Source: Candidatus Colwellbacteria bacterium RIFCSPHIGHO2_02_FULL_45_17
Lineage (GTDB): Bacteria > Patescibacteriota > Minisyncoccia > UBA6257 > Colwellbacteraceae
Assembly: GCA_001817685.1 (NCBI GenBank)
Contig: MHIV01000010.1
Location: forward strand, 1 to 30,185
Direction: 5' to 3'
Length of the DNA stretch: 30,185 nt
Shown here: positions 1-30,185 of the stretch, piece by piece
How positions within the stretch are numbered: the first letter of the stretch is position 1
Layout of the letters: every line of letters starts with the position of its first letter
Made by a program: the position numbers and the translations under genes
The notes under the pieces: generated by a model
What the model was told of the DNA's origin: nothing
What the model saw: the letters and a program-made list of their open reading frames with translations, nothing else
Database searches by the model: none

Positions 1-1
1 T

Positions 2-1051
2 GACATTGATAAAGCGCCAGAAGAGAGAGCGAGAGGTATCACCATTGCCCTCCACCATTCAGAGTATGAATCTGAAAAGCGTCACTATGCGCACATAGAC
101 GCTCCCGGACACGCGGACTATATAAAAAACATGATAACTGGTGCTGCACAGATGGACGGAGCAGTTTTGGTTGTTTCCGCAGCCGATGGTCCAATGCCCC
201 AAACACGAGAGCACATTCTGTTAGCTCGTCAGGTTGGTGTACCAGCAATCATCGTATTCCTGAACAAAATAGATCAAGTTGATGACAAAGATCTTATCGA
301 TTTGGTTGAAGCAGAAATTAGAGAGCTCCTGAAGAAATATGAATTTCCTGGAGATGAAGTGCCTATAGTTAAAGGTTCCGCTCTCAAGGCGCTTGAGACG
401 AAGTCTCTAGACGATGAGGCAGCAAAACCGATCTTGGAGCTGGTCAATTATCTCGATGAATATATTCCAGAGCCACAGCGCGATGTTGATAAACCGTTTC
501 TGATGCCGGTTGAGGACGTGTTCTCTATTGAAGGAAGAGGCACGGTTGCTACAGGGCGTATTGAAAGAGGCAAAGTCAAAGTAGGAGAGGACATTGAGCT
601 CGTTGGTATTAAAGCAACAAGCAAGACAACGGTTACTGGAATCGAGATGTTTAACAAGATGCTCGACGAAGGAATCGCTGGAGACAACGTCGGTATACTT
701 CTTCGTGGAACTAAGAAAGAAGATATTGAGCGCGGACAGGTTCTTTCCAAGCCGGGTTCAGTAACACCACACACGGAGTTTGTCGCAGAGGTTTATCTTC
801 TAAGCAAAGAAGAAGGAGGCCGACACACACCAGTCTTTCCAGGATACAAACCTCAATTCTACATTCGAACCACAGACGTTACCGGTGAGATGAAACTGCC
901 AGAGGGATCTGAGATGGCGATGCCAGGGGACACAGTAAACATTACCGTAAACTTGATTTCACCAGTTGCTCTTGAAGAGAAACAGCGTTTTGCTATTCGT
1001 GAAGGAGGCAAAACAGTTGGCGCTGGAGTTGTAACAAAAATCGTTAAGTAA
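2..1051 (+). CDS. tuf: Elongation factor Tu (5'-truncated by the window edge)
   Basis: Frame is open from position 2 ([15 protein letters not shown]...[17 protein letters not shown]) and continues into ORF 131..1051. Contains NKID (G4) and the C-terminal [11 protein letters not shown] typical of EF-Tu. Confidence 0.99.
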
Positions 1052-1389
1052 TGGCACCCAAAGTTAAGGACGAGAATGAAGGCGATAGGCTCCGTTTGAG
1101 AATCCGCTCTTACGACCATCGCTTGCTTGATAATTCTGCTAAGCAGATTATTGAAACCTTAACGCGCCATAACGCAAAAGTTATCGGTCCAATTCCTTTA
1201 CCTACAGAATTCAAACGCTATACCGTTAACCGATCTACGTTTGTCCACAAAGATTCGCGTGAGCAATTCGAATTGCGTATACACAAGCGCCTGATCGACG
1301 TAATAAAACCATCGCCGGGGGTAATAGAATCTCTTAGCGATTTGAATCTTCCTGCCGGGGTGGAGGTAGAGATAAAGATGGCTTCATAG
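1051..1389 (+). CDS. rpsJ: 30S ribosomal protein uS10
   Basis: RLRIRSYDHRLLD and GPIPLPT...HKDSREQFELRIHKRLID motifs; TAATG overlap with tuf. Confidence 0.98.
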   Translation: MAPKVKDENEGDRLRLRIRSYDHRLLDNSAKQIIETLTRHNAKVIGPIPLPTEFKRYTVNRSTFVHKDSREQFELRIHKRLIDVIKPSPGVIESLSDLNLPAGVEVEIKMAS

Positions 1390-1539
1390 GGGATTCTCTA
1401 GTAGTGGATATCGTCCAGGTAGTTACTCATCCCCGGGGGTTTACACCGCTATAATAATCGGTTATTATGAACCGCGCCTGAAAAACATACAGGGCACGGA
1501 GTATAAGCAACCGTTGCTTTAGTCGCCGGTTGTTTTTTT
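1389..1539 (+). promoter_or_regulatory. Structured 155-nt rpsJ-rplC intergenic region (candidate leader/attenuator)
   Basis: Stems GGGGAT(1389-94)/ATCCCC(1429-34) with nested AGTAG/TTACT and TGGA/TCCA; ATAATAA/TTATTAT inverted repeat (1451-68) overlapping TATAAT (1450-55); hairpin 1472-1499. No clear -35 box. Confidence 0.4.
1505..1539 (+). terminator. Intrinsic terminator-like hairpin just upstream of rplC
   Basis: AAGCAACCG(1505-13)/CGGTTGTTT(1527-35) followed by a T run to 1539. The 13-nt loop makes it a weak candidate. Confidence 0.4.
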
Positions 1540-1544
1540 AAGTC

Positions 1545-1967
1545 ATGGCATATATTAAAGCCAAAAAATTGAAGATGGGGCAGATATTTAAGGACGATGA
1601 AGTCATCCCCGTTACTTTTATTTCTTTAGCGGAAGACGCTGATACTGAATTTGAGGCTGGAAGCAAACTGAAAGTAAGCGGAATTTCTAAAGGCAGGGGC
1701 TTCCAGGGAGTAGTCAAACGTCATGGTTTCCATGGAAGCGATAAAACACACGGTCAGAAACATACACATAGAGCGCCAGGCTCAATAGGATCTACGGGAC
1801 CGCAAAGAGTTTTTCCGGGAATCAAAATGGCTGGGCGTATGGGAGGCACCACATCAACTCTAAGGAATTTGGAAGTAGTCTCATTTGATAAAGACAGAAA
1901 GATGCTTGTACTAAAAGGAGCAGTACCAGGCAATAGGGGCGGAGAACTGAAAATATACGTGAAATGA
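1545..1967 (+). CDS. rplC: 50S ribosomal protein uL3, internally deleted (140 aa)
   Basis: N-terminal KKLKMGQIF..VIPVT, then SKGRGFQGVVKRHGF, APGSIG, KMAGRMG and LKGAVPG; position after rpsJ. Confidence 0.97.
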   Translation: MAYIKAKKLKMGQIFKDDEVIPVTFISLAEDADTEFEAGSKLKVSGISKGRGFQGVVKRHGFHGSDKTHGQKHTHRAPGSIGSTGPQRVFPGIKMAGRMGGTTSTLRNLEVVSFDKDRKMLVLKGAVPGNRGGELKIYVK

Positions 1968-2599
1968 AAACGGACGTTTACGACAATAAAGCCAAGAAAG
2001 TAGGAACAGTTGATTTACCCGATCGCATTTTCGGTCATTCTTGGAATCCAGATTTGGTTCATCAAGCTGTAAGAACACAAACAGCTAACAAGCGTGCAAA
2101 TATCGCGCACGCGAAAGATAGGGGAGAAAGTCGTGGCGGCGGTAAGAAACCATGGAGACAAAAAGGAACTGGTCGTGCAAGGCACGGCTCCATTCGTTCT
2201 CCGATCTGGCGTGGCGGAGGCGTAACGCACGGTCCTACTAAAGAACGCGTGCTTTCATTAAAAATTAATAAGAAAATGAGGCAGGGCGCTATGTTCGCTA
2301 TTTTATCGAGGAAGCTCAAGGACGGTGATATCAAAGTGGTAGAATCTTTAGAAATTGACGAGCCAAAGACGGGGAAGCTCTCAGAAATCTTGAGCAATTT
2401 TGCAAAGGACAAACAAAATTTTTTGATAATACCAAACACTACCAGCAAAAATTTATATCAGGCAAGCAGGAACTTAAAGACAGTTAAAAGCTTGGACCCG
2501 CGATCCTTAAACGTTTACGATCTTTTGAAATACAAGCAAATTCTCGTTGAAAAAAACGCCGTCGAAGAGATGGACAAACACTATCATGCCGTTAAATAG
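1964..2599 (+). CDS. rplD: 50S ribosomal protein uL4
   Basis: RGGGKKPWRQKGTGRARHGSIRSPIWRGGG signature. Confidence 0.99.
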   Translation: MKTDVYDNKAKKVGTVDLPDRIFGHSWNPDLVHQAVRTQTANKRANIAHAKDRGESRGGGKKPWRQKGTGRARHGSIRSPIWRGGGVTHGPTKERVLSLKINKKMRQGAMFAILSRKLKDGDIKVVESLEIDEPKTGKLSEILSNFAKDKQNFLIIPNTTSKNLYQASRNLKTVKSLDPRSLNVYDLLKYKQILVEKNAVEEMDKHYHAVK

Positions 2600-2840
2600 A
2601 CTATTGATTAAAAATCCTCTTATTAGCGAGAAGGCGACAGATTTGGGCCAAGAGAACAAGTATGTATTTATGGTTAATCCGCGAGCGAACAAGAAACAGG
2701 TAAAAAAATTAATAGAGGAAATCTATGGAGTGACTGTCGTGGCAACAAATATCGTGAGAATGAATAAAAGAAGTAATAACTATAAGAAAGCCATAGTAAC
2801 ACTGAAGGATGGAGACAAAATAGATACTGTACCGCACTAG
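2586..2840 (+). CDS. rplW: 50S ribosomal protein uL23 (84 aa)
   Basis: PLISEKA, YVFMV, ANKKQVK and YKKAIVTL motifs. Start placed at ATG 2586 rather than the ORF-track start 2547. Confidence 0.95.
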   Translation: MPLNRLLIKNPLISEKATDLGQENKYVFMVNPRANKKQVKKLIEEIYGVTVVATNIVRMNKRSNNYKKAIVTLKDGDKIDTVPH

Positions 2841-2844
2841 AACT

Positions 2845-3690
2845 ATGAAGAGATATAAGCCATATACACATTCGAGAAGACATATGACAAGCGTGAGCTA
2901 CGGTGTCCTTAGCAAAGTCGCTCCGATGAAGAGCGCGCTAAGAGGGAAGACCAAAAGCGGAGCTAGAAACAGTTCTGGTAGAATCACGGTTCGTCACCAA
3001 GGAGGCGGAGTGAAAAGGCGTTTTAGGGTTATAGATTTGAAGCAGAGCGACAAGGTGAATGTTGAAGGTAAGATTGAAGCCATCGAGTATGATCCGAATA
3101 GAAGTGCGTTCATAATGAGAGTTCTATATAAAGACGGAGACCGAAGATATGTGTTAGCGCCCACAGAAGTGGAGGTAGGGAGAAAAATAATCGTAGCCGA
3201 GGAAGTTCCTCTTGAGGTTGGTAATAGGACGAAGTTATCAAATATCCCAGTCGGTTATTTCGTGCACAATATCGAAATGCAGCCGGGTAAGGGAGGCCAG
3301 ATTGTACGTTCTGCTGGTTCGCAGGCGCAAGTACTGGCGCATGAAGGTGGCTACACAAACTTGAAGTTGCCATCCGGAGAGGTAAGAAAGATACTTTCCA
3401 GAAATTTCGCATCTCTGGGGCAAGTTTCTAACCCAGAACATAACTTGATTGTTGTTGGTAAGGCGGGAAGAAAAAGACTCATGGGAATTCGCCCTACGGT
3501 TCGTGGTTCTGCAATGAACCCAGTAGACCATCCATACGGAGGTGGCGAAGGGCGTACCCAGCGTGGAACCAGGCGACCAAAAGATAAATGGAGTAACATC
3601 ACAGGCGGACGAAAGACAAGGAAAGCTAAGAGAAAATCAAGCTCTTACATCATACAAAGGAGATCGTCGAAACGAGCCAAAAAAAGATAA
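2845..3690 (+). CDS. rplB: 50S ribosomal protein uL2
   Basis: [30 protein letters not shown]. Confidence 0.99.
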
Positions 3691-3694
3691 AACC

Positions 3695-4030
3695 ATGAGT
3701 AGGAGTTCTAAAAAAGGTCCGCACGTAGACCCAAAACTGCTTAAGAAAATCTCTGTGCTAAAACCAGGTAGCAAAGCATCGATAAAGACTTGGGCACGAG
3801 ATTCCGAAATTGCCCCAGAGATGGTGGGATTCACTTTCGCGATTCACAACGGGAAAGACTTCATAGAGGTTCTAGTTAATGAAGATATGGTAGGTCATAG
3901 ATTGGGGGAATTCTCGCCAACAAGAAGATTTACTAAACACGGCGGAAAGATGCAACGTGCTATTGAGGCAGGCAAAGAAGTGGGTAAAGAAGTGGCAAAA
4001 GAACCGGTTAAAGAAGGAGGAAAGTCATGA
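3695..4030 (+). CDS. rpsS: 30S ribosomal protein uS19 with C-terminal extension (111 aa)
   Basis: [30 protein letters not shown]. Start at ATG 3695. Confidence 0.98.
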
Positions 4031-4527
4031 CAGAAATAAAGGCCACATTACGTAATTTAAATATCGCACCACGCAAAGTGCGTCTGGTTGCATCAAGCGT
4101 TAAGGGATTGCATGTACAGTCCGCTATTGCGCGGCTTGATTCAATGCCGCAAAGAAGCGCAGGACATCTGGCGAAATTGCTCTTATCAGCGGTTGCTAAT
4201 GCCAAGGATTTGAAATTGGACGAAAATAAGCTGGTAGTGAAATCAATCGAAGTTAATAAGGGAATAACCCTAAAGCGTATACGAGCCAGAGCGAAGGGTC
4301 GCGCGACGCCGGTTGAAAAAAAGATGAGTCACGTTACTCTCCTTCTCGAAGAAAGCGATAGCGTAAAAAGGCCCGAGTTTGTCATTCAGGAAAAGAAGAA
4401 GGAAGAAAAGAAAGAACCGAAACGTGAACGTAAAGAGCAACCGAGAGCGAAACAACAAGATACTGCGAATAAAGAAAAGACCAGAAAGGGATTCAAGGAA
4501 AGGGTGTTCAGAAGGAAGTCCGTATAA
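4027..4527 (+). CDS. rplV: 50S ribosomal protein uL22 with long charged C-terminal extension
   Basis: [31 protein letters not shown], then a ~55-aa K/E-rich tail. Confidence 0.97.
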
Positions 4528-4533
4528 AGAAAC

Positions 4534-5196
4534 ATGGGTAGAAAAATAAATCCAACAACATATAGGTTAGGCATAAACAGGGCATGGAGGTCCAGGTGGA
4601 TGCCTCCTGGTAATAAATTTGGAAACTGGCTTAAGGAGGACGAGGCAGTTAGAAATACCGTAATGGAAAAAGTGAAAAAAGCCGGGATAGCCGATATCGA
4701 AATAGAACGCACATCAGGCCAGTACCGTGTAGTTATAAAAGCCAGTAGGCCGGGTCTTATTATCGGAAGAGGAGGGGAGGGGGTACAACAACTGGAGAAA
4801 GCGATTAAGAAAGTCATTTCTAGCGATACCGCACTAAGCTTGAACGTCGAAGAGTTAAAAAGAACAGATGTTTCTGCTCAAGTAGTGGCACAGAACATGG
4901 CGTGGGATCTTGAAAAAAGAATGAGACACCGCAGGGTAATGAAAAGACACATCGATATAATAATGCAGAACAAAGAAGCCCAAGGAGCTAAAGTTATGTT
5001 AGCGGGGAGGCTGAATGGCGCAGAAATCGCGCGCACAGAGCACTTAGAAGAAGGAAAACTGCCGCTTACAACCATAAGAGCAAATATAGATTTCGGGAAA
5101 GCAATCGCTTTCACAAAATACGGCACTATTGGTGTTAAGGTTTGGATTTATAAGGGCGAAATATTCGAGAAGGAAGATAAACAAACTAGAGTCTAA
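4534..5196 (+). CDS. rpsC: 30S ribosomal protein uS3
   Basis: MGRKINP, SRPGLIIGRGG, GRLNGAEIARTE, YGTIGVKVWI. Confidence 0.99.
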   Translation: MGRKINPTTYRLGINRAWRSRWMPPGNKFGNWLKEDEAVRNTVMEKVKKAGIADIEIERTSGQYRVVIKASRPGLIIGRGGEGVQQLEKAIKKVISSDTALSLNVEELKRTDVSAQVVAQNMAWDLEKRMRHRRVMKRHIDIIMQNKEAQGAKVMLAGRLNGAEIARTEHLEEGKLPLTTIRANIDFGKAIAFTKYGTIGVKVWIYKGEIFEKEDKQTRV

Positions 5197-5204
5197 ACAA
5201 CAAT

Positions 5205-5621
5205 ATGTTGATGCCGAAGAAGGTAAAACACAGAAAATGGCACAAAGGACGCTCGAGGAAACGTCTAGTTGAAACGCGCGGAACGACAGTCGCGTATGGA
5301 ACTTATGGAATCCAGGCGCTCGAGTCTGCGTGGCTTGATTCAAAGCAAATCGAGGCAGGTAGAAGGGCAATAACAAGAGCGCTGAAGCGCGAAGGAATGG
5401 TATGGATTAGAGTGTTTCCGGATAAACCGATTACAAAAAAAGCCGCTGAAGTAGGAATGGGTAAAGGCAAGGGGGCTGTAGATCATTACGCTTTTCCGGT
5501 CCGTCCAGGAAGGGTAATTTTCGAAGTTGGCGGCGGCATCACAGAAGAACACGCAAGAGCTGCATTAAGATCCGCCAGTTTTAAAATGCCGTTTAGAACC
5601 AGAATAATCTCTAAAGTCTAG
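5205..5621 (+). CDS. rplP: 50S ribosomal protein uL16
   Basis: MLMPKKVKHRK, QIEAGRRAI, WIRVFPDKP, MGKGKG. Confidence 0.99.
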   Translation: MLMPKKVKHRKWHKGRSRKRLVETRGTTVAYGTYGIQALESAWLDSKQIEAGRRAITRALKREGMVWIRVFPDKPITKKAAEVGMGKGKGAVDHYAFPVRPGRVIFEVGGGITEEHARAALRSASFKMPFRTRIISKV

Positions 5622-5624
5622 ATT

Positions 5625-5846
5625 ATGGCAAAGGATGGATTCGAAAAATTGAGGGAGAAGGGGATCGAAGAGCTCAACAAAGAAACCGCGAAGGAAAAGC
5701 AGAAACTTCAGGAGTTAAAGTTTGACTTAGCGCGCGGAAAAGTAAAGAATAGCGCAGCGGTTAGGGATTCGAGAAGAAAAATAGCAAAACTCCTAACTTT
5801 TATTAACGAGAAAACAACTTCAGAAAATACAGCGCAAAATGGATAA
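5625..5846 (+). CDS. rpmC: 50S ribosomal protein uL29
   Basis: Helical, ending [10 protein letters not shown]; syntenic between rplP and rpsQ. Confidence 0.93.
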
Positions 5847-6093
5847 GGATAAGGTCAAACCAAAGAGGAGACAGCTTAAAGGCGTGGTTTCGTCAGACAA
5901 GATGGACAAAACCGTCGTTGTGACTGTTTCTGCGAGAAAGCAACACGAGAAGTATTTGAAGTATCACAATGTTAGCAAGCGCTTTAAGGCACATGACGAG
6001 AACAACGAATACAAAGTTGGAGACAAAGTTGTGATAGAAGAAACGAGGCCGATATCGAAAGACAAACACTGGAGAGTAGTAAGCAAGATATGA
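5839..6093 (+). CDS. rpsQ: 30S ribosomal protein uS17
   Basis: [30 protein letters not shown]. Confidence 0.98.
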
Positions 6094-6458
6094 TTCAGGA
6101 ACAAACCATACTAAAAGTTGCGGACAATAGCGGGGCGAAAGTCATTCGCTGTTTCAGGATTTTGGGAGGAACAAGAAGGCGCTACGCGAGAGTCGGAGAT
6201 TTAATTGTCGCATCCGTGCAATCCGCAGAACCAAGGAAACAGGTTAAAAAGAAGGAAATCGTAAGAGCAGTTATAGTTAGAAGTCGAGATGCAATTCGTA
6301 GAAAAGACGGAAGCTATGTAAGATTCGATGAAAACGCGGCGGTTCTTGTGGATGCCAAAAAGCTTCCGCGCGCGACAAGAATATTCGGTCCAATACCAAG
6401 AGAGTTAAAAGAAAGGGGCTACGACAAGATAGTCTCTCTAGCACAGGACGTTGTGTAG
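6090..6458 (+). CDS. rplN: 50S ribosomal protein uL14
   Basis: [35 protein letters not shown]. Confidence 0.99.
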
Positions 6459-6463
6459 AAACC

Positions 6464-6769
6464 ATGGATATACGTAAAGGAGATAAAGTGTTTATTACAA
6501 AAGGAAAGGACAAAGGTAAGTCCAATAAGGTTATTCGCGTGGTCCCAAAAGATGGCACTGTTGTTATCGAGGGTCTTAACATGCGCAAGAAGACAATACG
6601 TCCTAAGAAACAAGGAGAGAAAGGCCAAGTTGTCGAGGTCCCATGGTCTATGAAGATAGATAACGTAATGCTTGTTTGTAGTTCATGCGGGAAGCCATCA
6701 AGGATCGGTCATAAAATAGAAGGCGATAAAAAAGTAAGATACTGTAAAAGATGCAAGGCAGCGGTCTAG
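6464..6769 (+). CDS. rplX: 50S ribosomal protein uL24 (CxxC...CxxC form)
   Basis: IRKGDKV..ITKGKDKGK KOW motif; CSSC and CKRC pairs. Confidence 0.98.
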   Translation: MDIRKGDKVFITKGKDKGKSNKVIRVVPKDGTVVIEGLNMRKKTIRPKKQGEKGQVVEVPWSMKIDNVMLVCSSCGKPSRIGHKIEGDKKVRYCKRCKAAV

Positions 6770-7230
6770 AAAAAATTGTTGTGGCAACGGGAGTTGGTAA
6801 GCTGAGGCAAAGGCCTGGTTTTGTCGAGACTATTTTGCCGACTATCGAAAAGGATCTAGCTGCGATTACTGGTCAAAAACCCTCGCAAAGGACTGCAAGG
6901 AAATCAGTCGCCGGTTTTAAAATAAGAGGCGGCGAGGTAGTCGGACTGAAGGTTACATTGAGAGGCAGGAGAATGAACGATTTTCTCAAAAGATTAATCG
7001 AGGTGGTCATGCCGAGAATCAGAGATTTTCACGGAATAGATCCAGGGCAGATAGACCAGGGAGGAAATTTGACAATAGGAATCAAGGAACATATCGTCTT
7101 CCCAGAGGTTAATCCAGACGAAGTAAAATTCGACTTTGGGCTGGAGATAACTCTTGTACCGGCTACGAGAGATAAAGAAAAAAGCTACGAATTGTATAAG
7201 TCGCTAGGCGTACCTCTGCAAAGTAAATAA
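6751..7230 (+). CDS. rplE: 50S ribosomal protein uL5, N-terminally shortened (159 aa)
   Basis: [46 protein letters not shown]. In-frame TAA at 6745-47 prevents an upstream extension. Confidence 0.97.
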
Positions 7231-7231
7231 A

Positions 7232-7417
7232 ATGGCAAAGAAGTCTGTTATAGCAAGGTCAAAAAGAGAACCGAAGTATAGAACGAGAGGAGTGCGTCGC
7301 TGTTTTAGGTGTGGAAGGAAGCGTGGATATCAACGCGATTTTGATCTTTGTAGGATTTGCTTCAGAGAGCTTGCGAGCGAAGGTAAAATACCCGGAGTTA
7401 AGAAATCATCTTGGTAA
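7232..7417 (+). CDS. rpsN: 30S ribosomal protein uS14, zinc-binding type
   Basis: 61 aa; RCFRCGR...[10 protein letters not shown]...PGVKKSSW. Confidence 0.98.
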
Positions 7418-7418
7418 T

Positions 7419-7802
7419 ATGTATTGGGATTCAATCATAAGAGTTAAAAACGGACTAGAAAGAGGCTTTGAAAGAGTCAAGGTGCCTTATTCTAGCTTTG
7501 ATATGAACATCCTCGAACTATTAACAAAAGAAGGGTATATAGGAACCGTATCGCGAAAAGGTAGGGGTGTGAGGCGCATTATAGATATTAAACTCAAATA
7601 CGACAGCGAAGGTGAGCCCGCAATTAGGGGCGTCAAATTTGTAAGTCGTCCGTCTAGGCGTCTTTATTCAGGATATAGGAAGACCAAAACATCGAGACAA
7701 GGATCCGGACACTATATATTGTCCACTCCTGAGGGAATACTGACTGACAAAGAAGCACGCAAAAAGAAAGTCGGCGGACAGGTACTCTTCGAAATCTGGT
7801 AA
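7419..7802 (+). CDS. rpsH: 30S ribosomal protein uS8 (127 aa)
   Basis: LTKEGYI, VSRPSRRLY, ILSTPEGILTDKEARKKKVGG. Start at ATG 7419. Confidence 0.98.
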   Translation: MYWDSIIRVKNGLERGFERVKVPYSSFDMNILELLTKEGYIGTVSRKGRGVRRIIDIKLKYDSEGEPAIRGVKFVSRPSRRLYSGYRKTKTSRQGSGHYILSTPEGILTDKEARKKKVGGQVLFEIW

Positions 7803-7804
7803 TT

Positions 7805-8353
7805 ATGAGCAGAATAGGCATAAAACCAGTTGTAATACCCGAAGGAGTAACGGTTGATGTGAAAGAAAGCGAGGTTGAGATAAAAGGAAAGAACGCGACT
7901 TTGAACGTCCCTCTATTAAGAGGTATCTCGGTCACAATCGAAGATGGCACAGTGGTGTTTTCCCCATCCAATAAAACAAAACAGGTTTCAAGTAACTGGG
8001 GAACGATGAGAGCTCTTGTCGAAAATGCTGTTATAGGTGCGACTAAGAATTTTTCGAAAGATCTTATAGTCGAAGGCATAGGATACCGCGCAAGCGTTGA
8101 AGGAAATGATTTAATTCTTAATCTCGGACACTCACATCCAATTAAATTCCCGATACCAGTGGATATAGAAATTAAAATTGATAAAAACGTCATTACTATT
8201 TCGGGTGCGGACAAATCACGCGTTGGCGAAACCGCAGCGAAGATAAAAAGATTCAGAAAGCCTGAGCCGTATAAAGGCAAGGGAATCAGGTATAGTGACG
8301 AGATTATAAAGAGAAAGGCTGGCAAGAAAGCTGTCGGGTCGGAGGGAAAGTAG
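7805..8353 (+). CDS. rplF: 50S ribosomal protein uL6
   Basis: MSRIGIKP, GIGYRA, LGHSHP, RKPEPYKGKGIRY. Confidence 0.99.
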   Translation: MSRIGIKPVVIPEGVTVDVKESEVEIKGKNATLNVPLLRGISVTIEDGTVVFSPSNKTKQVSSNWGTMRALVENAVIGATKNFSKDLIVEGIGYRASVEGNDLILNLGHSHPIKFPIPVDIEIKIDKNVITISGADKSRVGETAAKIKRFRKPEPYKGKGIRYSDEIIKRKAGKKAVGSEGK

Positions 8354-8357
8354 AACT

Positions 8358-8708
8358 ATGACACCAAGAATCAAGCAAAACCGAGAGCAAAGAATAAGAC
8401 GCAGCCGTGCAAAAGCGTTCGGTACGTTGAAGAAACCGAGGCTGTCAGTATACAGAAGCAATAAAAATCTTAGCCTACAGTTGATTGATGACGAATCTGG
8501 GAAGACCATTGTGGCAGCATCAACAAGGGAATTAAAGAATGACAAAATGTCGAAAAGCGAACAGGCGCTTGCTGTTGGAGAACTACTTGCCAAGAAAGCG
8601 AAAGATGCAAAGATAACATCGGCTATTTTTGATAGGAGATTTTATAAATATCATGGTAGAGTCAAAGCAGTCGCGGAAGGAGCGCGACGCGGAGGCTTAA
8701 ATCTTTAA
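8358..8708 (+). CDS. rplR: 50S ribosomal protein uL18
   Basis: PRLSVYRSNK, QLIDD, FDRRFYKYHGRVKAVAEGAR. Confidence 0.98.
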   Translation: MTPRIKQNREQRIRRSRAKAFGTLKKPRLSVYRSNKNLSLQLIDDESGKTIVAASTRELKNDKMSKSEQALAVGELLAKKAKDAKITSAIFDRRFYKYHGRVKAVAEGARRGGLNL

Positions 8709-8709
8709 T

Positions 8710-9225
8710 ATGATAGACCGCAAACCCAGAAAAACCACTGATCGATTTAGAAAACAAGACGAGTATGAAGAGCAAGTACTTGATCTTAGGCGTGTGACGC
8801 GTGTCACTGCTGGTGGAAAAAGATTTCGATTCCGCGCTACGGTTGTCCTTGGAAATGGGAAAGGAAAAGTTGGTGTCGGAATCGGCAAGGGGCCAGATGT
8901 ACAAAAAGCCGTAGATAAAGCAAAGACGCAAGCCAAAAAAGATATTATAACTATAAAACTTAAGAACAATACAATTCCGCATCAAGTTGAAGCAAAGTTT
9001 AGTGCGGCAAGAGTATTAATAAAACCAGCAGCTGCGGGTCATGGCCTAATGGCGGGCGGCTCACCGCGTGTAGTTTTGAAGCTTGCTGGAGTAAAGGATG
9101 CTACAGCTAAATGCGTAGGGCGTACCAAAAACAAGCTTACTAATGCCCTTGCTGCGATTGAGGCCCTAAAACAATTGAAGAGCGACAACGACAGAAATAA
9201 AAACTCAAGCGGCGAAGAAGTATAA
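8710..9225 (+). CDS. rpsE: 30S ribosomal protein uS5
   Basis: RRVTRVTAGGKRFRFRATVVLGN, VLIKPA..GHGLMAGG. Confidence 0.99.
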   Translation: MIDRKPRKTTDRFRKQDEYEEQVLDLRRVTRVTAGGKRFRFRATVVLGNGKGKVGVGIGKGPDVQKAVDKAKTQAKKDIITIKLKNNTIPHQVEAKFSAARVLIKPAAAGHGLMAGGSPRVVLKLAGVKDATAKCVGRTKNKLTNALAAIEALKQLKSDNDRNKNSSGEEV

Positions 9226-9264
9226 GATACTAAAGAAACACTCGTTCCTCTCTACGATTTAAAT

Positions 9265-9513
9265 ATGCAACTACATGAATTAAAACCCACGACAGTAAAT
9301 AAAGGCAAAAAGCGCATCGGTCGCGGTGGTAAACGCGGCACATATTCTGGAAAGGGAATGAAGGGTCAAAAATCGCGCGCCGGTAGAAGAATTAGGCCTG
9401 CGATAAGAGACTTGATGCAAAGAACGCCAAAATTGCGCGGTGCCAAAAACCAGGCTTCGCGTTATAAGAGAACTAGGAAAGAAAAGAGAGCAAAAAGACA
9501 AAAGAATGCTTAA
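9265..9513 (+). CDS. rplO: 50S ribosomal protein uL15, C-terminally truncated (82 aa)
   Basis: KRIGRGGKRGTYSGKGMKGQKSRAG and PKLRG of the uL15 N-terminus; position between rpsE and secY. Confidence 0.93.
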   Translation: MQLHELKPTTVNKGKKRIGRGGKRGTYSGKGMKGQKSRAGRRIRPAIRDLMQRTPKLRGAKNQASRYKRTRKEKRAKRQKNA

Positions 9514-10783
9514 CTTCAAAAGAGGAGCAAAACTTTTCAAGTTAAAAGACTTGAGAAAAAGAGTGATAACAGTTGCGGTTATACTCGTTGCTTTTCGCAT
9601 TCTAGCAAATATCCCAATACCTGGCGTAGATAGCGAGGCGCTTATATCTTTCTTCTCCAGTAACCAGCTCTTGGGATTCTTGAACATTTTCTCTGGCGGC
9701 GCGCTTTCTAACTTATCAATCGCCATGTTAGGTCTCGGTCCATACATCACAGCGATCATTATCATGCAGCTCTTAACGATGATTTTTCCAAAATTGAAGT
9801 CTCTATACTATGAAGAGGGCGAACAAGGACGTTCAAAGTTTAACCGTTACTCTCGATATCTGACCGTTCCGCTTGCTGGTATGCAGGGTTATGGTTTTCT
9901 GAGGATCTTGGCCTCGCAGGGAATTCTGCCCAATCTTACACTCGCCTCGACACTCGTGAATGTTCTCATAATAGTCGCGGGATCTATGATCCTCGTATGG
10001 TTCGGTGAGCTCATAACTGAACAGAAAATGGGCAACGGAGTTTCACTTTTGATTTTCGCTGGTATCGTAAGTGGTATACCGCTATCCATGAGAAACGCAT
10101 TGCTCTCATATACGACGAGTCAGCTCCCGACTTTTCTAGCCTTTATAACGGTGGCATTACTCGTAATCGTTGGTATTGTCCTTGTGCATGAAGGTGAGAG
10201 AAAGGTGCCTATCTCCTATGCGAAGCGTGTGAGAGGAAACAAAATGTACGGAGGTGTATCTTCTTATTTGCCGTTCAGAGTGGGTCAGGCTGGCGTGATT
10301 CCAATTATTTTCGCGATTTCCCTCTTACTTTTTCCTCAATTCTTTGGTCAGATTATTGCCGGGTTCTCTCCGGGAATCGGCGCGACGATAAACGATTTTA
10401 CGACAGGGCTCCTAAACAATCAGGTTGTGTACGGCTTGATATATTTCACCCTAGTGTTCCTGTTCACGTATTTTTATATAGGGATAACGTTTGACCCAGA
10501 TGAAATTTCGAAAAACCTTCAACGAAGCGGTGGTTTCGTCCCTGGTATCAGGCCTGGCCAGCCGACTGCGGACTTTCTAAAAAGCATTGTCTCAAAAATC
10601 ACTTTCTTCGGAGGATTATTCCTCGGATTCATTGCGGTTCTTCCGACAATCACACAATCTGTCACAGGCACGCAGGCCTTAACTTTAGGTGGAACTTCAA
10701 TACTCATTGTAGTTGCTGTTGTGATAGAAACCGCTAAACAAATTGACGCTGAGTTAACAGTTCGTGAATACGAGGGGGTATAA
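9506..10783 (+). CDS. secY: Preprotein translocase subunit SecY (425 aa)
   Basis: IPIPG, FSGGAL, LGLGPYITA, GNGVSLLIFAGI, QAGVIPIIFA, GFVPGIRPG, GGTSILIVV. Start at ATG 9506. Confidence 0.99.
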   Translation: MLNFKRGAKLFKLKDLRKRVITVAVILVAFRILANIPIPGVDSEALISFFSSNQLLGFLNIFSGGALSNLSIAMLGLGPYITAIIIMQLLTMIFPKLKSLYYEEGEQGRSKFNRYSRYLTVPLAGMQGYGFLRILASQGILPNLTLASTLVNVLIIVAGSMILVWFGELITEQKMGNGVSLLIFAGIVSGIPLSMRNALLSYTTSQLPTFLAFITVALLVIVGIVLVHEGERKVPISYAKRVRGNKMYGGVSSYLPFRVGQAGVIPIIFAISLLLFPQFFGQIIAGFSPGIGATINDFTTGLLNNQVVYGLIYFTLVFLFTYFYIGITFDPDEISKNLQRSGGFVPGIRPGQPTADFLKSIVSKITFFGGLFLGFIAVLPTITQSVTGTQALTLGGTSILIVVAVVIETAKQIDAELTVREYEGV

Positions 10784-10790
10784 TAAAGTC

Positions 10791-11450
10791 ATGCAGAAGT
10801 CCATTCACGTAATGGGTCCTCCTGGCTCCGGGAAAGGAACACAGGCAGACCTCGTCGCAGACTATCTTAATGCGATCCACTTCGATTCTGGAAGATATTT
10901 TGAGCGCCTCATAAAGGAGAATGATCCGTTGATGACCCCTGAACTTAGAAGGCAGTTTAACGAGGGAGAATTACTGGACCCGAGGATGTTTCTTGAGCTT
11001 GTGAGCAAGCGCATAGAGGCCATTGCAAACTCTGGGTTTAGCGTAGTTTTCAGCGGTCAGCCAAGGACTATTTTAGAAACCTTCGGAGATGAAAATTTGC
11101 ATGGTTTTATGGAAATTCTAAGCGGTCTATACGGTAAAGAGAACATTATTATGTTTAAGCTGATGATACCTGAGGAGGTGTCGATAGACAGAAATAGTAA
11201 CCGCCTAGTGTGTTCTATCTGTAAGAAAGGAAGTATAGTTCGTGACGCTAAGATGTGTTCCTTATGCGGCGGTGACTTGTACAAACGCACCCTAGATGAT
11301 CCAGAAGTAATAAAAACTAGATTAAAAGAATATAGCGAGCGCACAGAGCCGCTCTTTAAAATGTTGAAGGAGGGGGGGTTTAATGTAATCGAAATAGACG
11401 GCACACCGACACCAGCGGAAATTTTCAAGAATATACAAAAACATTTGTAG
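10791..11450 (+). CDS. adk: Adenylate kinase-family NMP kinase with CxxC/CxxC zinc LID (219 aa)
   Basis: P-loop GPPGSGKGT; CSIC...CSLC; DD.EVIKTRLKEY; synteny after secY. The NMP-binding motifs are divergent. Confidence 0.88.
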   Translation: MQKSIHVMGPPGSGKGTQADLVADYLNAIHFDSGRYFERLIKENDPLMTPELRRQFNEGELLDPRMFLELVSKRIEAIANSGFSVVFSGQPRTILETFGDENLHGFMEILSGLYGKENIIMFKLMIPEEVSIDRNSNRLVCSICKKGSIVRDAKMCSLCGGDLYKRTLDDPEVIKTRLKEYSERTEPLFKMLKEGGFNVIEIDGTPTPAEIFKNIQKHL

Positions 11451-12211
11451 TGGGAAAGTTTATTAAGTCCGAAAAGCAGATAGATAATATCAGGAAGTCT
11501 GGGATAATACTTTCTGCGACTCTCAAGGAGCTCGCGAAGCAAGTTAAGCCAGGGGTGAAACCCGTTGACTTAGATATGCTCGCTAGGGAATTAATCGAAA
11601 AAAAAGGAGGTACTCCAGCTTTTCTCGGTTACAAACCAGAAGGCGCCTTATACCCCTTTCCTTTTGCGCTTTGTGTATCGGTAAATGAAGTAATAGTCCA
11701 CGGCAGGCCGTCGGACAATCCCCTAAAAGAAGGAGACATAGTAACTTTGGATTTAGGTGTAGATTGGCAAGGCGGCATCAGCGACTCAGCGATTACAATT
11801 CCCGTTGGGAAGATAACAAAGGAAGCGCAACACTTAATAGAACTAACAAGTCGTGCATTGGATAAAGCAATCGACGAGGTCAAGCCCGGGAAAACGGTGG
11901 GGGATATTGGCCATGCGGTAGAGAAAACCGTAAGGCTTGGAGGATTGAACATAGTGGATGGTTTAACCGGCCACGGAGTTGGAGAGAAAGTTCACGAGGA
12001 CCCCGTTATTTACAATTTTGGAGAGCCAAACACGGGAATGGAACTCAAACCCGGGATGGTTATTGCGATTGAGCCGATGGTCTCTATGGGAGGAAAAGGG
12101 ATAAAACAACTCGCAGATGACAGCTTCGTAACCTCAGACGGAAGCCTGTCGGCGCAGTTCGAGCATACAGTCCTTGTTACCAGCGGCGGCAACGAAATTT
12201 TAACAAAATGA
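11450..12211 (+). CDS. map: Methionine aminopeptidase type I
   Basis: CVSVNEVIVHG, DLGV...DSAIT, GHGVG, AIEPM, SAQFEHTV. Confidence 0.98.
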   Translation: MGKFIKSEKQIDNIRKSGIILSATLKELAKQVKPGVKPVDLDMLARELIEKKGGTPAFLGYKPEGALYPFPFALCVSVNEVIVHGRPSDNPLKEGDIVTLDLGVDWQGGISDSAITIPVGKITKEAQHLIELTSRALDKAIDEVKPGKTVGDIGHAVEKTVRLGGLNIVDGLTGHGVGEKVHEDPVIYNFGEPNTGMELKPGMVIAIEPMVSMGGKGIKQLADDSFVTSDGSLSAQFEHTVLVTSGGNEILTK

Positions 12212-12765
12212 AGCGCATAGTTATAGCGGTCGTGGGACTTACGGGTTCTGGAAAGAGCGAAGCAGTAAGCCGTTTAGTTGAAAAGGGGTTCGTACGAATT
12301 GGTTTTAACGATATTTTATACATGGAGCTTGATATGCGCGGACTTTCGCACATCCAAAAAAATGAAAAACCGATTCGGGAGGAGTTAAGAACCAAGGAAG
12401 GTATGGGAGTTATGGCCGTCAGATCGCTTCCTCAAATTGATGTTATTTTGGAGAAAGGCGAAAATGTTGTAATAGAAAGTTTGTATAGCTGGTCGGAATA
12501 TAAAGTTATCAAAGAAAAGTATCAAAATGTCTTTAAGATTTTGGCGATTTACGCACCACCGGAAATAAGATACGAACGGTTGAGTAAAAGGGAAGTGCGT
12601 CCTCTAACTCACGAAGGCGCGAAGGCACGGGACTATGCGGAGATAGAAAATATTGAGAAGGCAGGCCCAATAGCCATAGCGGATTGGACAATAATAAACG
12701 TAGGCACAAAAGAGGAGCTGATAAACGACGTCGATAAACTAGTCGATGGTATAACTACGAGTTAA
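12208..12765 (+). CDS. P-loop nucleotide kinase, UPF0200/COG0237 (dephospho-CoA kinase-like) family
   Basis: Walker A GLTGSGKS; IYAPPEIRYERL..R, RD..E and IAIADWTIIN resemble the archaeal-type UPF0200 kinases. Substrate cannot be determined. Confidence 0.7.
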   Translation: MKRIVIAVVGLTGSGKSEAVSRLVEKGFVRIGFNDILYMELDMRGLSHIQKNEKPIREELRTKEGMGVMAVRSLPQIDVILEKGENVVIESLYSWSEYKVIKEKYQNVFKILAIYAPPEIRYERLSKREVRPLTHEGAKARDYAEIENIEKAGPIAIADWTIINVGTKEELINDVDKLVDGITTS

Positions 12766-14081
12766 AACTCGAGGCGCCACAAACCCGAATCGTTAGCATA
12801 GTAAAGCGATTCCCCGTCGCTGTCGTACGCAAAGTCACCGACATCCTCACTAATTGACACCTCGTTAGTTGGCAGAAAACTGTCTATCTCAACAAACCTC
12901 AAAATGTTATCCGAGGTTTTAATAAAGAGATGAGTGTTGCCAATATACCAGATGACTTTTTTGACAGGCGTATCTAGGGTAACAAGTGAGATTTCTTGTT
13001 TGCCTCTGTCGCCTTCCTCCCATTCAAAATCGTAAACGCTAGTTAGTCCTGTACTCTCAACGAATACCAAGAATCGTCCTCCTGGTGAAGCGTCAAAATA
13101 AGTCGCATCAGTAGACATAGTTGTTGTAGTCGCTTCTTTATTATCTATGGATAAGAGTTCTCCGTTATTCTCAAGGATGGTTATCTTCTTTGCGGAAGAA
13201 TCAGCATTCCACTGTAGAATATTTCCGGTCTCTCCGTCGTAAACAACAGTCTTGGTATCAAGAAGTAGATTGTATGCAAACATACCCGCATCATTTATCC
13301 AATAAACCTCGTTTTGAGAAACAATGAAGTCACTCGCAGACGAATCTATCTGGCTTACGAGAAGGCCCTCTGTATCAAGAGTGTAGATTGCACGTTCAGT
13401 AAGGACCACAAATCTTCGGTCGTCATAAGGGTACGGCTGGATTTTGACTATAGAAACAGCGCCCTGGAGAGCAAGCTGTGCTTCCTTCAAACTGTTGAAC
13501 ATCGCCGTGAGATTTACGGATGGATTTAGGTCAAATATATTGGACAAATAATAGTCTCCAGTGTCGCTATCTTTCGTAATCACAATCCCGTTTTCCGTAA
13601 AGTGAGCAATCTCGTTACCAGTTATAGATTCTCCATCAAATTCGATTGCACCACTTGATTCCGTGACAAATAAATCATTTGCAAAATAGAATCCATCAAC
13701 TTCATCGCGAATTTTCTCTCTATTTTGAGCTACAAGTACTACAGAATCAAAAATCGATACTGCGCTGTGTTTTACATCAATATTCTTCTTCCATTCGCTG
13801 TAATCCGCGAGGTTAATAACCAACTGATACTCTCCAGGTCGCAAGTCATCTATCAGTGTACCAGTGTCTAATATGCCAGCCTCGTTTTTAATCTGTTCGC
13901 CATCGAGTCTTATTTCGACATCGACTGGGTTGCTCTTCACATAAATTCCACCGGTTTCCTGTATCAATTTATTCTCGAAATCTATGCGAAACCCCATGGC
14001 GTAAAAAATAACCAGAGCCGCCGCAATGAGGAAAAAAAGCAGTGAAGAATAGAATAATAGCCGCCTGGTTTTAAGAGTCAT
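12762..14081 (-). CDS. PEGA-domain membrane-anchored protein with C-terminal beta-rich (propeller-like) region
   Basis: 439 aa; N-terminal TM helix; GGIYVKSNP....RLDG and LRPGEYQLVI....SEWKK are PEGA-like. The only long minus-strand ORF not overlapping another gene. Confidence 0.8.
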   Translation of the reverse strand: MTLKTRRLLFYSSLLFFLIAAALVIFYAMGFRIDFENKLIQETGGIYVKSNPVDVEIRLDGEQIKNEAGILDTGTLIDDLRPGEYQLVINLADYSEWKKNIDVKHSAVSIFDSVVLVAQNREKIRDEVDGFYFANDLFVTESSGAIEFDGESITGNEIAHFTENGIVITKDSDTGDYYLSNIFDLNPSVNLTAMFNSLKEAQLALQGAVSIVKIQPYPYDDRRFVVLTERAIYTLDTEGLLVSQIDSSASDFIVSQNEVYWINDAGMFAYNLLLDTKTVVYDGETGNILQWNADSSAKKITILENNGELLSIDNKEATTTTMSTDATYFDASPGGRFLVFVESTGLTSVYDFEWEEGDRGKQEISLVTLDTPVKKVIWYIGNTHLFIKTSDNILRFVEIDSFLPTNEVSISEDVGDFAYDSDGESLYYANDSGLWRLEF

Positions 14082-14088
14082 TATCCCA

Positions 14089-14118
14089 TATACTAAAGGA
14101 CGTGAAATTTGTTGTAAA
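14089..14118. promoter_or_regulatory. Bidirectional sigma70-type promoter between the PEGA gene and murA
   Basis: Plus strand: TATACT (14089-94), 7 nt before the murA GTG. Minus strand: TTTACA (14118-13)-17 nt-TAGTAT (14095-90), 8 nt before the PEGA ATG. Confidence 0.6.
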
Positions 14119-15370
14119 CGGTGGCAACAGATTGGAAGGCGAGATAGAAGTGAGGGGATTTAAAAATGCTGCTACGCCAATCCTTGCCGCCACGCTTCTA
14201 ACTGAAACGCCATGCGTCGTAAAAAATCTTCCCTTAATAGGGGACGTTTTAAATTTTCTCAAAATTTTAGAGGGGATAGGATCTAATATAGAATGGCTTA
14301 ACGAGCGAACCGTAAAAATAACCAATAAAAACCTCGATGTTAGCAAATTAGATAAAGACTTGGTTTGCAAAATGCGTTCATCAATACTCCTACTCGGTCC
14401 GATTCTTGCAAGGTTCGGGGAAATACAAATGAGCACACCTGGAGGTTGTCACATCGGAGTACGTCCGATGGACGCTCATTTCGACGCATTTAAAGAATTA
14501 GGATTCGACGTCGATTACGACGAAAAGAAGGATACTTATTCTGTTAAAAAAACCCGTGTTTCAGAATCAAGGGAGGTTGTACTTAAAGAATTTAGCGTTA
14601 CCGCAACAGAGAATCTGCTTATGTTCGGAGCCCTAAATCCGGGAATAAGCATAAAAATCGCAGCCATCGAACCGCACGTAGAAGATCTTGGAAGGTTTCT
14701 AATCTCTCTCGGCGCAAAAATTGATGGCGTTGGGACTCACAGCTTGAGAATTGAGAGGGGGATTGATACCAATCTCGAAGTCGAGCACACAATAATTAAC
14801 GATCCAATTGAAGCGGGCACGTTCATAGCACTTGGGCTAGCCACAGGAAGCGACATAAGTGTCTTGGACGTCCCAGTCGAGATGCTTACACTGCCTTTCC
14901 TAAAATTTAAAGAAATGGGAGCAATACTTGATATAGAAAACGATAAGGTAATAGTTCACGGCAAGAAATCGAAACTAATCGCAGCAAAAAAGATAGAGGT
15001 GAGGCCATACCCGGGGTTCCCTTCGGATTTGCAAGCACCATTTGGCGTTCTAGCAACACAAGCTGAGGGCGAAACGTTGATATTCGATACACTCTATGAG
15101 GGTAGGTTGAAATATTTGTATGAACTTGAGAAGATGGGCGCAACCATTGAGATTCTTGATCCGCACAGGGGTATAATCAAAGGCCCGACTAGATTGAAGG
15201 GCACAGAAGTCGAGAGCGTAGATTTACGGGCTGGTGCGACTCTTGTAATCGCGGCACTTGCGGCCGAAGGTAAAAGCACTCTAAACAATGCAGAGCAAAT
15301 AGATAGAGGATATGAGAAAATTGACGAACGGCTCGCAAGGTTAGGAGCGGAGATAAAACGTGTAGAATAA
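14102..15370 (+). CDS. murA: UDP-N-acetylglucosamine 1-carboxyvinyltransferase
   Basis: KNAA, MRSSI, PGGCHIGVRP (catalytic Cys retained), PYPGFPSDLQ, DLRAGA, IDRGYE. Confidence 0.98.
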   Translation: MKFVVNGGNRLEGEIEVRGFKNAATPILAATLLTETPCVVKNLPLIGDVLNFLKILEGIGSNIEWLNERTVKITNKNLDVSKLDKDLVCKMRSSILLLGPILARFGEIQMSTPGGCHIGVRPMDAHFDAFKELGFDVDYDEKKDTYSVKKTRVSESREVVLKEFSVTATENLLMFGALNPGISIKIAAIEPHVEDLGRFLISLGAKIDGVGTHSLRIERGIDTNLEVEHTIINDPIEAGTFIALGLATGSDISVLDVPVEMLTLPFLKFKEMGAILDIENDKVIVHGKKSKLIAAKKIEVRPYPGFPSDLQAPFGVLATQAEGETLIFDTLYEGRLKYLYELEKMGATIEILDPHRGIIKGPTRLKGTEVESVDLRAGATLVIAALAAEGKSTLNNAEQIDRGYEKIDERLARLGAEIKRVE

Positions 15371-15374
15371 ATAG

Positions 15375-16382
15375 ATGTTTATAAGAAAGATAGGTATAGA
15401 CTTAGGTACCACCAATACGGTGGTTTATGTGCCAGGCAGAGGGTTCGTAATAAACGAACCTACTATCGTTGCTCTCAGTCTGCCAAGCAATAACGTTCTC
15501 GCAGTCGGACGTGAAGCAAAAGATATGATCGGAAGAACCCCAGGAGACATTGCCGCTTACAGACCTCTGAAAGACGGTGTCGTTGCTGATTATTATATAA
15601 CGCGCGCGATGCTAAAGTACTTTATCGGTAAAGCAGTAGGAAGATGGAATGCGATTAAGCCAGACGTAGTAATTTCGACACCCGCCGGAGTAACCATGAC
15701 GGAACGTAGGGCCGTAACGAATGCCGCTCGTGAAGCAGGGGCCAAGAACGCCTATGTGGTTCGCGAGCCTTTGCTCGCGGCTCTTGGGGCAGGTATTACA
15801 ATCAATTCCTCGTCAGGAAATATGATTGTTAACATGGGTGGTGGAACGTCGGAGGTGGCCGTTATATCTCTTGGCGGAATAGTCGCATGGTCAAGCCTCA
15901 GAGTCGCCGGAAATAAGTTCGATCAGGCGATAATAGATTATGTTAAGAAGAAATATGCGGTATCAATAGGCGAACAAACCGCTGAAGCGGCAAAGATTGC
16001 TATCGGAGGTGCAATTCCGCTCAAGGAAAAAAGGGAGTTTCAAATAAGAGGAAGAGACTTAATATCTGGGTTACCAAAAGACTTAACGCTTAGTTCAAAT
16101 GAGATTGCTGATGCGCTTAACCCGCTTCTGATTGATATAGTTGCATCAGTCCAAAGTGTTTTTAATGAGACACCACCGGAGCTAGTAGCGGATGTAATGG
16201 AAAAGGGGATTATTCTCTCTGGCGGGAGCGCCGGATTGAGGGACATCGATGAATTCTTCAAACGACTATTGGGGGTACCAACGTATGTCGCAGAAGAATC
16301 CATCCTCTGTGTAGCCAAAGGATCGGGCATAATTCTCGAGCACCTCGATGTATACAAAAGAACCCTTCTCCAGAAACGATAA
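15375..16382 (+). CDS. mreB: Rod-shape actin MreB/Mbl paralogue 1
   Basis: IGIDLGTTNT, RPLKDGVVAD, REP..AALGAG, GGGTSE, ETPPEL..D, GIILSGG. Confidence 0.93.
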   Translation: MFIRKIGIDLGTTNTVVYVPGRGFVINEPTIVALSLPSNNVLAVGREAKDMIGRTPGDIAAYRPLKDGVVADYYITRAMLKYFIGKAVGRWNAIKPDVVISTPAGVTMTERRAVTNAAREAGAKNAYVVREPLLAALGAGITINSSSGNMIVNMGGGTSEVAVISLGGIVAWSSLRVAGNKFDQAIIDYVKKKYAVSIGEQTAEAAKIAIGGAIPLKEKREFQIRGRDLISGLPKDLTLSSNEIADALNPLLIDIVASVQSVFNETPPELVADVMEKGIILSGGSAGLRDIDEFFKRLLGVPTYVAEESILCVAKGSGIILEHLDVYKRTLLQKR

Positions 16383-17227
16383 TGCTTATCGGGCAGGACA
16401 ATCTAGAAGAAATCTTTGGAAATTTAATAAAGAGTAATCAACTTTCTCACAGCTATATTTTTTTTGGAGAACCGCAGGTGGGAAAATACTCCTTTGCCCT
16501 TTCGTTAGCGTCATGCTTAGAAAAGGGGATATTCGAAAAAGTGGAAGTTGAGAACGAACTCCCAAAGCATGTTTTAGAAGAGACGCTCATCGTAAGACCA
16601 GAGGGAGACTCCATAGGCATAGACGCAATCCGTGATATAAAGCACTTTCTATCACGTAAGCCGGTGTACTCGGCCCATCGAGTCGTCATTGTGGACGAAG
16701 CGCATACTATGACTTCCCAGGCACAGCATGCCACACTAAAGATCGCAGAGGAGCCGCCCCCCCATAGCCTCTTGATTCTAATCACGTTAAACATCGACTC
16801 TTTGCTTACAACATTGCAATCAAGATTCCAGAGAGTGTATTTTCCGAGATTGAGAACAGAAGAAATTGCGAAGCTGTTGGAAGACGACTACAAGATAGAT
16901 AGAAGTAAAGCAGACACCTTAGCAAAGTTATCGCTTGGAAGGCCTGGCAGAGCCGTATCCTTAGCAACGAACGAGGAAGAGAAGGAAAGATTTAAAACAG
17001 CATCTTCCATCCTTGCCAAAAAGACATCAAAAAGCGATGTTATCGGGGAGCTTCTCGAGAACGAAGACAGGATTAATCCGCTTTTCGCAGAGCTAATAGC
17101 GAGACTTGCTAACGACCCTATAAAAAACTACGATACCCTGAGGTCTATCACGCTAAGAATGTCGGCAATGTCACAATTCTCAGTTAACAAAAGGTTACAA
17201 ATCGAAACCGCACTATGGAATATCTAG
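16382..17227 (+). CDS. holB: DNA polymerase III delta' (clamp-loader) subunit
   Basis: HSYIFFGEPQVGK, IGIDAIR, IVDEAHTMT..AQHATLKIAEEPP, TLQSRFQ. The zinc-binding Cys cluster is absent. Confidence 0.85.
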   Translation: MLIGQDNLEEIFGNLIKSNQLSHSYIFFGEPQVGKYSFALSLASCLEKGIFEKVEVENELPKHVLEETLIVRPEGDSIGIDAIRDIKHFLSRKPVYSAHRVVIVDEAHTMTSQAQHATLKIAEEPPPHSLLILITLNIDSLLTTLQSRFQRVYFPRLRTEEIAKLLEDDYKIDRSKADTLAKLSLGRPGRAVSLATNEEEKERFKTASSILAKKTSKSDVIGELLENEDRINPLFAELIARLANDPIKNYDTLRSITLRMSAMSQFSVNKRLQIETALWNI

Positions 17228-17748
17228 AAAATCTTGAATTGACGTTTAATAAGCTACTCACTGATTTGAAAGACGATCTTTCGACCATTCGCACAAACAG
17301 GCCCACTCCCAAGCTAATTGAGGATATAGAGGCTGTGTATTTGGGTACGTCGATGCCAATCAAACACTTAGGTACCATTTCTGTCGAGCCGCCAAGGAAT
17401 CTTGTTGTCACGCCGTGGGACAAAGAAGCCATAAACAGCGTATCGAAGGCCATAGAGGATGCAAAATTGGGCTTTAGCTCCTCCGTAATGGGTGCCGTTG
17501 TGCGAGTTGCATTACCTCAGCTCACAGATGAAAGAAGAAAAGAACTGGATCGTATAGTAAGAAACATAGCTGAGCAAAATCGAATTAAGATGCGCGTAGT
17601 AAGGGACGAAGTTAACAAGAGAGTAAACCAGGAGACGGACCAAGACACGAAGTTTAGAAATAAGGAAAAACTGCAGAAACTGGTTGATGCGTTTAATGAA
17701 AAGCTTGACGAGTCCGTCGAGTCGAAACTCACAGAGATTTCTCAATAA
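17215..17748 (+). CDS. frr: Ribosome recycling factor
   Basis: IRTNRPTP, LVVTPWDK, LPQLTDERRKEL, RVVRD. Confidence 0.96.
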   Translation: MEYLENLELTFNKLLTDLKDDLSTIRTNRPTPKLIEDIEAVYLGTSMPIKHLGTISVEPPRNLVVTPWDKEAINSVSKAIEDAKLGFSSSVMGAVVRVALPQLTDERRKELDRIVRNIAEQNRIKMRVVRDEVNKRVNQETDQDTKFRNKEKLQKLVDAFNEKLDESVESKLTEISQ

Positions 17749-18753
17749 ATGGAAGTTGCACTAATCGGAATACTTTTCCTGATAATTCTTGTTATTGGTC
17801 ACGAGTTTGGCCATTTCTTCGCTGCAAAACTTTTCGGTCTACGAGTGGACGAGTTCGGTTTCGGATTCCCTCCCAGAATATTTTCGAGGAAAAGGGGCGA
17901 GACAAGGTACAGCGTAAATCTCTTGCCATTTGGCGGATTCGTTAAAATTCATGGTGAACACCCTAAAGATGGAGAAAAATTAGAGGAACCAGAGCGAAGT
18001 TTCACTCATCAGTCTACGTATCGTCGTAGTGTGATTATTGTCGCGGGTGCATTCATGAACTTTCTTATAGGATGGATAGCTCTCTGTCTGGTCTTCGCAA
18101 TTGGCGTAGAGAATAGAGTGGTTATAGATCGTGTTATGCCAGGTTCTCCGGCTTCGGCCATTGGACTCATGTCAGGCCAAGAGATAGAGGGTTTCAACTC
18201 TGCGGAAGAGTTTGTTAACTTTGTAGAAAATAACAAAGGAAAAGAGGTTTCGATAAACGGAACAGTCGTCACCCCTAGGGAAAATCCTCCGGCTGGCGAA
18301 GGCGCGCTGGGAGTTGTCGTAACTGATGTTGGAATTGAGAAACAAGGCATCTTCAAAAGTATATGGTCGGGGCTAACCAGTGCGATTTTAACAACCGGGC
18401 TCATAGCCAAATCCTTTGCCGGTTTTATAGGAGGAATATTTAGCGGTAATTTTACGGTAGTTGATCAAGTGACAGGACCTGTGGGAGTATTTAATCTCCT
18501 AGGAGATGTAAGCGCTTTGGGGTTTACGCCGTTAGTACAACTCCTGGCCTTAATATCCCTAAATCTCGTTGTTATAAACTTGGTACCGTTTCCTGCTCTT
18601 GATGGAGGTAGGTTGCTGTCAATCGTGGTTGAGAAAATCATCGGGCGGAGGCTTAGTGAGAAATTCGAAATATTCGCAAACGCCATTGGATTGGCTGTCC
18701 TCCTCCTACTAATGGTTGTAGTGACAATCAAGGATATAATTAATATATTCTAA
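17749..18753 (+). CDS. rseP: Site-2 (M50) intramembrane metalloprotease, RseP-like
   Basis: HEFGH, EFGFGF, LLPFGGFVKI, short PDZ-like segment, NLVPFPALDGG. Confidence 0.93.
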   Translation: MEVALIGILFLIILVIGHEFGHFFAAKLFGLRVDEFGFGFPPRIFSRKRGETRYSVNLLPFGGFVKIHGEHPKDGEKLEEPERSFTHQSTYRRSVIIVAGAFMNFLIGWIALCLVFAIGVENRVVIDRVMPGSPASAIGLMSGQEIEGFNSAEEFVNFVENNKGKEVSINGTVVTPRENPPAGEGALGVVVTDVGIEKQGIFKSIWSGLTSAILTTGLIAKSFAGFIGGIFSGNFTVVDQVTGPVGVFNLLGDVSALGFTPLVQLLALISLNLVVINLVPFPALDGGRLLSIVVEKIIGRRLSEKFEIFANAIGLAVLLLLMVVVTIKDIINIF

Positions 18754-18757
18754 GTTA

Positions 18758-19975
18758 ATGAGACAAACCTCTTTATATACGAAGACTCGCAAAACTCTCC
18801 CTAAAGACGAGGTCGCGACGAACGCCAAACTCCTAATAAAGGGGGGATTCGTGCATAAAGAATTAGCAGGCGTTTATTCATATCTTCCTTTGGGTGTGCG
18901 TGTCTTAACAAAGATCGAGAATATCATTCGCGAGGAAATGAATAGAATCGGAGGACAGGAAATCTTAATGTCTTCTTTGCAAGATCAAGCTGTTTGGGAA
19001 AGAAACGACAGGTGGAGCGATAAGAAAATAGACATTTGGTTTAAAGACAGAACCGGAAAAGTTGGGTTTGCGTGGTCCCACGAGGAGCCAATTATGAATA
19101 TGGTAAGGCACCACATCGGGTCTTATAAGGACATGCCGGTATACGTTTATCAATTCCAAAATAAATTTAGAAACGAACCTCGTGCAAAGAGCGGTCTTCT
19201 TAGGGGGAGAGAGTTCATAATGAAAGATCTTTATTCCTTCAACGTAGACGGAGAGGGTCTCGACAAGTTCTATGAAACAATGAAGAAGGCATATATGCGT
19301 ATTTTTGATAGGGTAGGAATCGGCAATATTACATATCTCACATTCGCAAGCGGTGGCTTATTTACAAAGTTTAGTCATGAGTTCCAGACGCTCTCTTCTG
19401 CCGGAGAAGACGTAATATATCTTGATAAGAAGGGAAAGATAGCAATCAACAAAGAAGTTATGAGCGAAAGCGTGCTGAAGGAGATCGGTGTTTCCAAAAA
19501 GGATCTTGTCGAGGAAAAAGCGATAGAAGTCGGTAATATTTTCAAATTTGGGACAAAGTACTCCGAGAATATGGGCGTAACTTTTAAAGACAAAAGCGGC
19601 AAGGAACATCCAGTATACGTCGGAAGCTACGGCATAGGACTCGGCAGACTGATGGCTACTATAGTGGAAACACTTTCTGACGATAGCGGAATAATTTGGC
19701 CTGACTCTGTAGCGCCGTTCCAAGTTCACTTAATAGAACTTGAGAAGGGTTCTGGCGAAACTCTTTACAAAAAACTGGAAGATAGGGGCGTTGAGGTTCT
19801 TTACGACGACAGAGATGCGACGCCGGGGGAAAAGTTTAAAGATTCAGATTTGATCGGGATTCCGTGGAGATTTGTCGTTAGTAAAAAGACAGGGACCAAA
19901 GTCGAATGTAAAAGGCGTAATTCCGGGAAAGCAGAACTTCTGACATATGATAAAGCTATTGGAAAACTTCTATAG
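18758..19975 (+). CDS. proS: Prolyl-tRNA synthetase, short form without the INS editing domain
   Basis: GVYSYLPLG, SHEE, FRNEPRAKSGLLRGREFIMKDLYSF, IEVGNIF, GSYGIGLGR, YDDRD..PGEKF.D.DLIGIP. Confidence 0.95.
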   Translation: MRQTSLYTKTRKTLPKDEVATNAKLLIKGGFVHKELAGVYSYLPLGVRVLTKIENIIREEMNRIGGQEILMSSLQDQAVWERNDRWSDKKIDIWFKDRTGKVGFAWSHEEPIMNMVRHHIGSYKDMPVYVYQFQNKFRNEPRAKSGLLRGREFIMKDLYSFNVDGEGLDKFYETMKKAYMRIFDRVGIGNITYLTFASGGLFTKFSHEFQTLSSAGEDVIYLDKKGKIAINKEVMSESVLKEIGVSKKDLVEEKAIEVGNIFKFGTKYSENMGVTFKDKSGKEHPVYVGSYGIGLGRLMATIVETLSDDSGIIWPDSVAPFQVHLIELEKGSGETLYKKLEDRGVEVLYDDRDATPGEKFKDSDLIGIPWRFVVSKKTGTKVECKRRNSGKAELLTYDKAIGKLL

Positions 19976-20996
19976 AGTTGTCGGCATAGACCTTGGCACG
20001 GCGAACACCCTGATTTATGTAAAAGGGCACGGTATTGTCGTTGATCAACCAACGTTAGTCGCGGTTAACAATAGAACTGAGCAAATTCTAGCAATAGGCG
20101 AAGAGGCCAAAAAAATGCTCGATAGAGTCCCCGCGCACGTGACGCTAATTAAGCCGCTTATGAATGGAGTTATCTCGGATTTCGAAATGACCGAGGAAAT
20201 ACTGAGACACTTTTTGAAAAAAGCGAGCGGTAAGAATGTGATGTCGAGATATCATCTAGCCGCTATAACAATTCCGACCAACCTCACTGAAGTAGAAAGA
20301 AAATCAGTAGAAGATGCCGTTGTCTCTGCGGGTGCGTCTAAGGTATTGCTTGTTGAAGAACCAATAGCATCCGCGATAGGAATGCGATTGCCCGTGGAAG
20401 AAGCGACCGCGAGTTTGATAATAAATATAGGCGGCGGTTCGACGGAAATATCTATAATCTCCGTAGGAGGCGCCGTAAAGTCAAGAAGTATAAAAATTGC
20501 CGGACAGCAGTTCAACGACGACATAGCAAAATTTATGAAGAACGAATACAAAATACTTGTTGGCGAACCAACAGCTGAGGCCATAAAAACTTCAATTGGT
20601 TCTGCCATCCCGCTCGAAGAACGAAAAGAGATTGCCGTTAGGGGTAGAGATTTTGGTTCGGGCTTACCAAAAGAAGTTTCTGTCAGGAATAATCATATTA
20701 GAGGGGCTTTGCAGAAATCTCTCAAAGGAATTTCGGAAGCGATAAAAGAATTACTTGAGGAATCACCACCAGAACTTGTGGGCGATGTATACCAGAGGGG
20801 AATATTTCTGGCCGGCGGCGGTGCACTATTAAGAGGAATGGATCAATTTTTGACGAAAGAATTGTCTGTAAAAACAACACTAGTAGACGATCCTTTAACA
20901 TGCGCTGTCCGGGGCCTCGGAATCATTATTGAAGACTTACCCAAATACGAGACAATTTTGTCTAACCAAAATCGTCCTCTGCCAATAAACTTATGA
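19947..20996 (+). CDS. mreB: Rod-shape actin MreB paralogue 2
   Basis: GIDLGTANT, EEPIASAIG, GGGSTE, SPPELVGD, GIFLAGGGALLRG; directly upstream of mreC. Confidence 0.95.
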   Translation: MIKLLENFYRVVGIDLGTANTLIYVKGHGIVVDQPTLVAVNNRTEQILAIGEEAKKMLDRVPAHVTLIKPLMNGVISDFEMTEEILRHFLKKASGKNVMSRYHLAAITIPTNLTEVERKSVEDAVVSAGASKVLLVEEPIASAIGMRLPVEEATASLIINIGGGSTEISIISVGGAVKSRSIKIAGQQFNDDIAKFMKNEYKILVGEPTAEAIKTSIGSAIPLEERKEIAVRGRDFGSGLPKEVSVRNNHIRGALQKSLKGISEAIKELLEESPPELVGDVYQRGIFLAGGGALLRGMDQFLTKELSVKTTLVDDPLTCAVRGLGIIIEDLPKYETILSNQNRPLPINL

Positions 20997-21661
20997 GAAA
21001 ATACGTCTCGACTGGAGCCTTGATATTACTTGGTGTTCTAGTTGTTCAAGGTGGCCCGCTATTTAAGGCCAAACTTTCGCTGAGCTCGCTTTTCGGTGAC
21101 GTTCTGGGCACTGGGTTCGATAATGCCGAAGATCTTAAAAGGCGCGTAGATGTATTGGAGGATGAAAACGAGAGTTTAAGAATACAGCTTTTAGGAAAGG
21201 AAAATGATGCCGTCCGCTCCATCAAGGTATATTCAAGTTATCCGTTTAGTAGCAGAAGCGAGCTTGCAATCGCTGCAGGTGGAAGCCAAGGCATAAAGTC
21301 TGGGGAAGCCGTGGTTCACTCTGGAACGATTCTCGTTGGACAAGTGAAAAGTGTTCTAAAATCATCCAGCGTTGTGACGACAATCTTTGACCCGTCATGG
21401 GAAATGGCCGTAAGAATCGGGGATTCTGAAGTGGACGCTTTGATGAGTGGAGGTAATGAATTAAGCATTTCTCTGATACCGCAAGACGCGCTTGTAGAAG
21501 AGGGAGATACTGTAATATCTGCAGATAAAAACTTTCCATACGGCTTAGAACTCGGCTACATAAAAGAGTTACACAACACAGAGGGGGATGTATTCCAAGA
21601 GGCAGCGTTAGAGCCTACGCTTAAACTTAAAACCCTGCGAGATGTTACAGTTTATCGTTAG
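20993..21661 (+). CDS. mreC: Rod shape-determining protein MreC
   Basis: N-terminal TM, short coiled coil (VDVLEDENESLRIQL), beta-rich domain with LVGQV, GDTVIS..FPYGLELG; synteny. Confidence 0.85.
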   Translation: MRKYVSTGALILLGVLVVQGGPLFKAKLSLSSLFGDVLGTGFDNAEDLKRRVDVLEDENESLRIQLLGKENDAVRSIKVYSSYPFSSRSELAIAAGGSQGIKSGEAVVHSGTILVGQVKSVLKSSSVVTTIFDPSWEMAVRIGDSEVDALMSGGNELSISLIPQDALVEEGDTVISADKNFPYGLELGYIKELHNTEGDVFQEAALEPTLKLKTLRDVTVYR

Positions 21662-22097
21662 CGTAATTCTCGTAACGGTTGCTTCGTTTCTTCAGACTAC
21701 GGCTGCAATCATAATAAAAGGAGGAATTAAACCGAATCTAATTATCGTGCTGTTAGTCGTCCTTGCGTGTGTCAACAAGGGTTGGACAACGCGCGTAGGG
21801 TTAATTCTTCTCTCAGCGTTCATATTAAAATTTTCCCCATGGATAAGTTGGGCGGATGTAATCTTTATATCAACTGCACTTTTAGCTATGGCGCTCGTCG
21901 ATTATCTGCCTTGGAGACGGGGTATCAATAGTATCATTGCCGTTGCCGCAGGGACTGTAATTCTGAATCCATCATTTTCTGACATAAGCTCAATCGTGCT
22001 AGAGGTTATAATAAATACATCGCTTATCTTAATATTCCTCCTGGTATTAGAAATTTTGTATGGCAAAAAGAAAAAACCAAAAGAGAATAGACTTTGA
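21642..22097 (+). CDS. mreD: MreD-like integral membrane protein
   Basis: 151 aa hydrophobic protein with IKPNL; lies between mreC and PBP2. Assignment rests largely on synteny. Confidence 0.65.
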   Translation: MLQFIVSVILVTVASFLQTTAAIIIKGGIKPNLIIVLLVVLACVNKGWTTRVGLILLSAFILKFSPWISWADVIFISTALLAMALVDYLPWRRGINSIIAVAAGTVILNPSFSDISSIVLEVIINTSLILIFLLVLEILYGKKKKPKENRL

Positions 22098-23886
22098 CGA
22101 GGTAATATCCGACAGTATCTCTGATGGAGAGTTAAACATTCGCGAGACGCCCTTAACTTCGAACGTGTCTTCAGCTGTTTTTCTTGTTGCGGTCGTAGTC
22201 GGAGTTATATTTGTCGGAAGAATTGTATTTCTCACTGGCGTAGAGGGAAGTTCTTATAGAGAAAGAGCGGAGTCTAACACGAACCAAGATATTCCGCTTA
22301 TTGCACCACGCGGAATAATTCTCGACAGAAACGGAGAGGCACTCGTTGAAAACCAGGTAATCTTCACTGTTTTTCTGCAACTTGATGAGATGATAAGGAG
22401 CGGAGAGAGAGAAATCGTTCTAAGGGCCGCTGAGGAGGTACTTGGTCTTGAAAGAGACGAAGTCGCAAAGCACCTTGAAGACACAAATCTGGAAAGCGTT
22501 ACGGATGTCATATTGAAGCGGGATGTAACAAGAGAGCAGGTTATAGCCATAGAGACGCTAAATACCAAATCTCTCATTGTGGAGGAAGATTTCAAGAGAA
22601 AATATGACGACCCCGCTTTTTCGCATATCGTTGGGTATGTAGGCCTTGTCACCAGCGAGGATTTAGTTAGAGACGAAAATCTGGCACTTAATGATTTCAT
22701 AGGGCAAGCGGGGCTTGAGGCATTCTACGACGATGTTCTCAGAGGCGAAAACGGCTCCGTAACGATATTCAGAAACGCCAAAGGTGATCTTGAGAGTGTG
22801 AAGAGAACAAGGGAGCCGATAGCCGGTCATGAATTGCAAACGACAATCGACGCAGAATTCCAGAAATACTTTTACAATAGAATGCTCCAGGAGCTGACTT
22901 CTCTCGGAAGAACATCCGGAGCTGGTCTAGCCATCAATCCGGAGAACGGCGAGGTGCTTGCGTTAATGAGTTTTCCGAGCTTCGACGCGAATAATGTTTC
23001 AGAGTATTTAGATAATGCGAATCAGCCCCTCTTTAACAGAGTCGTGTCCGGTTTATATAGCCCTGGGTCGGCTATAAAACCAATTCACGCCGTAGCGGCT
23101 CTTGCAGAGGGAGTTGTAGATCCGAGCACTCAGATATTTTCCGCGGGTTATATAGAGATCCCAAACCCATATTTTCCGGATAGCCCGAGTAGGTTCGTTG
23201 ATTGGAAAGCTCATGGTTGGGTTGATTTGCATTCCGCCATCGCGGTTTCGAGTAACGTCTATTTCTACGTCATAGGGGGGGGCTTTGAAAATATGAGAGG
23301 TGTCGGAATCGAGAAGTTGAGAGAATATTGGCAGGAATTCGGCCTCGGTAATTCCACTGGGATTGATTTGCCAGGCGAGGCAGTCGGATTTCTACCAAGT
23401 CCGGACGAAAAAGAGGAAAGAACTGGTTCAATTTGGCGAGTTGGTGATACTTATAACGTTGCAATTGGACAGGGGGACCTGAAAATAAGTTTGCTTGAAC
23501 TGTTAAATGGTGTAATAGCAATAGCCGAAGGCAAAGCCGTAAGACCTCATTTGGTAGAATCCGGCGAAGCTCAAGAAATTGTTAATCTTTCAGACTTATC
23601 CGCATTTCTAGGGGATGTTAGAGAGGGAATGGAAGATGTGGTAGACAAAGATTACGGGTCGGCACATCTCCTCGGAGACTTGCCCATAAAAGTTGCCGCA
23701 AAAACAGGAACTCCTCAGATTGCCGGAAATACTAAAACAAACGCGCTAATCGTAGGTTATACTCCAACGGAAAATCCCAAAATCGCTGTGCTTATTCTAG
23801 TAGAAGATGCGAAAGAGGGGAGTTTGAACGTTATACCAATAGCTAGAGATGTATTCGGATGGTATTATGAGAATAGGCTTAAGTAG
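22060..23886 (+). CDS. mrdA: Class B penicillin-binding protein 2 (transpeptidase)
   Basis: APRGIILDRNG, SHIVGYVG, GLEAFYDDVLRG; SxxK (SAIK), SxN (SSN) and KTG motifs. Confidence 0.95.
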   Translation: MAKRKNQKRIDFDEVISDSISDGELNIRETPLTSNVSSAVFLVAVVVGVIFVGRIVFLTGVEGSSYRERAESNTNQDIPLIAPRGIILDRNGEALVENQVIFTVFLQLDEMIRSGEREIVLRAAEEVLGLERDEVAKHLEDTNLESVTDVILKRDVTREQVIAIETLNTKSLIVEEDFKRKYDDPAFSHIVGYVGLVTSEDLVRDENLALNDFIGQAGLEAFYDDVLRGENGSVTIFRNAKGDLESVKRTREPIAGHELQTTIDAEFQKYFYNRMLQELTSLGRTSGAGLAINPENGEVLALMSFPSFDANNVSEYLDNANQPLFNRVVSGLYSPGSAIKPIHAVAALAEGVVDPSTQIFSAGYIEIPNPYFPDSPSRFVDWKAHGWVDLHSAIAVSSNVYFYVIGGGFENMRGVGIEKLREYWQEFGLGNSTGIDLPGEAVGFLPSPDEKEERTGSIWRVGDTYNVAIGQGDLKISLLELLNGVIAIAEGKAVRPHLVESGEAQEIVNLSDLSAFLGDVREGMEDVVDKDYGSAHLLGDLPIKVAAKTGTPQIAGNTKTNALIVGYTPTENPKIAVLILVEDAKEGSLNVIPIARDVFGWYYENRLK

Positions 23887-23892
23887 TTGTTT

Positions 23893-24882
23893 ATGAATGA
23901 ATTTCGTCAAGATTTGGTATCCGGCGATTGGGTATTAATTTCGCCTAGCAGGGGCAGAAGGCCACACGATTTCAAAGCTAAAAAAAGAAAGCGTGCTCCC
24001 AAGATCGGATGCAAGTTTGAGAATCCACGTGAAGCCGCCTCCGGCGGCAAAGTCATTTTGTCAGAACCAGATGGTAAGTACTGGAAAGTTCAGGCGATTT
24101 TGAATAAATATCCAGCAGTCACAAAAGATGGATTGTGGGTGATAGACGAAGAAAAAGAGGGTCCGTTTTTCGTTTTGCCGGGGTATGGTTATCATGAAGT
24201 AATAATTACAAGAGATCATCACAAAGCGTTTCCGGATTTAGATTCCGACGATGCATTTCTTGTGCTAAAAGTATTTAGGCAAAGGTATAGAAGTCTCGCA
24301 AATGACAACAACATCGCGTATATTCACACATTCGCAAATTTCGGTGAGACCGCTGGTGCGACGATTTATCACCCGCATTACCAAATACTAGCCATTCCAA
24401 TTATTCCACCCGATGTGCGGCGTTCTTTACACGGCTCTGCAAACTACAAAGAGAAAAATGACGCCTGTGTTCATTGCACCCAGATTAACTGGGAGGTTGA
24501 ACAGAAAAAGCGCATTATTTGTGAGACAAAAGACGCAATAGTTTTCGCGCCCTACGCCTCGAAAGAACCATTTGAAATGCGGGTGTTTCCGAAGAAGCAT
24601 CATCCATATTTTGAGGACACAGATGAACGAGAATTGGGAAGTATCGGAGAGGCCCTGCAAACCGCGCTTAAAAGACTGAAGAAAGCTCTTAACGATCCAG
24701 ACTACAACTTTTTTATTCACACTGCGCCCTCGCGCGATCGTGAAAAGTATTCACACTATCACTGGCACATCGAAGTTGTTCCAAGAACAAATATATCAGC
24801 CGGATTTGAGCTCGGCACATCAGTGGAGGTAAATCCAATGGATCCAGATGATGCAGCTTCATTTCTAAGAGATGCTAAGTGA
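23893..24882 (+). CDS. galT: Galactose-1-phosphate uridylyltransferase (GalT/HIT family, 329 aa)
   Basis: RQD.VSGDWV, HEVII, HPHYQ nucleophile motif, YHWHIE, GFELG. Start at ATG 23893. Confidence 0.92.
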   Translation: MNEFRQDLVSGDWVLISPSRGRRPHDFKAKKRKRAPKIGCKFENPREAASGGKVILSEPDGKYWKVQAILNKYPAVTKDGLWVIDEEKEGPFFVLPGYGYHEVIITRDHHKAFPDLDSDDAFLVLKVFRQRYRSLANDNNIAYIHTFANFGETAGATIYHPHYQILAIPIIPPDVRRSLHGSANYKEKNDACVHCTQINWEVEQKKRIICETKDAIVFAPYASKEPFEMRVFPKKHHPYFEDTDERELGSIGEALQTALKRLKKALNDPDYNFFIHTAPSRDREKYSHYHWHIEVVPRTNISAGFELGTSVEVNPMDPDDAASFLRDAK

Positions 24883-25471
24883 TCTAGTCTCTATAATTTC
24901 TACGTTCGTATTAGAAACCATTGAAAGTTGGGGAGTTATCGGCGTGTTCGTTTTGATGACCCTCGAGAGCGCAAATATTCCAATTCCGTCCGAGGTGATA
25001 ATGCCTTTCTCCGGTTTTCTCGTCGGAACGGGTGTTTTTAGTTTCTGGGTTATAGTTTTTGTCGGTGCGTTCGGAAATCTAGTCGGTTCCATAATTTCTT
25101 ACTTCGCGGCATCAAAACTAGATGGAAAAATTAGAAGCAAATTAGAGTTTAAAAGGGCAGAAAGGTGGTTTAATAAGTTCGGAGTTTGGTCTGTATTTAT
25201 TGCTAGACTTCTGCCGATTGTAAGAACATTTATTTCGTTCCCGGCAGGAATGTTTAAAGTGAATATCTGGAAATTTTCTGCACTTACATTTGCTGGCTCA
25301 CTTCTATGGAGCTGGGTGCTCACGCGCGTAGGTTTCATACTGGGAGAGAATTGGAGCGTAATAGAACCTTATTTTAGAAAATTTGATTTTGCGATAGCTG
25401 GTGGAGTCCTGGCAGGAGTCGCTTGGCGGATTTGGCATCACCGAAAGAAGATGCTAGCAAATAGACGATAG
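24872..25471 (+). CDS. DedA family membrane protein
   Basis: LESANIPIPSEVIMPFSG, G..GS.ISY, ARLLPIVRTFISFPAG. Confidence 0.93.
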   Translation: MLSDLVSIISTFVLETIESWGVIGVFVLMTLESANIPIPSEVIMPFSGFLVGTGVFSFWVIVFVGAFGNLVGSIISYFAASKLDGKIRSKLEFKRAERWFNKFGVWSVFIARLLPIVRTFISFPAGMFKVNIWKFSALTFAGSLLWSWVLTRVGFILGENWSVIEPYFRKFDFAIAGGVLAGVAWRIWHHRKKMLANRR

Positions 25472-25479
25472 GTTATAGT
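25451..25479 (+). promoter_or_regulatory. Putative promoter for leaderless tpiA
   Basis: ATGCTA (25451-56)-17 nt-TATAGT (25474-79), 6 nt before ATG 25486. Confidence 0.5.
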
Positions 25480-25485
25480 AAAAGC

Positions 25486-26208
25486 ATGAAACTAATTGCC
25501 GCTAATTGGAAAAGTAATCCAGATACCGCGAAAACAGCAGAAAGATTGGCATTAGCGGAAGACTATGAGGGAGTAATTATAATCCCTCCTTTTCAATATC
25601 TGGAGAGGGTTCGATCTGTACTGAAACACGCATCACTCGGGGCTCAGAATGTGTTTTGGGAGAACGGCGGTCCGTTCACCGGAGAGGTTTCGCCGAGTCA
25701 GCTAAAGAATTTGAGCGTTAGTTTTGTTATAGCAGGGCATAGCGAAAGGAGAGCTTATCTTGGCGAAACAGACGATATGATAAACAAGAAAATTAAAGCC
25801 GCGCTTAGCGAAGGGTTGCAAGTCATTCTCTGCGTCGGGGAACCAATCCAAATTAGAAAAGACGGCATTCGCAGCGCAAAAGATTTTATAACTAATCAGA
25901 TAAGGTACGATCTAAGAGGTGTAAAGAGGTCCGATGCCAAAAAAGTCATAATTACATACGAGCCAATCTGGGCAATCAGCACCAGTCAAAACGCGGAGCC
26001 CGATATTCCAGAAGAAGCTGCAGAGATATGCGCCTACATTAAAAACCTTGTAAATGTCAGAGGCGTAATATACGGCGGCTCAGTCAACGCAAAAAATGCT
26101 AAAGAATTTTTAGGACGAGATGATATTGACGGGGCGCTGGTCGGTGGGGAAAGCCTAAAACCAAAGGAATTTCAAAAAATCGTGAGTGCAGCAACGCCTC
26201 TGGTATAA
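25486..26208 (+). CDS. tpiA: Triosephosphate isomerase
   Basis: ANWK, GAQN, FTGEVS, GHSERR, YEPIWAI, YGGSV, GALVGG.SL. Confidence 0.98.
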   Translation: MKLIAANWKSNPDTAKTAERLALAEDYEGVIIIPPFQYLERVRSVLKHASLGAQNVFWENGGPFTGEVSPSQLKNLSVSFVIAGHSERRAYLGETDDMINKKIKAALSEGLQVILCVGEPIQIRKDGIRSAKDFITNQIRYDLRGVKRSDAKKVIITYEPIWAISTSQNAEPDIPEEAAEICAYIKNLVNVRGVIYGGSVNAKNAKEFLGRDDIDGALVGGESLKPKEFQKIVSAATPLV

Positions 26209-26209
26209 T
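26201..26209 (+). promoter_or_regulatory. Extended -10 promoter for leaderless gtrA-family gene
   Basis: TGGTATAAT (consensus TGn-TATAAT), 6 nt before ATG 26216; overlaps the tpiA stop codon. Confidence 0.55.
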
Positions 26210-26215
26210 TAGGAT

Positions 26216-26833
26216 ATGAGTAAAAAAGACTTATCGTTTAGTTTTCTCGCCGCAGTACTAGTAACCGTGCTGTCGTATCCAACGGTTCTAAATGTTGCGG
26301 AAAATCTGACTCAGGCACGGCAAGTCCTAATTTCTGTTGCGCTTGGTGCACTTACAATTATCGGTCTTTTTACACTGCATTTTTTGGAAAGGTGGGTTAG
26401 GGTTCTATGGCAACTGGGAAAGTTTATTGTTGTCGGTGGGCTCAACACATTCGTCGATTTCGGAGTTCTTAATCTTCTCATTATTTTCACAGATATAACC
26501 TCGGGTTCAAAGTTTTCTTTCATCAAGGGTGTCGCTTTTACAATAGCGGTAGTAAACAGTTATTTTTGGAATAAGCACTGGACTTTCGAATTCAAAGAAA
26601 GGAAACAAGGCGAAATTCTCGAATTTCTTGCGGTAAGCGTTGTGGGATTGGGCCTGAACGTTGGCGTAGCATCTTTGCTTGTTAACCAAATTGGGCCGCT
26701 TTGGAACCTTTCCCCGATTCTATGGGCTAATGTGAGCGCCTTCGCGGCTACTCTTTCTGCCTTGGCGTCAAATTTCGTCGGCTATAAGTTTATAGTTTTC
26801 AGGTCAGGCCGCAAGAAAGGGCAAGCGACCTGA
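26216..26833 (+). CDS. GtrA family membrane protein with extra N-terminal TM helices
   Basis: KFIVVGGLNTFVDFG, NSYFWNKHWTF, FLAVSVVGLGLN, NFVGYKFIVF. Confidence 0.9.
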   Translation: MSKKDLSFSFLAAVLVTVLSYPTVLNVAENLTQARQVLISVALGALTIIGLFTLHFLERWVRVLWQLGKFIVVGGLNTFVDFGVLNLLIIFTDITSGSKFSFIKGVAFTIAVVNSYFWNKHWTFEFKERKQGEILEFLAVSVVGLGLNVGVASLLVNQIGPLWNLSPILWANVSAFAATLSALASNFVGYKFIVFRSGRKKGQAT

Positions 26834-26869
26834 AATATCTGCCCCCTCGGCACTAAATCTCAGATGGGC

Positions 26870-26898
26870 TTGCTTTTCCCCGGAACTTGTGGTATAGT
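26870..26898 (+). promoter_or_regulatory. sigma70 promoter
   Basis: TTGCTT (26870-75)-17 nt-TATAGT (26893-98), with extended TG at 26890-91. Predicted TSS about 26905. Confidence 0.7.
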
Positions 26899-26904
26899 GC
26901 CCTC

Positions 26905-27025
26905 GAAGTGAGTGACTATAGTCCTTGCCCGAGTTTCTCGAACAAAGGCTATCATCTTACTTGGTGCGACCCCGCCCTCTAAGCTAATGAATGTTTCGTT
27001 GGCATAGAGGGCGGGGTTCGTTTTT
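26905..27025 (+). ncRNA. Candidate ~120-nt small RNA (two long hairpins), family unknown
   Basis: Begins at the predicted TSS; irregular hairpin 26906-26962; long hairpin 26966-27021; T tract 27021-25. Confidence 0.55.
26966..27025 (+). terminator. Long intrinsic terminator-type hairpin
   Basis: ACCCCGCCCTCTA (26969-81)/TAGAGGGCGGGGT (27005-17), 13 bp perfect; inner GCTAATGAA/TTCGTTGGC, 9 bp with 2 G.U; then TTTTT. Confidence 0.8.
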
Positions 27026-27082
27026 AGGCAGTTTCTCTCTCGATGTTTGTCACGAAGTGTAGCGCAGCTTCTACTTCATGGT

Positions 27083-27088
27083 TATACT
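27083..27088 (+). promoter_or_regulatory. -10 box for leaderless pgk
   Basis: TATACT 7 nt before ATG 27096; no clear -35. Confidence 0.45.
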
Positions 27089-27095
27089 TATTCAC

Positions 27096-28181
27096 ATGAC
27101 TATCTACCTGGTTAGGTTAAACCTGGATATTAAGGGAAAGAACATGAGTCAATCTCTTAGATTTAGGGTTGCGGTCAACTCGGTCGAAGCCCTATCAAAG
27201 AAAAACAACAAAGTTGTAATCTTGTCTCACAAGGGGAGACCAAAGGGGTTCGATAAAGCACTTAGTCTTAGGCCGTTTCAAGCTTTACTATCAAAATCCT
27301 TAGGAAAGAAGGTCGTTTTTCTCTCGACGATAAAAAGCGCAAAAAGAATAATCGATAAGCAACCAGCCGGTACAGTTTTCTTACTTGAGAATCTAAGATT
27401 CGACAAGGGAGAGACAGAGAACAGTCAGAAATTTGCTAAATCTCTTGCTAGCCTCGGGGACGTATATATAAATAACGATTTTGCCACAAGTCACCATGAA
27501 TCCGCCTCGCTGGTCGGAATAACAAAATATTTGCCATCAAGACAGGGCCAAATAATTAAAGAGGAGACAAAGGCTCTTACAAAAACTTTAAAGAATCCCA
27601 GAAAACCATTCGTGTTAATAATCGGGGGCGCAAAAATAAAAGATAAAGCCAGTACGATTGAGAAATTACTTCCGAAAACTAGCGCAGTTCTTACGGGTGG
27701 CGCAGTTGCCAATACTTTTCTTAAAGCGGCTGGCCTCGATGTGGGTAAGTCGCTCTATGAACAACAATTTGTTAAAGACGTAGCAAAGCTTATGAAAAGT
27801 AAGAAAATTATGCTACCGACAGATATAGCAGGAGAAAAAAGCGCAATTCTTGATATAGGGCCAGATACGAGAAAAGAATATTCGAGAATAATAAGCCAAG
27901 CCGAAACTATTGTGTGGGCTGGGCCTATGGGGAAATTTGAAGATAAAAGATTCGCAAAAGGAAGCGCAGCTGTTGCGAAAGCAGTCCTAGGGAACAAGAA
28001 AGCCAACATAATAATAGGCGGAGCAGATACGTTCTCCTCACTTCATAAACGAGTCAAAAGGCAAAGAGTCGCCAACGTGTTTTATTCAACAGGAGGAGGA
28101 GCAATGCTACATTTCCTTGCTGGAGGAAAAATGCCCGCCCTCGAAGCCATTAAAAATGAGAAAACAAAAGCCAGAAAGTAA
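27096..28181 (+). CDS. pgk: Phosphoglycerate kinase (divergent, 361 aa)
   Basis: SHKGRP, LLENLRF, IIGGAKIKDK, LDIGP, GPMG.FE, STGGGAML.FL.G. Start at ATG 27096 preferred over 27078. Confidence 0.93.
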   Translation: MTIYLVRLNLDIKGKNMSQSLRFRVAVNSVEALSKKNNKVVILSHKGRPKGFDKALSLRPFQALLSKSLGKKVVFLSTIKSAKRIIDKQPAGTVFLLENLRFDKGETENSQKFAKSLASLGDVYINNDFATSHHESASLVGITKYLPSRQGQIIKEETKALTKTLKNPRKPFVLIIGGAKIKDKASTIEKLLPKTSAVLTGGAVANTFLKAAGLDVGKSLYEQQFVKDVAKLMKSKKIMLPTDIAGEKSAILDIGPDTRKEYSRIISQAETIVWAGPMGKFEDKRFAKGSAAVAKAVLGNKKANIIIGGADTFSSLHKRVKRQRVANVFYSTGGGAMLHFLAGGKMPALEAIKNEKTKARK

Positions 28182-28184
28182 GAA

Positions 28185-29027
28185 ATGTTAAAGGATACTG
28201 TAGTTTTATATCACAACAACTGCACCGATGGGTTTAGTGGTGCGTGGGCCGCGAGAAAGAAATTCGGCAAGAGAGCAGATTATTTAGGCGTAATTCACCA
28301 CGAGCCGCCGCCACCTGGACTCGACGGTAAAGACGTATTCATAATAGATTTTTCATATTCCAAAGAGACAACAGGGATGCTTCTCGATATAACCAAGTCG
28401 CTAACTTTGATAGATCACCACATAACATCCAAGGAAGTAACTGAAAGCATTCCGAATCACGTTTTTGATAACGATCATTCTGGAGCTGTGTTGGCGTGGG
28501 AATATTTTTTCCCGGGCGAAAAAACTCCAGTCTACTTGGAATATGTAGAAGATATAGACCTTTGGAGGTTTGACATGCCGCGTGCGGAAGACTTTCTTGC
28601 CTTCTCGGCGACTGTCCCATTCGACTTCGAGAAACTCGATGCGATAATCGAAGAATTTGAAGATGAGAATAAAAGAAAAGCATTTCTAGGTAAGGGCAAA
28701 GATCTGCTGGAATATCAGATAAGACTTGTCGAAGAAATGATAGAAGAAGGAGAGGAGGTTAACTTAGATGGATTTAGGGCGCTCGTAGTTAACTCTCCAG
28801 TTTTACCTTCACAGTTAGGTAACACGATTGTCAGAAAGGGATATGACATCGGCATCATATGGGCGCACTCAAACGATGTTATTAGAGTATCTTTACGTTC
28901 TGATAAAGATGGAAAGGTTAATGTCGGGGATATCGCGCAGAAATATGGTGGCGGCGGCCATAAATCAGCTGCAGGTTTTGTTGTTAGAGATGAATCAGAA
29001 TTTCCATGGCAGACAAAAAATACATAA
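28185..29027 (+). CDS. DHH/DHHA1 family phosphoesterase (nanoRNase-like)
   Basis: YHNNCTDG, IIDFS, IDHH, HSGAVLAW, DIDLW, SLRS, GGGGHKSAAG. Confidence 0.9.
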   Translation: MLKDTVVLYHNNCTDGFSGAWAARKKFGKRADYLGVIHHEPPPPGLDGKDVFIIDFSYSKETTGMLLDITKSLTLIDHHITSKEVTESIPNHVFDNDHSGAVLAWEYFFPGEKTPVYLEYVEDIDLWRFDMPRAEDFLAFSATVPFDFEKLDAIIEEFEDENKRKAFLGKGKDLLEYQIRLVEEMIEEGEEVNLDGFRALVVNSPVLPSQLGNTIVRKGYDIGIIWAHSNDVIRVSLRSDKDGKVNVGDIAQKYGGGGHKSAAGFVVRDESEFPWQTKNT

Positions 29028-29416
29028 TTTATACGGACGGGGGATCAAGAGGTAATCCTGGCTCGGCCGCCATAGGTGCTGTTGTCGGAGGTAAAGAGTA
29101 TGGTGAATCAATCGGACACACAACGAATAATGTTGCAGAGTATTCGGCGGTAATATTCGCTCTGAAGAAAGCAAAACAGCTTCTCACAAAAAAGAAAGCA
29201 GAGCAAACCGACGTCGAGCTTCGTACGGACAGTGAGCTTTTAGTGAAACAACTGAAAGGTGAATATAAAATCAAAGACTCTAACTTACAACCACTCTTCA
29301 TCGAAGTTTGGAATTTAAAACAAGATTTCAAGAGCGTGACATTTACGCACGTGACACGGGACAAGAACAAGCAAGCCGATTCTCTCGTCAATAGAGCGTT
29401 AAATATGCTTCTATAA
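29006..29416 (+). CDS. rnhA: Ribonuclease HI family protein
   Basis: YTDGGSRGNPG, TNNVAEY, TDSELLVKQLKGEYKIK, HVTRDKNKQADSLVN. Confidence 0.93.
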   Translation: MADKKYIIYTDGGSRGNPGSAAIGAVVGGKEYGESIGHTTNNVAEYSAVIFALKKAKQLLTKKKAEQTDVELRTDSELLVKQLKGEYKIKDSNLQPLFIEVWNLKQDFKSVTFTHVTRDKNKQADSLVNRALNMLL

Positions 29417-29435
29417 GAACTCTGGCCACTCTTTG

Positions 29436-29464
29436 TTGCTAAAACCAGTCATTTGTGTTACAAA
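29436..29464 (+). promoter_or_regulatory. Putative rnpB promoter
   Basis: TTGCTA (29436-41)-17 nt-TACAAA (29459-64) with TG at 29456-57; implied TSS next to P1 at 29472. The -10 lacks its final T. Confidence 0.45.
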
Positions 29465-29471
29465 AAACCTC

Positions 29472-29866
29472 GGAGGTAATCCAGATAGTAGCTTTTCTCT
29501 AGAAGTTTCCATTATCGGTCATCGACTGCTCTTCACATTCGGAAACCCAAAGGAGTAAAGAGGAAAGTCCGGACACCCCTTCGACTTCGGTCGAAGAGCA
29601 AGGTAGCGGGTAACGCCCGTCGCACGTAAGTGTAGAGGTGCGAGCAGTAACGGTCTCGACTCGCAAGAGTCGGACGAACCCAATCCCAACGTAGAAGGTT
29701 CTGCTTGGCTATAGGGATAAGAAAGCCAAGATGAAACGGCAAAATCCTTACCCGGGTGCAAGGTCGTACTCCGACTTCGGTTGGAGAGTACCGCATGAGC
29801 CCGAGAGTAATCGAGGGTCTAGATAAATTACTATCAGATACAGAATCCGGCTTACGGATTGCCTCC
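29472..29866 (+). ncRNA. rnpB: RNase P RNA (~395 nt)
   Basis: Universal GAGGAAAGTCC (29560-70) and ACAGAATCCGGCTTA near the 3' end; P1 GGAGGTAATCC/GGATTGCCTCC; P2 GATAGTAG/TTACTATC; P8 CGGGTAACGCCCG. Confidence 0.97.
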
Positions 29867-29909
29867 AAAACAGGACTATCTCCCAAGATAGTCCTGCTTT
29901 GTTTTTTTT
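29867..29909 (+). terminator. rnpB intrinsic terminator (potentially bidirectional)
   Basis: CAGGACTATCT-CCCA-AGATAGTCCTG, perfect 11-bp stem; T-rich tail on the plus strand and AAAA on the 5' side. Confidence 0.85.
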
Positions 29910-29920
29910 AAAGAGAGTGA

Positions 29921-30036
29921 GTATACGTCATGAAGAACATCCCGCAGGTTCTCTCGCTTGGGATTATGGAGAGAACCGAGGGCGAAGAAAATCCAGCCGC
30001 TGGAGCTGGATTATTCTGGTTCTGAATGACGTGTGC
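29921..30036 (+). ncRNA. Candidate structured RNA (three-way junction), family unknown
   Basis: Four nested helices: 11 bp, 5 bp, 9 bp and 8-12 bp; G.U pairs favour the plus strand. Confidence 0.55.
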
Positions 30037-30049
30037 GAGCGAACCACCC

Positions 30050-30068
30050 AGATAGTCCTGTTTTGTTT
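30050..30068. repeat. Second copy of the terminator arm (direct repeat of 29886-29904; inverted repeat of 29866-29881)
   Basis: AGATAGTCCTG(C/T)TTTGTTT, 18/19 identical to 29886-29904; 30050-30065 is the exact reverse complement of 29866-29881. Confidence 0.85.
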
Positions 30069-30185
30069 GTTCGTGCTAAAATGAACGAACATATAAACAC
30101 ATTTCGTCGAATCAATATGAATGAGTTTATATTCTATGGAACGTCTCGGAGACATTTGAGCTTGGTGTCACCTTCGGTGACTCAA

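Follow-up and report, generated by a model that had tools for sequence, protein, structure and literature searches.

The ribosomal protein genes of the S10-spc operon analysed here are very probably functional genes of a Parcubacteria (Ca. Colwellbacteria-like) lineage, from which peripheral modules were removed one by one by reductive evolution. The window, the whole stretch of 30,185 nucleotides that was analysed, carries this operon on its forward strand, and its open reading frames (ORFs) and their lengths agree with the initial annotation:

1051-1389, forward: uS10, 112 aa, full length, slightly extended (PF00338, E 2.3e-33, profile 1-98/98)
1545-1967, forward: uL3, 140 aa, in-frame internal deletion (PF00297, E 2.7e-15)
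1964-2599, forward: uL4, 211 aa, full length (PF00573, E 1.7e-65, profile 1-189/190)
2586-2840, forward: uL23, 84 aa from ATG, shortened hairpin loop (PF00276, E 6.3e-22)
2845-3690, forward: uL2, 281 aa, full length (nearly all relatives 273-281 aa)
3695-4030, forward: uS19, 111 aa, A/K/E-rich C-terminal extension (PF00203, E 2e-32)
4027-4527, forward: uL22, 166 aa, ~55-aa K/E-rich C-terminal extension found in most of the order (PF00237 covers only residues 6-107)
4534-5196, forward: uS3, 220 aa, ordinary length (relatives 212-260 aa)
5205-5621, forward: uL16, ordinary length (ORF, lengths in relatives)
5625-5846, forward: uL29, ordinary length (ORF, lengths in relatives)
5839-6093, forward: uS17, 84 aa, ordinary length (ORF, lengths in relatives)
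6090-6458, forward: uL14, ordinary length (ORF, lengths in relatives)
6464-6769, forward: uL24, Cys4 zinc-ribbon type, ordinary length (Pfam matches)
6751-7230, forward: uL5, 159 aa, without the N-terminal ~25 residues (PF00281 and PF00673)
7232-7417, forward: uS14, 61 aa, zinc type, ordinary length (ORF)
7419-7802, forward: uS8, 127 aa, ordinary length (ORF)
7805-8353, forward: uL6, ordinary length (ORF)
8358-8708, forward: uL18, ordinary length (ORF)
8710-9225, forward: uS5, 171 aa, ordinary length (ORF, Pfam)
9265-9513, forward: uL15, 82 aa, N-terminal extension (1-~60) plus K/R tail (no Pfam match)
9506-10783, forward: secY, its ATG overlapping the uL15 stop by 8 nt (ORF)

Extent of the truncations in uL3, uL15, uL5 and uL23

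ORF lengths and PDB alignments confirmed that four 50S proteins, uL3, uL15, uL5 and uL23, are shortened, as the initial annotation had claimed, and its statement that the 30S proteins are normal or extended held for all seven in the window, at the lengths listed above. Nine more 50S proteins of the same operon are likewise normal or extended, and the difference between the subunits (4/13 large-subunit vs 0/7 small-subunit proteins) is not significant alone (P = 0.15).

In PDB alignments, uL3 residues 5-32 correspond to residues 6-34 of S. aureus uL3 and residues 33-137 to 108-211, giving an internal loss of ~73 residues (S. aureus 35-107) with the junction, an acidic linker, at ~nt 1629-1658. 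The finger loop directed toward the peptidyl-transferase centre is kept with its conserved motif (GFxG ... PGS.G ... MAG.MG), and in a family alignment (A1) the invariant columns fall within residues 46-100, mostly in this loop. The protein matches solved uL3 chains (phmmer against PDB, E 8e-30) and PF00297 above cut-off, and its gene, a single copy genome-wide, sits between uS10 and uL4. Structural modelling with AF2 gave a confident barrel core (pLDDT ~90) and a low-confidence finger loop, and the model had a Foldseek probability of 1.00 to bacterial uL3, the best matches being bacterial uL3 chains, end to end. The full two-part globular body of solved bacterial uL3 (about 205-220 aa) is not present; uL3 remains a member of its family in reduced form.

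Residues 1-56/68 of uL15 align to residues 1-63/73 of the ~146-aa bacterial protein (phmmer E 3e-6 to 9e-4 against 16 distinct solved L15 sequences), and the remainder is a K/R tail of ~20 aa (nt 9445-9510). The Gly/Lys/Arg-rich N-terminal arm is present, the N-terminus aligns with full-length uL15 from all 16 other families, and the gene sits in its place between uS5 and secY. A Pfam search showed that the C-terminal globular domain (L27A/L18e-type, PF00828) is absent from the protein and from the whole genome; because the uL15 stop overlaps the secY ATG (9506), there is no room for a longer uL15.

Residues 2-157 of uL5 correspond to reference residues 27-178 in the PDB alignment, the loss being the N-terminal ~25 residues, a helix preceding the Pfam N-domain, and both Pfam domains are present (PF00281, E 1.1e-14; PF00673, E 2.8e-28). 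The uL5 ATG is separated from the upstream stop by one codon only, and the first 19 nt of the gene lie within the 3' end of uL24. For uL23, PDB and family-wide alignments placed the shortening, ~10 residues, in the intra-tunnel beta-hairpin loop at ~nt 2757-2783; an alternative in-frame TTG start upstream at 2547 would give 97 aa. With its PF00276 match, uL23 is a family member without the bacterial loop tip.

Absent proteins and integrity of the shortened genes

uL30 (PF00327) was not found genome-wide, the 39-nt spacer between uS5 and uL15 holding no uL30 gene, and uL1 was not found anywhere in the genome. In this very small genome, which is 92% complete, a bL9 gene was likewise not recovered, but relatives have one. 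Lack of uL30 and uL1, a short uL13 and the A/K-rich uS19 tail, all of them seen here, are the CPR-type markers described previously (PMC9297842).

The state of the assembly, a 38-contig, 92%-complete draft with short N runs outside the window, lends some colour to an explanation by artefact or decay, in which the short genes would be pseudogenes, halves of split genes, or errors of assembly or annotation. The window, however, is N-free with intact frames, and identical boundaries recur in independent assemblies of at least 20 genera, among them assemblies of 4 and 7 contigs with a completeness rating of 100%. Genome Pfam searches and tblastn with outgroup modules revealed neither a second copy nor a split-off gene that could supply a missing module, the lone weak match being a PolX/PHP polymerase-like gene. 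Within the family, the shortened proteins have mean pairwise identities of 0.46-0.64, which lie inside the range of the other operon proteins (0.44-0.76). In the closest pairs, pN is 0.09-0.30 and pS 0.60-0.88, as for control ribosomal proteins, indicating strong purifying selection; synonymous sites are saturated even there, so the dN/dS check that had been proposed yields only that pN lies far below pS. The initial view that these are not pseudogenes is thereby upheld by open frames, by conservation like that of other ribosomal proteins and by low pN, and an origin by artefact or decay, extremely improbable on this evidence, is rejected.

Distribution of the losses among relatives and the rRNA

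Comparison with 80 related genomes at order, class and phylum level showed that the losses form a nested series and differ in age, that of uL5 being the widest, followed by uL3 and then by uL15 and uL23. Most of the order has a shortened uL5, and about half of the families in it have a shortened uL3 (137-146 aa in 20/20 genomes of this family with data). Shortening of uL15 and uL23 is confined to this family; uL15 is short (61-90 aa) and devoid of its C-terminal domain in 23/24 other genera, and the 16 other families first sampled from the order all have it at full length. Of 40 class and phylum genomes from beyond the order, 38 carry all four modules, both exceptions belonging to a separate family (f29) with partial uL15 loss and the other three modules intact. 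Two intermediates were identified: G021, with short uL3 and uL5 and full uL15 and uL23, and G022, with short uL15 and a full uL23 loop. One subclade of the family additionally lost uL29. The fewest changes on the concatenated tree were one for uL15, two each for uL23 and uL5 and three for uL3, the event order resting on a rapidly built tree in which several forks are unresolved; on it, the losses in uL15 and uL23 fall on or near the stem of the family. For uL3 the tests conflict: a single clade of deletion carriers was rejected on the concatenated tree (AU p = 0.0045), whereas in the gene tree a branch with SH-aLRT 95 separates every deletion allele from the rest, so that the deletion may have had one origin, with transfer or tree error, or have arisen repeatedly.

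The four-fold combination is thus a real trait of the lineage, as had been suggested, with uL15 dividing the family from the rest of the order. The stronger claim was that the proteins were reduced together, in one co-adapted redesign of the 50S subunit that also took in the loss of uL30 and was accompanied by matching 23S and 5S changes. Such a redesign would agree with the co-occurrence of the four reductions and of uL30/uL1 absence in nearly every family genome, and with uL15 and uL23 changing at about the same node. It does not agree with losses at different phylogenetic depths, with the intermediates G021 and G022, or with f29, where uL15 alone is partly lost. For the co-occurrence check, the data contain a single independent uL15-vs-uL23 contrast, too few for a statistical test. 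Moreover, uL30 is reported missing from all CPR (PMC9297842), so its loss is far older.

Since the 23S and 5S rRNAs of this genome are not assembled, the rRNA comparison rests on relatives. Eighteen 23S sequences of the order were compared with E. coli rrlH in two secondary-structure-unaware MAFFT alignments and by a scan for diagnostic positions. These alignments of relatives contained no indel or helix loss private to the genomes with short uL15 and uL23, and only 2 of about 2900 positions were diagnostic. The 5S rRNA of relatives is 106-118 nt long in the family and 105-119 nt outside, the lengths overlapping. Apparent 3' deletions of the 23S in G005, G009, G021 and G038 were dismissed as extraction artefacts, an insertion separating the 3' domain; in these genomes the 5S lies 1.4-1.9 kb past the reported 23S end. 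E. coli positions 1726-1736 and 1753-1767 are missing from all 18 of these 23S sequences, and ~2782-2804 from most; published CPR 23S gaps lie at surface helices (23Gap regions, e.g. H63 and H98, helix names being approximate; PMC9297842). The predicted matching change in 23S and 5S was accordingly not borne out among relatives, and the idea of a coordinated redesign is weakened to the point of being very unlikely.

Alternatively, extended neighbours or new small basic proteins specific to the lineage could cover the vacated rRNA surfaces, giving a ribosome that is remodelled, not smaller. The extensions of uL22 (+55 aa) and uS19 (+20 aa) and the K/R tail of uL15 are of the kind expected, and CPR-specific ribosomal protein extensions have been reported (PMC9297842). 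Yet the uL22 and uS19 extensions are order-wide, occurring also in genomes with full uL15 and uL23, and so do not follow the pattern of losses. Frames of bL35 (63-74 aa) are alike in the five short- and full-uL15 genomes tested, uL13 frames do not differ across the order, and the operon contains no extra ORF. Compensation by bL35, uL13 or uL22 was discarded given that none shows a family-specific change, and replacement in general appears unlikely.

The bacterial uL23 loop touches both the nascent chain and the Ffh C-terminus (PMC8082313). Searches of 41 genomes from the order, 71 from the class and 61 from the phylum recovered no Ffh or FtsY domain; this absence, phylum-wide in the sample, cannot account for a family-level loop loss, and a tie to SRP was rejected. 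A tie to trigger factor was also rejected, as this protein is patchy (4/24 family genera, 7/16 other families) and occurs in some short-loop genomes.

A stepwise model and its parallels

In this model of one-by-one removal, the retained portions are those working inside the rRNA. uL3 keeps its beta-barrel core and the finger loop, uL15 its N-terminal arm, uL5 its whole 5S-rRNA-binding body and uL23 its globular domain at the tunnel exit, and the parts given up are the barrel-appended subdomain of uL3, the globular domain of uL15, the N-terminal helix of uL5 and the intra-tunnel hairpin tip of uL23. Judging from general knowledge of bacterial 50S structures, the lost modules probably lie on the solvent side and are dispensable. 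The losses, fixed and conserved, form a nested series: uL5 was probably trimmed first and most widely, uL3 next, and uL15 and uL23 on or near the family stem, after which one subclade deleted uL29; the rRNA, as far as that of relatives indicates, neither shrank nor changed alongside. Genome reduction, acting under drift in an organism that is ultra-small and symbiont-like, is the likely cause, rather than one coordinated redesign.

It is conceivable, though doubtful, that no bacterial 50S mapped so far is as depleted of protein at its exit and back side as that of the Colwellbacteria-like family, whose 23S is essentially unchanged, with bare rRNA tolerated or family-specific proteins filling the sites. 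Counted in this reading are the missing uL30 and uL1, the reduction of uL15 to an arm, the loss of the outer subdomain from uL3 and of the tunnel loop from uL23, and one subclade without uL29; if it is true, a tunnel-exit docking platform would be decaying in a phylum without detectable SRP. This is not a new kind of ribosome, and the rRNA co-change that would be striking was not found in relatives. The stepwise losses nevertheless provide a named, well-sampled lineage for studying a published but loosely located phenomenon, with a natural series of intermediates (full, then uL5, uL3, uL15/uL23 and uL29 lost) on a constant rRNA scaffold. The family is therefore suited to studies of the limits to stripping a bacterial large subunit and of the portions of uL3 and uL15 that are truly needed.

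Archaeal and eukaryotic uL23 likewise lack the bacterial intra-tunnel hairpin lining the lower tunnel, and in those ribosomes eL39 occupies the place of the loop; unlike that case, Ffh and FtsY were not found at all in this phylum among the genomes searched. The Dabbs collection is said to include E. coli mutants without L15, L29, L30 or L1 whose ribosome still works, which would fit the dispensability of the lost parts by analogy. These are reportedly laboratory strains with growth or assembly defects and loss of whole proteins, unlike the present lineage, in which uL15 retains a strongly conserved N-terminal arm. In the minimal microsporidian ribosome, protein truncations reportedly follow the loss of rRNA expansion segments, whereas the rRNA of the relatives studied here is unchanged. 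That ribosome, seen in cryo-EM of Encephalitozoon cuniculi (PMC8807834), is described as another product of reductive evolution, with truncated ribosomal proteins in a parasite whose genome is tiny, although it is eukaryotic and the present case bacterial.

The closest parallel is the account of smaller ribosomes in CPR bacteria by Tsurumaki, Saito, Tomita and Kanai (2022, RNA 28:1041; PMC9297842). It describes, in some CPR, uL3 without an internal, uL5 without an N-terminal and uL15 without a C-terminal region, a short uL13 and A/K-rich uS19 tail in Parcubacteria, and uL1 missing from a Parcubacteria subgroup, with missing parts biased to the large subunit and rRNA binding sites not co-lost. 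These features all agree with what the window and its relatives show; the N-terminal loss of uL2 that is also described there does not occur here (uL2 281 aa). uL23 is listed there among proteins tending to be larger, and its loop is shortened here. The main text of that study gives neither a lineage for the uL3, uL5 and uL15 truncations nor an order of events, both of which are given here. The kind of shortening is therefore already published; what is new is its assignment to a Ca. Colwellbacteria-like lineage, the sequence in which the events occurred and the loss of the uL23 loop.

Four shortened 50S proteins in the S10-spc operon

The source genome is a draft of 461,877 bp in 38 contigs, rated 92% complete, and the window, its contig C10, contains no Ns. 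The ribosomal genes were read from open reading frames, with identities confirmed by Pfam, and a full-model RNA match (108.5 bits) was observed far downstream of them:

2-12,200, + strand: tuf, then the classical S10-spc operon
29473-29869, + strand: RNase P RNA, bacterial class A

The operon runs in the order uS10, uL3, uL4, uL23, uL2, uS19, uL22, uS3, uL16, uL29, uS17, uL14, uL24, uL5, uS14, uS8, uL6, uL18, uS5, uL15, secY, adk and map. Alignment to the chains of solved ribosomes confirmed the four 50S reductions proposed in the initial annotation and was used to define their extents. In uL3 (140 aa), residues 5-32 correspond to residues 6-34 of the Staphylococcus aureus protein and residues 33-137 to 108-211, leaving an internal gap of ~73 residues. 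The 82-aa uL15 matches only residues 1-63/73 of uL15 proteins of ~146 aa and ends in a K/R tail, with its stop codon and the secY ATG overlapping by 8 nt; its lack of a Pfam hit is explained by the model, which spans the absent C-terminal domain, and that domain was not found in a genome-wide search of the source genome. The start of uL5 (159 aa) corresponds to residue ~27, a single codon separating its ATG from the upstream stop, and the hairpin loop of uL23 (84 aa) is shorter by ~10 residues. Genome-wide searches of the source genome also failed to find uL30 and uL1, as well as bL9 (PF01281), which is present in the relatives G017, G011 and G026.

The proposed division between reduced 50S and full-length 30S proteins held in part: the window's seven 30S proteins all have normal or extended lengths, but so do nine other 50S proteins, and the resulting contrast (4/13 versus 0/7 reduced) is not significant alone (P = 0.15). 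Such a framing is therefore suggestive only, though consistent with the published bias towards the large subunit (LSU) across CPR bacteria. Other features of the operon were observed in passing. The uS10-uL3 spacer (1390-1544) is unusual, with 155 nt, one promoter-like site (TTTACA-17-TATTAT, 1440-1468) and no Rfam match; uL24 (6464-6769) has a Cys4 zinc-ribbon-like C-terminus; and uL22 (4027-4527) carries a K/E-rich C-terminal extension of ~55 aa, which most of the order shares and G021 and G032 lack.

Conservation and stepwise loss among relatives

Operons were collected from 40 relatives, covering 24 genera of the source genome's own family (f1) and, within the order, 16 additional families; another 40 genomes sampled the order, class and phylum. 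The modules were scored against profiles built from full-length forms. Short uL15 (61-90 aa) was present in 23 of the 24 other f1 genera and short uL3 (137-146 aa) in all 20 f1 genomes with data, in each case from independent assemblies, including assemblies of four and seven contigs that are each rated 100% complete. The nearest named relative, a MAG bearing the label Candidatus Colwellbacteria, shares the short form of uL3 (full-length match at 64% identity) and likewise has a short uL15. Mean pairwise identities within f1 (0.64 for uL15, 0.57 for uL3, 0.56 for uL5 and 0.46 for uL23) lie in the range of the other operon proteins (0.44-0.76), the retained parts being equally conserved. In the closest pairs pN (0.09-0.30) is far below pS, as in the control proteins, which points to purifying selection, although pS is saturated (0.60-0.88) and the ratio is to be read with that limit. 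No split-off modules were found elsewhere in the source genome. When the short uL3 was modelled with AlphaFold, the beta-barrel was predicted with confidence (pLDDT ~90 at residues 1-50 and 100-140) and the best structural matches were bacterial uL3 chains over the whole length. The finger loop, which holds most of the invariant columns of the f1 alignment, was modelled with low confidence, as would be expected for a segment folding inside rRNA. The short 50S proteins are thus real and conserved, a lineage trait rather than decay, and the view that they are not pseudogenes is upheld.

The four modules differ in how widely they have been lost. Outside the order all four are present, except in two genomes of f29, a family of the same class (G296, locus L088; G324, locus L089), where uL3, uL5 and uL23 are intact and the uL15 C-terminus is partly decayed (frames of 106 and 114 aa), a decay that is independent and partial. 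Within the order, most families have lost the N-terminal helix of uL5, which f4, f5, f6 and f9 keep in full and a few others in part. The uL3 deletion occurs in f1, f3, f7, f15, f16 and f18; in f4, f6, f9, f10, f17 and f19, uL3 is either complete or shortened only in part. Among the families of the order, f1 alone lacks the C-domain of uL15 and the loop of uL23, though one of its genomes, G021, retains both and another, G022, combines a short uL15 with a long uL23 loop. In a subclade of six f1 genera (G004, G007, G012, G014, G022 and G024; loci L017, L020, L024, L026, L034 and L036), uL15 is merely 61-67 aa and uL16 and uS17 abut, with gaps of 1-9 nt in five genomes and an overlap in G024, so that the uL29 gene is gone from the operon.

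On a tree built from 15 other operon proteins, f1 formed a fully supported group with an unresolved base, where G021 is placed, and the fewest changes required were one for uL15, two each for uL23 and uL5 and three for uL3. An AU test rejected the carriers of the uL3 deletion as a single clade (p = 0.0045), but in a uL3 gene tree made without the deleted columns one branch separates the deletion alleles from the full ones (SH-aLRT 95). Deletion may have happened more than once, alleles may have been transferred, or a tree may be in error. For the co-occurrence of the uL15 and uL23 losses, both exclusive to f1 within the order, the tree offers just one independent contrast. The reduction is stepwise and nested, not one coordinated event. 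Accordingly, the reading of a lineage-specific trait stands for the short forms common to f1, whereas that of proteins reduced together does not, given the intermediates G021 and G022.

Ribosomal RNA, SRP and trigger factor

The source assembly contains neither 23S nor 5S rRNA, so the rRNA comparison is one of relatives. Eighteen full 23S rRNAs of the order, from nine genomes with short uL15 (all but G022 with a short uL23 loop), G021 and eight genomes of other families, were aligned with E. coli rrlH using MAFFT. Gaps at 902-907, 1726-1736 and 1753-1767 and an insertion near 281 are common to all 18, and ~2782-2804 is absent in most; no gap or insertion private to the short-protein group was found among them, and of ~2900 positions only two, 405 and 507, are diagnostic of it. 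The 5S rRNAs, with full model coverage, overlap in length (106-118 nt inside f1, 105-119 nt outside). The matching 23S/5S changes that had been predicted were therefore not seen in these relatives, as far as a MAFFT alignment can show. Large insertions of 100-700 nt were observed in the 23S rRNAs of several relatives (L060 of G016, L068 of G027, L063 of G021, L071 of G040 and others), near E. coli positions 1179, 1931, 2593 and others, separating the 3' domain in G005, G009, G021 and G038; they fit the known CPR rRNA insertion sequences.

In each shortened protein the most conserved segment is the one kept. Judging from bacterial 50S structures in general, the lost pieces of uL3, uL15, uL5 and uL23 are probably peripheral. 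Removal of such pieces would be tolerated, and genome reduction could then have led to its fixation. The normal contacts of the uL23 loop are the C-terminus of Ffh and the nascent chain within the tunnel (PMC8082313), and many CPR bacteria lack SRP subunits (PMC8080830). Ffh and FtsY domains were found in none of 41 genomes of the order, 71 of the class and 61 of the phylum, with positive controls (14/14). The SRP54 M domain (PF02978) was likewise found in 0/41 order genomes, the SRP-type GTPase common to Ffh and FtsY (PF00448) in 0/5, 0/71 (class) and 0/61 (phylum), and TIGR00959 had no real match in three closed CPR genomes, while a scan of the source genome for SRP GTPase motifs returned other proteins only. 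The SRP pathway was thus undetected in the source genome and 172 other CPR genomes. Its absence may have relaxed the constraint on the tunnel-exit platform but, extending throughout the phylum sample, is insufficient alone to explain a uL23 loop loss at the level of f1. Trigger factor is absent from the source genome, and its presence in the order is patchy and does not follow the state of the loop.

Comparison with published CPR ribosomes

In the survey of Tsurumaki et al. 2022 (PMC9297842), some CPR bacteria have uL2 and uL5 without the N-terminal region, uL15 without the C-terminal region and uL3 without an internal region, the proteins with missing regions belonging preferentially to the LSU. 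In the same study, Parcubacteria have a short uL13 and an extended uS19, uL30 is absent in all CPR, uL1 is absent in a Parcubacteria subgroup, and proteins are lost without matching loss of their rRNA binding sites. The window agrees with this description point by point, and this kind of feature is thus published already, the present case being a further, better-resolved instance. What it adds is an explicit negative for 23S and 5S change in the f1 lineage, the lineage itself, the nesting with its intermediates, the loss of uL29 in a subclade and the loss of uL23's intra-tunnel loop, which was seen in f1 and is unmentioned in PMC9297842.

Follow-up and report, generated by a model that had tools for sequence, protein, structure and literature searches.

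Results

A candidate small RNA gene between gtrA and pgk

The window is the whole stretch of Candidatus Colwellbacteria DNA that was analysed (30,185 nt; genome G000). On its plus strand, a gene for a GtrA-like membrane protein and the phosphoglycerate kinase gene pgk enclose a promoter, a rod-like hairpin and an intrinsic terminator (Table 1). A first-pass annotation, made from the letters alone, had described this interval as a stand-alone transcription unit without a gene. Its promoter, hairpins, U tract, 24-codon GTG ORF and 10-bp palindrome were all found in place when the sequence was read again. Of the second hairpin, the presence and the U tract that follows it were confirmed; its length, given as 22 bp, was revised to two 23-nt arms.

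Table 1. Features of the small RNA locus and its flanking genes in the window. Positions are those of the window; MFE, minimum free energy.
Feature	Position	Strand	Evidence or remark
GtrA-like membrane protein gene, 205 aa	26216..26833	+	Pfam PF04138, E=1.3e-20
-35 hexamer TTGCTT	26870-26875	+	read from sequence
Extended -10 box TGg-TATAGT	26890-26898	+	17-nt spacer to TTGCTT; read from sequence
Predicted RNA 5' end with near-invariant core GAAGUGAGUG (family consensus A-R-UGAGUG)	26905-26914	+	
Rod-like hairpin, 57 nt	26906-26962	+	MFE fold and covariance model
P1	26906-15 pairs with 26952-62	+	MFE fold
P2	26919-27 pairs with 26943-51	+	MFE fold
P3 CGAG-UUU-CUCG	26930-40	+	MFE fold
Single-stranded linker GGUGCG	26963-26968	+	UUUGUKG in most relatives (alignments A5, A6)
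Intrinsic terminator, 23-nt arms 26969-91 and 26995-27017, then GUUCGUUUUU	26969-27025	+	arms 87% complementary
U tract after terminator hairpin	27021-25	+	
pgk -10 box TATACT	27083..27088	+	7 nt before ATG 27096; read from sequence
pgk (phosphoglycerate kinase)	27096..28181	+	Pfam PF00162, E=1.9e-96

Judging from the spacing to the -10 box, transcription of the small RNA would start at about 26905. The predicted RNA is about 122 nt long in the window, and a length of about 95-120 nt is also given for the gene. The RNA from 26900 to 27027 folded at -62.5 kcal/mol, against -32.6 +/- 3.4 kcal/mol for dinucleotide shuffles (z = -8.85). Within P1, AAGUGAG (26906-12) pairs with CUUACUU (26956-62), and the segment 26903-26970 scored 69.3 bits under covariance model R1. 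The plus strand had been preferred on account of G.U pairs, and this preference was borne out: 34, 24, 33 and 49 G.U cells occur at four pairs of alignment A6, and the minus strand of the same segment folds more weakly (-54.0 kcal/mol).

The small RNA promoter of the window matches the consensus hexamers at 8 of 12 positions and carries the extended TG. A generic scanner overlooked both this promoter and the terminator because its thresholds (at least 9 of 12 hexamer matches; a terminator loop of 3-8 nt) exclude them. We judged both to be real because their position is conserved among the homologues, in 60 of 60 for the promoter and 57 of 60 for the terminator. An imperfect inverted repeat of 14 nt (26849-26862/26888-26901; 79% complementary) brackets the promoter in the 3' untranslated stretch of gtrA, and it may be a chance occurrence.

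The spacing of the pgk -10 box implies that the pgk mRNA would be leaderless, and in five relatives (G019, G023, G020, G065 and G010) a TGnTATAAT-like box is found 7-10 nt upstream of the pgk start codon. The true pgk start is probably at 27096 and not at 27078; the N-terminus MTIYLVRLNLDIKG aligns with MKTYLVRLNLDIKE of G019. The N-terminus of the window PGK is short, and its Pfam match begins at profile position 17. Further downstream, a DHH/DHHA1 phosphoesterase gene (28185-29027) and the start of an RNase H gene (29006-29416) have 22 nt in common, and the latter gene stands directly upstream of rnpB (29473-29869).

Homologues and distribution

BLAST searches of 40 relatives gave co-linear matches upstream of pgk in G016 and G019, and a pattern search added G052 and G053. 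Covariance models were built in three rounds, from 5 (R1), 12 (R2) and 40 (R3) sequences. With R1, the RNA was found in at least 14 of the 53 genomes of the family. In the order, the covariance models detected it in at least 56 of 151 sampled genomes, including Colwell-, Harrison- and Liptonbacteria. Each of these 56 positive genomes gave exactly one hit, that of the window included. About 146 genomes of other orders of the class gave no match; matches in the class sample were limited to G000 and two further genomes of its order. Within the order, PGK is only about 50% identical between genomes.

The covariance models overlook diverged copies. One such copy stands directly after gtrA in G041, a member of the same family; all that remains there is the promoter and AGAGUGAGUG, followed by an unrelated hairpin and a terminator. 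With a promoter-plus-core pattern (TTGAC-N18-20-TANNNT-N5-9-RTGAGTG), 32 matches were obtained, compared with 4 for a reversed control, and the pattern brought in members from six more families (f3, f10, f16, f18, f21 and f30). Besides G041, the members in G038, G123, G150, G033 and G120 are diverged in the same manner: the promoter, RUGAGUG, some hairpin and a terminator are all that they retain. In a metagenome collection, 40 of 66 pattern matches were true members by covariance model. Carriers in public records are labelled Candidatus Colwellbacteria, Harrisonbacteria, Liptonbacteria and Paceibacterota.

Two loci gave partial resemblances. G096 holds, besides its true copy, a second promoter-plus-AUGAGUG match (L155, G096:C30:17334-17378), the downstream fold of which is unlike the family; it is probably a chance match. 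On the minus strand of L087 (G073:C5:50200-50960), in a genome where the models gave no hit, a promoter-like TTGTTATAAT and a different hairpin, GGGACAGCG...CGCUGUCCC, lie about 150-260 nt past the gtrA stop codon. The loop of this hairpin contains CACUCAC, the complement of the family core, which may be chance or the mark of a rearranged relative.

Many metagenome runs from groundwater, sediment and soil contain the DNA of the locus. In four metatranscriptome runs of related groundwater studies no contig matched 26200-27700, and none of the public RNA runs listed contains the small RNA sequence.

The long terminator hairpin of the window (26966-27021; 23-nt arms) is common only to G016 (L005 338-405, 84% identity); terminators of the other relatives are short and of the UUCG type. 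GC-rich hairpins resembling the long arms are repeated in G025, with 11 short matches on several contigs, and the long arm may have originated from a GC hairpin that is repeated or mobile. One might extend this origin to the whole element and see in it a mobile hairpin, a MITE or a REP-like repeat that came to lie between gtrA and pgk by chance. We consider that this is almost certainly not the case. The element is present only once in its own genome and once in each of the 56 positive genomes, it lacks terminal repeats, its promoter is conserved and its helices covary. Such an origin could apply at most to the long terminator arm of G000 and G016.

Consensus, structure and covariation

Family figures refer to 60 distinct sequences in alignment A6. 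A sigma-70 promoter was found at a fixed distance in all 60, with 7-12 of 12 hexamer matches; 43 of the 60 have at least 9, and nine have the perfect TTGACA-16/17-TATAAT. The -35 box is TTGnnn in every case, mostly TTGACT or TTGACA, and lies 16-18 nt before the -10 box. From the end of the -10 box to RUGAGUG the distance is mostly 7-10 nt (range 4-11). A GC-rich terminator hairpin with a U-rich tail stands directly after the rod and U-rich linker in 57 of 60 homologues, and the predicted RNA length in relatives has a median of 97 nt (range 85-125).

The most conserved part of the RNA is the 5' core A-R-UGAGUG, with column values of 95% (A), 98% (U), 100% (G), 95% (A), 97% (G), 93% (U) and 95% (G); R is always G or A. 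In P1 this core pairs with a variable partner strand. The helix is rich in G.U pairs and often interrupted, and 77% of its cells are paired. P2 has the consensus AAUCCYU with ARGGAUU, shows double changes in 7 of 8 pairs, and conserves the sequence UCC/GGA within the helix. The apical P3, CGAUGAUAUCG, is 85-92% conserved, with double changes in 4 of 5 pairs. Over the whole rod, 85% of cells were base-paired in A6, compared with 33-46% when the partners were slid by 1-3 columns. Both sides had changed in 16 of 22 pairs, and none of 500 shuffles attained the observed values; A5 gave similar results. Both the fitting of the alignments to the model and the relatedness of the sequences limit the covariation counts, which are supportive and not a formal test.

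P3 has been swapped for unrelated hairpins in several lineages. The window itself has the CGAG-UUU-CUCG hairpin listed in Table 1, G106 and G041 have a UUCG hairpin, and other replacements occur in G052, G053, G045, G011 and the f30 genomes. The apical loop is therefore not essential everywhere. The universal features are thus promoter, 5' core, rod and terminator. Across members, the core has a mean unpaired probability of 0.27-0.45; in the window it is almost fully paired.

The conserved core contains a start codon, GUG or AUG, which always lies about 3 nt from the predicted 5' end. It could thus be imagined that the locus is a tiny coding gene, or that the RNA acts as a decoy of the 5' ends of leaderless mRNAs. 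The restriction of R to G or A, which keeps a start codon in every member, would suit this reading, but pairing with U in P1 accounts for it equally well. The RUG frame runs for 3-70 codons (median 8), and no peptide is conserved past Met/Val-Ser. A leader of 2-3 nt before a paired start codon is also poor for leaderless initiation. We regard a coding gene or decoy as very unlikely. The 24-codon GTG ORF of the window (26908-26982), to which the first-pass annotation had drawn attention, has no conserved counterpart, the frame in G019 stopping after 4 codons; nor is the palindrome GACTATAGTC (26914-23) conserved in relatives. We take both to be chance features of this genome only.

Comparison with known RNA classes

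A cmscan of the whole window against Rfam 15 at gathering thresholds returned only RNase P RNA (29473-29869), which agrees with the initial impression that the RNA belonged to no recognised family. In a permissive cmscan (E<=10) of 26780-27160, the sole overlap was a chance match of mir-368 to the terminator hairpin, with 19.2 bits against a threshold of 58. The second match, to Mu-gpT-DE (minus strand, 27095-27136; 11.6 bits), falls outside the RNA, at the start of pgk. Such searches work on these genomes, since tmRNA was found in all of five relatives, 5S rRNA in four of them, and RNase P RNA in the window. A search of the published full-text literature on structured RNAs of CPR/Parcubacteria and on SRP found no description of this RNA.

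Several classes were considered individually. SRP (4.5S) RNA was rejected, as the rod has neither a domain IV motif nor a GNRA tetraloop; RF00169 gave no hit in G000, G016, G017, G019, G052 and G053, and RF01854 gave none in G000, G011, G016, G017 and G052. The 6S RNA forms a rod of some 180 nt that opens into a large central bubble, and RF00013 gave nothing beyond E=5.6 in five genomes; the rod of the present family measures about 57-70 nt and has small internal loops only. A disguised 5S rRNA or tmRNA was dismissed, both being located elsewhere in relatives. An antisense RNA of a type I toxin-antitoxin system was likewise rejected: the only ORFs are non-conserved, 20-31 aa long and none resembles a hydrophobic helix, and the flanks differ among families. 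The neighbouring type I toxin whose search had been suggested was thus absent from the vicinity of the locus.

Neighbouring genes

In 36 of 75 loci where there is room to judge, a co-directional GtrA-like gene stands directly upstream, more often than any other neighbour. In the window and several relatives, the -35 box abuts or overlaps the gtrA stop codon. No other terminator stands between that codon and the RNA, and gtrA transcripts should therefore end at the terminator of the RNA, which the gtrA-like gene probably shares.

This arrangement raises the question whether the element is merely a structured 3' UTR with the terminator of a gtrA-like mRNA, a stability element in which the promoter-like sequence is fortuitous. 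The adjacency of gtrA and its lack of an own terminator in the window are what such a reading would predict. Against it, the other 39 of the 75 loci have upstream either another gene (S10, BipA, SIMPL, a hydrolase) or none identified, and some RNA-bearing genomes (G013, G065 and G100) gave no match to the GtrA-like protein. Many genomes with gtrA are without the RNA, and the promoter is kept in all homologues, including the nine with a perfect consensus. We therefore hold a mere 3' UTR to be quite improbable. An obligate partnership with GtrA was not supported either, as the gene occurs in 100 of 151 genomes, including families without detectable RNA; 5 of 7 inspected regions downstream of gtrA in genomes without a model hit hold no RNA. 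Because 39 of 75 loci have something else upstream, we regard the gtrA association as synteny and not as a defining feature.

In 69 loci where the downstream side could be judged, the co-directional gene there is pgk (23 loci), murB (22), hpf with secA after it (11) or another gene (13); HlyD-like and Rce1-like genes are found among the downstream neighbours. The RNA is always co-directional with the next gene, and its terminator lies 50-600 nt before that gene, as would be expected of a cis-acting leader, riboswitch or attenuator that controls the downstream gene (pgk in the window) through regulated termination. However, the identity of that gene differs by family, and a conserved -10 box of its own, at the spacing expected of a leaderless mRNA, precedes pgk. 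In the fold, rod and terminator have no strand in common, hence there is no antiterminator alternative, and the conserved unpaired bases are too few for a junction resembling a ligand pocket. A cis-acting role thus appears highly improbable. On all of these points, namely the absence of an antiterminator, the separate -10 box of pgk and the rejection of a pgk riboswitch, our results agree with the first-pass annotation. Its principal claim, a stand-alone new small RNA, gains support from homologues with covariation, from the conserved promoter and terminator, from flanking gene pairs that change from family to family, and from the lack of an Rfam match.

Searches for the signal recognition particle

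As a side result, neither the SRP54-type GTPase domain (PF00448) nor the M domain (PF02978) gave a hit in G000, and tblastn with an Ffh and FtsY pair found nothing there. Real matches to PF00448 were lacking in 150 of 151 genomes of the order, in all 151 of the class sample and in all 121 of the phylum sample. Among 14 control genomes, all matched the protein families, 13 matched RF00169 and 12 matched RF01854. With no SRP found in the genome, a reading of the small RNA as SRP RNA is ruled out. The result is not new, since both SRP subunits have been reported absent in many CPR bacteria (PMC8080830). Real Ffh and FtsY genes were seen in one genome of the order only, where they lie side by side on a single contig (L069, G185:C16:2958-6533; E=4e-63 and 1e-57), and this pair could be contamination or transfer.

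Discussion

A probable independent small RNA gene

The locus very probably represents an independent gene for a small non-coding RNA of a new family. We favour an RNA that acts in trans and is read through this element because one strand of P1 is invariant and its partner strand variable, because sequence is conserved inside helices, and because a single copy with a near-consensus promoter is kept throughout an order of ultra-small CPR bacteria from groundwater.

We infer transcription, its start, action in trans and a partner as follows. The RNA would be transcribed from its own near-consensus sigma-70 promoter, probably starting 2-3 nt before the invariant RUGAGUG, and the transcript would end at its own intrinsic terminator. 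Upstream gtrA-like transcripts probably end at the same terminator, and the RNA may also arise as a product of their 3' UTR. The mature form is predicted to be a rod-like imperfect hairpin followed by the terminator hairpin. It would act in trans with the 5'-proximal A-R-UGAGUG as the functional site; this element would form one side of a weak basal helix, rich in G.U pairs, in which the opposite (3') strand can vary freely, and the remainder of the rod would serve as a scaffold.

Protein or mRNA as the possible partner

We think that a protein is a somewhat likelier partner than an mRNA. A protein partner, either in a lineage-specific RNP or as the target of a sequestering RNA, is a serious possibility that we would place a little short of an even chance. 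Several observations speak for it: both RNA ends are held in a helix; the sequence of helical segments is conserved (UCC/GGA of P2 and CGAUGAUAUCG of P3); the RNA is kept throughout an order whose PGK proteins are just about 50% identical between genomes; and the complement of a seed is not enriched in the genome. Complements of the core (10-mer with one mismatch) numbered 17 against 27 expected, and CACUCAY was found 70 times against 113 expected.

An mRNA partner is possible but rather doubtful. A base-pairing regulatory RNA of that kind, which we likewise consider tentatively, would use the 5' octamer as a seed opening from the weak P1 and pairing with CACUCAY-like sites. Such sites would probably lie in the 5' coding ends of largely leaderless mRNAs, and cell-envelope targets might be among them, given the gtrA and murB neighbours. 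The invariance of one P1 strand opposite a variable partner would suit a seed as well, as would the weakness of this G.U-rich helix; with the mean unpaired probabilities given above the core is only half buried, and such half accessibility would also be compatible with a base-pairing seed. Moreover, the RNA has its own promoter and terminator, as do enterobacterial sRNAs with 5' seeds, and about half of the copies lie in the 3' region of gtrA like DapZ or MicL-type sRNAs. Several results weigh on the other side. Besides the lack of genomic enrichment of complementary sites, pairing of the RNA with the gtrA translation start was no better than with shuffles in 23 genomes (mean z = +0.2; crude duplexfold, mononucleotide shuffles). 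Neither Hfq nor CsrA was found in five genomes of the family. A purine-rich seed would not mask Shine-Dalgarno sites, and the core is almost fully paired in the window.

Returning to a protein partner, a more specific proposal is that the RNA forms the core of a lineage-specific housekeeping RNP of this Paceibacteria order, an abundant rod RNA whose 5' A-R-UGAGUG is read by a putative protein. We consider this version unlikely. If true, the RNP could serve the translation of leaderless mRNAs, ribosome hibernation or the supply of envelope precursors, and the RNA would be a new 'essential small RNA' beside RNase P RNA and tmRNA in genomes of about 0.5 Mb that lack SRP.

Genomes of CPR bacteria (Patescibacteria) measure about 0.4-1 Mb and contain very little non-coding DNA. 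To our knowledge, almost nothing is known about the regulatory RNAs of these bacteria. The upkeep of one copy, with its near-consensus promoter, in families that share only about 50% identity in their housekeeping proteins suggests that the RNA is needed in these organisms. The alignment, the covariance model, the 5' element and the neighbours define the family, so that groundwater metatranscriptomes can be searched for it and its copies annotated in hundreds of metagenome-assembled genomes. The RUGAGUG element is a concrete handle for finding the partner of the RNA.

Relation to known systems

The RNA shares with the raiA-motif RNA (RF03072) and with orphan RNAs upstream of hpf/raiA a terminator of its own and a position upstream of hpf, in 11 of 69 loci. 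It has no Rfam match, however, and hpf is only one of three common downstream genes. The raiA motif is also longer and more complex than a single rod.

The rod-shaped RNAs of housekeeping RNPs, such as 4.5S/SRP RNA, 6S RNA and Y RNA, are similar in being single-copy and strongly promoted, in forming a long, imperfect hairpin whose 5' and 3' regions are paired, and in having sequence-conserved patches inside helices and conservation over a deep clade. Unlike 4.5S/SRP RNA, the new RNA has neither the domain IV motif nor a GNRA tetraloop, and searches found no Ffh or FtsY; 6S RNA is much longer and has a central bubble that is missing here. In contrast to this group as a whole, its apex is replaceable.

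A resemblance to 3'-UTR sRNAs with an internal promoter, of the DapZ and MicL type, is seen in about half of the loci, which lie directly after the stop codon of a co-directional gtrA-like gene. There the promoter abuts or overlaps the end of the gene, and the only terminator is shared. The host gene is not constant, however, as 39 of 75 loci differ upstream.

Relative to the enterobacterial RybB and OmrA/B, the new RNA has no sequence or Rfam relationship. Its conserved 5' element is base-paired to the 3' part of the rod, it occurs without Hfq having been found in five genomes of its family, and it is conserved over a whole CPR order. In organisation these RNAs are nevertheless alike: each has its own sigma-factor promoter, a length of about 80-120 nt, an intrinsic terminator and no ORF, and the 5' end is the most conserved part. 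To judge from its sequence, the RNA thus belongs to a new family of a familiar kind, the stand-alone bacterial sRNA gene composed of promoter, hairpin and terminator.

Follow-up and report, generated by a model that had tools for sequence, protein, structure and literature searches.

The window, by which we mean the whole 30,185-nt stretch of DNA analysed here, ends shortly behind rnpB, and between rnpB and the next gene lie two tandem copies of a structured repeat. Copy 1 contains the multi-helix element that a preliminary description had placed immediately downstream of rnpB, and the placement is right: the flagged part starts 52 nt past the Rfam match to rnpB and 13 nt past the terminator region. 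Copy 2, the tenth in this genome, begins 60 nt downstream of copy 1 and is cut by the contig end. Its full sequence, unlike that of copy 1, was taken from L046 (6105-6258, equivalent to 30110-30263 of the window), a public contig that carries the neighbouring RNase H gene and whose coordinates become those of the window when 24005 is added. There the 3' end of copy 2 touches the ATG of a gene for a 250-residue PD-(D/E)XK nuclease, which is thus the gene beyond position 30185 that the preliminary description had left to be identified. The parts of copy 1 and its surroundings, all on the plus strand, are as follows.

29473..29869, +: rnpB, bacterial RNase P RNA class A (Rfam RF00010, 108.5 bits); context, outside the element
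29870..29908, +: rnpB intrinsic terminator region, hairpin CAGGACTATCT/AGATAGTCCTG plus a T-run
29883..29904, +: left copy of a 22-nt direct repeat flanking copy 1; it is the 3' arm of the rnpB terminator
29906..30050, +: repeat copy 1 (the flagged copy), full extent; covariance models R1, 145.5 bits, and R2, 129.7 bits
29910..29920, +: outer helix P0, 5' strand AAAGAGAGTGA, the 'GCGAGCGAG box'; pairs with 30037-30046
29921..29931, +: P1, 5' strand; each P1 pair covaries
29930..30025, +: 31-codon ORF within copy 1, not a gene; its ATG is missing from other copies
29934..29938, +: P1b, 5' strand AGAAC; closes the three-way junction
29941..29943, +: P2', 5' strand CCC; its partner is GGG 29980-82, not the P2 loop
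29944..29946, +: conserved internal loop GCA; faces GA 29978-79
29947..29955, +: P2, 5' strand
29956..29968, +: P2 loop, with conserved GCTTGG at 29956-61
29969..29977, +: P2, 3' strand
29978..29985, +: GA loop, P2' 3' strand GGG (29980-82) and junction J2/3 (CGA)
29986..29997, +: P3, 5' strand, AGAA plus AATCCAGC
29998..30004, +: P3 loop CGCTGGA, nearly invariant
30005..30017, +: P3, 3' strand, with conserved bulged A30013
30018..30023, +: junction G30018 and P1b 3' strand GTTCT
30026..30036, +: P1, 3' strand
30037..30046, +: outer helix P0, 3' strand GAGCGAACCA
30047..30068, +: right-hand counterpart of the 22-nt repeat at 29883..29904
30110..30185, +: repeat copy 2, same strand as copy 1, cut by the contig end; R2 gives 119.3 bits on the longer public contig

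The helices first proposed for copy 1 agree with the sequence at their coordinates and are reproduced by the minimum free energy (MFE) fold: P1 (29921-31/30026-36), AGAAC/GTTCT (29934-38/30019-23), P2 (29947-55/29969-77) and P3 (29990-97/30005-12). The extension of P3 by AGAA (29986-89) and TTCT (30014-17) is also present, with A30013 bulged. That so many helices were beyond chance is borne out by the fold of 29915-30045, whose MFE of -59 kcal/mol compares with -35.0 +/- 3.2 for shuffled sequences (z -7.5); none of 200 dinucleotide shuffles folded as well, and the opposite strand folds 14 kcal/mol more poorly. Two details of the preliminary description fared differently. The tandem GA/GA loop is real in copy 1 but is not conserved at that place among the other copies. 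A pseudoknot between ATCCC and GGGAT of the P2 loop had also been suggested; the complementarity exists in copy 1, but GGGAT is missing from most copies and covariation contradicts the pairing, as CCC 29941-43 pairs with GGG 29980-82 and the two change together to CGC/GCG or CUC/GAG.

The structure is uncatalogued, as had been supposed. At gathering score, rnpB was the sole Rfam match in the whole window; Rfam 15 gave copy 1 no match at E<=10, the three hits returned for 29860-30185 all being at chance level, and ten diverse family members had none on the element at E<=5. ARAGORN found no tRNA or tmRNA gene in the window. Upstream of copy 1, the sole copy scanned, there was no promoter-like site. 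Our literature searches found no description of this repeat family.

A sequence search of the genome from which the window comes (G000; 462 kb in 38 contigs) showed that the flagged stretch recurs on seven other contigs, and a covariance model found nine full copies, scoring 99-152 bits. The model R1 (alignment A1) was built from these nine; R2 is a broader model. Repeats of the family are roughly 145-165 nt long. Among the closest relatives, 16 of 41 genomes carry the element, with 1-24 copies per genome of 0.4-1.3 Mb. Across the class it is present in 43 of 151 evenly sampled genomes (40 of 124 genera), so that 72% have none, and eight genomes of other Patescibacteria classes also have it. 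In the Saccharibacteria one contig was confirmed by the model, at 89 bits; this was the one true case among the matches listed in a wide scan of GTDB genomes with a loose pattern, the other listed matches being chance occurrences in GC-rich genomes, and the scan does not define the limits of the family outside the Patescibacteria. In viral contigs the loose pattern gave chance matches, and neither of the two matches to a specific pattern was confirmed by the model. DNA contigs from several groundwater and soil samples confirm the flagged sequence and break inside the repeat, and the end of our contig inside copy 2 is probably likewise an assembly break caused by the repeat. Logan contigs of other samples break at 29984-30026.

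Comparison of copies showed that pairing, rather than the sequence of the helices, is what has been kept. Within the genome itself the helix sequences change and the pairing stays. In 68 copies (A3), aligned by fitting to the model, 92.7% of the cells are in standard pairs, against 57.5% after shuffling and 38-50% when one partner was slid, and 41 of 43 pairs have changes on both sides; homologues therefore conserve the pairings. P3, for example, becomes GGCGCG/CGaCGCC in relatives. The unpaired parts behave in the opposite way: the junction, a GCUUGG bulge, the CGCUGGA loop and the bulged A are nearly invariant, whereas all helices vary yet stay paired. In the alignment of the nine copies the conserved single-stranded blocks are GAAC-AU-C(C/G)C-GCA-GG before P2, CCGAG(G/C)GNGAAGAAA between P2 and P3, CGCUGGA in the P3 loop and UAUUCUGGUUC 3' of P3. 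The first G and the A of the internal loop GCA (29944..29946) are more than 90% conserved in the 68 copies, CGAG.G (in the region 29978..29985) is conserved family-wide, and about 35 unpaired nucleotides in all are conserved at phylum depth.

Each copy consists of a long closing hairpin (P0, P1, P1b) capped by a three-way junction, on one strand. In its usual form the element has a longer P2, then the GCUUGGU bulge and an extra hairpin, P2b, which most relatives keep and which most copies in this genome have lost, the flagged one included. The 'GCGAGCGAG' boxes flanking P1 resemble direct repeats, but in antiparallel alignment they pair with each other as the outer helix P0, made up of two Watson-Crick pairs in alternation with tandem G.A pairs. 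In copy 2 the G.A pairs are retained and the C-G pairs have become A-U (UGAAUGAG/CGAAUGAA), and in other lineages P0 is an ordinary helix, such as TAAAGCGAA/TTCGCUUUA. The copies also combine P1, P2 and P3 differently, which suggests recombination among them.

Several features tell the strands apart. In 34 of 36 copies the strand on which the element was described gives the more stable fold, the mean difference being 7.9 kcal/mol; G.U pairs outnumber A.C pairs by 65 to 17; the other strand would have C.U in place of the tandem G.A pairs in P0; and the conserved unpaired residues are purine-rich. Therefore, the constraint acts on a single strand of this polarity, which is either RNA or single-stranded DNA (ssDNA).

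The neighbours of the copies in this genome are unrelated housekeeping genes (alaS, dnaJ, ychF, infC, ftsX and a release-factor gene, prf), and no recurrent small ORF, tRNA or other RNA was found beside copies. For 57 copies genes could be called on both sides: 26 copies lie antisense and 14 sense between tandem genes, 13 lie between convergent and four between divergent genes. Of 63 neighbours on the 3' (right) side, 44 are convergent and 19 otherwise oriented, and the stop codon of a convergent neighbour usually falls -7 to +10 nt from the end of the model. The 5' side is loose, with 11-743 nt to the neighbour. Copies commonly end in the inverted pair TAAAG...CTTTA, which gives both strands a TAA at their start. 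The copy next to ychF follows the native TAA without a gap and leaves about 25 nt to the TGGTATAAT box of the next gene; the last residue of YchF is the same whether or not a relative has the element. GC skew near copies is mostly negative on the element strand (seven of nine in this genome, 42 of 68 overall) and is inseparable from gene orientation.

Some further observations concern the surroundings of copies. Downstream of ychF (G000:C11:11724-11746; L335, G003) the next gene starts 7 nt past an extended -10 box, TGGTATAAT or, in G003, TGATAGAAT, which is consistent with leaderless mRNAs. Two copies in the genome of the window are preceded by a stable-RNA gene, one by rnpB and the other by tRNA-Lys(UUU) (L016:1844-1916, G000:C19), which lies 200 nt upstream on the same strand. 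Many copies have 300-650 nt of apparently non-coding DNA on their 5' side, which is unusual for such compact genomes (for example G000:C15:8480-9106, G000:C29:14335-14941, L019, L024 and L036), and we found nothing common to these gaps. L014 (G000:C15, about 26733-26803) and L010 (G000:C29, about 1193-1262, minus strand) have another stretch of about 70 nt in common upstream of their copies, with a covarying hairpin (CCCACA...TGTGGG in one, GCGAGT...ACTTGC in the other) around the loop TTCTCTCATC; an additional module or a terminator that has been displaced may account for it. In the genome G217, all six copies on contig C12 are on the plus strand, and on C5 five copies at 12-89 kb are on the minus strand and one at 314 kb is on the plus strand, so copy orientation tracks the chromosome arm or the local gene direction.

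Copies are present or absent at equivalent sites of related genomes. In G003, which has no copy, rnpB is 72 nt from the same nuclease gene, as compared with 392 nt and two copies here, so the spacer was short in the ancestor and the two copies were added to it. The 22-nt direct repeats around copy 1, CCAAGATAGTCCTGCTTTGTTT and CCCAGATAGTCCTGTTTTGTTT, are identical at 20 of 22 positions, and a 12-nt direct repeat flanks copy C29b. Flanking direct repeats with a score of at least 9 were found for nine copies, with about 1.7 expected; they are 9-22 nt long with no fixed length, and most copies have no clear target-site duplication. Exact-protein look-ups revealed no presence/absence polymorphism at the level of strains, all the contigs found carrying the copies. 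At one site the intergenic space between orthologous genes holds a copy in both G000 and G005, which belong to two genera, and the helix sequences of the two are wholly different.

Two copies lie in frame within genes whose Pfam domains flank them. In parB of G005 a copy of 139 bits encodes residues 64-118, between the N-terminal peptide GRGLESLIP and the ParB_N domain, which starts at residue 126. In the cysteine desulfurase gene of G037 an antisense copy of 82 bits is read in frame, and the Aminotran_5 match is split into four stretches. Both inserts, of 52-57 residues, are absent from the orthologues in the genome of the window. Five further ORFs that span copies had no Pfam match and are not counted as intragenic. 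The cysteine desulfurase gene of G037 (L033:322-1929, minus strand) has two more in-frame inserts, both with the peptide SDFGFRNSD, which points to a second, different repeat family translated in the same gene.

We searched for a factor that might mobilise the repeat. The genome of the window, which is 92% complete, has no match to RVT_1, to Y1_Tnp (RAYT/IS200) or to TnpB; it has a single tyrosine recombinase, and no split or ORF-bearing copy was found in it. Among five high-copy genomes, Y1_Tnp was found in two and RVT_1 in one. Y1_Tnp (PF01797) was found neither here nor in the other three, G018, G217 and G005, and G018, with 24 copies, had no RVT_1 match either. The PD-(D/E)XK nuclease gene was considered as a partner and rejected, as 32 of 41 relatives have it, with the element or without. 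A retron msr/msd was likewise set aside: there is no RVT_1 in the genome, and the neighbours are housekeeping genes.

We think it likely that the element is a dispersed, non-autonomous, structure-dependent and probably mobile intergenic repeat of Patescibacteria. This reading rests on the dispersed copies, their patchy occurrence and variable number, the filled and empty sites, the in-frame copies and the modular shuffling of helices; against it stand the failure to find a mobilising enzyme among the families searched, the absence of a clear target-site duplication from most copies, and the lack of any strain-level polymorphism in our look-ups. We suggest that a folded single strand, ssDNA or RNA, would be recognised by a factor, that spread would require this recognition and that only copies keeping the fold would propagate; such a limit would explain the covariation, and it is from the covariation that we infer a need for the fold in propagation. 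A transcribed copy would form a very stable Y-shaped RNA, which may incidentally affect 3'-end stability or read-through. Accepting the preliminary proposal of a new ncRNA or riboswitch aptamer is then possible in part: an uncatalogued structure is indeed there, but it belongs to a dispersed repeat family, and the flagged element appears to be neither a ligand sensor nor a dedicated single-copy RNA gene.

The position of the copies invites another reading, in which the element is a cis-acting RNA module, beneficial to the host, at the ends of transcription units. Such a module would stop, insulate or process antisense transcripts or rnpB read-through, and a conserved host protein or RNase would recognise its junction and loops. 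At most loci with a convergent stop codon the 3' edge lies within the -7 to +10 nt given above; the excess of convergent right neighbours (44 versus 19 loci) and the 2:1 antisense bias point the same way, as do the two tandem copies that part the highly expressed rnpB from the next gene, the intergenic site filled in two genera and the purine-rich conserved unpaired nucleotides. Indeed, the deep conservation of unpaired residues across the phylum and the shared site would also fit an RNA function selected in the host, and the antisense bias and the abutment on stop codons are unexplained by a simple selfish model. However, no U-tract follows the structure on either strand, 14 of 40 copies in tandem contexts are sense-oriented, high-scoring copies lie within essential ORFs, in which a terminator would do harm, and the element is missing from 72% of the sampled genomes of the class. 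On balance, we consider a cis-acting module unlikely. Multi-copy RNAs that act in trans or as catalysts, such as a new self-cleaving ribozyme or a protein-sequestering RNA, would account for the strand-specific fold and for a three-way junction whose junction and loop nucleotides are invariant throughout the phylum, and known small ribozymes are also multi-copy and patchy. But the element matches no Rfam ribozyme or other RNA family and has no hammerhead-like core (CUGAUGA...GAAA) on either strand, the one copy scanned, copy 1, has no promoter-like site upstream, and copies are translated inside genes. Nothing that we tested specifically supports a ribozyme or a trans-acting RNA, and we regard both as very unlikely.

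The genomic contexts led us to reject a riboswitch aptamer controlling the downstream gene. The compact multi-helix junction with its conserved unpaired purines, and the position of the flagged copy upstream of a co-oriented gene, had made it attractive, but the flanking genes are unrelated, 44 of 63 copies face a convergent 3' gene, copies occur in tandem and inside ORFs, and we saw no expression platform, neither a terminator nor an alternative fold that sequesters a Shine-Dalgarno sequence. Moreover, the nuclease gene downstream is found in 32 of 41 relatives whether or not the element is there. We consider a riboswitch extremely improbable, and we give practically no credence to the idea that the element encodes a 31-residue peptide: an ATG-initiated ORF (29930-30025) exists and is called by gene callers on public contigs, but the other copies lack its start codon, and the substitutions compensate for one another within helices and are not synonymous.

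Returning to the mobile repeat, we can imagine, as a quite unlikely but consequential extension, that the invariant three-way junction provides the core, for recognition or catalysis, of a new kind of mobility that is specific for strand and structure. The element might, for example, be a small RNA that processes itself, or ssDNA that a host enzyme not yet tied to transposition copies to new sites. If true, this would explain both the phylum-wide conservation without a known transposase and the preference for positions flush with stop codons. The genomes of Patescibacteria are among the smallest and most streamlined in bacteria, yet they keep up to 24 copies, even inside essential genes. Cataloguing the family would end repeated reports of such loci as new sRNAs, riboswitches or small ORFs and would explain contig breaks in these metagenome-assembled genomes. 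It also poses a tractable problem, namely which factor recognises and spreads a branched single-stranded structure without a known transposase, RAYT or reverse transcriptase.

Among known systems, the repeat can be likened to the Rickettsia palindromic elements (RPE), which are about 100-150 bp long with strong hairpin potential and occur in a reduced genome, in intergenic regions and sometimes in frame in essential genes; to our knowledge, no transposase is known for them. The Patescibacteria repeat is also a multi-copy hairpin, with 9+1 intergenic copies here and in-frame copies in genes elsewhere. The likeness drawn here is one of kind, with a different phylum, and the Patescibacteria repeat differs in its conserved three-way junction, invariant loops and strand-specific G.U and G.A pairs, in its conservation across a phylum and in its preference for the stop-codon-flush position. 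The ERIC/IRU sequences of Enterobacteriaceae, imperfect palindromes about 127 bp long, lie between genes, are conserved from genus to genus and evolve with compensatory changes; they occur in either orientation beside genes and may affect mRNA stability. Our repeat is likewise intergenic, spans genera and has compensatory changes. However, ERIC is a simple long hairpin conserved in sequence along its length, whereas here the stems vary and the junction and loops are fixed, and in-frame intragenic copies are, as far as we know, no feature of ERIC.

REP sequences and REPINs are similar in being multi-copy extragenic palindromes at the 3' ends of genes, with structure-dependent recognition of one strand, but REPs are 20-40 nt hairpins with a GTAG head and an accompanying RAYT gene (TnpA_REP, a Y1 transposase), whereas the present repeat is a branched structure of 150 nt. 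Like the Correia elements of Neisseria (CREE/NEMIS) and other MITEs, it is a short non-autonomous repeat at gene boundaries; its ends are often inverted (TAAAG...CTTTA), and some copies have flanking direct repeats. P0 is GCGAG-like. In contrast, MITEs have a fixed terminal inverted-repeat sequence, target duplications of fixed length and a related transposase, whereas P1 and the arms of the Patescibacteria repeat vary freely between copies, the direct repeats beside it measure 9-22 nt or are lacking, and the searches for Y1_Tnp and TnpB in this genome revealed no transposase. The Patescibacteria repeat is unlike RPE, ERIC/IRU, Correia elements and REPINs in combining a phylum-wide three-way-junction core, with invariant loops, and the polarity of a single strand.
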